From: Escherichia coli
Lineage (GTDB): Bacteria > Pseudomonadota > Gammaproteobacteria > Enterobacterales > Enterobacteriaceae
Assembly: GCF_003790525.1 (NCBI RefSeq)
Contig: NZ_CP033635.1
Strand: one strand, 5' to 3'
DNA: 64,000 nt
Part shown: positions 1-64,000 of the stretch, in pieces
Layout of the letters: each line of letters starts with the position of its first letter
Numbering within the stretch: the first letter of the stretch is position 1
The notes under the pieces: generated by a model
What the model saw: the letters and a program-made list of their open reading frames with translations, nothing else
Database searches by the model: none
Told to the model about the DNA's origin: nothing
Made by a program: the position numbers and the translations under genes

Positions 1-1660
1 TTACGTCGAATGGCTGGCAGATACCATGATTCGCGTTCCTGTTGAGCATACGCTGGATGCAGTCAATATTGCCGATCGGTACGACGCTAAAGCAGTAAAA
101 GAACGCCTGGCGATGATGACGCCGCAGAATGCGCGTATCTGGTATATCAGCCCGAAAGAGCCGCACAACAAAACGGCTTACTTTGTCGATGCGCCGTATC
201 AGGTCGATAAAATTAGCGCACAAACTTTCGCTGACTGGCAGAAAAAAGCCGCCGACATTGCGCTCTCTTTGCCAGAGCTTAACCCCTATATTCCTGACGA
301 TTTCTCGCTGATTAAGTCAGAGAAGAAATATGACCATCCAGAGCTGATTGTTGATGAGTCGAATCTGCGTGTGGTGTATGCGCCAAGCCGTTATTTTTCC
401 AGCGAACCCAAAGCTGATGTCAGCCTGATTTTGCGTAATCCAAAAGCCATGGATAGCGCCCGCAATCAGGTGATGTTTGCGCTCAATGATTATCTCGCAG
501 GGCTGGCGCTTGATCAGTTAAGCAACCAGGCGTCGGTTGGTGGCATAAGTTTTTCCACCAATGCTAACAACGGCCTTATGGTTAATGCCAATGGTTACAC
601 CCAGCGCCTGCCGCAGCTGTTCCAGGCATTGCTCGAGGGGTACTTTAGCTATACCGCTACGGAAGATCAGCTTGAGCAGGCGAAGTCCTGGTATAACCAG
701 ATGATGGATTCTGCAGAAAAGGGCAAAGCGTTCGAGCAGGCGATTATGCCCGCGCAGATGCTCTCGCAAGTACCATACTTCTCGCGAGATGAACGGCGCA
801 AAATTTTGCCCTCCATTACTTTGAAAGAGGTGATGGCCTATCGCGACGCCTTAAAATCAGGGGCTCGACCAGAGTTTATGGTTATCGGCAACATGACCGA
901 GGCCCAGGCAACAACGCTGGCACGCGATGTGCAAAAACAGTTGGGCGCTGATGGTTCGGAGTGGTGTCGTAACAAAGATGTCGTGGTCGATAAAAAACAA
1001 TCCGTCATCTTTGAAAAAGCCGGTAACAGCACCGACTCCGCACTGGCAGCGGTATTTGTACCGACTGGCTACGATGAATACACCAGTTCAGCGTATAGTT
1101 CTCTGTTGGGGCAGATCGTACAGCCGTGGTTCTACAATCAGTTGCGTACCGAAGAACAGTTGGGCTATGCCGTGTTTGCGTTTCCAATGAGCGTGGGGCG
1201 TCAGTGGGGCATGGGCTTCCTGTTGCAAAGCAATGATAAACAGCCTTCATTCTTGTGGGAGCGTTACAAGGCGTTTTTCCCGACCGCAGAAGCGAAACTG
1301 CGGGCGATGAAGCCAGAAGAGTTTGCGCAAATCCAGCAGGCGGTAATTACCCAGATGCTGCAGGCACCGCAAACGCTCGGCGAAGAAGCATCGAAGTTAA
1401 GTAAAGATTTCGATCGCGGCAATATGCGCTTCGATTCGCGTGATAAAATCGTGGCCCAGATAAAACTGCTGACGCCGCAAAAACTTGCTGATTTCTTCCA
1501 TCAGGCGGTGGTCGAGCCGCAAGGTATGGCTATTCTGTCGCAGATTTCCGGCAGCCAGAACGGGAAAGCCGAATATGTGCATCCTGAAGGCTGGAAAGTG
1601 TGGGAGAACGTCAGCGCGTTGCAGCAAACAATGCCCCTGATGAGTGAAAAGAATGAGTGA
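1..1660 (+). CDS. ptrA: Protease III (pitrilysin, M16 metalloprotease), C-terminal ~550 aa; the 5' end lies outside the window
   Basis: The frame is open from the window edge (ORF track 26..1660) to TGA 1658-1660. The translation is recognised as the E. coli PtrA C-terminal half. The stop overlaps the recB start, as in the ptrA-recB-recD operon. Confidence 0.93.
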   Translation, partial: YVEWLADTMIRVPVEHTLDAVNIADRYDAKAVKERLAMMTPQNARIWYISPKEPHNKTAYFVDAPYQVDKISAQTFADWQKKAADIALSLPELNPYIPDDFSLIKSEKKYDHPELIVDESNLRVVYAPSRYFSSEPKADVSLILRNPKAMDSARNQVMFALNDYLAGLALDQLSNQASVGGISFSTNANNGLMVNANGYTQRLPQLFQALLEGYFSYTATEDQLEQAKSWYNQMMDSAEKGKAFEQAIMPAQMLSQVPYFSRDERRKILPSITLKEVMAYRDALKSGARPEFMVIGNMTEAQATTLARDVQKQLGADGSEWCRNKDVVVDKKQSVIFEKAGNSTDSALAAVFVPTGYDEYTSSAYSSLLGQIVQPWFYNQLRTEEQLGYAVFAFPMSVGRQWGMGFLLQSNDKQPSFLWERYKAFFPTAEAKLRAMKPEEFAQIQQAVITQMLQAPQTLGEEASKLSKDFDRGNMRFDSRDKIVAQIKLLTPQKLADFFHQAVVEPQGMAILSQISGSQNGKAEYVHPEGWKVWENVSALQQTMPLMSEKNE

Positions 1661-4600
1661 TGTCGCCGAGACACTAGATCCTTTGCGCTTGCCCTTACAG
1701 GGCGAGCGCCTGATTGAAGCCTCTGCCGGCACAGGCAAAACCTTTACGATTGCGGCGCTCTATTTGCGCCTGTTACTTGGACTAGGCGGTTCTGCCGCCT
1801 TTCCCCGCCCGCTGACCGTTGAAGAACTGCTGGTGGTCACCTTTACCGAGGCTGCCACGGCAGAATTGCGCGGTCGTATCCGTAGCAATATCCACGAGTT
1901 GCGCATCGCCTGTCTGCGTGAAACCACCGACAATCCACTGTACGAACGCCTGCTGGAAGAGATCGACGATAAAGCGCAAGCCGCGCAGTGGTTGTTGTTA
2001 GCCGAGCGGCAGATGGATGAAGCGGCAGTCTTTACTATTCACGGCTTTTGCCAGCGCATGCTCAACCTGAATGCCTTTGAATCCGGCATGCTGTTTGAGC
2101 AGCAGCTGATTGAAGATGAGTCTCTGCTACGCTACCAGGCCTGCGCCGATTTCTGGCGTCGCCACTGCTACCCGCTGCCGCGTGAAATTGCCCAGGTCGT
2201 CTTTGAAACCTGGAAAGGGCCGCAGGCGTTACTGCGCGATATTAATCGTTATCTGCAAGGCGAAGCGCCGGTTATCAAAGCGCCGCCGCCCGATGATGAA
2301 ACGCTGGCTTCCCGCCACGCGCAAATTGTGGCGCGTATTGATACGGTAAAACAGCAGTGGCGCGACGCGGTGGGTGAACTGGATGCGCTGATCGAATCTT
2401 CTGGTATTGATCGACGCAAGTTTAACCGTAGCAATCAGGCTAAATGGATCGACAAGATCAGCGCCTGGGCAGAAGAAGAGACCAACAGCTATCAGTTGCC
2501 AGAGTCGCTGGAAAAATTCTCTCAGTGTTTCTTAGAAGATCGCACGAAAGCCGGGGGGGAAACCCCGCGACATCCACTGTTTGAGGCGATCGATCAACTG
2601 CTTGCAGAACCATTGTCGATCCGCGATCTGGTGATCACTCGCGCATTAGCTGAGATCCGCGAAACAGTAGCGCGTGAAAAACGCCGCCGTGGCGAATTGG
2701 GTTTTGATGACATGTTAAGTCGGCTCGATTCCGCGCTGCGTAGTGAAAGCGGCGAGGTATTGGCAGCGGCGATCCGTACGCGATTCCCGGTGGCAATGAT
2801 CGATGAATTTCAGGATACCGACCCCCAGCAGTACCGAATTTTTCGCCGTATCTGGCACCATCAGCCGGAAACCGCATTGTTGCTGATTGGCGACCCGAAA
2901 CAGGCCATTTATGCATTCCGGGGTGCGGATATCTTCACTTATATGAAGGCGCGTAGCGAAGTTCACGCCCACTACACCTTAGACACCAACTGGCGTTCCG
3001 CACCGGGAATGGTGAACAGCGTTAACAAACTTTTCAGCCAGACTGATGACGCGTTCATGTTTCGTGAAATACCGTTTATTCCTGTGAAATCTGCCGGGAA
3101 AAATCAGGCGTTACGTTTTGTGTTTAAAGGTGAAACGCAGCCTGCGATGAAAATGTGGCTGATGGAAGGCGAAAGCTGCGGCGTTGGCGACTATCAAAGT
3201 ACCATGGCGCAGGTATGTGCTGCGCAAATCCGCGACTGGTTACAGGCTGGGCAGCGCGGGGAAGCGTTGCTGATGAACGGCGATGATGCACGTCCGGTAC
3301 GTGCTTCGGACATCAGTGTGCTGGTGCGCAGCCGCCAGGAGGCCGCTCAGGTGCGCGATGCCTTAACGCTGCTGGAAATCCCTTCCGTTTACCTTTCGAA
3401 CCGCGACAGTGTTTTTGAAACTCTGGAAGCACAGGAGATGCTTTGGCTGTTGCAGGCGGTGATGACACCCGAACGTGAGAACACCCTGCGCAGTGCGCTG
3501 GCAACGTCAATGATGGGGCTGAATGCGCTGGATATTGAAACGCTGAATAATGACGAACATGCGTGGGATGCGGTAGTCGAAGAGTTCGATGGTTATCGGC
3601 AAATCTGGCGCAAACGTGGCGTTATGCCGATGCTGCGGGCGCTGATGTCGGCGCGTAACATTGCAGAAAACTTGCTGGCAACAGCAGGCGGTGAGCGGCG
3701 TCTTACCGATATCTTGCATATCAGCGAATTGCTACAAGAAGCCGGCACGCAGCTGGAAAGTGAACATGCGCTGGTACGCTGGTTATCGCAACATATCCTC
3801 GAGCCAGACAGTAATGCCTCCAGCCAACAAATGCGTCTCGAAAGTGATAAACATCTCGTGCAGATTGTCACGATCCACAAATCGAAAGGGCTGGAATATC
3901 CATTGGTCTGGCTGCCGTTTATCACCAATTTCCGCGTCCAGGATCAGGCGTTTTATCACGATCGCCACTCGTTTGAGGCTGTTCTGGATCTTAATGCTGC
4001 GCCAGAAAGCGTCGACCTCGCGGAGGCCGAACGTCTGGCGGAAGATCTGCGTTTGCTTTACGTGGCGCTGACGCGTTCGGTTTGGCATTGCAGTCTCGGC
4101 GTTGCACCGCTGGTGCGCCGTCGTGGCGATAAAAAAGGTGATACCGACGTCCACCAAAGTGCGCTCGGGCGTTTGCTGCAAAAAGGGGAACCGCAAGATG
4201 CGGCAGGGCTTCGCACCTGTATTGAAGCGTTATGCGATGATGATATTGCCTGGCAAACGGCACAAACTGGTGATAACCAGCCCTGGCAGGTTAATGATGC
4301 ATTAACTGCAGAACTGAATGCGAGGACGCTACAACGATTGCCCGGCGATAACTGGCGTGTCACCAGCTACTCCGGTTTGCAGCAGCGTGGTCACGGTATC
4401 GCTCAGGATCTGATGCCACGGTTGGATGTTGATGCCGCAGGCGTGGTCAGCGTCGTTGAAGAACCGACGTTAACACCGCATCAGTTCCCGCGCGGTGCGT
4501 CACCGGGGACATTCTTGCACAGTTTGTTTGAAGACCTCGATTTTACCCAGCCGGTTGACCCGAACTGGGTACAGGAAAAACTGGAGCTCGGTGGCTTTGA

Positions 4601-5195
4601 ACCGCAGTGGGAACCGGTGTTGACTGAGTGGATCACGGCTGTCCTCCAGGCACCTCTCAATGAAACGGGTGTTAGCCTGAATCAGCTTTCCGATCGCGAT
4701 AAACAGGTGGAGATGGAGTTTTACCTGCCGATTAGTGAACCGCTTATCGCCAGCCAGCTTGATGCACTAATTCGCCAGTTTGACCCGCTATCCGCTGGCT
4801 GCCCGCCGCTGGAGTTCATGCAGGTACGCGGCATGTTAAAAGGCTTTATCGACCTGGTATTCCGCCACGAAGGGCGTTATTACCTGCTCGACTATAAATC
4901 CAACTGGTTGGGTGAAGACAGTTCGGCTTACACCCAACAGGCTATGGCAGCGGCAATGCAGGCACACCGCTATGATCTGCAATATCAGCTTTATACCCTG
5001 GCGCTGCACCGTTATCTGCGCCATCGCATTGCTGATTATGACTATGAGCGCCACTTTGGCGGCGTTATTTATCTGTTCCTGCGTGGCGTTGATAAAGAAC
5101 ATCCGCAACAAGGGATCTACGCGACCCGACCCAACGCCGGGTTGATTGACCTGATGGATGAGATGTTTGCCGGTATGACCCTGGAGGAGGCGTAA
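1653..5195 (+). CDS. recB: RecBCD exonuclease V beta subunit (helicase/nuclease)
   Basis: ORF 1644..5195. From ATG 1653 the product starts [30 protein letters not shown] (Walker A) and is 1180 aa, which I recognise as RecB. The start overlaps the ptrA stop by 8 nt. Confidence 0.97.
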
Positions 5196-7021
5196 TGAAA
5201 TTGCAAAAGCAATTACTGGAAGCTGTGGAGCACAAACAGCTACGCCCGCTGGACGTGCAGTTTGCCCTGACCGTGGCGGGAGATGAACATCCTGCCGTCA
5301 CCCTCGCGGCGGCACTGTTAAGTCATGATGCCGGAGAGGGACACGTTTGTTTGCCGCTTTCACGACTGGAAAATAACGAGGCATCGCATCCGCTGTTGGC
5401 GACCTGTGTCAGTGAAATCGGTGAGCTACAAAATTGGGAAGAATGCTTGCTGGCTTCACAAGCGGTCAGCCGGGGAGATGAACCAACGCCGATGATCCTC
5501 TGTGGCGATCGTCTTTATTTGAATCGCATGTGGTGTAACGAGCGCACAGTGGCACGCTTTTTCAACGAAGTGAATCATGCCATTGAGGTTGATGAAGCTC
5601 TACTGGCGCAAACCCTGGACAAACTTTTTCCAGTAAGCGATGACATTAACTGGCAAAAAGTGGCGGCGGCAGTGGCGCTGACGCGGCGGATTTCGGTGAT
5701 TTCCGGCGGTCCTGGCACCGGTAAAACGACCACCGTAGCGAAGTTGCTGGCAGCCTTAATTCAAATGGCCGACGGAGAACGCTGCCGTATCCGTCTGGCT
5801 GCACCAACGGGTAAAGCTGCCGCGCGCTTAACCGAATCTCTCGGCAAGGCTTTGCGCCAGTTACCGCTGACCGATGAACAAAAGAAACGCATTCCGGAAG
5901 ATGCCAGTACTTTGCACCGATTGCTGGGCGCACAGCCGGGTAGCCAGCGTTTACGTCATCATGCCGGTAACCCGCTGCATCTTGATGTGCTGGTAGTAGA
6001 TGAAGCGTCAATGATCGATCTGCCGATGATGTCGAGACTGATAGACGCCTTGCCCGATCATGCGCGAGTGATCTTTCTCGGCGATCGTGATCAACTGGCC
6101 TCGGTTGAGGCTGGGGCTGTGCTGGGCGATATTTGTGCTTATGCCAATGCCGGCTTTACCGCCGAGCGTGCCGGGCAGCTAAGCCGCCTGACGGGAACTC
6201 ACATTCCGTCAGGAACTGGCACAGAAGCGGCATCTTTGCGCGACAGTCTCTGCCTGCTGCAAAAAAGCTATCGTTTCGGCAGCGATTCTGGCATTGGTCA
6301 GTTAGCTGCGGCGATTAACCGTGGTGATAAAATGGCAGTGAAAACCGTTTTTCAGCAGGATTTTACTGATATCGAAAAACGGCTTTTACAGAGCGGCGAA
6401 GATTATATTGCGATGCTTGAGGAAGCTCTTTCGGGTTACGGACGTTATCTGGATCTGCTGCAAGCGCGTGCCGAGCCGGATTTAATCATTCAGGCGTTCA
6501 ATGAGTACCAGCTTTTGTGCGCCCTGCGGGAAGGGCCGTTTGGCGTGGCTGGACTGAATGAGCGAATTGAGCAGTTTATGCAACAGAAGCGCAAAATTCA
6601 TCGTAATCCGCACTCTCGTTGGTACGAAGGCCGACCGGTGATGATTGCCCGTAATGACAGCGCGCTTGGGTTGTTTAATGGCGATATCGGTATTGCGCTG
6701 GATCGCGGGCAGGGGACGCGCGTCTGGTTTGCGATGCCGGACGGCAATATTAAGTCTGTGCAACCGAGTCGCTTGCCAGAGCACGAAACGACGTGGGCGA
6801 TGACGGTACATAAATCGCAGGGATCGGAGTTCGACCATGCGGCGTTGATTTTACCGAGCCAACGCACGCCAGTAGTAACACGAGAGCTGGTTTACACTGC
6901 GGTGACCCGCGCGCGTCGCCGTCTGTCGCTGTATGCCGATGAGCGCATTTTAAGTGCGGCAATTGCCACGCGCACCGAGCGGCGCAGCGGTCTGGCGGCG
7001 TTGTTTAGTTCACGGGGATAA
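5195..7021 (+). CDS. recD: RecBCD exonuclease V alpha subunit (5'-3' helicase)
   Basis: 608-aa ORF with a [10 protein letters not shown] Walker A motif, recognised as RecD. Its ATG shares one base with the recB TAA (TAATG at 5193-5197). Confidence 0.97.
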
Positions 7022-7028
7022 ACGTAAT

Positions 7029-7071
7029 TGCCGGATGCGACGCACGAGTGTTACGCATGTCGCATCCGGCG
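7029..7071. repeat. REP-type palindromic element forming a hairpin between convergent recD and argA
   Basis: gccggatgcgacgc ... gtcgcatccggc inverted repeat. It matches the GCCGGATGCGRCG REP core. Confidence 0.7.
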
Positions 7072-7082
7072 ATTTTCATCGC

Positions 7083-8414
7083 TTACCCTAAATCCGCCAT
7101 CAAAACTTTGGATTTACGCTGGTAGTTGTACAACTGCTTTTTGCTCTCGGGCAGTAAATCAATATCCACTGGGGTAAATCCACGTTCCTGGAACCAGTGA
7201 ATACTGCGCGTGGTCAGCACAAACAATTTGCTTAAGCCGCTCTGCTTCGCCTGAGCGGCAATGCGTTCCAGCAGAACCTCGCCCCGTGATGAGCTGCGGT
7301 AATCCGGGTGAACTGCCACACAGGCCATTTCCCCAATCTTCTCTTCCGGGAACGGATAGAGCGCGGCGCAGGCAATAGTCGTGTTATCGCGCTGAATAAT
7401 GGTGAATTTGTCGATTTCCATCTCCAGCTGCTCGCGAGAACGGCGTACCAGAATACCTTGCTGCTCCAGTGGGCGAATCAACTCCAGAATGCCGCCAATA
7501 TCGTTGATTGTTGCGCGACGAATTTGCTCGGCGCTTTCCATCACAATCTGCGTACCGATACCGTCACGTGAGAACAACTCTTGCAACAGCGCGCCATCTT
7601 CCTGATAACTGATTAAATGACAGCGACGCACGCCGCTGCGGCAGGCTTTCACTGCGCCACGCAAAAAGCGCACCGTACCGGAGTTGTAATCGCCTTTCTC
7701 TTCCTGGGCTTCTACCCGCGCTTGCGCTTCGTTAGGGAAAAGTTCTGAGACAATATCACCGTCGTCATTAGTGACGCCCTGTGAAGAGCAAAAACCAATC
7801 ATCTTCTCAGCTTTCAGTTTGATGGCCAGTTGAGTGGCAATCTCTTCCGAGGTCAGATTAAAGCTCTCGCCAGTGACTGAAACCGCGACCGGCCCCAGCA
7901 GCACTATCGCACCGCTGTCCAGTTGACGATGAATCGCATCTTCGTCAATCCGCCGGATACGCCCGCTATGGCAGTAATCCACACCGTCATCCACGCCCAG
8001 CGGCTGGGCAATAATAAAATTGCCACTGACGACGTTGATATGCGCGCCCTGCAGCGGCGTGTTATTGAGACTCATCGACAGGCGAGCAGTAATATCCAGT
8101 TGCAATGTTCCCGCAGCCTGCTTCACCAGTTCCAGTGTTTTGGCGTCGGTCACGCGTATATTTTTGTGATATAGCGGTTCGTGGTGATGCGCTGCCAGAT
8201 TTGCATCGATCTGCGGGCGCGCTCCATAGACCACGACCAGACGGATGCCGAGGCTGTGCAGCAACCCGATATCATTAACGATACTGGAGAAATTCTCATG
8301 CTCAATGGCTTCACCGCCGAGCATTATGACAAACGTTTTTCCCCGGTGGGTATTGATATAGGGAACCGAATGGCGGAATCCCTCGACCAACTCGGTTTTA
8401 CGTTCCTTTACCAC
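7083..8414 (-). CDS. argA: N-acetylglutamate synthase
   Basis: ORF 7083..8480. The recognised ArgA sequence (V/M)[27 protein letters not shown] starts at GTG 8414, giving 443 aa. Confidence 0.95.
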
Positions 8415-8424
8415 GGCACACCTC

Positions 8425-8463
8425 TTTGCATGATTATTCGAAATTATTGTATTTTTATTCTGT
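8425..8463 (-). promoter_or_regulatory. Putative ArgR operator (two ARG boxes separated by 3 bp) upstream of argA
   Basis: The minus strand reads cAGAATAAAAATACAat aat ttCGAATAATCATGCA. Each half resembles the wNTGAATwwwwATTCANw ARG box with 2-4 mismatches. The 21-bp centre-to-centre spacing was read by eye. Confidence 0.45.
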
Positions 8464-8645
8464 TTTTTCGCAGGGTGCAAGTGTAAATTTTATGCGGGAG
8501 CGACTTTTTTATCAGTAATACCGTGAATATAAAAAGAATGTTTACCGTTTTATAGATGACAGATTATGCGTCTTTCGCTAAAGTTTCCGGTCAAATTGGT
8601 CGTTTACTTGTTACACAGCTTAGATTTCTTTTGCTCGGGAGAGGC

Positions 8646-9899
8646 ATGTCAGGATCCAACACTGCAATCAGCCGTCGTCGTTTACTGCAAGGCGCGGGTG
8701 CCATGTGGCTATTGAGCGTAAGTCAGGTCAGCCTGGCTGCGGTCAGCCAGGTCGTGGCGGTGCGCGTCTGGCCTGCGTCCAGCTACACCCGCGTGACGGT
8801 AGAATCTAATCGTCAGCTGAAATATAAGCAGTTCGCGTTGAGTAATCCTGAACGCGTGGTGGTGGATATCGAAGATGTAAACCTGAACTCGGTGCTCAAG
8901 GGGATGGCTGCGCAAATCCGCGCTGACGACCCGTTCATCAAGTCGGCGCGCGTCGGGCAATTTGACCCGCAAACCGTACGTATGGTTTTTGAATTAAAGC
9001 AAAACGTAAAACCGCAGCTGTTTGCCCTTGCGCCGGTCGCCGGGTTTAAAGAGCGTCTGGTGATGGATCTCTATCCTGCCAATGCACAGGATATGCAGGA
9101 CCCGCTGCTGGCGCTGCTGGAGGATTACAACAAAGGCGACCTCGAAAAGCAGGTGCCGCCAGCACAAAGTGGTCCACAACCGGGTAAAGCTGGGCGGGAT
9201 CGTCCGATTGTCATTATGCTTGACCCTGGTCACGGTGGCGAAGACTCCGGTGCGGTGGGGAAATACAAAACACGCGAAAAAGACGTAGTATTGCAAATAG
9301 CTCGCCGTCTGCGCTCTCTGATCGAGAAAGAGGGCAATATGAAGGTGTACATGACGCGCAATGAAGACATCTTCATTCCGTTGCAAGTGCGCGTAGCAAA
9401 AGCCCAGAAACAGCGTGCTGACTTGTTTGTCTCTATCCATGCCGACGCCTTTACCAGTCGCCAGCCGAGCGGTTCCTCGGTGTTTGCGCTCTCAACCAAA
9501 GGCGCAACCAGTACTGCGGCAAAATATCTGGCACAAACCCAGAACGCCTCGGACTTGATTGGTGGCGTAAGCAAAAGCGGTGACCGCTATGTCGACCACA
9601 CTATGTTCGATATGGTGCAGTCGCTGACCATTGCTGACAGCCTGAAGTTTGGTAAAGCGGTGCTGAATAAGCTCGGTAAAATCAACAAGCTGCATAAAAA
9701 TCAAGTTGAACAGGCCGGGTTTGCCGTACTAAAGGCACCAGATATTCCCTCCATTCTGGTCGAAACGGCGTTTATCAGTAACGTTGAGGAAGAGCGTAAA
9801 CTGAAAACGGCGACTTTCCAGCAGGAAGTTGCGGAGTCTATTCTTGCGGGAATTAAAGCGTATTTTGCCGATGGGGCGACGCTGGCGAGAAGGGGATAA
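8646..9899 (+). CDS. amiC: N-acetylmuramoyl-L-alanine amidase AmiC (Tat-exported)
   Basis: ORF 8556..9899. The recognised AmiC starts at ATG 8646 ([18 protein letters not shown], twin-arginine signal) and is 417 aa. Confidence 0.95.
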
Positions 9900-10071
9900 T
9901 GTTTTTATTTATTCAATGAATTTATATTTCGTTGAATAGATAACATTTACCTGAATATTAGACGCTGGTTTTGTGACTGATGTCGGATATTTGAATGTCG
10001 GCTTGAAAAATAAGCCGACCATCTCTTTAATTAAGCACAATTCCGTGTAATGTATACGCATTAGTTAATCA

Positions 10072-10101
10072 TCTTGTAACTGTTAAATCAGGCAAGGCAA
10101 T
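10072..10101 (+). promoter_or_regulatory. RAT-like (ribonucleic antiterminator) element, probable target of the downstream BglG-family antiterminator
   Basis: tCTTGTAACTGTTAAATCAGGCAAGGCAat aligns by eye with the bgl/licT RAT consensus GGATTGTTACTG.....CAGGCAAAACC at about 20 of 29 positions. Its 3' part overlaps the left arm of the terminator stem. Confidence 0.6.
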
Positions 10102-10145
10102 GTTTGAAGTAATCATTACTTCTGACGTGCCTTGCCTTTTTTTTT
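10091..10145 (+). terminator. Intrinsic terminator in the leader of the island operon
   Basis: ggcaaggca (10091-10099) pairs with tgccttgcc (10128-10136). There is an inner gaagtaat/attacttc stem, followed by a run of 9 T (10137-10145) just before the antiterminator RBS and ATG. Confidence 0.8.
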
Positions 10146-10156
10146 GGAGCCATGAA

Positions 10157-10981
10157 ATGATCATCGAAAAAGTCATGAACAATAATTGTGTACAGGCATC
10201 GATGAATGGACAGGAGGTTATCATTTCTGGGCCTGGCGTCGGTTACAACAAAAAATATGGAATGTCGGTCCCTGAGCATCCGGCTAACCGGATTTTTTAT
10301 GTCAGAAATGAACAAAAAAATAAACTCTACAAATTGATTGAACATGTGGATATTGAGTATGTTTTTGTTGCCGAAAAAATAGTGCAATATGCGGAGAACA
10401 ATCTCGAAAAAAATCTCAATCCATCGCTACTATTGATTCTTGCTGATCACATTTCGAATGCAATATCCCGAGTCGCTTCAGGCATACAAATTAATAATGT
10501 TTTCCTTGATGAAATCAAAGCGTTGTACAAAGCAGAGTATGCGATAAGTCGCGATGCATTAACTATCATTAATGAGCAATTCAGCGTTCAACTTCCTGAT
10601 GATGAGATTGGTTTTATAGCATTGCATATTTTAAATAATTATGAAAATTCAGTTGATTATGAATCAGTACGGATTATTGAGTTGTCGCAAATAATCACGG
10701 GGCTTATTGAAGTTGTTTATAACAGAAAGGTGGACAGAAGTTCATTTAATTATTCCAGGTTCATGATACACCTTAAATATTTTTCAAGTCGCGTATTATG
10801 TAATGAAAAGATAAAACAAAAAGATATTGGTGACATCTATGAGCAGTTTCTTGAGAAAGACATCCTGTTACAGCGCGCAATTCATGAAATTGAACGGTAT
10901 CTGTATGCCACTTTTAAATATGAATTAATTTTAGAAGAAAAACTATATCTCTCAATTCGTACCAAAGTATTAATGGACTAA
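10157..10981 (+). CDS. BglG/LicT/SacY-family transcription antiterminator (CAT RNA-binding domain plus PRD domains)
   Basis: ORF 10100..10981. Starting at ATG 10157 (ggag RBS upstream), the N-terminus MIIEKVMNNNCVQASMNGQEVIISGPGVGYNKK matches the CAT domain pattern MKIxKVLNNNVV...G.E.I..G.GIGF. Its length of 274 aa is typical for the family. Confidence 0.85.
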   Translation: MIIEKVMNNNCVQASMNGQEVIISGPGVGYNKKYGMSVPEHPANRIFYVRNEQKNKLYKLIEHVDIEYVFVAEKIVQYAENNLEKNLNPSLLLILADHISNAISRVASGIQINNVFLDEIKALYKAEYAISRDALTIINEQFSVQLPDDEIGFIALHILNNYENSVDYESVRIIELSQIITGLIEVVYNRKVDRSSFNYSRFMIHLKYFSSRVLCNEKIKQKDIGDIYEQFLEKDILLQRAIHEIERYLYATFKYELILEEKLYLSIRTKVLMD

Positions 10982-11012
10982 TTATATATAACATTTATAT
11001 GAGATAACCCAC

Positions 11013-12593
11013 ATGAAACAAAAGAAAGCCTGGAGTTTTTTTCAGAGCCTGGGAAAGGCATTCATGTATCCCATTGCTCTGCTAAGTGTATGTGGCATGA
11101 TGCTAGGGCTGGGAAGTGGTTTAGCCAGTGATGATATGGCAAAGTTAATTCCATTTCTGGCTATTCCAATAATTAAAACCATACTTGATTTCATTGTTAG
11201 TCTTGGTTTGTTTGCCTTTGTTAATTTACCTGTATTGTTTGCGATAGCGATTCCCTTAGGATTATTAAAAGATAAAGAGGATAAAGCCTATGGTGCTTTT
11301 TCTGGCTTAATTGGTTTTATGGCGATGCATCTGGGAACGAACTTTTATCTTAAACAGCACGACTTATTGGTCGCTGCTGACCAAATGTCGACACATGGGC
11401 AAACCATCATTCTGGGGATCCAGTCCTACAATACCAGCGTGTTAGGGGGAATTGTTGCTGGGTTATTAGTCGCCAGCATGTATAAAAAGATCGTTAATTT
11501 ACGCATTCCTGAATCATTAGGTTTTTATAGCGGCCCACGTCTGGTGCCTATCATTACACTGATTGTGATGAGTGGATTTGGTCTGATCATCCCTTTTATC
11601 TGGCCGCCGTTTTTCAATCTTTTCATGCTCATTGGCCACTGGATTTCAACTTCCGGTCCTGTTGGCTATTTTTTCTATGCAGTCGCCGAACGCGTGACGA
11701 TACCTTTTGGTTTAAATCACCTGGTGACGTCAGTTTTCCGCTTTACCCCCATCGGCGGATCGGCAGTGATCGGCGGCGAAGAGTATTATGGCACCCTGAA
11801 CATGTTTATGGCGTACGTCAAAGAGAATGCGGTCATTCCGCTGGATTTGGCGGGGAAAATGGAACAGGGCAAACTGATGATTCAGTATGGTCTGGCTGGT
11901 GCCGCGCTGGCGATGTATCGCACTGCTCATGCTCAAAACAGAAAAGCTATCAAAGCATTGCTTATTTCCGGGGTGCTTACAGTCATTATTGGCGGCGTCA
12001 GCGAACCGATTGAGTTTCTGTTCTTATTTGTCAGTCCACTGCTGTTTGTCTTCCATGCATTTATGAATGGATTCGCCAACATGGTCTTGCCATATATGGG
12101 CGTGAAGATGGGATTTACTGGCGATCTGATTCAATTTATTAGCTTTGGCGTATTGCGTGGCACAAGAACAGGTTGGCCAATAGCGGTGTGTGTCGAAGTG
12201 GCCTATTTCTTTATTTATTACTTTGTGTTCCGTTGGACTATTCTCAAATTTAACCTGATGACGGTAGGCCGTGAAGAGTCCAGTCCTGTCACGCTGAACG
12301 CTCATGAGGATACGGCTATAGCGGATATCCCAACTCCTGATAAATCAGAGCTGCAAGCGGCGGAGCAGATGGTTAAGGCACTTGGTGGTAAAGAGAATAT
12401 TAAGTCACTGGATAATTGCGTAACTCGTTTACGTTTAACAATCGCAGATATGGGATTGCTTGACGAGGCTGCAATAAAAAGAGCCGGCGGAATTGCGGTT
12501 GTTAAACTTGATCAAAATACCCTACAAGTCATTATCGGTACTAAAGTCATCGCCTTGCGTCGGGATATGGATAACTACATGGGGATATGCTGA
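11013..12593 (+). CDS. PTS enzyme IICB, glucose/maltose (MalX/PtsG/GlvC-like) family; no EIIA domain
   Basis: 526-aa polytopic membrane protein whose N-terminus (FFQSLGKAFMYPIALL) is typical of Glc-family EIIC. The C-terminal EIIB domain carries the phosphorylatable Cys motif LDNCVTRLRLTIAD. Confidence 0.88.
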   Translation: MKQKKAWSFFQSLGKAFMYPIALLSVCGMMLGLGSGLASDDMAKLIPFLAIPIIKTILDFIVSLGLFAFVNLPVLFAIAIPLGLLKDKEDKAYGAFSGLIGFMAMHLGTNFYLKQHDLLVAADQMSTHGQTIILGIQSYNTSVLGGIVAGLLVASMYKKIVNLRIPESLGFYSGPRLVPIITLIVMSGFGLIIPFIWPPFFNLFMLIGHWISTSGPVGYFFYAVAERVTIPFGLNHLVTSVFRFTPIGGSAVIGGEEYYGTLNMFMAYVKENAVIPLDLAGKMEQGKLMIQYGLAGAALAMYRTAHAQNRKAIKALLISGVLTVIIGGVSEPIEFLFLFVSPLLFVFHAFMNGFANMVLPYMGVKMGFTGDLIQFISFGVLRGTRTGWPIAVCVEVAYFFIYYFVFRWTILKFNLMTVGREESSPVTLNAHEDTAIADIPTPDKSELQAAEQMVKALGGKENIKSLDNCVTRLRLTIADMGLLDEAAIKRAGGIAVVKLDQNTLQVIIGTKVIALRRDMDNYMGIC

Positions 12594-13768
12594 TGGATGT
12601 TTTTAATACTCCTATTTCCCGCAAAGGAACATATTGTACCCAATGGGACTTTTGCGAGGACAGATTTGGTGTAAAAGATGTATTACCATTCTCTATTTCA
12701 GATATGGATCTTCCGATACCAGACGCTATCACCAGAGCATTAAAAAAACGTCTGGAACACCCGATTTTAGGGTACAGCCGTTGGCAGCATGATGACTATC
12801 TGAATGCGATAGTCAATTGGTATCATCAACAATATAAAACTGAAATCAAACCAGAATGGATCACCTATAGCCCAAGCGTGATGTACTCCATTGCTAAAGC
12901 AATAGAGTTATTGACATCGCATGGTGATAATATTCTCGTTTTTACACCTGTCTATAATGCATTTTTTGATATAATTAAACATAGCGAGAGAAATATTCTG
13001 ACAGCCTCTTTGATTATAAAAAATGAGGGGGGCTACGCTATCAATTGGCAAGATTTTGATCTTAAGATTCAAAGCGCAAAGATGGTGTTATTATGTAATC
13101 CTCATAACCCGACAGGAACAGTCTGGTCGGAAGAAGAACTGCATAAAATCGCTGCAAGCTGTACAAGGCATAATGTCTGGTTATGTTCAGATGAAATCCA
13201 TAGTGATTTTGTTTTTAATCGTAGCTTTACATCCGCGCTTAAAATAAAAAAAGAAAAAGTAGTAGTATTTAACTCGATATCGAAAACATTTAATGTTCCT
13301 GCACTAACAGGATCGTATATGATTTCAACTGACGATAATTTTAATCATAAGTTCAGAACGATATCGAGGTATCGCGATTTTGTAAACTCCCCATCAGTAC
13401 TGAATATAATTGCAACTATTATTGCCTATAACGAATGTGAGGGATGGTTAAAGTCATTAAAGGCACATATTGCCTCTAACATTCAATTCACCCAGCAGTA
13501 TCTGAACGAAAACACTCCAGAATTGATCGTAAGGCCAGCTGATGGTTGCTATTTTTCGTGGATAGATTGCTCTGCTATTGGTTATCCCTTTGATGAATTC
13601 TACAGTCGATTAATTCATGAAGGCAAAGTGGGCATTATGGCGGGGAATGTCTATGGAACGGAGGGGGAGGGCTACCTTCGTCTGAACCTGGCCTGCGGTC
13701 GAGAAAAATTATATATGGGGCTTACGCGTCTTGCGAGTGTAATTAAAAATATTAATCAAGGAAAATAA
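12593..13768 (+). CDS. MalY/PatB-type PLP-dependent C-S lyase (class I/II aminotransferase fold)
   Basis: ORF 12587..13768. It aligns by eye with E. coli MalY along its length (GTYCTQWD, LPFSISDMD, GYSRW, NPHNPTG, SDEIHSD, SISKTFNVPALTG with the PLP lysine). Starting at ATG 12593 gives TGATG coupling to the PTS gene. Confidence 0.85.
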   Translation: MDVFNTPISRKGTYCTQWDFCEDRFGVKDVLPFSISDMDLPIPDAITRALKKRLEHPILGYSRWQHDDYLNAIVNWYHQQYKTEIKPEWITYSPSVMYSIAKAIELLTSHGDNILVFTPVYNAFFDIIKHSERNILTASLIIKNEGGYAINWQDFDLKIQSAKMVLLCNPHNPTGTVWSEEELHKIAASCTRHNVWLCSDEIHSDFVFNRSFTSALKIKKEKVVVFNSISKTFNVPALTGSYMISTDDNFNHKFRTISRYRDFVNSPSVLNIIATIIAYNECEGWLKSLKAHIASNIQFTQQYLNENTPELIVRPADGCYFSWIDCSAIGYPFDEFYSRLIHEGKVGIMAGNVYGTEGEGYLRLNLACGREKLYMGLTRLASVIKNINQGK

Positions 13769-13770
13769 AA

Positions 13771-14367
13771 ATGAACAGCACGGATCTTATCCATCTCATT
13801 AAACATTTTATGCGTAACGAACATAAAGCAGTTGAAGAAGTTATTGATTCCCCCCTTTCGGAGGTCGCAAATTTAATTAAAGTATTACAGTCTTGTCAGG
13901 GGAAAGTTGTTTTTATTGGTGTCGGTAAGTCCGGTATTATTGCCCGAAAACTCGCCGCAACATTTGCCAGCACTGGAACTCCCTCGTTTTTTGTTCACGG
14001 TACGGAAGCGGTACACGGCGACCTTGGAATGGTGGCGAAAGACGATGTTGTTATTCTTATTTCAAACAGTGGTGAGACGGCGGAAATCCTGGCGACACTG
14101 CCTAGTCTGAAAAAAATGGGTAATTATTTGATCTCTTTTACACGCAGTCATCACTCATCGCTTGCGATAAGTTGTGATTTATCCGTTGAAATTCCCGTAA
14201 AAAGTGAGGCGGATAATTTAGGTTTAGCGCCGTCATGCTCATCAACAGTCGTTCTGGTTGTTGGTGATGCGGTGGCGCTTGCGCTCTCCGAATTGAAAAA
14301 GTTTACTCGTGCTGATTTCGGCTTATATCATCCAGGAGGTGCGCTCGGTATTAAAGCAAACTCATAA
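13771..14367 (+). CDS. Single-domain SIS sugar-phosphate isomerase, KdsD/GutQ (arabinose-5-phosphate isomerase) type, lacking the CBS pair
   Basis: 198 aa. GVGKSGIIARKLAATFASTGTPSFFVHGTEAVHGDLGMV...ISNSGET...GLAPSCSSTVVLVVGDA...YHPGGALG closely parallels the SIS domain of KdsD. The protein ends where KdsD/GutQ CBS domains would begin. Confidence 0.85.
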   Translation: MNSTDLIHLIKHFMRNEHKAVEEVIDSPLSEVANLIKVLQSCQGKVVFIGVGKSGIIARKLAATFASTGTPSFFVHGTEAVHGDLGMVAKDDVVILISNSGETAEILATLPSLKKMGNYLISFTRSHHSSLAISCDLSVEIPVKSEADNLGLAPSCSSTVVLVVGDAVALALSELKKFTRADFGLYHPGGALGIKANS

Positions 14368-14438
14368 TTTCAAAATATAAATACAGTAACCGGTCACGCC
14401 ATCTTTTGGGGTGGCGTTCTTTGAAGTGAGTGTCAGCT

Positions 14439-15386
14439 ATGAAAAATGTTCTGGTCACCGTCCCCAGCTTTTCAGCACGCTGTGTTTCCGCCAGCAAGTT
14501 GCTAAGAGAGAATAATTTTAATCTTATTATTAAGAATAATGTGGAGCATCTGCTTAAATCAGAATCCACTGCATTACGAGAATCTATTTGCGCGGTCATC
14601 GCCGGAAAAGATTGTTATCAGGCGGACACGCTATCATTGCTGTCTGGTGTGAAAATAATATCGAGATTCGGGACGGGGATAGACAATATTGATCTTCGTG
14701 CGGCACAGCAATCCGGTATTGTTGTCAATAATGCGGTTGGGATTAATTCAAATGCGGTTGCGGAATTTATCATTGGACTTATCTTCGCGAGCATGAGAAA
14801 TATCCCCGGTAGCTATCATGCGATGCAAAATGGTTATTGGGGCGAGTCGCATGGCTGCGAGTTACAAGGTAAACGTATTGGCCTGCTTGGCTACGGCAAT
14901 ATTGGCAAAACACTGGCGAAAAGGTTATCTGGTTTTGATGTTGAGCTTTTAGCTTTTGACAAACAACCCGATTTCCAGGCCGCAGGCAAAGATGGAGTTC
15001 AGTTCGTATCAATTGAAGATATCTTTATGCAGTCTCATGTCATCATCGTTCTTTTGCCATTTTCTCCGGAGCTGGAGAACTTCATTAGTCATAAATATTT
15101 GTCGATGATGCGCAATGGTGCTCTGATCATCAACGCCGCAAGGGGAAAGTTGCTGGATGAGGGTGCTTTACTTCAGGTAATTGAAGAACGAAATGTTTTT
15201 GCAGCACTGGATGTGTTTAGCTCTGAACCGCTAGCGCAATTTAGCCCATTGCTACATGCCAAGAATATCATTACAACGCCGCATATTGCGGCCGCCACCG
15301 TTGAGTCATACCAGCAAACCGGGATATACGTTGCCCAGTCGATAATTGATTACTTCGCAGGAAGGGAGATAAAAAACGTGCTGTGA
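14439..15386 (+). CDS. D-isomer-specific 2-hydroxyacid dehydrogenase (SerA/PGDH-like), NAD-binding
   Basis: ORF 14430 (GTG)..15386. ATG 14439 has better RBS spacing (gtgag). It carries GLLGYGNIGKTLAKRL (GxGxxG) and the C-terminal TPHIAA motif typical of the family. Confidence 0.8.
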   Translation: MKNVLVTVPSFSARCVSASKLLRENNFNLIIKNNVEHLLKSESTALRESICAVIAGKDCYQADTLSLLSGVKIISRFGTGIDNIDLRAAQQSGIVVNNAVGINSNAVAEFIIGLIFASMRNIPGSYHAMQNGYWGESHGCELQGKRIGLLGYGNIGKTLAKRLSGFDVELLAFDKQPDFQAAGKDGVQFVSIEDIFMQSHVIIVLLPFSPELENFISHKYLSMMRNGALIINAARGKLLDEGALLQVIEERNVFAALDVFSSEPLAQFSPLLHAKNIITTPHIAAATVESYQQTGIYVAQSIIDYFAGREIKNVL

Positions 15387-15411
15387 GTTCAGCTAAGGAA
15401 TATTTCAGGTA

Positions 15412-15447
15412 CAAAAAAACCGCAATTTGTGAAACACATTGCGGTTT
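15412..15447 (-). terminator. Intrinsic terminator downstream of metV (minus strand); may also stop the convergent island operon
   Basis: The minus strand reads aaccgcaat-gtgtttcacaa-attgcggtt followed by TTTTTTT (A-run 15413-15419 on plus). It lies 17 nt after the tRNA 3' end. Confidence 0.8.
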
Positions 15448-15464
15448 ATCAGCATCATAAGTGT

Positions 15465-15541
<77 letters not shown>

Positions 15542-15575
15542 TCACCGTACTGCTTTTACTTCATCAAATTTTGAT

Positions 15576-15652
<77 letters not shown>

Positions 15653-15685
15653 TCACCGTACTGCTTTACTTCATCAAATTTTAAT

Positions 15686-15762
<77 letters not shown>

Positions 15763-15775
15763 TCCGTGGATGCGC

Positions 15776-15803
15776 ACTATACTCTGCTCGCGTTTTCATG
15801 CAA
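15776..15803 (-). promoter_or_regulatory. Putative sigma70 promoter of metZWV
   Basis: The minus strand reads TTGCAT-16 nt-TATAGT followed by a GC-rich GCGC discriminator. An A/T-rich tract lies upstream. The -10 element lies 14-19 nt upstream of the mature tRNA 5' end. Confidence 0.5.
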
Positions 15804-15970
15804 CCTTTTTTTTACCCCGATCACGGATTTGGCATGATTTTGAACAAAAACAAATCACTAAAGCCTATTTTTTGTGCAAAATTTGCGTCGGGGAGAGGCT
15901 GCTCATTTCATTAAACGCGGCGGTTTGTTATCTTCGTTGCGCCTTATTTTTTAACCTGAAGAAGAGAACA

Positions 15971-17068
15971 ATGAAAGGACGTTGGGTAAAGTACCTTCTT
16001 ATGGGCACGGTTGTGGCAATGCTTGCCGCCTGCTCTTCCAAACCAACCGATCGCGGACAGCAATATAAAGACGGGAAATTTACCCAGCCTTTCTCTCTGG
16101 TGAACCAGCCAGATGCCGTTGGCGCGCCGATTAACGCCGGTGATTTTGCCGAGCAAATTAACCATATCCGTAATTCGTCACCGCGTCTGTATGGCAACCA
16201 GAGTAATGTTTATAACGCGGTGCAAGAGTGGCTGCGCGCAGGCGGTGATACCCGCAATATGCGCCAGTTCGGCATTGATGCCTGGCAGATGGAAGGTGCC
16301 GACAACTATGGTAACGTGCAGTTTACCGGTTATTACACGCCAGTAATTCAGGCGCGCCATACCCGCCAGGGCGAGTTTCAGTATCCGATTTACCGTATGC
16401 CGCCAAAACGTGGTCGTCTGCCGTCTCGTGCGGAGATCTACGCGGGGGCATTGAGCGATAAATACATCCTCGCTTACAGCAACTCTCTGATGGATAACTT
16501 CATTATGGATGTGCAGGGTAGTGGGTATATCGACTTTGGTGATGGCAGTCCGCTTAACTTTTTCAGCTATGCAGGGAAAAACGGTCATGCCTATCGCAGC
16601 ATTGGTAAGGTGCTGATCGACCGTGGCGAAGTGAAAAAAGAAGATATGTCGATGCAGGCGATTCGTCACTGGGGTGAAACACACAGTGAAGCCGAGGTTC
16701 GCGAGCTGCTGGAACAGAACCCGTCTTTCGTCTTCTTTAAACCGCAATCTTTTGCTCCGGTGAAAGGGGCAAGTGCGGTGCCGCTGGTTGGTCGCGCTTC
16801 AGTTGCGTCCGATCGTTCCATTATCCCGCCTGGTACAACCTTACTGGCAGAAGTGCCGCTGCTGGATAATAACGGCAAATTTAACGGTCAGTACGAACTA
16901 CGGCTGATGGTGGCGTTGGATGTCGGTGGTGCAATCAAAGGCCAACACTTCGATATTTATCAAGGTATCGGGCCGGAAGCCGGACACCGCGCAGGTTGGT
17001 ACAACCACTATGGACGTGTTTGGGTGCTGAAAACCGCCCCGGGCGCAGGTAACGTCTTTAGCGGCTGA
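15971..17068 (+). CDS. mltA: Membrane-bound lytic murein transglycosylase A (lipoprotein)
   Basis: ORF 15689..17068 is artificially extended over the tRNA genes. The recognised MltA starts at ATG 15971 (MKGRWVKYLLMGTVVAMLAAC lipobox) and is 365 aa. Confidence 0.95.
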   Translation: MKGRWVKYLLMGTVVAMLAACSSKPTDRGQQYKDGKFTQPFSLVNQPDAVGAPINAGDFAEQINHIRNSSPRLYGNQSNVYNAVQEWLRAGGDTRNMRQFGIDAWQMEGADNYGNVQFTGYYTPVIQARHTRQGEFQYPIYRMPPKRGRLPSRAEIYAGALSDKYILAYSNSLMDNFIMDVQGSGYIDFGDGSPLNFFSYAGKNGHAYRSIGKVLIDRGEVKKEDMSMQAIRHWGETHSEAEVRELLEQNPSFVFFKPQSFAPVKGASAVPLVGRASVASDRSIIPPGTTLLAEVPLLDNNGKFNGQYELRLMVALDVGGAIKGQHFDIYQGIGPEAGHRAGWYNHYGRVWVLKTAPGAGNVFSG

Positions 17069-17103
17069 TGTGTTATTCTGTATACCGTTTTGACGGATAC
17101 GAC

Positions 17104-17131
17104 AGGGTGAGGGATAACCTCGCCCTTTTTA
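17104..17131 (+). terminator. Intrinsic terminator after mltA
   Basis: agggtgagg / cctcgccct stem (one G-U pair) with loop gataa, followed by TTTTT. Confidence 0.6.
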
Positions 17132-17144
17132 ATTCTGAGGTGCT

Positions 17145-17951
17145 ATGTCTGTGGTAATTAGTGATGCATGGCGTCAGCGTTTTGGTGGCACAGCGCGTCT
17201 GTATGGTGAAAAAGCATTGCAACTGTTTGCTGACGCGCATATTTGTGTGGTTGGTATCGGTGGTGTCGGTTCCTGGGCGGCGGAAGCGCTGGCGCGCACG
17301 GGGATTGGCTCAATCACGCTTATCGATATGGATGATGTGTGCGTCACCAATACCAATCGGCAAATTCATGCCCTGCGCGATAACGTTGGGCTGGCAAAAG
17401 CGGAAGTTATGGCGGAGCGTATTCGCCAGATTAACCCGGAGTGCCGTGTAACGGTGGTGGATGATTTCGTGACGCCGGATAACGTAGCGCAGTATATGAG
17501 CGTGGGTTATTCGTACGTGATTGATGCCATTGATAGTGTACGGCCCAAAGCGGCGCTGATTGCTTATTGTCGGCGCAATAAAATCCCACTGGTCACAACC
17601 GGTGGCGCGGGTGGGCAGATTGACCCGACGCAGATTCAGGTTACCGATCTGGCGAAAACGATTCAGGACCCGCTGGCGGCGAAGTTGCGTGAGCGCCTGA
17701 AAAGCGATTTTGGCATAGTGAAAAACAGTAAAGGTAAGCTCGGCGTGGATTGCGTGTTCTCTACCGAAGCGCTGGTGTACCCGCAGTCAGATGGCACGGT
17801 CTGTGCAATGAAAGCTACGGCGGAAGGGCCAAAGCGGATGGATTGTGCATCTGGATTTGGTGCCGCGACGATGGTGACCGCCACCTTTGGTTTTGTTGCG
17901 GTTTCTCATGCGCTGAAGAAGATGATGGCGAAAGCGGCGCGTCAGGGGTAA
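17145..17951 (+). CDS. tcdA: tRNA threonylcarbamoyladenosine dehydratase (E1-like, CsdL)
   Basis: 268-aa ORF with a ThiF/MoeB-type GIGGVGSW nucleotide-binding motif. Recognised as TcdA (YgdL), next to csdAE. Confidence 0.93.
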   Translation: MSVVISDAWRQRFGGTARLYGEKALQLFADAHICVVGIGGVGSWAAEALARTGIGSITLIDMDDVCVTNTNRQIHALRDNVGLAKAEVMAERIRQINPECRVTVVDDFVTPDNVAQYMSVGYSYVIDAIDSVRPKAALIAYCRRNKIPLVTTGGAGGQIDPTQIQVTDLAKTIQDPLAAKLRERLKSDFGIVKNSKGKLGVDCVFSTEALVYPQSDGTVCAMKATAEGPKRMDCASGFGAATMVTATFGFVAVSHALKKMMAKAARQG

Positions 17952-17957
17952 ACAATC

Positions 17958-17990
17958 AGGTCGGATGCGACGCAAACGTCCTTTCCGACC
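17958..17990. repeat. REP-like element between tcdA and csdE
   Basis: ggtcggatgcgacgcaaacgtcctttccgacc resembles the REP consensus (GATGCGACGC...CTTATCCGRC). Confidence 0.55.
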
Positions 17991-18001
17991 CGGTTCTGTG
18001 C

Positions 18002-18445
18002 TTAAACCTGCTTCGCCGCAGCGATAATCGCCTCGCTTAACGCATTCAACCCCTGGCTGCGTGAGGCGCTAAGTTGCGCACGCAATCCCAGCTCATCAAA
18101 CAATGCCAGCGGCGACTGTGCCTGCAATTCGGCGGCGGTTTTGCCCTCAACGGCAGTCAACAACACCGCAAGCAGGCCGCGCACAATGCGTCCTTCGCTG
18201 TCGCCAAAGAAATGCATCTTGCCGTTTTCAGCCATGGTATATCCCAGCCAGACGCGGTTTTCGCATCCGGCAATCTCTTTAGCCTGCGCTTTTAACTCGT
18301 CTGGCAAAGCCGGCAGCTGTTTCCCCAGCATGATCAACTGGCGATATTTATCTTCCCATTGCGACAACGGTGCGAAGGTATTGCGTAACGTTTCTGCGGT
18401 TACGGTTGTGCCGAACGGATGTCCGGCGAATTGCGGGTTCGTCAT
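18002..18445 (-). CDS. csdE: Sulfur acceptor protein CsdE (SufE-like)
   Basis: 147-aa ORF recognised as CsdE (YgdK). Its ATG overlaps the csdA stop (TAATG). Confidence 0.93.
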
Positions 18446-19650
18446 TAATCCACCAATAATTCCAGCGCGCGGTCAACGGCATTCACCAGCGCATCCACAT
18501 CACTCTTTGTATTATATGGCGCAAAAGAGGCGCGCAGTGTGCCGGTTACGCCTAATTCTGCCAGTAGCGGCTGAGCGCAATGCTGCCCGGCCCGCAGGGC
18601 AATACCGTACTCCGCCAGCAGTGTCACCATATCGCTGTGATGAACTCCAGCAAAATCAAAGGCCAGCAGGCTGGAATCCTGGCAGCGGAATGAACGAAAG
18701 CCTGGACGTTTCGCCAGCGCTTCTTCTGCAAGCGTTGCTAAGCTACGGCTCCAGCTTTCGGCCTGGTTGATATCGTAATCTGTCAGCCATTCCAGCGCCG
18801 CGCTTAATCCTATGACGCCAGCGACATTTGGCGTTCCTGCTTCCAGTTTCCACGGCGCAGATTGAGTCGTGAAGCCGTCAAAACTCACTTCGTGAACCAT
18901 TTTGCCGCCGCCCAGCCAGGGCGACATCGCTTCCAGCAGTTCTGGTTTGCCATACAGCACGCCGATGCCTGTCGGGCCATACAGTTTGTGACCTGAAAAA
19001 GCATAGAAATCAATATCCAGTTGCTGAACATCCGCGGGGAAATGCACCGCCCCCTGAGCACCATCAACCATCACCACCATCCCGGCTGAATGAGCAAAAG
19101 TAATCGCTCTCGCCAGATCCGGGCAACCGCCAGTGACGTTCGACATCTGGCCCAACGCCAGAATCCGACTACGGGGAGTAATCAGTTCTGGCAACAAATC
19201 GACATCCGGCAGTCGCTGCGCATTAAGCGGCAATTTCACCACTTTGGCCCCCGTTTGTTGGGCGACCATCAGCCAGGGGACGAGGTTGGCGTGGTGTTCT
19301 GCCACACTGACAATAATTTCATCGCCCGGTTGCAGACGCGGACGCGCATAGCATTGTGCCACCATGTTGATGGATTCAGTGGTGCCGCGCGTCCAGACGA
19401 TAGTTTTATCATCCGGTGCATTCAGTAATTGTGCCACTTTTTCCCGCGCAGCTTCGTAACGCGCGGTCAGGCGTTGGGCTTCGGCAAACTGGCTGCGATG
19501 GACGTTTCCGGCGCTCAGGCTATAAAACTGTCGGGTGGCTTCAACCACGGCTTCAGGTTTAAGCGCGGTCGCGGCGCTGTCGAGATAGACGCCCGCATCC
19601 TGTAGCGCGGGAAACTGGGCGCGAAACTGCGCGGGATTAAAAACGTTCAT
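18445..19650 (-). CDS. csdA: Cysteine sulfinate desulfinase / cysteine desulfurase (PLP)
   Basis: ORF 18445..19686. The recognised CsdA starts [16 protein letters not shown] at 19650 and is 401 aa. Confidence 0.95.
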
Positions 19651-19841
19651 GGTACTCCTCGGCTTGATGCACCGATCGTGACGCAAAATTCACTTTGATA
19701 CAAGGAGAGTGCTAACCATCAGAATTATCTGGATATCCTGGCGAAGCCGCGTCAGTAACATATGCTGAATAGTGTTAGGCGTTAATTTTAGCCTGTTAAT
19801 CAATACTATTAAGATTTATTAATCGCTTTAAGGAGAAGATG

Positions 19842-20069
19842 ATGAAAAAGACTGCCGCAATTATTTCTGCCTGTATGCTGACTTTTGCCCTGAGCGCCTG
19901 TTCCGGTTCGAACTATGTGATGCACACCAATGACGGACGTACCATCGTCTCTGACGGCAAACCACAGACTGATAACGATACCGGTATGATTTCGTATAAA
20001 GACGCTAATGGCAACAAACAGCAGATCAACCGTACTGACGTGAAAGAGATGGTCGAACTGGATCAGTAA
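19842..20069 (+). CDS. ygdI: DUF903 small lipoprotein
   Basis: [20 protein letters not shown] lipobox, 75 aa from the second ATG. The aggag RBS has better spacing to 19842 than to 19839. Confidence 0.9.
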
Positions 20070-20085
20070 TTCGCGATCGCAAGGT

Positions 20086-20292
20086 AAAAAAAAAGCACCG
20101 CAATTAGGCGGTGCTACATTAATCACTATGGACAGACAGGGTAAATGTACAGGAAGTGAAAAAAGGTAGCTTTGCTACCATGGTCTGAATCGCAGACCAA
20201 TTGCAAACACAACAACACAACATCACAACCGTAAGCCAAAAGTTCACCAGAACACGCATTCCGATAAAACTTTTCGTTCCGGCTCAGGAAGT
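20086..20292 (-). ncRNA. gcvB: GcvB small regulatory RNA
   Basis: The reverse complement starts ACTTCCTGAGCCGGAACGAAAAGTTTTATCGGAATGCGTGTTCTGGTGAACTTTTGGCTTACGGTTGTGATGTTGTGTTGTTGTGTTTGCAATT (G/U-rich seed regions). It ends in the GCACCGCCTAATTGCGGTGC hairpin plus a T-run. It is divergent from gcvA. Confidence 0.93.
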
Positions 20293-20420
20293 GCCGCCAC
20301 TATAGGTATTTGCTGGTAGAAGCTCAACGGACAATTTATAATGGCTCAGATTAAAAAAACTAATAGGTTACACAGTGTGATCTAATTGTTAAATTCATTT
20401 AACATCAAAGTTTAAAAGCC

Positions 20421-21338
20421 ATGTCTAAACGATTACCACCGCTAAATGCCTTACGAGTTTTTGATGCCGCAGCACGCCATTTAAGTTTCACTCGCGCAGC
20501 AGAAGAGCTTTTTGTGACCCAGGCCGCAGTAAGTCATCAAATCAAGTCTCTTGAGGATTTTTTGGGGCTAAAACTGTTCCGCCGCCGTAATCGTTCACTC
20601 CTGCTGACCGAGGAAGGGCAAAGCTATTTCCTCGATATCAAAGAGATATTTTCGCAATTAACCGAAGCGACGCGTAAACTCCAGGCCCGTAGCGCTAAGG
20701 GGGCGTTGACGGTCAGTTTACTCCCCAGTTTCGCCATTCATTGGTTGGTTCCGCGACTTTCCAGCTTTAATTCAGCTTATCCGGGAATTGACGTTCGAAT
20801 CCAGGCGGTTGATCGTCAGGAAGATAAGCTGGCGGATGATGTTGATGTGGCGATATTTTATGGTCGGGGCAACTGGCCGGGGCTACGGGTGGAAAAACTG
20901 TACGCCGAATATTTATTGCCGGTGTGCTCGCCGCTACTGCTGACTGGCGAAAAACCCTTGAAGACCCCGGAAGATCTGGCTAAACATACGTTATTACATG
21001 ATGCGTCACGCCGTGACTGGCAGACATATACCCGACAGTTGGGGTTAAATCATATCAACGTTCAGCAAGGGCCAATTTTTAGCCATAGCGCCATGGTGCT
21101 GCAAGCGGCTATCCACGGGCAGGGAGTGGCGCTGGCAAATAACGTGATGGCGCAATCTGAAATTGAAGCCGGACGTCTTGTTTGCCCGTTTAATGATGTT
21201 CTGGTCAGTAAAAACGCTTTTTATCTGGTTTGTCATGACAGCCAGGCAGAACTGGGTAAAATAGCCGCCTTTCGCCAATGGATCCTGGCGAAAGCCGCTG
21301 CTGAACAAGAAAAATTCCGCTTTCGTTATGAACAATAA
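20421..21338 (+). CDS. gcvA: LysR-family glycine cleavage system transcriptional regulator
   Basis: 305-aa ORF starting MSKRLPPLNALRVFDAAARHLSFTRAAEELFVTQAAVSHQIK (LysR helix-turn-helix), recognised as GcvA. Confidence 0.96.
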   Translation: MSKRLPPLNALRVFDAAARHLSFTRAAEELFVTQAAVSHQIKSLEDFLGLKLFRRRNRSLLLTEEGQSYFLDIKEIFSQLTEATRKLQARSAKGALTVSLLPSFAIHWLVPRLSSFNSAYPGIDVRIQAVDRQEDKLADDVDVAIFYGRGNWPGLRVEKLYAEYLLPVCSPLLLTGEKPLKTPEDLAKHTLLHDASRRDWQTYTRQLGLNHINVQQGPIFSHSAMVLQAAIHGQGVALANNVMAQSEIEAGRLVCPFNDVLVSKNAFYLVCHDSQAELGKIAAFRQWILAKAAAEQEKFRFRYEQ

Positions 21339-21356
21339 TTTACGTAGGGTACGACC

Positions 21357-21752
21357 ATGACCAGCCGTTTTATGCTGATTTTCGCCGCCATTAGCGGCTT
21401 CATTTTTGTGGCTCTGGGCGCTTTTGGCGCGCATGTGTTAAGTAAAACCATGGGGGCCGTTGAGATGGGCTGGATCCAGACCGGCCTCGAATACCAGGCG
21501 TTTCATACGCTGGCGATCTTAGGTCTGGCGGTGGCAATGCAGCGTCGCATCAGTATCTGGTTTTACTGGAGTAGCGTTTTCCTCGCGTTAGGCACGGTGC
21601 TGTTCAGCGGCAGCCTTTATTGCCTGGCGCTGTCCCATCTGCGTTTGTGGGCGTTTGTCACACCGGTTGGCGGTGTGAGCTTCCTTGCGGGCTGGGCGTT
21701 AATGTTAGTTGGTGCTATCCGTTTAAAGCGCAAGGGCGTAAGTCATGAATAA
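21357..21752 (+). CDS. ygdD: DUF423 inner-membrane protein
   Basis: 131-aa hydrophobic ORF in the syntenic position. It overlaps the rlmM start by 8 nt. Confidence 0.88.
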
Positions 21753-22845
21753 GGTTGTATTGCTGTGCCGTCCGGGCTTTGAAAAAGAGTGCGCCGCAGA
21801 AATTACCGATAAAGCCGGCCAGCGGGAAATTTTCGGTTTTGCCCGCGTGAAAGAGAATGCGGGTTATGTCATTTATGAATGTTATCAACCTGATGATGGC
21901 GATAAGTTAATCCGTGAGCTGCCGTTCAGTTCATTAATTTTTGCCCGCCAGTGGTTTGTGGTGGGGGAACTCCTGCAGCATTTGCCGCCTGAAGATCGTA
22001 TTACCCCCATTGTCGGTATGTTACAGGGCGTAGTAGAGAAGGGCGGTGAACTGCGTGTTGAAGTTGCCGATACCAACGAAAGCAAAGAGTTGCTGAAATT
22101 CTGCCGTAAATTCACCGTGCCGCTACGCGCTGCCTTGCGTGATGCGGGTGTGCTGGCGAACTATGAAACGCCGAAGCGTCCGGTTGTGCATGTATTCTTT
22201 ATTGCACCAGGCTGTTGCTATACCGGTTACTCATACAGCAACAATAATTCGCCGTTCTATATGGGCATTCCGCGCCTGAAATTTCCGGCAGATGCGCCGA
22301 GTCGTTCCACGCTCAAACTGGAAGAGGCATTTCATGTGTTTATTCCCGCGGATGAGTGGGATGAACGCCTGGCGAACGGGATGTGGGCGGTGGATTTGGG
22401 CGCTTGCCCAGGCGGCTGGACCTACCAACTGGTGAAGCGCAACATGTGGGTTTATTCCGTCGACAACGGCCCGATGGCGCAAAGTCTGATGGATACCGGG
22501 CAGGTAACGTGGCTGCGGGAAGACGGTTTCAAATTCCGTCCGACACGCAGCAATATCTCCTGGATGGTATGCGATATGGTTGAAAAACCGGCGAAAGTTG
22601 CGGCATTGATGGCGCAGTGGCTGGTTAATGGCTGGTGCCGTGAAACCATTTTCAACCTCAAACTGCCGATGAAAAAACGCTACGAAGAAGTGTCACACAA
22701 TCTGGCGTATATTCAGGCACAGCTTGATGAACATGGCATAAATGCTCAGATCCAGGCGCGGCAGTTGTATCACGATCGCGAAGAAGTGACGGTGCACGTC
22801 CGCCGTATCTGGGCTGCGGTGGGTGGTCGTCGCGACGAGCGATAA
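21745..22845 (+). CDS. rlmM: 23S rRNA 2'-O-ribose C2498 methyltransferase
   Basis: 366-aa ORF with an AdoMet-binding motif [10 protein letters not shown], recognised as RlmM (YgdE). Confidence 0.93.
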
Positions 22846-22888
22846 CAGGCAAGGCCGGGGCGTCGTCTCCGGCCTGCTACCCTTTCCG

Positions 22889-23620
22889 TCAGGCTGTTAC
22901 CAAAGAAGCCGCAACCTGGCGCTCATCAGAAATAATGTGCGTGACCTCATCCAGATGCCCGATGCGGGCTTCCCCTGAACGATTAAATTTACTTTTATCA
23001 ATCAATAACAACGATTGCGCGGCGCGTTTTAATAGCATTGATTTGTAATCAGCGTTGATGGCATTGGAGTCCCACAGTGCGCCGCTGCTATCGATCCCTT
23101 CACAAGAAAAAATAAACAGATCGATTTCCAGCGATTTAAGCTGGGAAATCAGCGAGGGATTGACGTAACAACCATATTTGCGCTCAAGTGTGCCGCCGGA
23201 ACTGATCAGTTGAATGCGTTCACGTTTACCGAGTTCATGGCAAATCGGATGGCTATTGGTGAAGACCTGGATGTTGATGTCAGGCAACTGGCGTGCCAGA
23301 TACCAGCAGGTTGAACTGGCGTCTAATGCTATTACCATCCCTTCTTCAATCCACGCGAGCGCCTCGCGCGCGATATCTGCTTTATGCGCATAATGGCTTT
23401 TCAACCGGATGTGAAAGGGATCGCCACTGTCTTGATTTTGACGGTGGATATATTTAGCGCGTCCATGATTGCGCAGAATTTTACCCTGCGTCTGTAATTC
23501 ATTGAGATCGCGACGAATGGTTTCTTTACTGACCTTTAGCTGTTCAGAGAGAGCTTCCGTGGTCAGGCTGGTATGGTTCAGCAGCAGGTCGACTATCGCT
23601 TGCTGGCGTGCCGCTTTCAT
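22889..23620 (-). CDS. fucR: DeoR-family L-fucose operon activator
   Basis: ORF 22889..23629. The recognised FucR starts MKAARQQAIVDLLLNHTSL and is 243 aa. Confidence 0.95.
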   Translation of the reverse strand: MKAARQQAIVDLLLNHTSLTTEALSEQLKVSKETIRRDLNELQTQGKILRNHGRAKYIHRQNQDSGDPFHIRLKSHYAHKADIAREALAWIEEGMVIALDASSTCWYLARQLPDINIQVFTNSHPICHELGKRERIQLISSGGTLERKYGCYVNPSLISQLKSLEIDLFIFSCEGIDSSGALWDSNAINADYKSMLLKRAAQSLLLIDKSKFNRSGEARIGHLDEVTHIISDERQVAASLVTA

Positions 23621-23677
23621 ATTTTTCACCCCATCATTCGATAACCGCCCGCGTCATGCGGGCGTACCGGTATGAGA

Positions 23678-24100
23678 TTACGGTGTTACCCCTTTTTTTA
23701 AAAGAATATTCCCGTACTTCGCTCGTTCGCCTGTGATAACGATCGCAAAGGCTTTTTGCGCCCGTTCATAAAACGCAAAACGATTGATGCGGATGATGTC
23801 AGGACAGGGGGCTTGTAGTGAAAGCGCATTACGATAACGTCGTTCTACTTCAGGATCGAGAGTGTCACCTTCTACCGCCGCCATCATCACCAGCGGCGGT
23901 GCATAACTGTCCAGTTCAAATAACGGGATAATCGCCTGGAGCAAGTCACTCACCAACAGGCCATCAGCGCGGATCACCTGCGGTCCCATCGAATGGGCGG
24001 GAAAGTGAGCATCGGAAAAAATAATTTCATCTCCATGTCCCATCTCTGCCAGCACTTTCAATAGTTCGGGAGAAATTAACGGCGAAATTGTTTTCAGCAT
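23678..24100 (-). CDS. fucU: L-fucose mutarotase
   Basis: 140-aa ORF starting [26 protein letters not shown], recognised as FucU. Confidence 0.95.
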
Positions 24101-24101
24101 T

Positions 24102-25520
24102 TCACACTTCCTCTATAAATTCAGGTTCAGTTTGCGGGTAGAAATAACGGTACTGATAATGAATCTGCGCGCGGGCTTCTTCCGGGCTGTTAAATTCCCC
24201 TACGCCATACCAACCGAACAGCGCAGCTCCTGCGACGGTCGTTTCTGCGTCGTCGAGAACTTTTACCGGAATATCAAGCATATTGGCTTTAATCTGATTC
24301 CACAATGTGTTGCGACTTCCTCCGCCAACTAACAATAATTCAGAGGCTTTAAAGTGCCCGATTTTTTCCAGCATCTGTAGATTGCGCTGTAATTGCGTGG
24401 TTAACCCTTCCAGCGCCGCGCGATAGAAATGCCCCCGCGTGGTATTAAGCGTCACTCCTTGCCAGCCAGCGTTCTGACACGACAATAAATCACACTGCAT
24501 TTTCACTCCATCTGCGCCAGGAGCGATCAGACGAGCTTCTTCAATCAACATTTGCCAGGGAGTTTCAGCCGTCCAGAACAGTTTTCTCACCCATTCCAGC
24601 ACGCCGGATGCCAGCCATTGCATACCTGGGTTATACAACCCTGCCTGGCTATCCAGTTCGCAGGTAGAACCGGCGTACTGACTTAACAGCGAAGTATCAA
24701 CCTGGGCGCTGCGGACCATTAAAATTTCCCATGTACCGGAAGAGAGCACGGGTTCATTTTGTTCGGCACCAGCGCCAAAAAGGGCGAACTGGGTATCGTG
24801 ACCTGCGGAAATCACCGGTATGCCAACGGGTAAGCCGAGCATTGCTGCGGCGCTGTTCTGTAGCGTACCAATCTGTTCACCCGCTTCCACCAGACGAGGG
24901 AAGAGTCGGCGTGGAATACCGGTGGCTTGTAAAATTTGCGGACTGAAATCGCGTTGCTGGATATCCAGCATCTGGCTGGTTCCGGCCATCGTAATATCAG
25001 TAGTGAATTCGCCGGTTAAACGGTGGTTAATCAGCGACGAAATAAAGAGCCAGGCGTGCGCGCGTTCCAGCAGTTGTGGATGATTTTCTTTCAACCACAC
25101 CAACTTATATAACGTATTGAAACTAAAGGCTCCGACTCCAGAAATAGCCTGCAACTGCTGTGCGGAGATCAACCGTTCAATATTGTCCATTACCGCGGCT
25201 GTTCGCGGACATTTCCAGCTAATGATCGGATAGAGCAGATTGCCTTGCTTATCTACCAGAGCGCCATCCACACCAAAGGTGGTGACGGCGATACCGCGGA
25301 TGTGGCAATCAGTCAGTTCACTATTGATTTGCCGACAGCAATCAGCAAAGCGTTGCAAAATGGCGTCTAAAGACCACTGGTGCCAGGTGTTGTTTTCCAT
25401 CGCGATATCGCTGGCATTAGGCGTTGAGGCGCGGGCAACAATTTTTCCCTGCCGATTAACCGCGATGGCCCTGACATTGGTCGCGCCACAGTCGAGTACC
25501 AGGATAACTTCTTGTTTCAT
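24102..25520 (-). CDS. fucK: L-fuculokinase
   Basis: ORF 24102..25550. ATG 25520 ([18 protein letters not shown]) is preceded by an aggagcg RBS. FGGY kinase family, recognised as FucK. Confidence 0.93.
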
Positions 25521-25628
25521 AATCGCTCCTGCAATATAGCCGGATAACATTGCTTATCCGGCTAACCACTCTTGCTTGTTCAGGCCCGGTAGCCGGAGCG
25601 ACCGGGCATCACATCAGGGAGTAATGTA

Positions 25629-27404
25629 TTAACGCTTGTACAACGGGCCGTAGTTCTGGCAAGCGCGGTAATCCTGGCCTTCAATATCCATGCCGTGCGC
25701 GGCCCAGGCAGAAGGACGATACACTTTGGTCTCTTCAACGTTGTGCATACATACCGGGATACGCAGCATGGAGGCAAGAGTGATAAAGTCTGCGCCAACG
25801 TGGCCGATGGTCAGAACCCCGTGGTTAGCGCCCCAGTTCGCCATTACCGAGTACACATCCGTAAACGGCCCTTTACCGGTGAGGCGCGGTGCAAACCAGG
25901 TGGTTGGCCAGGTTGAGTTGGTGCGTTTGTTGAGGATGTCATGCACATCCTTCGGCAATTCCACGCTCCAGCCTTCCGCGATTTGCAGTACCGGTCCCAG
26001 GCCTTTGATGATGTTGACACGAGTCATGGTGAACGGGACGCCGCCTTCGGTAAGGAAGCGGGAAGAGTAACCGCCGCCACGGAAGTATTCGTGGATCGCC
26101 GGGCACCATTCGGTAGCGGCGAGGCAAGCGTCAGCCTCTTGCTGAGAGATTTCCCAGTGCGGCTTCATCGTCGGGTTACCTTCGCTGTCGCGTTGTTTAC
26201 AGGAACCGTCCAGCGCAGCAGAACCGGAGTTGATCAAATGGATGATGCCGTGTTCTGCCAGTCCATCGAGTTTATGCCCCGTTACACGCTCAATTGCTTC
26301 TGGTGACCAGTAGGTACGCACATCGGCAAATACCTGAGCGGTGCCGGTGAGTTGGTGACCCATTAGCATTGCCACGCCGTTAAGACTGTCGTTTTCGGTC
26401 GCCACGACAAAGGGTTCGCGCACGCCATTCCAGTCAAATGAACTGTTGAGGAGCGCTTCGGCGGTGTCACCATTGGGATATTGATCGGTCCAGTGGCGTT
26501 GTCCCTGGAAGCCCGCAGCGATGGCGTTGTAGCCAAGTGATTCTTCCACGCGACCAATATCGGCCAGTTTGCTGTTGCCTTGCATCATGTCGCGGATACA
26601 CATCGCCATCAGTAAACTTTCGCGCAGAACTGCGCGGCTTTGCTCGGCATTGCGTTGATACTGTTTGTTATTTTCATCTTCGCCATAACGGAAGTTTTTA
26701 TCAGCCCAGGCCAGCGCCATTTCCAGTTCGGCTTCGTCGTAAATCTTCTGATCGATACGGCGACGCAGTTCGGTCATATCCACCGCCTGGACTTTCATTC
26801 CCAGCCAGGATTCAAAGAAGTTGTGATCAACAATAGAACCGGCGATACCCATCGAAACGCCGCCCAGCGACAGATAGCTTTTACCTTTCATGCTGGCGAC
26901 GGCCAAACCGGCGCGGGCAAAGCGCAGCAGTTTTTCTTCAACATCAGCAGGAATCGATGTGTCATCGGCATCCTGAACGTCATGACCGTAAATGGAGAAT
27001 GCCGGGATGCCTTTCTGGCTGTGAGCTGCCAGAGCCGCTGCCAGGTAAACAGCGCCGGGACGTTCGGTGCCGTTAAAGCCCCAAATGGCTTTCGGGCGGG
27101 TTGGATCCATGTCGATGGTTTCACTGCCATAGCACCAGCAAGGGGTTACCGTAATGGTGAGGCCTACATTCTGACTGCTGAATTTTTCTTCGCAAGCAGC
27201 GGCTTCAGCCATACCCGCGATACAGGTATCGGAAATGACACACTCGACGGCAGCTCCACAGGCATGGCGCAGTTTCTCGGTCAGCAGTGCGGCCGTGGCT
27301 TTCGCCATATTCATTGTTTGTTCTTCAAGCGACTCACGAACACCCATGCGACGACCGTCAATAACCGGGCGGATACCAATTTTCGGTAAGCTGATTTTTT
27401 TCAT
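25629..27404 (-). CDS. fucI: L-fucose isomerase
   Basis: 591-aa ORF starting [35 protein letters not shown], recognised as FucI. Confidence 0.97.
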
Positions 27405-27436
27405 TACAGATTCCTCACTTTATTCGGAAAATATGT

Positions 27437-28753
27437 TCAGTTAGTTGCCGTTTGAGAACGGAAACGGGCAAAGATAAAGATGACTGCGAAGCAGAGTGCG
27501 GGGATCAGTTCAGCTGTGGGGATGTTGCCCGCAGCGTCACTGACAAAACCCATGACCGGAGTGACAATACCGCCGCCAATAATGGTCATAACGATGAAGG
27601 ACGAACCGTATTTGGTGTCCTGGCCGAGATTCTTAATGCCCAGCGAGAAGATTGTTGGGTACTGAATCGACATAAAGGCACTGCATAAAGTCAGGGCTAT
27701 TAAACCCACATGACCGCCAGCGAAGGCTGAGATCAGGCACAGTGCCATAGCAATTAATGCGTAGGCTGCCAGGACTTTGTGTGGTGCGAAGCGACTGATG
27801 AGCCAGGTACCGGTGAAACGACCAATAAAGAAGCACACCATGGTTCCGGTTAAATAGTTAGCGGCAAAGCCTGCTGTCATACCTGGAATTTCTTCTACAG
27901 CGTAGCGAATTAAATAGCTCCAGCAGGCCGTTTGTGCGCCAACGTAGCAGAATTGCGCTAATACTGCCCAGCGCCAGTGGCGAATACGCGCCAGGCGAGA
28001 AAGCGATGCGGAGAACGATCCTTGTTTGGCGTCACTGTGATTATCACTCTGCAATGCCGGGAATTTCGTCAGCATGATCAGCAGGGCGACCAGTAACACG
28101 ATAGCCACGATGATCATATAAGGTGTCTGTACCGATAATACCAGGCTGTGTTTATACGCACTCAATTGCTCTGGAGACATTTTATCGAGAACGTCTTGCG
28201 ATTGATGTGGCACGTTAGACAAAATAAGACTTTGCCCAAAGACAACCGCGATAATTGCGCCAAATGAGTTAAATGTTTGCGCAAGATTTAAGCGGAAGTG
28301 ACCACTGCTTTCCGGCCCTAATACCGTAACAAAAGGGTTTGCGGCAGTTTCCAGACAACCTAATCCGGCTGCAATAATAAATAGGCCAACTAAAAACAAG
28401 GTGTAGTTCATTATTTCTGCGGCGGGCCAGAATAATGCAGCGCCGAAGGCATATAAAAACAATCCGGTAATAATCCCTGCTTTATAACTGAGTTTTTTCA
28501 TCAATATCCCGGCAGGGATTGGGATAATGAAATAACCAAAGTAAAAGGCCGATTGGATCAGGCCAGCCTGGAAATTTGTCAGCGTAAAAGCCTGCTGGAA
28601 TTGAGGCAATAAAATGTCGTTAAGGTTATTGGCTACCGCCCAAAGAAAAAACAGTGAGCACAGCAGTGCAAATGGAATAATGTAACTTCTGCTTTGCCCT
28701 GCATCTTTATCTACCGCACGGTAACTCTGCGTTTGTATTGATGTGTTTCCCAT
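27437..28753 (-). CDS. fucP: L-fucose:H+ symporter (MFS)
   Basis: 438-aa polytopic ORF starting MGNTSIQTQSYRAVDKDAGQSRSYIIPFALL, recognised as FucP. Confidence 0.97.
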   Translation of the reverse strand: MGNTSIQTQSYRAVDKDAGQSRSYIIPFALLCSLFFLWAVANNLNDILLPQFQQAFTLTNFQAGLIQSAFYFGYFIIPIPAGILMKKLSYKAGIITGLFLYAFGAALFWPAAEIMNYTLFLVGLFIIAAGLGCLETAANPFVTVLGPESSGHFRLNLAQTFNSFGAIIAVVFGQSLILSNVPHQSQDVLDKMSPEQLSAYKHSLVLSVQTPYMIIVAIVLLVALLIMLTKFPALQSDNHSDAKQGSFSASLSRLARIRHWRWAVLAQFCYVGAQTACWSYLIRYAVEEIPGMTAGFAANYLTGTMVCFFIGRFTGTWLISRFAPHKVLAAYALIAMALCLISAFAGGHVGLIALTLCSAFMSIQYPTIFSLGIKNLGQDTKYGSSFIVMTIIGGGIVTPVMGFVSDAAGNIPTAELIPALCFAVIFIFARFRSQTATN

Positions 28754-28938
28754 AGCATCCTCTTAGGTTCAGAAGCTTAAGCACGTAATCGGTTATGTTT
28801 TCAAAAGTGCAAAACCAGCGAGTTCGGGCTTCATATCAGTAAATATTTGCCTGTCTGAAATGAACTCATGGATTCATTTTCAAATAAAAAACGCTCTGTA
28901 ATATGACGGCGGTCACACTTATTAGCCGGAAGGTGACT

Positions 28939-28960
28939 TTATGTGACTACCATCACTTTA
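28939..28960. promoter_or_regulatory. Putative CRP site in the divergent fucPIKUR / fucAO control region
   Basis: TGTGActaccaTCACt matches TGTGA-N6-TCACA at 9 of 10 core positions. The fuc regulon is known to be cAMP-CRP dependent. Confidence 0.45.
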
Positions 28961-29070
28961 ATAATCGAAATTTCATGCCCGTTTCAGAAAATAAATCATA
29001 AAAAACACAAACCAGATGACCGTATTAATTGTTTGTGCCGAAAACGGGCATTCCTGGCAGGGAAGAGTAG

Positions 29071-29114
29071 AAAAATGACCGTTTTGATAAATATTTTTAA
29101 GAGCGGTCATTTTT
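29071..29114. promoter_or_regulatory. Perfect 11-bp-arm inverted repeat in the fuc control region (candidate operator)
   Basis: aaaaatgaccg (29071-29081) ... cggtcattttt (29104-29114) with a 22-bp A/T-rich spacer. A third ATGACCG copy lies at 29016-29022. Confidence 0.4.
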
Positions 29115-29299
29115 AATGGGGTTATAAAAAGAGAAATTGCAGTTATTTACTGTGATTAGTTGAACCAGGTCACAAAATATAAGCTTGTGAATTTCTTTCT
29201 GGTTAATCAGGAAGAATATGGTGAGTAATTAAACGGCTAATTCAATAGTGTGAAAGGAACAACATTATTGCCCTGTTTTGAATCAGAGAGAGGTAGCTA

Positions 29300-29947
29300 A
29301 TGGAACGAAATAAACTTGCTCGTCAGATTATTGACACTTGCCTGGAAATGACTCGCCTGGGGCTGAACCAGGGGACAGCGGGTAACGTCAGTGTACGTTA
29401 TCAGGATGGGATGCTGATTACGCCTACAGGTATTCCATATGAAAAACTGACGGAGTCGCATATTGTCTTTATTGATGGCAACGGCAAACATGAGGAAGGA
29501 AAACTCCCCTCAAGCGAGTGGCGTTTCCATATGGCGGCCTATCAAAGCAGACCGGATGCCAACGCGGTTGTTCACAATCATGCCGTTCATTGTACGGCAG
29601 TTTCCATTCTTAACCGACCGATCCCCGCTATTCACTACATGATTGCGGCGGCTGGCGGTAATTCTATTCCTTGCGCGCCTTATGCGACCTTTGGAACACG
29701 CGAACTTTCTGAACATGTTGCGCTGGCTCTCAAAATTCGTAAGGCAACTTTGTTACAACATCATGGGCTTATCGCTTGTGAGGCGAATCTGGAGAAAGCG
29801 TTATGGCTGGCGCATGAAGTTGAAGTGCTGGCACAACTTTACCTGACGACCCTGGCGATTACGGACCCGGTGCCAGTGCTGAGCGATGAAGAGATTGCCG
29901 TAGTGCTGGAGAAATTCAAAACCTACGGGTTACGGATTGAAGAGTAA
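29300..29947 (+). CDS. fucA: L-fuculose-1-phosphate aldolase
   Basis: 215-aa ORF starting MERNKLARQIIDTCLEMTRLGLNQGTAGNVSVRY, recognised as FucA. Confidence 0.97.
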   Translation: MERNKLARQIIDTCLEMTRLGLNQGTAGNVSVRYQDGMLITPTGIPYEKLTESHIVFIDGNGKHEEGKLPSSEWRFHMAAYQSRPDANAVVHNHAVHCTAVSILNRPIPAIHYMIAAAGGNSIPCAPYATFGTRELSEHVALALKIRKATLLQHHGLIACEANLEKALWLAHEVEVLAQLYLTTLAITDPVPVLSDEEIAVVLEKFKTYGLRIEE

Positions 29948-29974
29948 TTTCGTAAAGCAACAAGGAGAAGGATG

Positions 29975-31123
29975 ATGGCTAACAGAATGATTCTGAACGA
30001 AACGGCATGGTTTGGTCGGGGTGCTGTTGGGGCTTTAACCGATGAGGTGAAACGCCGTGGTTATCAGAAGGCGCTGATCGTCACCGATAAAACGCTGGTG
30101 CAATGCGGCGTGGTGGCGAAAGTGACCGATAAGATGGATGCTGCAGGGCTGGCATGGGCGATTTACGACGGCGTAGTGCCCAACCCAACAATTACTGTCG
30201 TCAAAGAAGGGCTCGGTGTATTCCAGAATAGCGGCGCGGATTACCTGATCGCTATTGGTGGCGGTTCTCCACAGGATACGTGTAAAGCGATTGGCATTAT
30301 CAGCAACAATCCGGAGTTTGCCGATGTGCGTAGCCTGGAAGGGCTTTCCCCGACCAATAAACCCAGTGTACCGATTCTGGCAATCCCCACCACAGCAGGT
30401 ACTGCGGCAGAAGTGACCATTAACTACGTGATCACTGACGAAGAAAAACGGCGCAAGTTTGTTTGCGTTGATCCGCATGATATCCCGCAGGTGGCGTTTA
30501 TTGACGCTGACATGATGGATGGTATGCCTCCAGCGCTGAAAGCCGCGACGGGTGTCGATGCGCTCACTCATGCTATTGAGGGGTATATTACCCGTGGCGC
30601 GTGGGCGCTAACCGATGCACTGCACATTAAAGCGATTGAAATCATTGCTGGGGCGCTGCGAGGATCGGTTGCTGGTGATAAGGATGCCGGAGAAGAAATG
30701 GCGCTCGGGCAGTATGTTGCGGGTATGGGCTTCTCGAATGTTGGGTTAGGGTTGGTGCATGGTATGGCGCATCCACTGGGCGCGTTTTACAACACGCCAC
30801 ACGGTGTTGCGAACGCCATCCTGTTACCGCATGTCATGCGCTATAACGCTGACTTTACCGGTGAGAAGTACCGCGATATCGCGCGCGTTATGGGCCTGAA
30901 AGTGGAAGGTATGAGCCTGGAAGAGGCGCGTAATGCCGCTGTTGAAGCGGTGTTTGCTCTCAACCGTGATGTCGGTATTCCGCCACATTTACGTGATGTT
31001 GGTGTACGCAAGGAAGACATTCCGGCACTGGCGCAGGCGGCACTGGATGATGTTTGTACCGGTGGCAACCCGCGTGAAGCAACGCTTGAGGATATTGTAG
31101 AGCTTTACCATACCGCCTGGTAA
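29975..31123 (+). CDS. fucO: L-1,2-propanediol oxidoreductase (lactaldehyde reductase, Fe-ADH)
   Basis: ORF 29972..31123 (MMANRMILNE...), recognised as FucO. The start is either of two adjacent ATGs. Confidence 0.96.
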   Translation: MANRMILNETAWFGRGAVGALTDEVKRRGYQKALIVTDKTLVQCGVVAKVTDKMDAAGLAWAIYDGVVPNPTITVVKEGLGVFQNSGADYLIAIGGGSPQDTCKAIGIISNNPEFADVRSLEGLSPTNKPSVPILAIPTTAGTAAEVTINYVITDEEKRRKFVCVDPHDIPQVAFIDADMMDGMPPALKAATGVDALTHAIEGYITRGAWALTDALHIKAIEIIAGALRGSVAGDKDAGEEMALGQYVAGMGFSNVGLGLVHGMAHPLGAFYNTPHGVANAILLPHVMRYNADFTGEKYRDIARVMGLKVEGMSLEEARNAAVEAVFALNRDVGIPPHLRDVGVRKEDIPALAQAALDDVCTGGNPREATLEDIVELYHTAW

Positions 31124-31140
31124 ATGCGCTGATGTGATAA

Positions 31141-31175
31141 TGCCGGATGCGACGCTAGCCGTGTCTTATCCGGCA
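31141..31175. repeat. REP element downstream of fucO
   Basis: tgccggatgcgacgctagccgtgtcttatccggca matches the canonical REP sequence. Confidence 0.75.
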
Positions 31176-31227
31176 TATAAGTGCATTAAATTCAATGTGT
31201 TGATAATCGTTTGCATCCGGCACGCCG

Positions 31228-33461
<2,234 letters not shown>

Positions 33462-33518
33462 AGGAAATACATCGCGTTAAAACGGAGGAAGCGCCGCCCG
33501 AAAGCGGCGCGAAAGGAC

Positions 33519-34808
33519 TTAGCTGAACAGAGAGTAGAAGATTGCGGAGATTGCAATCAGACCCATCACGACAACGAATACGTTGCTGATGTGACCGCTG
33601 TACTTACGCATTGCCGGTACTTTCTGAATTGCGTACATCGGCATCAGGAACAGGATCATCGCGATGATTGGGCCGCCCAGGGTTTCAATCATACCCAGGA
33701 TGCTCGGGTTCAGGGTGGCAACAATCCAGGTCGTTACCAGCATGAACAGCGCAGTGATACGGTTCAGCTTGTTGATTTCGATAGACTTACCTTTACCACG
33801 CAGAGATTTAATCACCATACCGTTGAAGCCTTCACGTGCGCCCAGGTAGTGGCCGAGGAAGGATTTGGTGATAGCGATAATCGCGATAATCGGAGCCATC
33901 CACGCGATGATCGGCGCGTTAAAGTGGTTAGCCAGGTAAGACAGAATCGAGATGTTCTGCTCTTTAGCCGCAGCCAGGTCTGCCGGAGTCAGGCTCAGTA
34001 CGCAGCTGAAGACGAAGAACATTACGGTCAGCACCATCATGATGTGTGCGAATGCCAGGATCTTAGAGCATTTCTGTTCTGCCATATCGCCGTACTCTTC
34101 ACGCTTCGCAACGGCGAAAGAAGAGATGATCGGAGAGTGGTTGAACGAGAACACCATTACCGGAATTGCCAGCCACAGGGTCATCCACAGACCGTTTCCG
34201 GTTGCAGATGCAGTGTCCAGAGACAGTGTTTCCAGTGCTGCGCCGTTCCACTGCGGGATCAGGTACAGAGCCAGCAGCATCAGTACGCCAACAAACGGGA
34301 ATACCAGAATGCTCATCGCTTTAACGATCATCTGCTCACCGAAGCGAACGATGGTCATCATACCCACGATCAGGATCAGCGACAGAATCGCACGCGGCGG
34401 TGGTGTCATACCCAGCTGGTGAGACATGAAGCTTTCAACTGTATTGGTGATTGCCACGCTATAAACCAGCAGGATCGGGTAGATAGCGAAGAAGTAGAGC
34501 AGGGTAATCAGTTTACCTGCGCCAATACCAAAGTGTTCTTCTACAACCTCGGTGATGTCTTCGCCTGGGTTTTTACCAGACAGTACGAAGCGAGTCAGGC
34601 CGCGGTGAGCAAAAAATGTCATCGGGAACGCAAGGATAGCCATGATGATCAGCGGGATCATACCGCCAACACCGGCGTTGATTGGCAGGAACAGCACGCC
34701 CGCGCCGATTGCCGTGCCGTAAAGGCCCAGCATCCACATGGTGTCTGTCTTGCGCCAGGCACTACGAGAGTCTTTCGACGCAATCGTGCTGGTTTGAGTC
34801 GTTTCCAT
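33519..34808 (-). CDS. sdaC: Serine:H+ symporter (HAAAP family)
   Basis: 429-aa polytopic ORF starting [42 protein letters not shown], recognised as SdaC. Confidence 0.97.
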
Positions 34809-35319
34809 CTATTTCTCCTGGAGGAATGCAAATAATTCAGCTTTTAGCCAGTTCAGCCCGGGAAGGTGCCTGACCGTAAAAATGAAATCTGTCTATCGGC
34901 GATGGCTTAATCATTTACCGCCGTAATAATTTGAGGGCGGAAAGATACACACAAGTTATGTATCTATCAGTGATCTTGATCCCAAATACAATAATCTACT
35001 TGGAAGATAGATTATCCCAACGCTTTACTCTGTAAATCAAAAGTAAAAGAGAATTTAAGGGCAATATTTGCCCATTAAACGACATCTGACTTCTTCCGGG
35101 GCGCGCAATATATGTAGGTTGAACTGAAAAAATCAATACTTTTAGTTAATCATGGCGATAATTTCTTTTTCATAGCGATAAAATGTGGTTTATGAAAATA
35201 GGGAAACGTTTGCGTTACAACATAAATTGTATGACATATTAACTATAATGATATTTATCGCGTGAGGGTGGTAAGAAACATTCATATAACAAATGAAATA
35301 AATTGATGGGTATGTGACC

Positions 35320-35355
35320 AAAAACGAGAAAACCCGGCAACAAACGTCACCGGGG
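35320..35355 (-). terminator. Intrinsic terminator after ppnN
   Basis: The minus strand reads cccggtgacgtttgttgccggg followed by ttttctcgttttt, starting 9 nt after the ppnN stop. Confidence 0.6.
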
Positions 35356-35363
35356 GAGGGAGA

Positions 35364-36728
35364 TTACGTGCAGATTTCGTAGCAAGGGATGTAGGCTGAG
35401 CCTGGCAACTTCATACGATGCTGGGCAACAAAACCCTGTAGCAGGTCATCCATACGACGCATAATCTCTTTATCGCCGTTGATTTTATAAGGACCAAACT
35501 CTTCAATGGCGCGAATACCGACTTCTTTTACGTTACCCGCCACAATACCGGAGAACGCACGGCGCAGGTCGGCAGCCAGCACTTCAACGGGTTGATCCGG
35601 GTAAAGCTTCAGATTAGCCATATTCTCGTGAGACGGCTCAAACGGCATTTGCAAATCTGGCGCAATGCGCATTGACCAGTTAAAGCTGTAGGCATCGCCT
35701 GTGTCGCGGCGATTTTCTTTCACCAGCGGCATCGATTTTTTCATCTGACGAGCGACTTCAGCGGCGTCATCAATGATGATGCGGTAATGGCGGCGCGCGT
35801 TTTCACCCAACGTATGCACGACAAACTCGTCCAGTACGCGGAAGTAGTCGGCGCTCTCTTTCGGGCCGGTGAGGAGCAATGGTAAAACCTGATCTTTGTT
35901 GGCCGGGTTCATTAAAATTCCCAGCAAATACAGCAACTCTTCTGCCGTACCCACACCGCCAGGGAAGATAATGATACCGTGAGCGATACGGACAAACGCT
36001 TCCAGACGTTTTTCGATATCCGGCATGATGATCAATTCGTTGACCAGCGGGTTAGGCGGTTCAGCGGCGATAATCGATGGCTCTGTCATACCAATAAAAC
36101 GACTGTCTTTGTAACGCTGCTGTGCGTGTCCGACCGCAGCACCTTTCATTGGCGCTTCCATCGCTCCCGGACCACAGCCGGTGCAGATATTCAGCTCACG
36201 CAGGCCCAGCTGATTCCCGACGCGACGGGCATACAAATACTCGTTTTCGTTAATTGAGTGCCCGCCCCAGCAGACCACCATATTTGGCGCTTCACCAACA
36301 TGCAGCGCGCGAGCGTTACGCAAGATGGAAAAGACCAGGTTAGTGATGTGGACGGAGTTGTCGAGATTCAGGTTGGGAAAACGAACGGTGTTATGGATTT
36401 GCCCGTAAACGAAGAGAATGTCGCGCAGAACCGCGAACAAGTTGGCCTGCAAAGCGCGAATAATTCGCCCATCGACAAAAGCCTCTTCCGGGGGATTAAT
36501 CAGTTCCAGCTTTACGCCGCGTTCACGGCGCAGGACGTTAATATCGAAATTTTCAAAACGAGACAGCAATTCTTTGCTGTTATCGGTCAAACTACCGGAG
36601 TTCAGTACGGCAAGTGAACAGTTGCGAAACAGTTGATAGAGGTCGCTGCTGGCGGTGCGTTTAAGCATATCCACTTCCAGCTGCGACAACATATCCATGG
36701 AGCCAAGCGGGCTAATATGTGTAATCAA
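35364..36728 (-). CDS. ppnN: Pyrimidine/purine nucleotide 5'-monophosphate nucleosidase (LOG family)
   Basis: 454-aa ORF starting [36 protein letters not shown], recognised as PpnN (YgdH). Confidence 0.94.
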
Positions 36729-36839
36729 GAAAAACTCCTTATGGGACGAATATCGTCATTCCCTTTGATTACAATAGCCCTGCCTGATGACCTTTCACAA
36801 CCTTCTGCGTGAATCCAGCACGCAAAATTGAGAAAAAAT

Positions 36840-37688
36840 TTATTGCCGAACCAGTCTTGTGGTCGATGGGACAAAATCGCTATTACTGCGCCACGGGTTA
36901 ATGTCCAGACCGCCACGACGGGTATAACGTGCGTAAACGCTCAATTTCTCTGGCTGGCAGAAGCGTAACAGGTCATTAAAGATGCGTTCCACGCACTGTT
37001 CGTGGAACTCGTTGTGATGGCGGAAAGAGACCAGGTAACGCAGCAGTTTTTCTCTGTCAATTTGGCGTCCACGATACTGAATTTGGATCGATCCCCAATC
37101 TGGTTGATGGGTGATCAGGCAGTTTGATTTCAGCAGGTGGCTGACGAGCGTCTCTTCTACTACTTTTTCGCCACTGGTGGCATTCTCCAGATAGTCAGTA
37201 GTGAATTCATAGTTATCGATAGTGATATCCTGGTCATCAATGCAAGTGCCATTGAAATGACCTATCGGTTGGCCTTCCAGTTCATCAAGACGATATAACG
37301 CCACGCTAACCTTACCCTGAGCGCAAGTGCTTAAGTCGCGCTCCAGCGTCTGGCGCACCTCATCCCAGTTATTAAAACGCGTCTGGTTAAAACTGTTGAG
37401 ATAGAGCTTAAAACTCTTCGACTCAATCAGATTTGCGCTGGTGTAATCAAGTTCAACATGACCGACGGCGACCTGCGGCAAACCTTTCGCATTCAGCCAG
37501 GAAAGTTCATATAGCGTCCAGATATCCGTACCGTGAAAAGGCAGGTTATCCGCTTTCAGACCCAGCGGATCGCGATTCAGACTACGCGGAACGCCTTGCA
37601 GTAGGCTGGCGTCATAGGTATCCCGGTAATCGGTTGATTTTCCAAGAGTCAGGCCCGCAAGTGCCTGATGGTTTGCATAAGAAGACAT
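36840..37688 (-). CDS. queF: NADPH-dependent 7-cyano-7-deazaguanine (preQ0) reductase
   Basis: 282-aa ORF starting [31 protein letters not shown], recognised as QueF (YqcD). Confidence 0.95.
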
Positions 37689-37755
37689 GTTTCACCGTCA
37701 TAAACCAGATAAACTAAACGACAAGTGTATCTGGTTTAAGTGAAGAGAGAAATTA

Positions 37756-38301
37756 GTGGACGATTTGACCGCACAAGCCCTGAAAGATTTTACTGCACGC
37801 TACTGCGATGCGTGGCATGAAGAGCATAAAAGCTGGCCGTTGAGTGAGGAACTGTACGGTGTTCCTTCACCGTGCATTATTTCAACTACCGAAGATGCCG
37901 TATACTGGCAACCCCAGCCGTTTACCGGGGAACAAAATGTAAACGCGGTTGAACGTGCTTTTGATATTGTGATACAACCCACAATTCATACCTTTTATAC
38001 GACTCAGTTTGCCGGGGATATGCACGCGCAGTTTGGCGATATCAAACTGACATTGCTGCAAACCTGGAGTGAAGACGACTTCCGTCGGGTGCAGGAAAAT
38101 CTGATTGGTCATCTGGTGACTCAGAAAAGGCTAAAACTGCCGCCCACGCTATTTATCGCGACGCTGGAAGAAGAGTTAGAGGTGATCTCGGTGTGTAATC
38201 TCTCCGGTGAAGTGTGCAAAGAGACGCTGGGAACACGTAAACGGACGCATTTAGCCTCAAATCTTGCGGAATTCCTTAATCAACTTAAGCCTCTTCTGTA
38301 A
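37756..38301 (+). CDS. syd: SecY-interacting protein Syd
   Basis: 181-aa ORF with a GTG start at 37756 ([24 protein letters not shown]), recognised as Syd. Confidence 0.93.
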
Positions 38302-38320
38302 TCCAAATACCCCATCTGGT

Positions 38321-38338
38321 TGTGAGAGATCTCTTACA
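38321..38338. promoter_or_regulatory. UvrY (BarA-UvrY) binding inverted repeat upstream of csrB
   Basis: TGTGAGAGATCTCTTACA is the 18-bp near-palindrome I recall as the UvrY/SirA box of csrB. It lies about 190 bp upstream of the csrB 5' end. Confidence 0.75.
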
Positions 38339-38520
38339 GACTCTGTAGGAGATCGCCAGGAAATAAGCGAATACTTAAAAAGATAAGAATCGTTATTTTC
38401 ATTTAAAATCAATATATTGCTTGTCAATTCTTAACTTTCATATGAAATTTTCCTTAAGGCATTGTCTGTAAGCGCCTTGTAAGACTTCGCGAAAAAGACG
38501 ATTCTATCTTCGTCGACAGG

Positions 38521-38877
38521 GAGTCAGACAACGAAGTGAACATCAGGATGATGACACTTCTGAAGGACACACCAGGATGGTGTTTCAGGGAAAGGCTTCT
38601 GGATGAAGCGAAGAGGATGACGCAGGACGCGTTAAAGGACACCTCCAGGATGGAGAATGAGAACCGGTCAGGATGATTCGGTGGGTCAGGAAGGCCAGGA
38701 ACACTTCAGGATGAAGTATCACATCGGGGTGGTGTGAGCAGGAAGCAATAGTTCAGGATGAACGATTGGTCGCAAGGCCAGAGGAAAAGTTGTCAAGGAT
38801 GAGCAGGGAGCAACAAAAGTAGCTGGAATGCTGCGAAACGAACCGGGAGCACTGTGAATACAGTGCTCCCTTTTTTT
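38521..38877 (+). ncRNA. csrB: CsrB sRNA (CsrA-sequestering RNA)
   Basis: It starts GAGTCAGACAACGAAGTGAACATCAGGATGATGAC. I count about 20 GGA triplets, mostly in CAGGAUG/AAGGAC-type motifs. It ends in the gggagcactgtgaatacagtgctccc hairpin plus TTTTTTT. It lies between syd and yqcC. Confidence 0.95.
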
Positions 38878-38922
38878 ATTCCTGCTATCCTTCGCGGCAG
38901 TTTTTCTTATTGAGGTTGCTTT

Positions 38923-39252
38923 ATGACCACTCATGACCGCGTTCGTTTCCAGTTGCAGGCGCTTGAAGCGTTACTGCGTGAACATCAGCACTGGCGAAAC
39001 GATGAACCCCAGCCGCATCAATTTAATAGTACCCAACCGTTCTTTATGGACACCATGGAACCACTGGAGTGGTTGCAGTGGGTGCTGATCCCGCGAATGC
39101 ACGATTTGTTAGAAAACAACCAGCCGTTACCGGGCGCTTTTGCCGTTGCTCCCTATTATGAAATGGCGCTGGCGACGGACCACCCGCAACGCGCGCTTAT
39201 TCTGGCTGAGCTGGAAAAACTGGATGCTCTTTTTGCGGATGATGCGAGCTAA
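38923..39252 (+). CDS. yqcC: DUF446 protein YqcC
   Basis: 109-aa ORF in the syntenic position. Its stop overlaps the truC start (TAATG). Confidence 0.9.
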   Translation: MTTHDRVRFQLQALEALLREHQHWRNDEPQPHQFNSTQPFFMDTMEPLEWLQWVLIPRMHDLLENNQPLPGAFAVAPYYEMALATDHPQRALILAELEKLDALFADDAS

Positions 39253-40034
39253 TGCTGGAAATACTCTATCAGGATGAATGGCTGGTTGCGGTAAATAAAC
39301 CCTCCGGCTGGCTGGTTCACCGCAGCTGGCTGGATCGCGACGAGAAAGTAGTGGTCATGCAAACCGTGCGTGACCAGATAGGCCAGCATGTGTTTACTGC
39401 TCATCGTCTGGACCGACCCACTTCTGGTGTGTTGTTGATGGGATTATCCAGCGAGGCCGGACGGCTGCTGGCACAACAGTTTGAACAGCACCAAATCCAG
39501 AAACGTTACCATGCGATTGTGCGCGGCTGGTTGATGGAAGAAGCGGTGCTGGATTATCCACTGGTGGAAGAACTGGACAAAATCGCTGATAAATTTGCCC
39601 GCGAAGATAAAGGCCCGCAGCCAGCAGTGACGCATTATCGCGGTCTGGCGACCGTAGAAATGCCGGTAGCGACCGGACGTTACCCGACCACGCGCTACGG
39701 CCTGGTGGAACTGGAGCCGAAAACCGGACGTAAGCACCAGCTCCGTCGCCATCTTGCCCATTTGCGCCACCCGATTATTGGCGACAGCAAACATGGTGAT
39801 TTACGCCAGAATCGCAGCGGTGCTGAACATTTTGGCCTTCAGCGGTTAATGCTGCATGCCAGTCAGTTGTCATTGACGCATCCTTTTACTGGCGAGCCGC
39901 TGACTATTCACGCGGGCCTGGACGACACCTGGATGCAGGCGTTATCACAATTTGGCTGGCGGGGTCTGCTTCCTGAAAATGAAAGGGTTGAGTTCAGTGC
40001 GCCATCGGGTCAGGATGGAGAGATAAGTTCCTAA
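39252..40034 (+). CDS. truC: tRNA pseudouridine(65) synthase
   Basis: 260-aa ORF with an RluA-family HRLDRPTSG catalytic motif, recognised as TruC (YqcB). Confidence 0.94.
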
Positions 40035-40051
40035 TCCAGGGAGAAAACGGT

Positions 40052-40501
40052 ATGGCGGAAATTGGTATTTTTGTCGGCACTATGTACGGAAATTCGCTGT
40101 TAGTGGCGGAAGAAGCGGAAGCAATTCTGACCGCGCAGGGCCACAAAGCAACGGTATTTGAAGATCCTGAATTAAGCGACTGGCTGCCCTATCAGGATAA
40201 GTATGTTCTGGTGGTTACGTCCACGACCGGGCAGGGCGACCTTCCTGATTGCATTGTGCCGCTCTTTCAGGGAATTAAAGATACCCTGGGCTTCCAGCCG
40301 AATCTGCGTTATGGCGTGATTGCGCTCGGCGACAGTAGTTATGTGAATTTCTGCAATGGCGGCAAACAGTTCGATACCTTGTTGCAGGAACAGAGCGCTC
40401 AGCGAGTGGGAGAAATGCTGTTGATTGACGCCAGTGAGAACCCGGAACCGGAAACGGAATCAAATCCGTGGGTCGAACATTGGGGCACGCTGTTGTCCTG
40501 A
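40052..40501 (+). CDS. yqcA: Flavodoxin-like protein YqcA
   Basis: 149-aa ORF starting [23 protein letters not shown] with a [10 protein letters not shown] flavodoxin signature. Confidence 0.92.
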
Positions 40502-40553
40502 TACGTTCAGCGAGCGGTAAATGCCGTTTTAGCAGTGCTGAATCGAATCTTTT

Positions 40554-40610
40554 CAGGCAAATGCCAGTAAAAACTGCTTCATAGCGCGGATTTTTACTGG
40601 CGTTTGCCTG
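40554..40610. other. Long imperfect hairpin (20-bp arms, 1 mismatch, 17-nt loop) downstream of yqcA
   Basis: caggcaaatgccagtaaaaa (40554-40573) pairs with tttttactggcgtttgcctg (40591-40610). There is no T-run on either side. Confidence 0.6.
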
Positions 40611-40935
40611 GAGTCAAGCGATCCATTTCATACTCTTCTTTATTTCTTCGATTTAACCCTTCCTTTCTTGTTTTTGTTTTCATTTCCGTGAAGTGGATTC
40701 CACCGTCCAGGGCTAATGCCAAAATCGGGCCTCATTGAACGCATTAATGTTGTGTTGTTGCACGGTGAGCCGCTATGGCGCGCTTTTTATACTGCTATTG
40801 CCAGATATAAACACGCGCCGTATTCGGCGAACGACCTATAAAAACGGCAAAAAACACCCTACGTCACCTCTGATTTCCTGGCGATGTCGCAGTCCAGAGT
40901 GAGCGTGGCTAACGCGAATTTTCAGGAGTGCAACA

Positions 40936-42288
40936 ATGAGTTCTTTAAGTCAGGCTGCGAGCAGTGTGGAAAAACGCACGAATGCTCGTTACTGGATAGT
41001 GGTGATGTTGTTTATCGTCACATCCTTCAACTACGGCGACCGCGCTACGCTCTCTATCGCCGGTTCGGAAATGGCCAAAGATATCGGCCTTGATCCTGTG
41101 GGAATGGGCTATGTGTTCTCTGCTTTCTCATGGGCTTATGTTATCGGGCAGATCCCTGGTGGTTGGTTGCTGGATCGTTTTGGTTCAAAACGCGTCTACT
41201 TCTGGTCGATCTTTATCTGGTCGATGTTTACCTTGCTGCAAGGCTTCGTCGATATCTTTAGTGGATTCGGCATTATCGTTGCCCTGTTTACGCTGCGCTT
41301 CCTGGTCGGGCTTGCTGAAGCGCCCTCTTTCCCCGGCAACAGTCGCATTGTTGCGGCCTGGTTTCCGGCGCAGGAAAGGGGAACGGCGGTGTCGATTTTT
41401 AACTCCGCTCAATACTTCGCAACGGTGATCTTCGCGCCGATTATGGGCTGGCTGACGCATGAAGTGGGCTGGTCACACGTCTTTTTCTTTATGGGCGGTC
41501 TGGGCATTGTCATCAGCTTTATCTGGTTGAAAGTCATCCACGAGCCAAATCAACATCCGGGTGTAAATCAGAAAGAGCTGGAGTACATCGCCGCGGGTGG
41601 CGCGCTGATCAATATGGATCAGCAAAACACCAAAGTTAAAGTGCCGTTCAGCGTGAAGTGGGGGCAGATCAAACAGCTGCTCGGGTCACGGATGATGATC
41701 GGCGTTTATATCGGTCAGTACTGTATCAACGCCCTGACTTACTTCTTTATTACCTGGTTCCCGGTTTATCTGGTGCAGGCGCGTGGGATGTCGATTCTGA
41801 AAGCGGGCTTTGTGGCTTCCGTTCCGGCGGTTTGCGGTTTTATCGGCGGTGTGCTGGGTGGGATTATTTCCGACTGGCTGATGCGCCGCACGGGATCGCT
41901 GAACATTGCGCGTAAAACACCGATCGTAATGGGCATGTTGCTGTCGATGGTGATGGTGTTCTGCAACTACGTCAACGTTGAGTGGATGATCATCGGCTTT
42001 ATGGCGCTGGCCTTCTTCGGTAAGGGCATCGGGGCGCTGGGTTGGGCAGTAATGGCAGATACCGCGCCAAAAGAGATCAGCGGTCTTTCCGGTGGCCTGT
42101 TCAACATGTTCGGTAACATTTCTGGCATCGTCACGCCAATCGCAATTGGTTATATCGTTGGCACGACTGGCTCCTTTAATGGGGCGCTGATTTATGTTGG
42201 TGTTCATGCCTTAATCGCGGTACTGAGCTACCTGGTGTTGGTGGGCGATATCAAGCGTATCGAGTTGAAACCTGTTGCGGGGCAATAA
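40936..42288 (+). CDS. gudP: D-glucarate/galactarate transporter (MFS, ACS family)
   Basis: 450-aa polytopic ORF starting [40 protein letters not shown], recognised as GudP. Confidence 0.96.
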
Positions 42289-42289
42289 G

Positions 42290-43630
42290 ATGGCGACACA
42301 ATCCAGTCCTGTTATTACTGATATGAAAGTCATTCCGGTGGCCGGGCATGACAGCATGTTGCTTAATATTGGTGGTGCACATAACGCATATTTCACCCGC
42401 AATATTGTGGTACTCACCGATAACGCCGGGCATACCGGCATTGGTGAAGCGCCGGGCGGAGAGGTGATTTATCAGACACTGGTCGAGGCTATTCCGATGG
42501 TGCTGGGCCAGGAAGTTGCGCGCCTGAATAAAGTGGTTCAGCAGGTGCATAAAGGTAATCAGGCAGCCGATTTTGATACCTTCGGCAAAGGTGCCTGGAC
42601 TTTTGAATTGCGCGTTAATGCCGTGGCGGCGCTGGAAGCCGCCTTGCTTGACCTGCTAGGTAAGGCGCTGAATGTTCCGGTCTGCGAACTGTTAGGGCCA
42701 GGCAAGCAACGTGATGCTATTACCGTTCTCGGTTATCTGTTTTATATCGGTGATCGGACCAAAACCGATCTTCCTTATCTGGAAAATACTCCGGGCAACC
42801 ATGAGTGGTATCAATTGCGGCATCAGAAAGCGATGAACAGCGAAGCCGTTGTGCGTCTGGCGGACGCCTCACAGGATCGCTATGGCTTTAAAGATTTCAA
42901 ACTTAAGGGCGGAGTGTTACCTGGCGAGCAAGAAATCGACACTGTTCGTGCATTGAAGAAACGCTTCCCGGATGCGCGGATTACCGTTGATCCCAACGGA
43001 GCATGGCTGCTTGATGAAGCTATTTCTCTGTGCAAAGGGCTGAATGATGTTCTCACCTATGCCGAAGATCCGTGTGGCGCAGAACAGGGTTTCTCCGGAC
43101 GTGAAGTGATGGCGGAATTTCGGCGGGCGACCGGCTTGCCCGTCGCGACTAATATGATCGCCACCAACTGGCGCGAAATGGGCCATGCGGTGATGCTCAA
43201 TGCGGTAGATATTCCACTTGCCGACCCGCACTTCTGGACGCTTTCCGGTGCAGTCCGCGTAGCGCAGCTTTGCGACGACTGGGGGCTGACCTGGGGCTGC
43301 CATTCCAATAACCACTTTGATATCTCTCTGGCGATGTTTACCCATGTGGGCGCGGCGGCACCGGGTAATCCTACCGCTATCGATACCCACTGGATTTGGC
43401 AGGAGGGCGATTGTCGCCTGACCAAAAATCCGCTGGAGATTAAAAATGGAAAAATTGCCGTTCCTGATGCGCCCGGTCTGGGCGTGGAACTGAACTGGGA
43501 GCAGGTACAAAAGGCGCATGAGGCCTATAAACGTCTGCCTGGCGGTGCGCGTAACGACGCGGGCCCGATGCAGTACCTGATCCCCGGCTGGACCTTTGAC
43601 CGTAAACGTCCCGTTTTCGGCCGTCATTGA
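42290..43630 (+). CDS. gudX: Glucarate dehydratase-related protein (enolase superfamily)
   Basis: ORF 42275..43630. The recognised GudX starts [24 protein letters not shown] at 42290 and is 446 aa. Confidence 0.95.
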
Positions 43631-43650
43631 TTTTGAAAAAGGACATAAAG

Positions 43651-44991
43651 ATGAGTTCTCAATTTTCGACGCCTGTTGTTACTGAAATGCAGGTCATCCC
43701 GGTGGCGGGCCATGACAGTATGCTGATGAATCTGAGTGGTGCACACGCACCGTTCTTCACGCGTAATATTGTGATTATCAAAGATAATTCTGGTCACACT
43801 GGGGTAGGGGAAATTCCCGGCGGCGAGAAAATCCGTAAAACGCTGGAAGATGCGATTCCGCTGGTGGTGGGTAAAACGCTGGGTGAATACAAAAACGTTC
43901 TGACGCTGGTGCGTAATACATTTGCCGATCGTGATGCCGGCGGGCGCGGTTTGCAGACATTTGACCTGCGGACCACTATTCATGTGGTTACCGGGATAGA
44001 AGCGGCAATGCTGGATCTGCTGGGGCAGCATCTGGGGGTTAACGTGGCATCGCTGCTGGGCGATGGTCAACAGCGTAGCGAAGTCGAAATGCTCGGTTAT
44101 CTGTTCTTCGTCGGTAATCGCAAAGCCACACCGCTGCCGTATCAAAGCCAGCCGGATGATCAATGTGACTGGTATCGCCTGCGTCACGAAGAAGCGATGA
44201 CGCCGGATGCGGTGGTGCGCCTGGCGGAAGCGGCATATGAAAAATATGGCTTCAACGATTTCAAACTGAAGGGCGGTGTACTGGCCGGGGAAGAAGAAGC
44301 AGAGTCTATTGTGGCACTGGCGCAACGCTTCCCACAGGCGCGTATTACCCTCGATCCTAACGGTGCCTGGTCGCTGAACGAAGCGATTAAAATTGGTACA
44401 TACCTGAAAGGTTCGCTGGCTTATGCAGAAGATCCGTGTGGTGCGGAGCAAGGTTTCTCCGGGCGTGAAGTGATGGCAGAGTTCCGTCGCGCGACTGGCC
44501 TGCCGACCGCAACCAATATGATCGCCACCGACTGGCGGCAGATGGGCCATACGCTCTCCCTGCAATCCGTTGATATCCCGCTGGCGGATCCGCATTTCTG
44601 GACGATGCAAGGTTCGGTACGTGTGGCGCAAATGTGCCATGAATTTGGCCTGACCTGGGGTTCACACTCTAACAACCACTTCGATATTTCTCTGGCGATG
44701 TTTACCCATGTAGCCGCTGCTGCACCGGGTAAAATTACTGCTATTGATACGCACTGGATCTGGCAGGAAGGCAATCAGCGTCTGACCAAAGAACCGTTTG
44801 AGATCAAAGGCGGGCTGGTACAGGTGCCGCAAAAACCAGGATTGGGCGTAGAAATCGATATGGATCAGGTGATGAAAGCCCACGAGCTGTATCAGAAACA
44901 TGGGCTTGGTGCGCGTGACGATGCGATGGGAATGCAGTACCTGATTCCTGGCTGGACGTTTGATAACAAGCGCCCGTGCATGGTGCGTTAA
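43651..44991 (+). CDS. gudD: D-glucarate dehydratase (enolase superfamily)
   Basis: ORF 43627..44991. The recognised GudD starts MSSQF(S/T)[19 protein letters not shown] at 43651 and is 446 aa. Confidence 0.96.
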
Positions 44992-45004
44992 GACTGAAAA
45001 CAAA

Positions 45005-45028
45005 AACCGGCTCTGTCAGGAGCCGGTT
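45005..45028. terminator. Hairpin terminator after gudD (possibly bidirectional)
   Basis: aaccggctc-tgtcag-gagccggtt. It is flanked by AAAAA upstream and TTT downstream, so the T-run is stronger when read on the minus strand. Confidence 0.5.
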
Positions 45029-45050
45029 TGAGACTGATGCCAAACGCAAA

Positions 45051-45148
45051 ATTGCCTGTTGCGCTACGTATCAGGCCAACATACTTTTTAATTCATTGAA
45101 TTTAATTGGTTTTGTAGGCAGGATAAGGCGTTAACGCCGCATCCGGCA
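45051..45148. repeat. BIME/RIP-type element: two inverted REPs flanking an IHF-like site
   Basis: attgcctgttgcgctacgtatcaggccaac and gtaggcaggataaggcgttaacgccgcatccggcat are REPs in opposite orientation. The spacer contains ATTCAAtgaaTTA (minus strand), resembling WATCAANNNNTTR. Confidence 0.6.
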
Positions 45149-45221
45149 TAAACACAGGCACTTTGTCACCAGTCTGAAACCAGCTTCATAAAAAGCCGAT
45201 TGCTACTCGACAAGACGTCCG

Positions 45222-47978
45222 TTACCCGAGAATTTTGCTGGCTTCGCGCGCTACATTATCCATCTCGTCTAACAGTTCCAGCAGCTCCGGCTCCAAATCT
45301 TCTTCTTTAGTACCGCTACGTAGCTGTTGTTCGATCAGTTGGCAGAGATTTTTCATACGCGGCACACCGCTATAGCCGCAACTGCCATGCAGTTTATGAA
45401 TCAAATCAACCAGGCCTTCCGGGTTTTCTCCAACCAGCTGTTCCTCAACTTTGTTGCGAACTTCAGGCAGGAAATCGAGTAACATTTGCAGCATATCGCG
45501 CGCTAAATCGGTTTTTCCTGCTGCCTGGCGTAGTGCCAGTTGCCAGTCGAGGGTCGCATTCGGGTTCACCACAATTTCGTTGACTTCGGGCGTCACGACG
45601 CGAGAGGAAATACCGCTGCCAGGCTTATAGCGCAACAACAAATTATGCAATCGCTCTTCTTCAATCGGTTTCGCCAGATAATCGCTCATCCCTGCGCCAA
45701 GCAGCTTCTCTTTTTGCCCGGCCATTGCATGCGCCGTTACCGCGATAACCGGCGTTTGTTGCTGATGGGGGAGCTGGTGGATGAGTTCGCAGGCCCGAAT
45801 GCCGTCCATGTCCGGCATTTGAATATCCATTAAGATCAAATCGAACGGCATCTGTTTCGCCCGTTCAACCGCCTGATGCCCGCTATCGCAAAGTTCCACA
45901 TGTTGCACCATATCTTCCAGCAATGCGCCGATAAGTTTCAGGTTAGCGGGGTTGTCATCAACCGCCATGACTGTCATTGCCAGCTTACTTTCATCGGTTA
46001 CAGGCAAAAGCGTGTTTTGTTTGTGATGACAAAATTCCGTCAGGGCAGGTAACAGGCGCGTAGGTGTTAATGGTTTCAGCAGACACGCGCCGATACCATC
46101 TTGCTTAAGTTTTTCAGCATTGACTTGTGCATGGCAAGGAAGTGCCAGCATCAGAAAATCGGTCATCGATACTGCTTTCGCTAATCGCTCATGTTGCATT
46201 GTTAGCGGCTCGCGGAAGGTCACCGCGATGCCTAACAACATCATGTCGTAATGCGCGGGAGGCAGCGCGGAGAACGTTGGGCTATAAACCACTTCCAGCG
46301 GCGTTTCACTTAAAATATCCAGCGTGCATTGCGCTGCTGCGGAGTTTGGTTCGACATAGGCCAGGCGCTTACCGGCGAGGCACTGGGTGGATGGCCCTTC
46401 GATAATAATGTTCGGGTTCAGATCGAGATTAATGTGGAACCAGAAAGTTGAACCACGATTCGGCTGGCTATGGAACGAAATATCACCGCCCATTTCATTA
46501 ACCAGTTTTTGTGTAATCACCAGCCCCAGCCCGGTGCCACCATGACGGCGGGAAATACTGGCATCAGCCTGTCTGAAGGCCTGGAATAAGCGCGATTGGT
46601 CGCGTTCAGGAATACCAATGCCGGTATCCCGAATCTGCACTTCAATTTGCACTTTGGTATTACTCAGCGCACGTTTTTCTACCAGAATATCAATGTTGCC
46701 ATTCTCGGTGAATTTAATTGCATTCCCCACCAGGTTAGTGATGATTTGCTGTAATCGTAGTGGGTCGCCGATAACGTTATCAGGCACGTCGCTTTTAATA
46801 TTGAGCGTCAGTTCCAGCCCTTTATCGTGAGAAGAATGTGCCAGCAGGGTAACGACTTCATCCAGCGTGCTGCGTAGTGGGAATGGAATACTTTCCAGAA
46901 TCAGCTTACCTGCTTCCAGTTTCGAGAAGTCGAGAACATCATTAATAATTGCCAGCAAATTATTTGCCGAACGTTCAATCGTATTCAGGTGATCGCGCTG
47001 CGTTGGTGTTAATTCTGTTTTCAGCGTCAGGCGGGTAAAGCCAATAACACCATTCAGTGGTGTACGCAGCTCGTGTGACATATTTGCCAGAAACTCGGAT
47101 TTAATACGCGCCGCTTCCTGGGCGCGCTTTTTCGCCAGATCCAACTCAACGTTCTGAATTTCCATCTGCTCCAGCGTCTCACGCAGATCGGACGTCGCCT
47201 GGTCGATATTGTGTTGCATCTCTTCGTGATAAGCCGCCAGCGACATTGCCATCGAGTTGATACCGTTTTTCAGCATATCCAGCTCGCCGAGCATAAATCC
47301 TTCCACCCGGCTGTCGAGTTGCCCGCGACGGATGCGGTCGACGGTATTCACCATGTTGCGAATCGGGCCGGTAACATCGCGCATTAAGCGCCAGCCAAAA
47401 ATAAGCGCAATACCGATACAAAACAGCATCATCACGCTGGAAATAAAGATCTCTTTATATTGCTGCAAGCGAACCGATTTAAGATCCAGCTCCAGCGCAA
47501 TATATCCCAGCATATTTTGACTATTTTTGGCATCGCTACTGGGCGATTCGTCGGGGGAGTAACTTTCAGAAATAATCGGCGTGCGGAGGATCATTATATC
47601 GCCGTCACGAGTGACAGTGAGCTGGCGAGGAAACGGCACGTTGCTGCCGAGCTGCATTGATGAGGGATCAAGATGAAAATTGGAGGTGACAAAGAGTCGG
47701 TTATTTTCATCATAAACCGAAATCGCGCGAACAATATCAGAATGGCGACGATGCAGTACGCTTATTAACTGACCGATAGATTCGCGATTTTGCAGACTCA
47801 TGCCATATTCAGTAGAAACTGCAAGCGGCTCAATAATGCTGGCACCGGCATCTTCCAGTTGACGCTGCAAGTCGTTATAGCGATGCACGACGAAAAAGAT
47901 ACTCAGCAATAAACCAATAAGGACGGTCGGTGCCAGGATCAGAATCATCATGCGTGCGCGCAGGCTGTAGTTGGTCAT
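45222..47978 (-). CDS. barA: Tripartite hybrid sensor kinase BarA (HAMP-HisKA-HATPase-REC-HPt)
   Basis: 918-aa ORF starting [38 protein letters not shown], with H-box SHELRTPLN, a receiver domain and a C-terminal HPt domain. Recognised as BarA. Confidence 0.97.
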
Positions 47979-48034
47979 GGAGTTCCGTTATGGGACAATT
48001 AAGGTCACACTGTTAAATTGAGAAAGTCTCGCCA

Positions 48035-49336
48035 ATGGCGCAATTCTACTCTGCAAAACGACGCACGACGACGCGTCAGATCATAACCGTTTCAGTCAAT
48101 GACCTCGACTCTTTTGGTCAGGGCGTGGCGCGACATAACGGCAAAACGTTATTTATTCCTGGATTATTGCCACAGGAAAACGCGGAAGTTACTGTTACTG
48201 AAGATAAAAAACAGTACGCCCGCGCTAAAGTCGTACGCCGGTTAAGCGATAGCCCGGAACGCGAAACGCCACGCTGCCCTCATTTTGGCGTATGCGGTGG
48301 CTGTCAGCAACAACACGCCAGCGAGGATTTACAGCAGCGAAGCAAAAGTGCGGCACTCGCCCGATTAATGAAACACGAAGTCTCTGAAGTGATCGCCGAT
48401 GTTCCCTGGGGCTATCGCCGTCGCGCGCGTTTAAGTTTGAACTACTTACCGAAAACACAGCAACTTCAGATGGGGTTTCGCAAAGCGGGCTCCAGTGACA
48501 TTGTCGACGTTAAACAATGCCCCATTTTAGTGCCCCAACTTGAAGCATTGCTGCCCAAAGTCAGGGCATGCCTGGGCAGCTTACAAGCTATGCGCCATCT
48601 TGGTCATGTTGAACTGGTACAGGCAACCAGCGGCACGCTGATGATTTTGCGCCATACCGCACCGCTAAGTTCGGTAGATCGCGAAAAACTGGAACGCTTT
48701 TCGCATTCTGAAGGCCTGGATCTGTATCTCGCCCCCGATAGTGAGATACTCGAAACCGTCTCTGGTGAGATGCCCTGGTATGACTCAAACGGGTTGCGCT
48801 TAACTTTTAGCCCGCGCGATTTTATTCAGGTCAATGCGGGTGTGAACCAAAAAATGGTAGCGCGTGCGTTGGAATGGCTGGATGTACAACCTGAAGATCG
48901 CGTACTGGATCTGTTCTGCGGTATGGGCAACTTTACACTGCCATTGGCGACACAAGCTGCCAGTGTGGTGGGTGTAGAAGGCGTTCCGGCGCTGGTGGAA
49001 AAAGGCCAGCAGAATGCGCGTCTTAATGGCTTACACAATGTGACGTTTTATCACGAAAATCTTGAAGAAGATGTCACAAAGCAGCCGTGGGCGAAAAACG
49101 GCTTCGATAAAGTGTTGCTGGACCCGGCGCGAGCAGGTGCCGCAGGTGTTATGCAGCAAATTATAAAACTGGAACCTATTCGTATAGTTTATGTATCCTG
49201 TAATCCTGCAACGCTGGCTCGGGATAGCGAAGCGTTATTAAAAGCAGGATATACCATTGCGCGACTGGCGATGCTGGATATGTTCCCACACACGGGACAT
49301 CTGGAATCGATGGTACTTTTCTCGCGCGTTAAATAG
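48035..49336 (+). CDS. rlmD: 23S rRNA m5U1939 methyltransferase (4Fe-4S)
   Basis: 433-aa ORF starting [30 protein letters not shown], with a [10 protein letters not shown] cluster motif. Recognised as RlmD (RumA). Confidence 0.95.
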
Positions 49337-49383
49337 TTACGATTTGCCGATTTCGGCAGGTCTGGTCCCTAAAGGAGAGGACG

Positions 49384-51618
49384 ATGGTTGCGGTAAGAAG
49401 TGCACATATCAATAAGGCTGGTGAATTTGATCCGGAAAAATGGATCGCAAGTCTGGGTATTACCAGCCAGAAGTCGTGTGAGTGCTTAGCCGAAACCTGG
49501 GCGTATTGTCTGCAACATACGCAGGGGCATCCGGATGCCAGTCTGTTATTGTGGCGTGGTGTTGAGATGGTGGAGATCCTCTCGACATTAAGTATGGACA
49601 TTGACACGCTGCGGGCGGCGCTGCTGTTCCCTCTGGCTGATGCCAACGTAGTCAGCGAAGATGTGCTGCGTGAGAGCGTCGGTAAGTCGGTCGTTAACCT
49701 TATTCACGGCGTGCGTGATATGGCGGCGATCCGCCAGCTGAAAGCGACGCATACCGATTCTGTTTCCTCCGAACAGGTCGATAACGTTCGCCGGATGTTA
49801 TTGGCGATGGTCGATGATTTCCGCTGCGTGGTCATCAAACTGGCAGAGCGTATTGCTCATCTGCGCGAAGTAAAAGACGCGCCGGAAGATGAACGCGTAC
49901 TGGCGGCAAAAGAGTGCACCAATATCTACGCGCCGTTGGCGAACCGTCTTGGGATTGGGCAACTGAAATGGGAGCTGGAAGATTACTGCTTCCGTTATCT
50001 CCACCCGACCGAATACAAACGCATCGCAAAACTGCTGCATGAACGCCGTCTCGACCGCGAACACTATATCGAAGAGTTTGTCGGCCACCTGCGCGCTGAG
50101 ATGAAAGCTGAAGGCGTTAAAGCTGAAGTGTATGGTCGTCCGAAACACATCTACAGCATCTGGCGCAAAATGCAGAAAAAGAACCTCGCCTTCGATGAGC
50201 TGTTTGATGTGCGTGCGGTACGTATTGTCGCCGAGCGTTTACAGGATTGTTATGCCGCACTGGGGATAGTGCACACTCACTATCGCCACCTGCCGGATGA
50301 GTTTGACGATTACGTCGCTAACCCGAAACCAAACGGTTATCAGTCTATTCATACCGTGGTTCTGGGACCAGGTGGCAAAACCGTTGAGATCCAAATCCGC
50401 ACTAAACAGATGCATGAAGATGCAGAGTTGGGTGTTGCTGCGCACTGGAAATATAAAGAGGGCGCGGCAGCTGGCGGCGCACGTTCGGGACATGAAGACC
50501 GGATTGCCTGGCTGCGTAAACTGATTGCGTGGCAGGAAGAGATGGCTGATTCCGGCGAAATGCTCGACGAAGTACGTAGCCAGGTCTTTGACGACCGGGT
50601 GTACGTCTTTACGCCGAAAGGTGATGTCGTTGATTTGCCTGCGGGATCAACACCGCTGGACTTCGCGTACCACATCCACAGTGATGTCGGACACCGCTGC
50701 ATCGGGGCAAAAATTGGCGGGCGCATTGTGCCGTTCACCTACCAGCTGCAGATGGGCGACCAGATTGAAATTATCACCCAGAAACAGCCGAACCCCAGCC
50801 GTGACTGGTTAAACCCAAATCTCGGTTACGTCACAACCAGTCGTGGGCGCTCGAAAATTCACGCCTGGTTCCGTAAACAGGATCGTGACAAAAACATTCT
50901 GGCTGGACGGCAAATCCTTGATGACGAGCTGGAACATCTGGGGATCAGCCTGAAAGAAGCAGAAAAACACCTGCTGCCGCGTTACAACTTCAATGATGTC
51001 GACGAGTTGCTGGCGGCGATTGGTGGCGGGGATATCCGTCTCAATCAGATGGTGAACTTCCTGCAATCGCAATTTAATAAGCCGAGTGCCGAAGAGCAGG
51101 ATGCCGCCGCGCTGAAACAGCTTCAGCAAAAAAGCTACACGCCGCAAAACCGCAGTAAAGATAACGGTCGTGTGGTGGTAGAAGGTGTCGGTAACCTGAT
51201 GCACCACATCGCGCGCTGCTGCCAGCCGATTCCTGGAGATGAGATTGTCGGCTTCATTACCCAGGGACGCGGTATTTCAGTACACCGCGCCGATTGCGAA
51301 CAACTGGCGGAACTGCGCTCCCATGCGCCAGAACGCATTGTTGACGCGGTATGGGGCGAGAGCTACTCCGCCGGATATTCGCTGGTGGTCCGCGTGGTGG
51401 CTAATGATCGTAGTGGGTTGTTACGTGATATCACGACCATTCTCGCCAACGAGAAGGTGAACGTACTTGGCGTTGCCAGCCGTAGCGACACCAAACAGCA
51501 ACTGGCGACCATCGACATGACCATTGAGATTTACAACCTGCAAGTGCTGGGCCGCGTGCTGGGTAAACTCAACCAGGTGCCGGATGTTATCGACGCGCGT
51601 CGGTTGCACGGGAGTTAG
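49384..51618 (+). CDS. relA: GTP pyrophosphokinase, (p)ppGpp synthetase I
   Basis: 744-aa ORF starting MVAVRSAHINKAGEFDPEKWIASLGITSQKSCE, recognised as RelA. Confidence 0.97.
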   Translation: MVAVRSAHINKAGEFDPEKWIASLGITSQKSCECLAETWAYCLQHTQGHPDASLLLWRGVEMVEILSTLSMDIDTLRAALLFPLADANVVSEDVLRESVGKSVVNLIHGVRDMAAIRQLKATHTDSVSSEQVDNVRRMLLAMVDDFRCVVIKLAERIAHLREVKDAPEDERVLAAKECTNIYAPLANRLGIGQLKWELEDYCFRYLHPTEYKRIAKLLHERRLDREHYIEEFVGHLRAEMKAEGVKAEVYGRPKHIYSIWRKMQKKNLAFDELFDVRAVRIVAERLQDCYAALGIVHTHYRHLPDEFDDYVANPKPNGYQSIHTVVLGPGGKTVEIQIRTKQMHEDAELGVAAHWKYKEGAAAGGARSGHEDRIAWLRKLIAWQEEMADSGEMLDEVRSQVFDDRVYVFTPKGDVVDLPAGSTPLDFAYHIHSDVGHRCIGAKIGGRIVPFTYQLQMGDQIEIITQKQPNPSRDWLNPNLGYVTTSRGRSKIHAWFRKQDRDKNILAGRQILDDELEHLGISLKEAEKHLLPRYNFNDVDELLAAIGGGDIRLNQMVNFLQSQFNKPSAEEQDAAALKQLQQKSYTPQNRSKDNGRVVVEGVGNLMHHIARCCQPIPGDEIVGFITQGRGISVHRADCEQLAELRSHAPERIVDAVWGESYSAGYSLVVRVVANDRSGLLRDITTILANEKVNVLGVASRSDTKQQLATIDMTIEIYNLQVLGRVLGKLNQVPDVIDARRLHGS

Positions 51619-51632
51619 GCCGAAACTTGTTC

Positions 51633-51678
51633 GTATCTACAATGTAGATCGATATATACTGTATCTACATATGATAGC
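51633..51678 (+). promoter_or_regulatory. mazEF promoter/operator region with the 'alternating palindrome'
   Basis: gtATCTACAATGTAGATcgatatatactGTATCTACATATGATAGc. The repeated ATCTACA / TGTAGAT half-sites match the MazE-MazF autoregulatory palindrome I recall for the mazEF P2 promoter. Confidence 0.65.
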
Positions 51679-51695
51679 GGTTTGAGGAAAGGGTT

Positions 51696-51944
51696 ATGAT
51701 CCACAGTAGCGTAAAGCGTTGGGGAAATTCTCCTGCAGTGCGGATCCCGGCTACGTTAATGCAGGCGCTCAATCTGAATATTGATGATGAAGTGAAGATT
51801 GACCTGGTGGATGGAAAATTAATTATTGAGCCAGTGCGTAAAGAGCCCGTATTTACGCTTGCTGAACTGGTCAACGACATCACGCCGGAAAACCTCCACG
51901 AGAATATCGACTGGGGGGAGCCGAAAGATAAGGAAGTCTGGTAA
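51696..51944 (+). CDS. mazE: Antitoxin MazE (type II TA system)
   Basis: 82-aa ORF starting [27 protein letters not shown] (AbrB/SpoVT fold), recognised as MazE. Confidence 0.97.
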
Positions 51945-52279
51945 TGGTAAGCCGATACGTACCCGATACGGGCGATCTGATTTGGGTTGATTTTGACCCG
52001 ACAAAAGGTAGCGAGCAAGCCGGACATCGTCCGGCTGTTGTCCTGAGTCCGTTCATGTACAACAACAAAACAGGTATGTGTCTGTGTGTTCCTTGTACAA
52101 CGCAATCAAAAGGATATCCGTTCGAAGTTGTTCTATCCGGTCAGGAACGTGATGGCGTAGCGTTAGCTGATCAGGTAAAAAGTATCGCCTGGCGGGCAAG
52201 AGGAGCAACGAAGAAAGGAACAGTTGCCCCAGAGGAATTACAACTCATTAAAGCCAAAATTAACGTGCTGATTGGGTAG
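51944..52279 (+). CDS. mazF: Toxin MazF (ACA-specific mRNA interferase)
   Basis: 111-aa ORF starting MVSRYVPD(T/M)GDLIWVDFDPTKGSEQAGHRPAVVLS. Its ATG overlaps the mazE stop (TAATG). Confidence 0.97.
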   Translation: MVSRYVPDTGDLIWVDFDPTKGSEQAGHRPAVVLSPFMYNNKTGMCLCVPCTTQSKGYPFEVVLSGQERDGVALADQVKSIAWRARGATKKGTVAPEELQLIKAKINVLIG

Positions 52280-52350
52280 GTGTTACTAACTCACTTCTAT
52301 TCTGGTCACAGGTTTCCACCTGACAGACCCGCAATTTTCAGGACAATTCA

Positions 52351-53142
52351 ATGAATCAAATCGACCGTTTGCTCACTATTATGCAGCGCCTGCGCGATCC
52401 GGAAAACGGCTGCCCGTGGGATAAAGAGCAGACATTTGCCACCATTGCGCCTTACACCCTTGAAGAAACCTACGAGGTGCTGGACGCCATCGCCCGTGAA
52501 GATTTTGACGATCTGCGCGGTGAACTGGGCGATCTGCTGTTCCAGGTGGTGTTTTACGCACAAATGGCTCAGGAAGAAGGGCGCTTTGACTTTAATGATA
52601 TTTGCGCTGCTATTAGCGATAAATTAGAGCGTCGCCATCCGCATGTTTTTGCTGACAGTTCTGCCGAAAACAGTAGTGAAGTGCTCGCCCGTTGGGAGCA
52701 AATCAAAACCGAAGAACGCGCGCAGAAAGCACAGCATTCGGCGCTGGATGATATTCCTCGTAGTTTACCGGCTTTAATGCGTGCGCAAAAAATCCAGAAA
52801 CGTTGCGCCAACGTTGGCTTCGACTGGACGACGCTTGGTCCGGTAGTCGATAAAGTCTACGAAGAGATCGACGAGGTGATGTACGAGGCGCAGCAGGCTG
52901 TTGTCGACCAGGCTAAACTGGAGGAGGAAATGGGTGACCTGCTGTTTGCCACGGTCAATCTGGCTCGTCATTTAGGGACAAAAGCGGAAATCGCATTGCA
53001 AAAAGCGAACGAAAAATTCGAGCGTCGTTTTCGCGAAGTGGAGCGTATTGTTGCCGCGCGTGGACTGGAAATGACAGGTGTTGACCTCGAAACAATGGAA
53101 GAAGTCTGGCAACAGGTAAAACGGCAGGAAATTGATCTCTAA
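52351..53142 (+). CDS. mazG: Nucleoside triphosphate pyrophosphohydrolase MazG
   Basis: 263-aa ORF starting MNQIDRLLTIMQRLRDPENGCPWDKEQTF, recognised as MazG. Confidence 0.96.
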   Translation: MNQIDRLLTIMQRLRDPENGCPWDKEQTFATIAPYTLEETYEVLDAIAREDFDDLRGELGDLLFQVVFYAQMAQEEGRFDFNDICAAISDKLERRHPHVFADSSAENSSEVLARWEQIKTEERAQKAQHSALDDIPRSLPALMRAQKIQKRCANVGFDWTTLGPVVDKVYEEIDEVMYEAQQAVVDQAKLEEEMGDLLFATVNLARHLGTKAEIALQKANEKFERRFREVERIVAARGLEMTGVDLETMEEVWQQVKRQEIDL

Positions 53143-53155
53143 GGGAATTACGCGG

Positions 53156-53200
53156 TCAAGCGCCATTTGTGTCATTTTTTAAATGACAAGCGCTTGATTT
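53156..53200 (+). terminator. Probable terminator after mazG
   Basis: tcaagcgc...tgtcattt / aaatgaca...gcgcttga bulged hairpin followed by TTT. Confidence 0.45.
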
Positions 53201-53354
53201 GCGTCAAAAACATTTACCCCAAAGGGGCTATTTTCTCACTCCTGATTTCAATAGTGCGCTGGCGAAGAGGAGGGATAATGAAAGTTTGTGGCACAGGTCA
53301 TGTTCGGGTATACTGCTTTCCCGTCCTGGTTATTCCATCGTCTTTTCAACCTAA

Positions 53355-55007
<1,653 letters not shown>

Positions 55008-55024
55008 GAAAAAAGTTAGAACGG

Positions 55025-55055
55025 CAACGCGTACCCTGGGTACGCGTTGTTTGTC
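55025..55055 (+). terminator. pyrG-eno intercistronic hairpin (weak or partial terminator)
   Basis: caacgcgtacc-ctg-ggtacgcgttg, an 11-bp stem followed by tttgtctgg (poor T-run). Confidence 0.4.
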
Positions 55056-55078
55056 TGGAGTTTCAGTTTAACTAGTGA

Positions 55079-56392
<1,314 letters not shown>

Positions 56393-56420
56393 GTCTGACT
56401 TTATCTGATTTAAAAATGCC

Positions 56421-56433
56421 AGCCTTCGGGCTG
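56421..56433. repeat. IS4 target-site duplication, left copy
   Basis: agccttcgggctg (14 bp if the preceding c at 56420 is included) is repeated at 57861-57873. Confidence 0.9.
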
Positions 56434-56437
56434 TAAT

Positions 56438-56470
56438 GCCAGTCAGTTAAGCAACTGACTGGCTCTTTTT
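56438..56470 (+). terminator. Inward-facing intrinsic terminator inside the left IS4 end
   Basis: gccagtcagtt-aagc-aactgactggc (11-bp stem) followed by tcTTTTT on the plus strand. It overlaps the insG stop codon. Confidence 0.65.
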
Positions 56471-57775
56471 CGGGGCTGTGGGGTATTTCCAGGGCCTCTC
56501 CTTTACCACTCTCGGGAAGGCCCTTTCCCTTCTTGTCGGTAATTTCACAAGTTGTCCCATACTTGCAAGATCGCGCATCAGCTCCGGTATACGTCCCGGT
56601 GAAGCGCCCTGCAATGTCATCAGCATTCTCATCACCATTCCACATGATTCTGAGAAACTCAGTTGATTCGGCCAGTAACCTTTCAGATATTCCGCCATTT
56701 TAATCATCTGATATCTCACCAGATTATAAGCCAGTAAGACACCCCACAGCTCTTGCTCCACAAGCTCCGGTTTTTTACTTCTCAGCGTCAGCCTGCTCAG
56801 TTGCATCGTCTGTTTTATCTCCCTGTATCCCAGTTCGATTTCCCAGCGATGACTGTACAGATCCGCCATTTCTCCTCCGGGGAAGCGCATGGCGTCCGTC
56901 ATCGACGTCAGCAGATGGCAGACTTTTCCTTTGCGCGTCACGGTCAGCAGGCGGGCTGTCACTTCATTTCCCAGTCCCGGCCACTTTTTTCGTGCCTGCG
57001 GGCTGGTTTTCAGCTTCACCAGATGATCGCCTTTACCCAGTTTTCTGATCTCTTCATATTGCGCTCCCTTTCTGAGAGGTATCATCCAGTGGCGGTGTTC
57101 TCCCGCCAGGCTCCAGGCATTTAACAGTCCCAGTGAGTAATAACCTTTATCCATTAACGTCAGAGTGTTATCGCCGGTTTGTTCTATAAGTTGCTCAGCA
57201 AGCTCATTTTCGCTGTTCTTCATCGTGCCGAAGGCTGCAGCCGTCAGCAGATGGCTGGTCAGTTCCATCTGGCAGACCATTTTGACCTGCGGGTAGAGCG
57301 CCGGGTTCCCGGCATGTGTCTGGCGGGGGAAGGCTGCATCGTTCTCTGGTGTATCCGGTGTGCGCCAGAACACACCATCGATGGCCAGCAGGGTCAGGCC
57401 GCACCAGTGCGGATGCGGCGTGGCGTTATGCCAGAGCTGCGCTGTTTTCGTGAACACGCGGCGGACAGCCTCACTTCCCAGGCGCTGGCGGGCCTGAATA
57501 ACGGCACTGGGGGCAACGAAGGGGCGATTGCCCGGCAGCATGATGTCCAGGCGATTCACAATCTGGTGAAGAGGTTCTTTACGCTCAAGCGCCATGCCAA
57601 CAATACACCAGACCATCATTTCGAGGGGAAGACGGCGCTTGCGTAGCGTTACAGTACCTGATTCGGCAAGGCAACGAGAGATGAGTTCGGGGTCGAGGTA
57701 ATCCCCCAGAGAAGTCAGTGGGTTACGCAGAGAATCGTAACGGGATACCAGATCAAGAGCCTGTCCAATGTGCAT
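56447..57775 (-). CDS. insG: IS4 transposase (DDE, IS4 family)
   Basis: ORF 56447..57793. From ATG 57775 the 442-aa product [40 protein letters not shown]... is recognised as IS4 InsG. The upstream 6 codons are encoded by a terminator hairpin and T-run. Confidence 0.95.
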
Positions 57776-57810
57776 AAAAAAATCCGGAAACAAGTGAGCG
57801 TTTCCGGATT
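57776..57810 (-). terminator. Inward-facing intrinsic terminator inside the right IS4 end, immediately upstream of the transposase ATG
   Basis: The minus strand reads aatccggaaa-cgctcacttg-tttccggatt (10-bp stem) followed by TTTTTTT and then ATG 57775. Confidence 0.65.
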
Positions 57811-57860
57811 CTTACACAGCCACTGGATCGGTCAACTGATCCTTAACTGATCGGCATTAC

Positions 57861-57873
57861 AGCCTTCGGGCTG
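57861..57873. repeat. IS4 target-site duplication, right copy
   Basis: agccttcgggctg. Removing IS4 and one repeat copy restores aaaaatgccagccttcgggctggcattttt, a perfect bidirectional terminator. Confidence 0.9.
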
Positions 57874-57891
57874 GCATTTTTTATGGCTGAG

Positions 57892-58764
57892 TTACCAGCG
57901 GCCAGACGCGCCGCCACCGCCAGAAGAACCGCCACCTCCGTTAAATCCGCCGCCAGTTGAGCCGCCACCAGAACCGCCGCTGTCTGAATGATAACTTCTA
58001 CCTGATGCTTTTTTCTGTGGGACACATAACCAGGTAAAGACCATAATGATGGTGAAAGCAAAAAAGAAGGAAAATACAGCAATGGAAAAAGTTTGATCGG
58101 AGAACAGGAATAAATCTATAAGATAGACTGTTGAAATACAAACACTGCTTTTAAATGCCCGACAAAAATTATTGCCTTGATGAAAAAACCAGAAAGGGAA
58201 GAACATCACTGCAAATACCCAAAAAATAGCAAAGTAGTAATGATCACTGGAAGACGCTGATTCACTTTCTGAAGGATTAGACGAATATTGGTGTTGTGAA
58301 GTGAGTTGGTTATTCAAAGCGATTATAGCTAATTCTAATCCCTTAGCTAATTTTTGTTTTTTAAAGGCGGGTATCATGATGCTACGGATGATATTGCCAG
58401 CCAGAGCATCGGTTACCTTTTCTTCCAGCCCATAACCTACCTGGATGCGGACAGTACGATCCGACCAGGCAACAATGATCAGTATCCCATCATTACGTTT
58501 GGCATCTCCTAAACGCCAATTGTCAAAAACTCTTGTAGCATATTGTTCAATAGAATCGTCTCCGGTGGATGGCACTATTAATACAGCGACCTGTGCCCGT
58601 GTTTTTTGTGTAATATCCTGCAGCTGTTGTGTTAGTGATTGTTGTTCAGACGTGCTTAAGGTACCAGTAATATCGGTCACCTGTTGGCGCAGCTCCGGCA
58701 CAGCAATTTGCTGGGCAAGCACAGGAAGGCACCATAAAGTGAGTAGAAAAAGGATTATACGCAT
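57892..58764 (-). CDS. ygcG: TPM-domain membrane protein YgcG (third TPM paralogue of the module)
   Basis: ORF 57892..58776 (TTG). ATG 58764 gives 290 aa starting [19 protein letters not shown] (signal peptide). The TPM-like core is TDITGTLS...[29 protein letters not shown]...[20 protein letters not shown]. It is followed by TM segments and a Gly-rich tail [15 protein letters not shown]. Recognised as K-12 YgcG. Confidence 0.9.
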
Positions 58765-58769
58765 AACGA

Positions 58770-64000: not shown

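Follow-up and report, generated by a model that had tools for sequence, protein, structure and literature searches.

What occupies the interval between amiC and the metZWV initiator-tRNA genes in Escherichia coli strains that differ here from K-12, and how did it come to be there? The window, the whole 64,000-nucleotide stretch of DNA analysed, matches E. coli SMS-3-5 at 100%; the identical RefSeq record is NC_010498.1, and its annotation agrees with the listing of open reading frames (ORFs). The variable segment extends from the amiC stop codon to the metV 3' end (9900–15464, 5,565 bp). The earlier note had placed an insert correctly between amiC and metV, with an end at 15447 that falls slightly short. 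Both the ORF listing and the RefSeq annotation fill 10157–15386 with five plus-strand ORFs, and Pfam and NCBIfam assign each to the family recognised on first reading. The genes, and the features that bound them on the right, are:

10157–10981, plus strand: PRD-containing transcription antiterminator of the LicT/GlcT/BglG type, 274 aa (Pfam CAT_RBD and PRD)
11013–12593, plus strand: PTS EIICB permease of the glucose family, closest to MalX, 526 aa (Pfam PTS_EIIC and PTS_EIIB)
12593–13768, plus strand: PatB/MalY-family PLP-dependent enzyme of the beta C-S lyase type, 391 aa (Aminotran_1_2, PatB subfamily)
13771–14367, plus strand: CBS-less KpsF/KdsD-type SIS sugar-phosphate isomerase, 198 aa, orthologue of c3406 (Pfam SIS)
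14439–15386, plus strand: D-isomer 2-hydroxyacid dehydrogenase, short and PGDH-like, without an ACT domain, 315 aa (Pfam 2-Hacid_dh and 2-Hacid_dh_C)
15413–15444, minus strand: metZWV terminator, hairpin CCGCAAU...AUUGCGG followed by U7 (sequence)
15465–15762, minus strand: three tRNA-fMet genes, metV, metW and metZ in window order (ARAGORN, Rfam and K-12 annotation)

The genes are separated, in order, by 31 nt, a 1-nt overlap, 2 nt and 71 nt. We consider it very likely that SMS-3-5 carries here its orthologue of the c3405–c3409 operon already known from the metV island of CFT073, that this low-GC accessory operon was acquired horizontally long ago, and, as part of the same judgement, that its role is the uptake and breakdown of a carbohydrate.

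The accessory status of the segment is evident from K-12, in which just 73 nt separate the amiC stop codon from the metV 3' end, with no bases common to the window; the K-12 site has terminators of its own for amiC and metV, and no operon remnant occurs there. Among 5,426 complete E. coli genomes the operon was present in 1,689 (about a third), and the K-12-type empty junction in 3,503. The right boundary is the metV 3' end at 15465, confirming the position against a tRNA 3' end, and the three tRNA-fMet genes are 99.7% identical to K-12 metZWV. The metZWV terminator of SMS-3-5 lies within the variable segment; it differs from the K-12 terminator and gives no alignment to the intergenic region of K-12. 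The low G+C content first noticed in a few lines of sequence was borne out by sliding-window profiles: 500-nt windows gave 31–47% across the insert (40.6% overall) against 52–58% in the flanks, and GC3 was 0.34–0.46 in the operon genes against 0.55–0.59 in six flanking genes.

The counterpart that the earlier note had named, c3405–c3410 of the uropathogenic E. coli CFT073, proved to be the right one; that operon is reportedly described by Mosberg et al. 2011 and Bryant et al. 2010. The five proteins are 95.6–99.6% identical in amino acids, and the five genes 94.1–97.6% identical in nucleotides, to the CFT073 genes adjoining amiC, and the CFT073 operon (NC_004431.1, 3249590–3254819) matches the window in its five genes, their order, orientation and amiC neighbourhood. 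The old annotation had a sixth ORF, c3410, that current RefSeq does not annotate. The retention of c3405–c3410 of PAI-CFT073-metV in SMS-3-5 was recorded in 2010 (PMC2831201).

The two strains differ in what lies beyond the operon. In CFT073 and 536, ~27 kb of T6SS genes separate it from metV, whereas in SMS-3-5 it adjoins metV directly, as it does in 596 of the 1,689 genomes that have the operon. In the window, the stretch from the dehydrogenase gene to metV holds no T6SS genes, and the full 32-kb PAI-metV is not present. In CFT073 and 536 a 41-nt repeat that terminates with the tRNA 3' end bounds the T6SS part of PAI-metV, leaving the PTS operon outside the repeat-bounded module, and in CFT073 a metZWV-type terminator hairpin is duplicated, with one copy at each end of that module. 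SMS-3-5 represents the operon-only state of the locus, and in B2 strains the T6SS module would have integrated later, between operon and metV. The locus had been called a classic island site. The operon does adjoin a tRNA 3' end and has a deviant composition; however, the repeat-bounded unit at this site, in CFT073 and 536, is the T6SS module and not the PTS operon. Neither the ORF listing nor the RefSeq annotation contains an integrase or IS in the segment, and no tRNA-derived repeat was found at the amiC side, where the best local alignment was no better than those of shuffled sequences (p ~0.7), in agreement with the first reading.

How long the operon has resided here can be judged from its divergence. 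Between SMS-3-5 and CFT073 it is 94–97.6% identical, compared with 96–99% for the flanks; because it has diverged about as much as the flanking core genes, we regard it as an old resident rather than a recent insertion. It may even have been present in ancestral E. coli and then lost by deletion from the line of descent of K-12-type genomes (A/B1/E). This would fit the occurrence of one architecture at one identical position in all alleles examined, the lack of mobility genes or repeats, the core-like divergence between F and B2 copies, and differences of up to 8.5% in nucleotides among allele classes. On the other hand, the low G+C and GC3 show that the operon came at some point from a foreign source, and the K-12 site, with terminators of its own, bears no trace of a lost operon. 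We hold ancestral presence followed by deletion to be possible though doubtful; it is compatible with the orthologous-operon explanation and alters only the history. The ultimate source of the operon was most likely low-GC Firmicutes, an assignment drawn from composition and best hits rather than from a rooted tree.

The region upstream of the first gene is 99% identical to that of CFT073 and contains the following elements:

9900–10156, plus strand: operon leader, or regulatory region (sequence)
9997–10019, in the leader: terminator-like hairpin (consensus scan)
10073–10096, plus strand: RAT-like element (ribonucleic antiterminator hairpin), CUUGUAACUGUUAAAUCAGGCAAG (motif search)
10090–10145, plus strand: intrinsic terminator, stem AGGCAAGGCA...UGCCUUGCCU followed by a U run (folding)

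The hairpin at 9997–10019 may be the amiC terminator, and a consensus scan of the plus strand of the leader gave no sigma-70 match. The 5' arm of the intrinsic terminator overlaps the 3' part of the RAT element at 10090–10096. The terminator folds at -28.8 to -31.5 kcal/mol (z -4.6 to -5.4), and none of 200 shuffled sequences was as stable; the RAT element folded alone is weak (-6.3 kcal/mol). Every enterobacterial copy has a single RAT motif, just 5' of the antiterminator gene, and C. difficile has four. In the RAT alignment 93.9% of cells are paired, with one compensatory pair (G-C to A-U) in the top stem in Enterobacter. Equivalent terminator hairpins in Citrobacter, Enterobacter and C. difficile differ in sequence, and compensatory stem changes keep their pairing. 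Conservation of a RAT element overlapping an intrinsic terminator therefore extends to C. difficile and includes compensatory changes.

Translation of the antiterminator begins at ATG 10157, preceded by GGAG at 10146–10149. An ATG at 10100 was rejected as its start, as it sits within the terminator hairpin. NCBIfam scores were 226 bits for LicT (best), 178 for GlcT and 104 for BglG, below every equivalog cut-off; the protein is thus nearer to Bacillus LicT and GlcT than to E. coli BglG. The LicT alignment covers CAT, PRD1 and PRD2 (the two PRDs at residues 57–269). Equivalents of LicT His100, His159 and His207 are retained (H98, H157 and H205). At the position of His269, the last PRD2 histidine, E. 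coli and Citrobacter have an arginine (Arg268), and Enterobacter and C. difficile keep His. With Arg at this one of four conserved PRD histidine positions, control by HPr may differ from that of LicT. The arrangement is otherwise that of the BglG/SacY/LicT systems (bglGFB, licT-bglPH, glcT-ptsG), with a CAT domain and two PRDs, a RAT hairpin overlapping an intrinsic terminator, and the cognate EII in the same operon; here, however, the permease is MalX-like and not a beta-glucoside or glucose permease. By analogy with this family, transcription would start in the leader and stop at the terminator (10090–10145), with readthrough only when the LicT-type antiterminator binds the RAT element (10073–10096). 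An idle EIICB would phosphorylate and inactivate the antiterminator, which would be freed during substrate transport.

The operon had also been described as an orphan, which is inaccurate: antiterminator, EIICB, PatB and SIS genes are syntenic in Citrobacter, Enterobacter, C. difficile and an Erysipelotrichaceae genome. The C. difficile 630 operon (CD630_30270–30310: antiterminator, malX, malY, phosphosugar isomerase and EIIA-Glc) shares the core order, at 36, 68, 49 and 52% identity for antiterminator, EIICB, PatB and SIS, respectively, as well as control by RAT and terminator. It differs in having its own EIIA and no dehydrogenase, and in carrying the RAT-terminator module four times in tandem between the antiterminator and EIICB genes, where the window has it once, 5' of the antiterminator gene. 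The dehydrogenase gene is present in the E. coli and Citrobacter operons and absent from those of Enterobacter, C. difficile and Erysipelotrichaceae. The core thus comprises four genes, with the dehydrogenase an enterobacterial add-on outside it. The enzyme scored 212 bits against TIGR01327 (PGDH; cut-off 454), with 1WWK as its best PDB match; this late addition, as synteny shows it to be, would handle a side product.

The SIS protein is 98.0% identical to that of CFT073. It matches only the N-terminal halves of the KdsD and KpsF models (for TIGR00393, model positions 1–152 of 268, 191.4 against a cut-off of 203.7), and no CBS domain was matched in Pfam or NCBIfam. The crystal structures 5UQI and 5VHU, annotated as phosphosugar isomerase, match all 198 residues near-identically, with a handful of N-terminal differences. 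In the alignment with the KdsD SIS domain (2XHZ), K53, H82, E105 and E146 fall at corresponding positions and H187 lies within an HPGGALG motif; we take these five residues to be the KdsD-type catalytic Lys, His, Glu, Glu and His. The predicted enzyme thus resembles KdsD, KpsF and GutQ, arabinose-5-phosphate isomerases of the KpsF family, but is without their C-terminal CBS pair (198 aa compared with ~320 aa). In K-12, gutQ is an isomerase gene inside the glucitol PTS operon, which serves a sugar without obvious need for an isomerase, and the window's SIS gene is similarly embedded in a PTS operon. The paper of Mosberg et al. 2011, which the earlier note had cited, stands in reference lists with a title that reports arabinose-5-phosphate isomerase activity for the CFT073 enzyme. 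A review agrees on this activity and casts the enzyme as a maker of LPS precursor. The conversion of arabinose 5-phosphate to ribulose 5-phosphate is the sole activity reported for the CFT073 orthologue. The orthologue of c3406 here is CBS-less, with a single SIS domain.

An extra arabinose-5-phosphate isomerase could feed Kdo synthesis for LPS or capsule, the PTS genes being unrelated or regulatory neighbours, as suspected for GutQ. The nearest relatives of the SIS protein (KdsD, KpsF and GutQ), its occupied catalytic positions, the review just cited and a 2026 genome paper, which also reads the enzyme in an LPS context, all point in this direction. However, the SIS gene lies 3' of EIICB and PatB in C. 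difficile and in the Erysipelotrichaceae genome, both Gram-positive and without LPS or Kdo; many close CBS-less homologues belong to Lactobacillaceae, Staphylococcaceae and Bacillaceae; and E. coli already has kdsD and gutQ. Moreover, because 2 nt separate the PatB and SIS genes, which in some E. coli records are annotated as a single fused protein, the two enzymes probably act in one pathway. We therefore consider a biosynthetic role unlikely. Synteny in Gram-positives, together with a Mammaliicoccus homologue situated within an RbsD-LacI-SIS-PfkB kinase-MFS sugar cluster, suggests that the isomerase is catabolic rather than devoted to LPS.

The EIICB and lyase genes belong to a wider kinship. 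E. coli MalY is a regulatory protein that binds MalT. Like malI-malX-malY of K-12, the window operon has a glucose-family EIICB directly 5' of a PatB/MalY PLP lyase gene; in contrast, malXY has a LacI-type repressor, not an antiterminator, and is without SIS isomerase or dehydrogenase. The EIICB contains the EIIB motif LDNCVTRLRL, with the active-site cysteine, and the GITE-type EIIC motif GVSEPIEF. It scored below the cut-offs of both MalX models (TIGR02004, 538.8 against 632.2; PRK10110, 525.5 against 665). Because EIICB and antiterminator both score below equivalog cut-offs, specificities are not transferable from the named families. The lyase exceeds the cut-off for PatB (TIGR04350, 368.8 bits against 340), has E. 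coli MalY (1D2F, E 6e-85) as its best PDB match, and aligns its PLP-lysine motif SKTFN with SKSFN of MalY; this lysine, K231, is invariant across 12 homologues, and a beta C-S lyase is predicted. The 2026 paper reports 41% identity to MalX and 36% to MalY, and describes the substrate of the operon as still uncharacterised. EIICB stands directly 5' of PatB in 63 of 75 loci, which span Enterobacterales, Vibrionaceae, Aeromonas, Fusobacterium, Enterococcus, Bacillus, Brachyspira and Streptomyces; across them the pair has no further conserved enzyme as a companion, and 39 loci carry a LacI-type regulator. EIICB-PatB is thus a widespread two-gene unit of the malXY type. That the EIICB is a second glucose/maltose-type permease for an ordinary substrate, and that the lyase here might be regulatory like MalY rather than catabolic, is in keeping with the paralogy of the pair to malX-malY and with papers that describe recognition of glucose and maltose by MalX and repression of the maltose regulon by MalY, but is highly improbable given that the pair is kept in Firmicutes, Fusobacteria, spirochaetes and Streptomyces (L. 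sakei, for one, lacks any MalT homologue), that the family shows no variation at the PLP lysine or at many active-site columns, fitting retained enzymatic function, and that a dedicated sugar-phosphate isomerase is part of the same transcript.

For the favoured carbohydrate-utilisation operon, gene content and order suggest the following route. The MalX-like EIICB would import and phosphorylate a sugar. No EIIA gene is present in the five-gene operon; because the C. difficile and Erysipelotrichaceae versions do have one, the general EIIA-Glc (Crr) would serve the permease in E. coli. The PatB/MalY-type enzyme would act on the phosphorylated product, and the KpsF-type isomerase would turn the resulting aldose phosphate into a ketose phosphate. 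The synteny data are compatible with the earlier suggestion of a conjugated or modified sugar ending in the pentose-phosphate pool. The operon itself is already known, and already listed in SMS-3-5; what is added here is the RAT element and terminator of its leader, its four-gene core, the EIICB-PatB unit to which its permease and lyase belong, and the bounds of the T6SS module beside it.

Between the stop codon of amiC and the initiator tRNA genes, five genes lie on the + strand, located from ORFs and annotation and assigned with Pfam and NCBIfam models (window coordinates):

9899: amiC stop, left edge of the operon segment
10157-10981, + strand: PRD antiterminator
11013-12593, + strand: PTS EIICB
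12593-13768, + strand: PatB/MalY-type PLP enzyme
13771-14367, + strand: SIS isomerase, 198 aa, without CBS domains
14439-15386, + strand: D-2-hydroxyacid dehydrogenase
15465-15762, - strand: three initiator tRNA-Met genes, right side of the operon segment

The five genes are spaced, in order, by 31 nt, a 1-nt overlap, 2 nt and 71 nt. The G+C content of the segment is 40.6%, compared with 52-56% in the flanking genes, and third-codon G+C is 0.34-0.46 in the operon genes against 0.55-0.59 in the flanks. In K-12 MG1655 the amiC stop codon is separated from metV by 73 nt that have nothing in common with the window, and the two differ even in the stop codon of amiC and in both terminators; because this junction is unshared, the variable segment is 9900-15464 (5,565 bp). 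The operon region gave a 100% full-length match to E. coli SMS-3-5 (NC_010498.1). The earlier note's observation of a five-gene, low-G+C accessory segment at the amiC-tRNA site was borne out in every respect. Neither an integrase nor an IS was found in the operon segment, and the amiC side held no tRNA-derived repeat, the best local alignment there being no better than with shuffled sequences. A decayed tRNA 3'-end repeat at ~9967-10005, hinted at by MAFFT, was dropped since its scored local alignment was at the shuffled level. An Rfam search of 9800-15800 (E ≤ 1) returned the three tRNAs only, with no curated RNA family in the leader.

Among 5,426 complete E. coli genomes, the operon was present at amiC-metV in 1,689 and the K-12-type empty junction in 3,503; the dehydrogenase gene was contiguous with metV, in the SMS-3-5 manner, in 596. 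Nucleotide differences between SMS-3-5 and CFT073 were 2.4-5.9% for the operon and 1-3.7% for the flanking core genes, and more distant alleles (88-94%) occupied the same site with the same architecture. Judged from its alleles, the operon is an old resident of E. coli and no recent insertion.

Several side observations concern these alleles. The stretch 9900-15447 had 1,691 matching places in E. coli genomes, one of them on a plasmid, and allele identities fell into bands of at least 99% (25 records), 95-99% (1,273) and 90-95% (390), with PatB diverging most of all the genes (88%) among the distant alleles. In a divergent class (~86-88%), the PatB ORF runs on to overlap the SIS ORF by 32 nt (positions 6696-8469 of the extracted locus L094), and some E. 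coli and Shigella records carry a single PatB-SIS fusion ORF of 550-592 aa (among the homologous proteins P0122-P0125, P0129 and P0130). The amiC-metV gap of E. coli HS-02 (NZ_CP172818.1; L095 4678-8789) contains an unannotated 4.1-kb variant of the operon (~72% identity), whose + strand is nearly devoid of cytosine (113 C vs 1,013 G; GC skew ~+0.8). C>T was its commonest difference; it contains a K-12-like empty-site fragment, and its flanks are normal. An artefact of assembly or base calling in NZ_CP172818.1 is the probable explanation.

The same five genes lie beside amiC in CFT073, with proteins 95.6-99.6% identical to those of the window. The CFT073 genes c3405-c3410 have been described as a maltose/glucose-type PTS cluster within PAI-CFT073-metV, kept in every UPEC strain studied as well as in E2348 and SMS-3-5 (Bryant et al., PMC2831201). 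The earlier note named this cluster, and rightly so, given the five matched genes and the naming of SMS-3-5 in that paper; the Mosberg et al. 2011 article that it cited appears in reference lists. A review gives the enzyme of Mosberg et al. 2011 as an arabinose-5-phosphate isomerase. In a 2026 genome paper the cluster still figures among regions with no characterised function, with identities of 41% to MalX, 36% to MalY, 52% to KdsD, 32% to SerA and 30% to BglG. No assignment of substrate or function was found in the literature on c3405-c3410, PAI-metV, the C. difficile locus tags, malXY and the PDB codes, a scope outside which Mosberg 2011 and Lloyd 2009 fell.

In CFT073 and 536, a ~27-kb type VI secretion (T6SS) cluster separates the operon from metV. 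On its operon side this cluster carries a duplicate of the metV terminator together with the spacer and the final 15 nt of the tRNA (TTGGTTGCGGGGGCC), and 41 nt are identical between this duplicate and the true metV end. The direct repeat flanking the T6SS cluster lies, in the extracted loci, at 24470-24580 of L012 and 10350-10460 of L093 (CFT073) and at 25500-25581 of L003 (536). A direct repeat ending in the tRNA 3' end thus bounds the T6SS module and leaves the PTS operon outside, so PAI-metV is composite. On the simplest reading, the T6SS module integrated at metV where the operon already adjoined the tRNA, and SMS-3-5 represents either the state before T6SS or a precise loss of the module. 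Since the island is composite, phenotypes of the whole-island deletion ought not to be ascribed to a single module.

The leader sequence at 10073-10096, CUUGUAACUGUUAAAUCAGGCAAG, has the form of a ribonucleic antiterminator (RAT), the RNA that BglG/SacY/LicT antiterminators target. The 3' portion of this element doubles as the 5' arm of a strong hairpin (AGGCAAGGCA...UGCCUUGCCU), after which come nine U. The predicted fold of this terminator hairpin has a free energy of -28.8 to -31.5 kcal/mol (z ~-5; 0/200 shuffles as stable), and the RAT on its own folds weakly (-6.3 kcal/mol), as expected for a structure whose competition with the terminator depends on a protein. This layout recurs 5' of the antiterminator gene in Citrobacter and two Enterobacter genomes. 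In C. difficile, four tandem RAT-terminator copies lie in series between the antiterminator and EIICB genes; the enterobacterial operons carry one copy, upstream of the antiterminator gene. The four modules, at 5996-6430 of the extracted locus L009, are ~104 nt apart, each with a canonical RAT (GGAUUGUAACUGGUUAAGCAGGCAAAACC) and a terminator. The top stem of the Enterobacter RAT shows a compensatory change from G-C to A-U, and the terminator stems vary in sequence between relatives yet still pair.

The antiterminator itself aligns with LicT across the CAT domain and both PRDs, and three of the four phosphorylatable histidines of LicT are kept. The fourth site (LicT His269 in PRD2; codon 268, 10958-10960) is Arg in E. 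coli and Citrobacter and His in Enterobacter and C. difficile. Translation was assigned to the ATG at 10157, which has GGAG 7 nt upstream; an alternative start at the ATG at 10100 (293-aa ORF) was dropped because it lies inside the terminator hairpin. A sigma-70 consensus scan of the leader gave no convincing promoter, with fewer matches than in shuffles. A CRP-like half-match, TGTGACTGATGTCGGA, at ~9972-9987 was noted on visual inspection alone, and no claim is made for it.

The EIICB has the glucose-family motifs (GVSEPIEF, and the active-site Cys in LDNCVTRLRL) and is nearest to MalX, but scores under the MalX model cut-off. No EIIA is encoded in the E. coli operon, whereas the operons of C. 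difficile and Erysipelotrichaceae include an EIIA-Glc gene; by analogy with PtsG and MalX, the E. coli permease is therefore presumably served by Crr (EIIA-Glc). The PLP enzyme scores above the cut-off of the PatB subfamily model and retains MalY's Schiff-base lysine. Over all 198 residues the SIS protein is near-identical to the 'phosphosugar isomerase' of PDB 5UQI/5VHU. It aligns with the isomerase domain of KdsD with the catalytic positions occupied; the roles of these residues we take to be those of KdsD. The dehydrogenase resembles short phosphoglycerate dehydrogenases, with a score far under the equivalog cut-off.

The gene order antiterminator-EIICB-PatB-SIS was found at a different chromosomal site in two Enterobacter genomes and, together with EIIA, in C. 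difficile 630 (CD630_30270-30310) and one Erysipelotrichaceae genome; E. coli and Citrobacter have these four genes plus the dehydrogenase. Apart from EIIA, the neighbours of the C. difficile and Erysipelotrichaceae operons were uninformative. As far as gene order can tell, the core is the four genes held in common with Gram-positive gut bacteria, and the dehydrogenase is optional. C. difficile and Erysipelotrichaceae are Gram-positive and make no Kdo. A role in LPS therefore cannot explain why the isomerase is conserved in the operon, and a role in a catabolic pathway is the likelier one. Outside Enterobacteriaceae, the lyase and isomerase have their nearest homologues in Firmicutes, and the antiterminator resembles LicT and GlcT of Bacillus more closely than BglG of E. 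coli; these matches and the composition suggest a low-GC Gram-positive source. A close CBS-less SIS homologue, ~52% identical, was also seen in the Gram-positive Mammaliicoccus lentus (extracted loci L007/L008, 7354-11854) within an RbsD-LacI-SIS-PfkB kinase-MFS cluster, which looks like a pentose (D-arabinose-type) utilisation operon.

Relatives of the PatB/MalY enzyme were surveyed at 75 loci, one genome per species (among the extracted loci L014-L092). In 63 of the 75, the gene immediately 5' of PatB/MalY encodes an EIICB; these loci range over Enterobacterales, Vibrionaceae, Aeromonas, Fusobacterium, Enterococcus, Bacillus, Brachyspira and Streptomyces. A LacI-type regulator (39/75) is the only other recurrent neighbour; the 75 loci held no conserved third enzyme beside the pair and no recurrent glycosidase, kinase or aldolase, the other neighbours being lineage-specific. 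On this evidence the metV operon is a specialised branch of the malX-malY type. EIICB-PatB seems sufficient by itself, and its lyase has retained the catalytic residues.

One reading, which we consider improbable, is that EIICB-PatB, here and in the malXY-type family, is a self-sufficient two-step pathway for a sugar carried on the beta-carbon of an amino acid, candidate substrates being, for example, cysteine or serine with an S- or O-glycosyl group. The sugar part would be phosphorylated by the PTS, and the PLP lyase, in place of a glycosidase, would free it by beta-elimination to yield pyruvate, ammonia and the sugar phosphate. In the metV/C. difficile subclade, a KpsF-type isomerase would be needed for the freed sugar phosphate to enter the pentose-phosphate pathway. 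If true, this would supply the first physiological role for MalX/MalY, a question that dates from 1991, and would identify the nutrient that the UPEC operon serves to use.

The operon is real, accessory and foreign in composition, and is already described in the literature, SMS-3-5 included. The additions made here are incremental: the leader with its RAT and terminator, a four-gene core in common with C. difficile, the optional status of the dehydrogenase, kinship with malXY and the composite nature of PAI-metV. The operon is ordinary for an E. coli accessory locus, and these additions leave its classification unchanged. Their main use is in the search for the inducer, the single RAT-terminator leader offering an experimental handle through a reporter fusion with which to screen for it. 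Extraintestinal pathogenic E. coli commonly carry the operon as an accessory trait; it is present in 31% of complete genomes and has a syntenic relative in C. difficile. The operon now has a sharper comparative frame, in which a four-gene core with an optional dehydrogenase is kin to the equally unexplained malXY pair.

Follow-up and report, generated by a model that had tools for sequence, protein, structure and literature searches.

Among the described systems that come closest to the locus analysed here, the bglGFB operon of E. coli carries a RAT overlapping a terminator directly 5' of the antiterminator gene, an arrangement of autoregulation, followed by a PTS EII gene. In Enterococcus faecalis a single RAT/terminator stands 5' of nagY with the permease gene nagE next to it, and for this pair autoregulation has been proven experimentally and the terminator is conserved via compensatory changes (PMC9981650). 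A single 5' gate has also been described for sacXY of B. subtilis (PMC9981650). The logic common to LicT, SacY, SacT and GlcT of B. subtilis is that a CAT dimer binds the RAT while EII and HPr phosphorylate the PRDs. In the LicT-RAT complex both internal loops are contacted by the symmetric CAT dimer, the lower loop by one half of it (PMC3105407), and the RAT of GlcT is built from two near-symmetrical triple-base motifs (PMC1635312).

Our analysis concerned the leader in front of an accessory operon of five genes, which lies within a 64-kb stretch of E. coli DNA (hereafter the window, meaning the whole stretch analysed). We interpret this leader as an antitermination switch of the BglG/SacY family that would control the operon, and we assign this reading a probability of roughly 0.85. 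A preliminary description had reported a RAT and a terminator sharing sequence immediately upstream of an antiterminator gene; that observation was confirmed, and its interpretation as a switch is supported as far as sequence analysis reaches. As in bgl, the predicted RAT overlaps a terminator directly 5' of the antiterminator gene and a PTS EII gene comes next, both systems lie in AT-rich DNA, and the core UUGU-ACUG...CAGGCAA is common to both. The mechanism itself is already known, and the RAT appears to be a slightly truncated member of the family.

The core of the RAT, as read from the sequence, is TTGTAACTGTTAAATCAGGCAAG (10074-10096). The core pattern TTGTNACTG-N3-9-CAGGCA occurred once in the 64-kb window against 0.01 occurrences expected, and a pattern scan with the core of the broader family (UUGUNACUG, a loop and CAGGCAA) gave an exact sense-strand match at 10074-10094. 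Compared with the consensus of six known RATs, the 29-mer at 10071-10099 was identical at 20 of 29 positions, the figure previously estimated by eye, and it retained 14 of the 19 positions that are invariant among those six. Identity to the E. coli K-12 bgl t1 RAT was 16/29, with the E. coli sequences checked, and identity to the sacB and sacPA RATs of B. subtilis was 21/29. The relations of the B. subtilis sequences among themselves were consistent with the text of PMC1635312. One of the resemblances to the sacB and sacPA RATs is G26.

Folding of the isolated segment, the pattern scan, a covariance model (R1, described below) and conservation together placed the RAT hairpin at 10072-10097 on the + strand. 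Its lower stem is predicted to consist of the pairs U10072.G10097, C10073:G10096, U10074:A10095, U10075:A10094 and G10076:C10093, above which U10077, A10078 and A10079 face G10092 in an internal loop, and the upper stem is formed by CUG (10080-10082) with CAG (10089-10091) and is closed by the apical loop UUAAAU. In RAT numbering, positions 2-6 thus pair unbroken with positions 23-27 in a 5-bp lower stem and the sole internal loop is the upper one, UAA against G. RATs of LicT, SacY and SacT differ in having two internal loops closed by G1G2:C28C29; here A, U and A occupy positions 1, 2 and 29, and the RAT has neither a lower internal loop nor the basal G1G2:C28C29 stem. Since the two loops and the G1:C29 and G2:C28 pairs were lacking, the RAT was not assigned to the 29-nt two-loop subclass of the LicT/SacY/SacT/BglG type. 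The leader had been called a textbook RAT/terminator switch, of which the switch interpretation stood and the word textbook did not. A longer basal stem joining C10070-A-U with A10100-U-G was also considered and was rejected as this pairing is lost in orthologues. The isolated RAT segment had a predicted energy of -6.3 kcal/mol, and 8 of 200 shuffled sequences were as stable.

Covariance models gave a divided outcome. An Rfam scan of positions 9000-19000 at E <= 10 reported nothing in the leader, and the bglG-cis-reg model RF03530 (gathering score 80 bits) had no leader match at E <= 10 in a 1.3-kb scan. In control scans of the same 1.3-kb size, RF03530 scored the K-12 bgl t1 and t2 RATs at 22.4 and 24.3 bits. 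As these genuine RATs fall so far under the threshold, the model is uninformative for enterobacterial RATs and its silence was not counted against a RAT in this leader. A RAT-only model made from the six known RATs (R1) scored both K-12 RATs at 44 bits. Its single significant match in the window, a local one covering model positions 4-26, lay at 10074-10096 (20.2 bits, E 0.0026). The second-best match in the window reached 11.9 bits (E 0.87), and the equivalent site of four orthologous loci scored 20-22 bits. The check by covariance model that had been suggested for this leader was therefore negative for Rfam RF03530 and positive for the six-RAT model.

Downstream of and overlapping the RAT, folding and conservation identified an intrinsic terminator hairpin of 21 bp at 10090-10137 (+ strand), made of a 10-bp outer stem and inner stems of 4 and 7 bp. 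The outer stem pairs AGGCAAGGCA (10090-10099) with TGCCTTGCCT (10128-10137), and the inner stems pair 10101-10104 with 10124-10127 and 10106-10112 with 10116-10122. This hairpin had a predicted energy of -28.1 kcal/mol (z = -7.8) and none of 200 shuffled sequences was as stable. It runs into a U-tract of nine T at 10137-10145 (+ strand), the first of which pairs with A10090; the tract holds 8-9 T in other E. coli strains. The preliminary description had an inner stem and the nine T, and gave the outer stem as 9 bp, one pair short. It had also identified the 3' half of the RAT with the 5' arm of the terminator, and indeed 10089-10097 overlaps 10090-10099 with 8 nt in common (10090-10097), making the two structures mutually exclusive in prediction.

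Fold calculations on the full leader at equilibrium gave terminator pair probabilities of 0.5-1.0 and RAT pair probabilities below 0.003. When transcript prefixes were folded, the RAT was the minimum-energy fold for 3' ends at 10098-10106 and 10122-10130, and it was displaced from 10134 onward, once the 3' arm of the terminator had been transcribed. Enforcing the RAT cost 11.2 kcal/mol and left a hairpin ending at 10130, which is 7 nt short of the U-tract and for that reason should not terminate. These predicted energies correspond to the layout expected of an antiterminator that is stabilised by a protein.

Conservation was examined in an alignment of ten distinct leaders from Escherichia (including divergent E. 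coli lineages), Citrobacter and Atlantibacter. Within the RAT core 22 of the 23 columns never varied, and in the remaining terminator the corresponding figure was 20 of 40. The lone variation in the RAT core was an A to C change in A. hermannii at position 8, a known specificity position, and being almost invariable the RAT shows no covariation. At the foot of the RAT stem, U2.G27 of Escherichia is replaced by U2:A27 in Citrobacter and Atlantibacter. In the terminator 94.8% of cells were paired over the ten sequences and two pairs were altered on both sides, one example being the compensatory change of G10097:C10130 to A:U in Citrobacter. Orthologue terminators had predicted energies of -26 to -28 kcal/mol, and that of A. 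hermannii was re-registered as a perfect 21-bp stem (-28.3 kcal/mol). A protein site that is fixed in sequence, standing beside a terminator that is fixed in structure, is the pattern that one would expect of an antitermination mechanism.

The leader also forms one module with the operon. The Citrobacter and Atlantibacter loci resemble that of E. coli from about 10020 (CATCTC) onward, and in C. murliniae the leader and operon are not next to amiC but have a fadE-type acyl-CoA dehydrogenase/CN-hydrolase gene pair on one side and an RNase T-like gene on the other. As the leader accompanies the operon at this non-amiC locus, the switch belongs to the module and is not the amiC terminator, for which a separate hairpin (9997-10019) is the likely candidate. 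This bears on the reading of the leader as a plain terminator or insulator against read-through from amiC, in which the RAT-like motif would be a product of chance without a protein partner. The missing Rfam match, the weak fold of the RAT on its own and its missing basal stem are all compatible with such a reading. We nevertheless consider it very unlikely, as a core expected so rarely in the window overlaps the terminator arm directly 5' of a CAT-PRD gene, is invariant over three genera while neighbouring positions vary, and accompanies the operon to a site without amiC, a gene that moreover has a hairpin of its own.

The antiterminator gene (10157-10981, + strand) encodes a protein of 274 aa for which Pfam, PDB and NCBIfam comparisons agreed on a CAT-PRD1-PRD2 architecture, and which RefSeq annotates as 'PRD domain-containing protein'. 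Pfam recognised CAT_RBD at residues 1-55 (54.3 bits) and PRD (93.3 bits). PDB matches to LicT, a BglG-family protein and GlcT (E 1e-28 to 1e-31) spanned CAT, PRD1 and PRD2, and the alignment with LicT was full length. The nearest solved structures and NCBIfam models are accordingly those of B. subtilis LicT and GlcT. NCBIfam scores were 225.7 for LicT (NF046042; cut-off 300), 178 for GlcT (NF047357; cut-off 320) and 104.4 for BglG (NF007295; cut-off 322), and by these values, which lie under every equivalog cut-off, the protein is a distinct lineage inside the family. The antiterminator is narrowly distributed. Homologues in E. coli and E. whittamii were 93-100% identical, and those of Citrobacter murliniae, Citrobacter sp. 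FP75 and Atlantibacter hermannii were 77-80% identical. Apart from truncated or low-quality E. coli copies, the next homologues, and the nearest relatives beyond the Enterobacteriaceae, were LicT-like proteins of Firmicutes at about 35% identity. Two further matches were set aside. A 'homologue' of 57% identity proved to be this same E. coli locus in a Logan contig full of errors. A Hallella faecis assembly contained a 250-bp contig whose 65 aligned residues were 100% identical to the N-terminus of the antiterminator, and this contig was treated as contamination.

Of the regulatory histidines, H98, H157 and H205 are kept (LicT H100, H159 and H207). The fourth (LicT H269) is replaced by Arg in all orthologues, and in this the protein resembles BglG, which has Asn at this position. 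LicT residues that contact RNA are 5-10, G26, R27, F31 and Q32 (PMC3105407), and among their counterparts K5, N8-N10 and G25 are retained. The equivalent of R27 is Pro (Pro26), as in SacT, and that of Q32 is Asn (Asn31), as in SacY, while the equivalent of F31 is Tyr at a site where Phe is otherwise strictly conserved in the CAT domain. A tentative and rather doubtful extension of these observations is that the one-loop RAT variant, combined with a CAT domain carrying Pro and Tyr, reflects an asymmetric or non-LicT-like recognition, and that the switch gates a PTS-dependent pathway which comprises the C-S lyase, the SIS isomerase and the dehydrogenase and is overrepresented among extraintestinal pathogenic E. 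coli.

The RAT might alternatively be read in trans by another CAT-PRD protein such as BglG, instead of or besides the product of the neighbouring gene. Cross-talk of RATs with non-cognate antiterminators is known from B. subtilis (PMC1635312, PMC3105407) and the core nucleotides are common to the bgl RATs. Against this, the known specificity positions 3, 8, 26 and 27 of the RAT are not those of the bgl RATs and the lower loop is absent, the neighbouring protein is just 25% identical to BglG, and RAT and protein have been co-inherited in genera where the locus is different. We therefore give recognition in trans hardly any credence, and retain the neighbouring antiterminator as the probable partner of the RAT.

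The antiterminator gene is separated from the PTS gene by a spacer of 31 nt (10982-11012, + strand), for which the absence of a second RAT or terminator had been claimed as a difference from bgl. This was borne out, as the spacer contained only an AT hairpin of -2.6 kcal/mol, with no T-run, no R1 match and no hairpin kept in orthologues, while bgl has its second RAT/terminator between bglG and bglF (t2, besides t1). Neither the E. coli operon nor its orthologues contained a second RAT or terminator, which agrees with the earlier suggestion that the whole operon is gated at a single point. A hairpin at 10278-10293 followed by TTTTTAT, inside the antiterminator gene, was considered as a second gate and rejected, as its pairing is lost in Citrobacter and Atlantibacter; the terminator scan that yielded it reported fewer sites than were found in shuffled sequences. 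Single-point gating would be a departure from E. coli bgl and not a novelty, given nagY-nagE and sacXY.

The E. faecalis system resembles the switch predicted here in the order of antiterminator and permease, in the single 5' RAT/terminator and in a terminator conserved through compensatory changes. It differs in its Gram-positive host, in its divergent RAT-like sequence, whose overlap to the terminator foot is the consensus GCRUGGA, and in the substrate N-acetylglucosamine and the second target hylA of NagY. The LicT-like operons of Clostridium tertium and Thermoanaerobacterium (about 35% identity) likewise have the antiterminator gene followed by EII and a RAT 5' of the antiterminator gene, and the C. 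tertium RATs have UGUAACUG...AUCAGGCAA in common with the present one. These Firmicute relatives differ in carrying full RATs of 29-30 nt that score 34-40 bits, in having 2-3 RATs per operon, also in the gap between antiterminator and EII, and in encoding EIIBCA followed by a GH1 phospho-beta-glucosidase.

The remaining genes of the operon are all on the + strand. The second gene (11013-12593), beginning 31 nt past the antiterminator stop, encodes a MalX-like EIICB (Pfam PTS_EIIC 248.6 bits, PTS_EIIB 52 bits) of the glucose/maltose class, which scored 538.8 bits with TIGR02004 (PTS-IIBC-malX), under the cut-off of 632. It is followed by a PLP-dependent C-S lyase of the MalY/PatB family (12593-13768; TIGR04350 368.8 bits, above the cut-off of 340, with a concordant RefSeq annotation), by a SIS-domain sugar-phosphate isomerase that is KpsF/GutQ/KdsD-like and has no CBS domains (13771-14367; Pfam SIS, partial NCBIfam KdsD and kpsF matches) and, as the final gene, by a D-2-hydroxyacid dehydrogenase of the phosphoglycerate type (14439-15386, RefSeq start; Pfam 2-Hacid_dh_C). 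The dehydrogenase scored 211.8 bits with the NCBIfam PGDH model, under its cut-off. In comparison to bgl, the EII is thus a MalX/glucose-class EIICB in place of the beta-glucoside EIIBCA, and the downstream enzymes are not phospho-beta-glucosidases. As with GlcT of B. subtilis, the partner permease is of the glucose family; glcT is not known to lie behind a terminator of its own. The operon encodes no EIIA domain, and the EIICB would presumably depend on EIIA-Glc, by what is known of E. coli MalX and PtsG. The EIICB is presumed to sense the sugar and to act on PRD1 as its kinase/phosphatase.

By homology, we infer that the antiterminator binds RNA, is controlled by phosphorylation and responds to sugar, and the following sequence of events can be proposed. 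Transcription would start within 10020-10070 and pass through the 26-nt RAT and then the terminator and its U9 tract. By default the terminator, being about 11 kcal/mol more stable, would win, and transcription would stop 11 nt before the start codon of the antiterminator gene. If active antiterminator is present, its CAT dimer would bind and stabilise the RAT as it emerges, 10089-10097 would be kept from the 3' arm of the terminator, and the hairpin that remains, too far from the U-tract, could not terminate, so that polymerase would continue through the antiterminator gene and the four that follow. The PTS would most likely determine whether the protein is active. As long as substrate is lacking, PRD1 (H98/H157) would receive phosphate from phosphorylated EIICB and the antiterminator would be inactivated. 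Once substrate is present, the phosphate would drain to the sugar, and HPr may act on H205 of PRD2. Since the terminator also precedes the antiterminator gene itself, the circuit would amount to positive feedback and would depend on some basal read-through to be set in motion.

Upstream of the RAT, the conserved 5' block of the module (10020-10073, + strand), where the cross-genus similarity starts, is the presumed site of the promoter and of the beginning of the leader. A consensus scan of the + strand of this block found no sigma-70-like site, so that any promoter in it would be weak or atypical. In strain ES7 an IS5-family element inserted at TTAG (10061-10064), just upstream of the RAT, separates the latter from the presumed promoter block.

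The surrounding gene order is recD, argA, amiC, the five operon genes, three tRNA-Met genes (metZWV, on the opposite strand), mltA and tcdA, and over positions 9880-15460 the sequence matches the E. coli SMS-3-5 chromosome (NC_010498.1) with 100% identity. In K-12 only 73 bp lie between amiC and metV, and the divergence from K-12 extends from the amiC stop codon to just ahead of metV. These breakpoints indicate that the five genes represent a 5.6-kb insertion. The GC content of the island is 31-46% in comparison to 50-55% in its flanks. Of 5426 complete E. coli genomes, 1689 (about 31%) carried the cluster, 1686 of them with at least 80% query coverage.

These features raise the possibility that the switch is real and the operon nevertheless largely cryptic, like bgl of K-12, with H-NS-type silencing of a weak promoter in acquired AT-rich DNA dominant, the RAT/terminator secondary, and expression dependent on activation, for instance by insertion of an IS element. 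The low GC content of the island and the promoter scan of the 5' block would fit this, the ES7 insertion recalls the activation of bgl by IS elements, and induction from zero would be difficult with so strong a terminator in front of the antiterminator gene. Yet the operon is intact in the 1686 genomes, a single IS insertion was seen among those examined, and silencing would add a layer to antitermination without contradicting it. Dominant silencing appears unlikely to us, though silencing of the promoter in addition to the switch, as in bgl, may well occur.

The operon corresponds to c3405-c3410 of CFT073 and lies in PAI-CFT073-metV; these genes were singled out as typical of uropathogenic strains and reported to be retained in four uropathogenic strains, E2348 and SMS-3-5 (PMC2831201). 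The same cluster is 'GR 19' of strain BEN2908, whose regulator was given as 30% identical to BglG (PMC12928451). The leader goes unmentioned in both publications (PMC2831201, PMC12928451). The exact RAT string was not found in the literature searched, and a search on an antiterminator/PTS/cystathionase operon in uropathogens returned no report. Gordon et al. 2015 reportedly surveyed the RATs of K-12 and of one uropathogenic genome, and Lloyd et al. 2009 (J Bacteriol) are said to have made deletions in PAI-metV. While general understanding of antitermination is unchanged by this leader and its practical use is modest, the predicted switch provides a regulatory handle on c3405-c3410 as an uncharacterised accessory operon typical of extraintestinal pathogenic E. 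coli. A constitutive antiterminator or removal of the terminator should turn the operon on and so offer a route to the transported substrate. The truncated RAT may be viewed as a small natural experiment on the minimal needs of the CAT domain.

Between the U-tract and the antiterminator gene, a Shine-Dalgarno sequence GGAG (10146-10149, + strand) stands 7 nt ahead of the ATG and is kept in all orthologues; a GGAG likewise directly follows the T-run of bgl t2. The ATG at 10157 is the 12th nucleotide past the T-run, as had been described, and the RefSeq start is identical. An in-frame ATG at 10100 (ORF 10100-10981) was considered as an alternative start and rejected, as the +1 or -1 indels that some strains have around the T-run would break its frame and RefSeq places the start at 10157. 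A mini-ORF, ATGAAATGA, is also present at 10152-10160, with the GGAG just 2 nt to its 5' side.

The island at 9897-15466 stands in place of the 73-bp amiC-metV spacer of K-12. Comparison of the two sequences showed that divergence begins at the amiC stop codon, which is TAA in the window and TGA in K-12, and that it stops directly before metV. A larger island of 32-36 kb is present in CFT073 and BEN2908, and this module forms its amiC-proximal end. Directly after the amiC stop codon lies a near-perfect inverted repeat at 9912-9945 (TATTCAATGAA ... TTCGTTGAATA), located upstream of the hairpin at 9997-10019 in a portion of the island that is specific to Escherichia. The metV-side end carries a further hairpin at 15417-15447 (AAACCGCAAT...ATTGCGGTTT), which on the minus strand reads into a T-run. 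This hairpin appears to terminate the metZWV tRNA operon and is possibly a bidirectional stop that also serves the island operon; K-12 has a hairpin of different sequence at this place.

The 5′ region of the module is interrupted in E. coli ES7 (NZ_CM184333.1), where the IS5-like element ISEc68 (1372-2352 of the ES7 locus) occupies a TTAG target corresponding to window positions 10061-10064. The insertion site is immediately 5′ of the RAT and the conserved, presumed promoter block is thereby split from the leader. In K-12 the bgl operon is silent until switched on by insertions of IS1 or IS5, and the ES7 insertion is reminiscent of these.

Alignment of the antiterminator (gene 10157-10981) with LicT placed an arginine, at approximately residue 268, where LicT has H269, the fourth regulatory histidine, in PRD2. 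This arginine is common to the E. coli, Citrobacter and Atlantibacter antiterminators, whereas Firmicute relatives retain histidine at the position and E. coli BglG has asparagine.

Among the related loci, the operon of Citrobacter murliniae (9449-10162 and 3370-6151 of locus L003) is found at another chromosomal site, adjoining acyl-CoA dehydrogenase and CN-hydrolase genes. Its MalY-like ORF may be a pseudogene, as it encodes only 237 aa. The RAT model also gave weak matches (13-14 bits, E 0.2-0.35) at an equivalent position within the dehydrogenase ORF of this locus (11465-11506) and of a second Citrobacter locus, L005 (11460-11501). These have no counterpart in E. coli and are probably due to chance. 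The LicT-like operon of Clostridium tertium (locus L018) possesses three RATs, all of full length: licT is preceded by one (3799-3826), and the interval from licT to the EIIBCA gene holds a tandem pair (4866-4895 and 5074-5103). The N-terminal 65 residues of the E. coli antiterminator are also encoded, with 100% identity, by a 250-bp contig in the assembly of the Bacteroidota species Hallella faecis; this contig is almost certainly a contaminant. Elsewhere in the window, the Rfam model naRNA4 matched below threshold (23.6 bits, E 0.93) on the minus strand at the 3′ end of tcdA (17910-17990); the matched segment is probably a REP-type element.

Follow-up and report, generated by a model that had tools for sequence, protein, structure and literature searches.

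The analysed DNA is a stretch of 64,000 nucleotides from Escherichia coli, here termed the window, in which the enolase gene eno and a convergent ygcG-like gene encoding a TPM-domain protein, the first of three paralogs, are separated by a copy of the insertion sequence IS4 (Table 1). The eno stop codon ends at 56392 and the stop codon of the TPM gene occupies 57892-57894; in IS-free, restored form the intergenic region between them measures 59 nt.

Table 1. Features of the eno/TPM-gene junction carrying IS4, in window coordinates
Feature	Position	Strand	Description	Basis
eno (enolase) CDS	55094..56392	+	ORF of 432 aa; stop codon 56390-56392	RefSeq eno in identical SMS-3-5 region
Original terminator, left outer part	56412..56419		A-run 56412-56416 and outer stem bases TGC	Sequence; continuous with hairpin in IS-free genomes
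Target duplication, copy 1	56420..56433		CAGCCTTCGGGCTG; loop with the 5 innermost bp of both stem arms	Exact match to copy 2
IS4, full length	56434..57859	- (transposase)	1426 bp	RefSeq: 'IS4-like element IS4 family transposase'
IRL	56434..56451	+	TAATGCCAGTCAGTTAAG; terminal repeat distal to transposase start	
Inward-facing terminator-like module at IRL	56438..56470	+	11-bp stem GCCAGTCAGTT/AACTGACTGGC, 4-nt loop, TCTTTTT	Terminator scan
IS4 transposase	57775 to 56447	-	442 aa	Open ORF from ATG at 57775
Hairpin abutting transposase ATG	57776..57813	-	AATCCGGAAAC/GTTTCCGGATT and U7; faces transcription entering from IRR side	
Predicted promoter-like site	57808..57835	-	TTGACC, 16 nt, TG-extended AAGAAT; weak 9/12 match	Consensus scan
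IRR	57842..57859	-	TAATGCCGATCAGTTAAG, read 57859-57842; terminal repeat proximal to transposase start	
Target duplication, copy 2	57860..57873		CAGCCTTCGGGCTG	Exact 14-bp repeat of copy 1
Original terminator, right outer part	57874..57882		GCA and T-run 57877-57882	Sequence; IS-free genome comparison
TPM-domain protein gene, ygcG-like	57892..58764	-	ORF; Pfam TPM_phosphatase 9e-38	RefSeq annotation

The first-pass annotation had described the element as a full-length IS4 with an intact transposase, and this is borne out by its 1426 bp, by 16 of 18 matching positions between IRL and IRR and by the uninterrupted reading frame of 442 aa, for which PGAP gives a 448-aa form starting from a TTG at 57793. 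As is typical of IS4, the imperfect 18-bp terminal repeats begin with TAATGCC. The terminal 18-mer of IS4 has no other occurrence in the window, where 0.01 matches are expected by chance. The transposase matches the Pfam families PF13006 (Nterm_IS4, 3e-33) and PF01609 (DDE_Tnp_1, 9e-32), and the motif Y(2)R(3)E(6)K is seen in its translation, which is the signature of true IS4-family transposases (PMC2266710). The transposase can thus be assigned to its family unambiguously. At the DNA level the copy is 99.6% identical over 1426 bp to the insG copy of K-12/B and 100% identical to copies elsewhere, and strain SMS-3-5 carries about four IS4 copies beyond the one at the eno site (the junction query hit five places, one of which is the junction itself). 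IS4 was reported to transpose actively in laboratory K-12 populations (PMC8763031), and the window copy, normal and intact by its sequence, is probably transposition-competent.

When IS4 and one repeat copy were deleted in silico, the restored site read AAAAATGCCAGCCTTCGGGCTGGCATTTTTT, which folds into the perfect hairpin that had been proposed, with a 13-bp stem, a TTCG tetraloop and a folding energy of -20.7 kcal/mol (z = -4.65 versus shuffles). The stem is preceded by A5 (56412-56416) and followed by T6 (57877-57882), giving a U-tract on both strands, and the restored site is by sequence criteria a bidirectional intrinsic (Rho-independent) terminator common to eno and the TPM gene. Comparison with IS-free genomes confirmed the reconstruction: the junction is present without interruption in 4880 of 5426 complete E. 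coli genomes, and that of Nissle 1917 is base for base the same as the reconstructed hairpin. The location of IS4 within the terminator of the convergent genes, at the very centre of the hairpin, is thereby upheld. Direct counting gives a restored spacing of AAAAA-TGCCAGCCTTCGGGCTGGCA-TTTTTT with a spacer of 20 nt, within which the duplication is centred. The duplication itself had been given as 13-14 bp; it is an exact direct repeat of 14 bp and not of 13 bp. In the literature, IS4 target duplications measure 11-13 bp, and the one in the window lies one base above this range. Among the paired IS4-type ends surveyed here the lengths ran from 10 to 14 bp with a mode of 12, and the insertion at the same site in L122 has 13 bp, so that 14 bp represents the top of the natural range and not another mechanism. 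Both repeat copies were picked up by the terminator scan as parts of weak outward-facing terminator-like sites, copy 1 together with GCATTTTT on the minus strand and copy 2 together with GCATTTTTTA on the plus strand.

IS4 occupies the eno site in 161 of the 5426 complete E. coli genomes (about 3%), namely in 77 in the orientation of the window and in 84 at the same nucleotide in the opposite orientation; altogether, the complete E. coli genomes hold roughly 5,500 copies of IS4. The junctions sampled for comparison fall into several kinds. The window has a 14-bp duplication and the flank GGCATTTTTTATGGCTG, L246 and L247 have a 14-bp duplication and the flank GGCGTTTTTTATGGTTG, and the O25:H4 strain L122 has the 13-bp duplication; L244 and L245 (PF9285) carry IS4 in opposite orientation with the loop allele CTCC in both repeat copies, and IAI39 (L243) carries it in opposite orientation with the far flank exchanged. 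In gut metagenomes, eno-site flanks were found with both IS ends (L142, L166, L177, L195, L242). Duplication lengths, loop alleles and flanks in these sequences indicate at least four independent IS4 hits at the eno terminator. An origin of the opposite-orientation junctions as artefacts of inversion between IS4 copies was rejected, as inversion keeps the same IS end beside eno, and L244 and L245 are intact with both flanks. The insertion of the window is fixed in a widespread SMS-3-5-like lineage, with at least 15 genomes about 100% identical over 25 kb, and much of the count of 77 is therefore clonal descent. Two statements of the first-pass annotation have to be revised in this light. The insertion had been called probably recent, which is valid on an evolutionary scale, but it is lineage-fixed and not private to one strain, and the target repeat is just as perfect in every independent event sampled. 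It had further been called the second natural example of IS4 in a terminator, which is incorrect given the occupancy of the eno site in both orientations and the dozens of other terminators in which IS4, or a relative sharing its termini, is found.

The target preference of IS4, for which the published consensus is AAA-N20-TTT, was analysed with flanks gathered by pattern scans of genomes and metagenomes. E. coli-type IS4 contributed 87 unique flanks, and elements with the same 18-bp termini a further 125. These approximately 210 independent flanks have one profile in common, in which a GC-rich dyad lies between an A-run and a T-run, close behind the end of a gene. By position, A makes up 50-86% at -23 to -16 with its peak at -18, the stretch from -15 to -8 is rich in G+C, and G reaches 86% at -1. 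AAAA at the correct distance is found in 61% of flanks versus 6-8% of controls, and an A-run with a hairpin abutting the junction in 26-33% versus 0.3-0.4%. An ORF of at least 100 aa that ends at most 120 nt upstream and is aimed at the IS accompanies 74% and 50% of flanks versus 16% and 13% of controls. A strict hairpin definition (perfect stem of at least 4 bp at the junction) is passed by only 32-49% of flanks; folding of restored paired sites was more informative, with 15 of 18 distinct sites folding at -10 kcal/mol or below in the order A-run, stem, tetraloop and T-run. A regular expression AAA-N(18-22)-TTT centred on the duplication matched 9 of 18 sites; since A- and T-runs permit several registers it was too crude, and the position-specific profile was relied on instead. 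A matrix built from 82 flanks, none of them from the eno site, gives the restored eno terminator the highest rank among 312,560 candidates in the window, with 22.0 bits versus a mean of -21 (sd 9). The suggestion that hairpin terminators are a favoured IS4 target is strongly supported by flank profile, restored folds, matrix rank and upstream ORF ends together, and the terminator-likeness is a strong tendency, not a rule. The idea that an IS4 end mimics the eno target was dropped, the common AATGCCAG being absent as a general feature of the target profile.

The pieces fit a mechanism in which the transposase would make staggered cuts 14 bp apart, symmetric about the dyad axis of the eno/TPM terminator. 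Its preferred target is a stretch of some 20 bp, dyad-symmetric and rich in G+C, between an A-tract and a T-tract, the same arrangement that marks a bidirectional Rho-independent terminator at the DNA level. IS4 would have landed at the eno terminator because this is a near-ideal example of the preferred target, and for the same reason the site is a recurrent hot spot, hit independently across several lineages of E. coli and in either orientation. This explanation, in which an intact IS4 entered the bidirectional eno/TPM terminator as a near-ideal target and recurrent hot spot, is as a whole very likely in our judgement.

How the target is perceived can be read in two ways. Most likely it is recognised as two-fold symmetric duplex DNA and not as an extruded hairpin. 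Alternatively, the transposase might capture a folded form of the site, either an extruded cruciform or a hairpin of single-stranded DNA such as may arise on the lagging strand or in the wake of RNA polymerase. The strong hairpins in 15 of 18 restored targets would agree with such structure-specific recognition, as would the MITE-like relatives of IS4 in Pseudomonas, which sit in REP palindromes without A and T tracts so that the palindrome is the common feature there. The resident K-12/B copy, however, adjoins nanX in an AAA-N20-TTT site with a 12-bp duplication and with no palindrome (0.0 kcal/mol), and the A-tract is the steadier element, being present in 61% of flanks against the 32-49% with a strict hairpin. 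Moreover, Tn5 and Tn10, whose transposases are of the IS4 family, capture duplex targets, and by analogy IS4 may do the same. Recognition of an extruded structure therefore appears unlikely.

Both ends of IS4 carry inward-facing hairpins. The module at IRL lies 46-78 nt past the eno stop codon, begins 4 nt after the duplicated segment and folds with -18.7 kcal/mol (z = -4.8); this type of IR-hairpin with T-run recurs among relatives at 27 distinct ends, some of which show G-U or compensatory variants. The hairpin abutting the transposase ATG folds with -18.8 kcal/mol (z = -5.6), and its motif AAAATCCG-[variable stem]-CGGATTTTTTTATG is kept in 14 relatives, with compensatory changes in 9 of 13 pairs. 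The -10 element of the predicted transposase promoter overlaps the 5' arm of this hairpin. On the basis of sequence, folding energy and covariation, read-through from eno would stop at the IRL hairpin, and eno probably gains a substitute terminator lying some 30 nt downstream of its first one; transcripts running on from the TPM gene would end at the hairpin and U7 just before the transposase ATG. The transposase promoter seems to start transcripts inside the guarding hairpin, so that the element's own transcript would escape it. With an inward-facing hairpin and U-run at each end, the element would be almost neutral transcriptionally. In the literature we found no experimental test of either IS4 end hairpin, and a general literature search on IS elements and terminators yielded only IS186-associated terminators, which are not pertinent to IS4.

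An opposite outcome would be that eno is stripped of its terminator, with long read-through, changed stability of the eno mRNA and sense/antisense transcription across the transposase gene. The original 13-bp stem is indeed reduced to a 5-bp stem without a U-run on the eno side, and the first-pass annotation was literally right that IS4 separates eno from its terminator. Functionally this probably has little effect, given the IRL hairpin with its UCUUUUU: a hairpin and U-run of similar strength follows 4 nt on (-18.7 versus -20.7 kcal/mol) and is kept among relatives. The orientations are about equal at the eno site (77 versus 84) and the surveyed flanks reveal no orientation bias of IS4 relative to converging genes, which argues that neither orientation is costly, and the insertion has become fixed in a successful, widespread lineage. 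A loss of termination at eno is thus rather improbable.

The preference for terminators could also be one of survivorship, if insertion were near-random and only harmless copies, for instance at convergent gene ends, persisted. Purifying selection surely removes genic insertions, and coding-looking flanks are depleted to 31-36% versus 64-70% of controls. This does not explain the nucleotide-level precision, i.e., cuts symmetric on the dyad, the A peak at -18 and G at 86% at -1, nor the identical positions among independent events, while intergenic DNA outside the hairpin is left unused. The classical IS4 insertions in galT reportedly lay at a single site. Site preference is likewise suggested by the greA::IS4 insertion reported to recur in evolving K-12, whose reconstruction brought no gain in growth (PMC8763031). 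Survivorship in place of preference is accordingly held to be very unlikely. Still less probable is a single ancestral insertion that spread by descent and homologous recombination, with the variety of flanks produced by recombination. The group of at least 15 genomes nearly identical to the window over 25 kb would fit it, and L246 and L247 differ from the window in flank alleles only, which recombination could yield. Recombination, however, cannot reverse the orientation of the element within one pair of repeat copies, so that the 84 genomes with opposite orientation need at least one further transposition event, and the 13-bp duplication of L122 and the CTCC in both copies in L244 and L245 each require a separate event. 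A single chance insertion in a coincidental hairpin context is already contradicted, for although any lone insertion must land somewhere and intergenic ones are easiest to tolerate, 161 genomes have IS4 at the same nucleotide, in one orientation or the other and with several variants of the junction, the independently trained matrix puts the eno site first in 62.6 kb and the profile is common to about 210 other flanks.

The eno insertion may be set against several known systems. The type element of the IS4 family is IS4 of E. coli K-12 (insG; ISfinder IS4), reportedly described by Klaer et al. in 1981. The window copy agrees with it in length (1426 bp), in the 18-bp repeats matching at 16 of 18 positions, in the 442-aa transposase with Nterm_IS4 and DDE_Tnp_1 and in the YREK motif; it differs from the K-12/B copy, which has a non-palindromic AAA-N20-TTT site and a 12-bp duplication, in having a true terminator hairpin as its site and a duplication of 14 bp. 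Mayaux et al. are said to have described in 1984 (Gene 30:137) an IS4 in the attenuator terminator of pheS,T together with the AAA-N20-TTT consensus. In both cases IS4 entered the stem-loop of a Rho-independent terminator, and the restored eno site reads AAAAA-N20-TTTTTT. The pheS,T case was a laboratory mutant selected for pheST derepression, whereas the eno insertion is natural, lineage-fixed and recurrent in E. coli and affects a 3'-end terminator between convergent genes. For IS231A, Hallet et al. reportedly defined in 1994 a target with a dyad-symmetric G/C core, GGG-N5-CCC, and duplications of 10-12 bp. It belongs to the same IS family as IS4 and the character of the flanking DNA likewise affects its target choice, but its core consensus differs, and to our knowledge no link of IS231A to terminators has been described.

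Hairpins or REPs are also targeted by IS1397/ISKpn1 (IS3 family), IS621 (IS110 family) and ISPpu9/ISPpu10, and group IIC introns, retroelements that recognise a stem-loop as single-stranded DNA, home just after terminators. IS4 and its MITE-like Pseudomonas relatives resemble these in settling at extragenic palindromes or terminators, where an insertion is safe; the others have different transposase families and chemistries, and IS4 inserts at the midpoint of the stem-loop, which becomes duplicated. In IS10 and IS50 the transposase genes are shielded from external read-through ('fold-back inhibition'). IS4 would resemble them in having a transposase-proximal structure that forms only in transcripts from outside, with its own promoter starting inside. 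Unlike theirs, the IS4 structure resembles a full intrinsic terminator (hairpin and U7) abutting the ATG, and there is a second one at the other end.

Tentatively, these features may be combined into a 'terminator swap', a wider proposal whose chances we put at a little short of even. IS4 and its relatives with the termini TAATGCCRRTCAGTTAAG across Gammaproteobacteria would be dedicated hunters of terminators and REPs that integrate at the dyad; each end would bring an inward hairpin with U-run, the duplicated half-sites would keep outward mini-terminators and the element's own promoter would fire within the guarding hairpin. If this is true, host genes on both sides stay terminated and the transposase is insulated from incoming read-through. 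The IS lineage would then be a near-neutral genomic commensal by design, explaining its wide spread and its MITE derivatives.

The insertion at the eno site is a real and ordinary case of the known IS4 target specificity, in that the site lies so close to the preferred target that strains have been hit independently several times. For the locus itself little consequence is expected, and expression of eno is probably unaffected. The site, a precise hot spot that IS4 has entered repeatedly and occupies in 3% of the complete E. coli genomes, is usable as a lineage marker, and the IS4 residing there is a substrate for IS4-mediated rearrangement, as in IAI39. The old three-site consensus AAA-N20-TTT is extended to a profile of about 210 flanks in which the IS4 target and the bidirectional intrinsic terminator come out as one and the same pattern. 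In annotation work, terminators and REPs should be expected to harbour IS4-like elements and MITEs derived from them. The suggested design principle is that elements targeting terminators bring along replacement terminators and a transposase start that is proof against read-through.

Reading of 56300-58000 together with a script check showed that the IS4 is exactly 1426 bp long (56434-57859), with perfect 14-bp direct repeats, CAGCCTTCGGGCTG, on either side (56420-56433 and 57860-57873). Its terminal inverted repeats, TAATGCCAGTCAGTTAAG and TAATGCCGATCAGTTAAG (the latter read on the opposite strand), match at 16 of 18 positions, and the 18-mer occurs in the 64-kb window only at these two places, with 0.01 expected by chance. 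The translated transposase contains the Y(2)R(3)E(6)K signature (15 residues), a motif defined for the family (PMC2266710). Nucleotide identity of the element reaches 100% with copies from other strains and is 99.6% with the insG copies of K-12 and B; RefSeq already annotates the same element in SMS-3-5 as IS4 family transposase. Removal of IS4 and one repeat copy restores AAAAATGCCAGCCTTCGGGCTGGCATTTTTT, a hairpin with a 13-bp stem and a TTCG loop (-20.7 kcal/mol, z = -4.65) in the 59 nt that separate the eno stop codon (+ strand) from that of the TPM-domain ygcG-like gene (- strand). The restored site reads AAAAA-N20-TTTTTT with the duplication centred in N20. Searched against 5426 complete E. 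coli genomes, the reconstructed junction (261 nt) was found uninterrupted and in one piece in 4880, and the intergenic sequence of Nissle 1917 equals the reconstructed hairpin base for base. The duplicated segment is therefore single-copy in IS-free genomes, as the first-pass annotation had expected, and its sequence statements on IS4 and the hairpin were all confirmed by reading and script.

IS4 was found at exactly this position in both orientations. A left-junction query (150 nt of the eno side, 150 nt of the IRL side; IRL and IRR are the terminal repeats distal and proximal to the transposase start) detected orientation A, with IRL next to eno as in the window, in 77 of the 5426 genomes, and a chimera of the same eno flank with the IRR end detected the opposite orientation B in 84, IAI39 and CE10 among them. 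Both summed, this gives 161 genomes (3.0%), approximately 3% of the ~5,500 IS4 places in the collection, in which 2686 genomes contain IS4. The sampled junctions (Table) together imply that IS4 transposed into these few nucleotides independently at least four times, so that the insertion is not the rare second example it had been taken for. Gut metagenomes also hold eno-site flanks with either IS end (compared loci L142, L166, L177, L195, L242). The last 25 kb of the window are 100% identical to E. coli SMS-3-5 (NC_010498.1, 2982287-3007286) and ~100% identical to at least 14 further genomes among the matches listed, from humans, chickens, river water and pangolin; the insertion is therefore fixed in a widespread clone. 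It had been called recent, which holds on an evolutionary scale but not in the sense of being private to one strain.

Features of the window and of the compared loci (L and H handles: loci from genomes or metagenome contigs; H107-H112, UTI89-like genomes)
Feature	Location	Strand	Description
Transposase ORF	57775-56447	-	open, 442 aa; Pfam Nterm_IS4 and DDE_Tnp_1
IRL-end hairpin	56438-56470		11-bp stem then UCUUUUU; -18.7 kcal/mol, z = -4.8; starts 4 nt past remnant stem
IRR-end hairpin	57813-57776	-	AATCCGGAAAC-loop-GTTTCCGGATT and U7, abutting transposase ATG; -18.8 kcal/mol, z = -5.6
Best predicted transposase promoter	57835-57808		TTGACC, 16 nt, TG-AAGAAT; -10 on 5' arm of IRR-end hairpin
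Eno-site IS4	window		orientation A; 14-bp duplication; flank GGCATTTTTTATGGCTG
Eno-site IS4	L246, L247		orientation A; 14-bp duplication; flank GGCGTTTTTTATGGTTG
Eno-site IS4	L122 (O25:H4 strain)		orientation A; shorter, 13-bp duplication
Eno-site IS4	L244, L245		orientation B; 14-bp duplication; loop allele CTCC in both repeat copies
Eno-site IS4	L243 (IAI39)		orientation B; no matching repeat; far flank replaced by corA-side DNA
1145-bp IS4 derivative	L123 492-1636; L144 3935-5079; L147 3199-4343; L176, L194, L202; H107-H112		
1145-bp derivative, inverted loops	L176 4012-5156; L228 317-1460		left CCCCAGAAGGGG or CCCCATAAGGGG, right CCCCTTCTGGGG
MITE-like pairs	L005 950-1106; L053 4034-4167; L079 7088-7291		Pseudomonas
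Three tandem tRNA genes	15468-15762		identical Rfam scores, 110-bp period
GcvB sRNA	20087-20292		
CsrB sRNA	38521-38880		

Target preference was analyzed with two flank sets. Scanning the 18-bp terminal repeat against one genome per species gave at least 120 loci in Pseudomonas, Vibrio, Acinetobacter, Pantoea, Kosakonia and others (125 unique flanks), and metagenome contigs, scanned with a 30-nt pattern diagnostic of E. coli-type IS4 ends, gave 87 unique flanks. Both sets have one profile in common: read toward the IS end, A content is 50-86% over -23 to -16 with its peak at -18, followed by G+C-rich positions -15 to -8, a mixed, loop-like stretch at -7 to -5 and G/C-rich positions -4 to -1, with G at -1 in 86% of E. 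coli IS4 flanks. AAAA stands at the right distance in 61% of flanks versus 6-8% of random positions in the same loci, and an A-run with a perfect hairpin abutting the junction in 26-33% versus 0.3-0.4% of controls. Where both ends were available, the target could be restored for 18 distinct sites; 15 of these fold into an A-run, GC stem, tetraloop and T-run at -10 kcal/mol or lower, and duplications measure 10-14 bp. An ORF of at least 100 aa pointing at the IS ends no more than 120 nt upstream (median 37 nt) in 74% of genome and 50% of metagenome flanks, compared with 16% and 13% of the respective controls. A log-odds matrix built from 82 E. coli-IS4 flanks, with every eno-site flank removed, was applied symmetrically to the restored window; among 312,560 combinations of position and duplication, the eno terminator scored highest (22.0 bits; mean -21, sd 9). 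Flank profile, folding, ORF ends and matrix rank agree, so the earlier proposal that hairpin terminators are a preferred target is strongly supported for IS4 and relatives with the same termini. The next-best matrix targets in restored coordinates, 45022 (hairpin aaaaaccggCTCTGTCAGGAGccggttt near gudD/barA) and 53227 (aaaacatttACCCCAAAGGGGctatttt downstream of mazG), are terminator-like and free of IS4 in this strain. In K-12 laboratory evolution greA::IS4 insertions are recurrent, and the reconstructed allele had no growth benefit (PMC8763031). This may be another IS4 target hot spot and not a selected mutation.

IS4 reportedly generates duplications of 11-13 bp and prefers a pseudo-palindromic AAA-N20-TTT target, a consensus said to derive from the resident copy, galT and the pheST attenuator in work by Habermann in 1979, Klaer in 1981 and Mayaux in 1984. 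The resident K-12/B copy adjoins nanX and restores to AAATAGGCATCTTGGTTCTGGTGTTT, an AAA-N20-TTT site with a 12-bp duplication and no self-complementarity. Both this copy and the eno-site copy thus occupy AAA-N20-TTT-type sites, whereas only the eno site is palindromic. Since the non-palindromic site was used and the A-tract is the most consistent target feature, recognition of two-fold symmetric duplex DNA by the transposase is the favoured mode; on this view, terminators would attract insertions through the symmetry of their DNA. Recognition of a hairpin or cruciform instead would accord with the insertion of Pseudomonas MITE-like relatives in REP palindromes without A and T tracts, but is less favoured for the same two reasons. 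The feature is fully explained as an IS4 insertion in a near-ideal example of the element's preferred target, and it adds a new, well-documented case of this known specificity, no new kind of element.

The 18-bp repeat is widespread in Pseudomonas, Vibrio, Acinetobacter, Pantoea and other genera, with many single ends (L002-L121). MITE-like pairs of this repeat, spaced 134-204 bp apart, are frequent in Pseudomonas; they lie within REP-like palindromes (..GCGGGCAAGCCCGCTCCCACA..) and have a 10-bp duplication, GGGCAAGCCC. An internally deleted, ~98% identical IS4 derivative of 1145 bp has IRL-type bases in both terminal repeats; many gut metagenomes and some E. coli, e.g., UTI89, carry it in one and the same terminator (..AAACGGCCCCTTCTGGGGCCGTTTTTT..). 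The derivative has a normal direct repeat in L144 and L147; in L176 and L228 the duplication copies have inverted loops, which could have arisen when the loop inverted in the palindrome or when copies in opposite orientation recombined. In IAI39 (NC_011750.1, 3331008-3336507) a truncated phosphodiester glycosidase gene, ysgD and corA take the place of the TPM gene beyond the orientation B IS4 at the eno terminator. The far flank is a half-site belonging to another target, which indicates a large rearrangement through recombination between IS4 copies. Several full-length copies (L174, L234, L123, L065, L080, L112) have differing half-sites on the two sides and no direct repeat, suggesting inter-copy recombination or adjacent deletions. 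Between IS4 and queE (57892-61442), the window encodes three tandem TPM-domain paralogs (294, 382, 307 aa), all with Gly/Ser-rich C-terminal tails, and a LemA-family gene. The third paralog (59933-60856) is a PGAP pseudogene in SMS-3-5, yet its ORF is open in the window. L122, L245 and L247 have one TPM-domain gene (ygcG) only, then queE. The tRNA trio, GcvB and CsrB are ordinary and expected in this chromosomal region.

After the insertion, 5 bp of the original stem remain on the eno side and the U-run is gone. A loss of eno termination, as had been proposed, is not supported, since the IRL-end hairpin and its UCUUUUU tract would follow directly. A terminator scan also lists this hairpin, and 27 distinct ends of relatives have a hairpin and T-run built on the terminal repeat itself, including G-U and compensatory variants (GCCGGTCAG paired with CTGACCGGC or CTGACTGGC). 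The IRR-end hairpin faces transcripts arriving from the TPM gene. Its outer part is kept as AAAATCCG-variable stem-CGGATTTTTTTATG in 14 relatives (Pseudomonas, Vibrio, Tolumonas, Aeromonas, others) while the inner stem varies, and compensatory double changes are seen at 9 of the 13 predicted pairs. The ATG-abutting hairpin with U-run is conserved at homologous positions in L013, L017, L019, L020, L026, L027, L065, L080, L103 and L105, with strong covariation of the inner stem; its outer portion, AAAATCCG/CGGATTTT, coincides in part with a -10-like sequence. A transposase transcript from the predicted promoter would begin inside the stem and so escape the hairpin, and read-through transcripts from outside would end there or have the ribosome-binding site masked. 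On each side, the duplicated half-site and outer T-run give a weak outward-facing terminator score. Orientations at the eno site are near equal (77 versus 84), and across flanks overall no orientation bias relative to converging ORFs was found; both fit an element insulated on both sides. These transcriptional consequences, which we infer, are the weakest link of the account, and the idea of a terminator swap may be partly known already. The IS4 subgroup as a whole may be adapted to terminators, swapping in its own, an idea that is coherent with all comparative data here.
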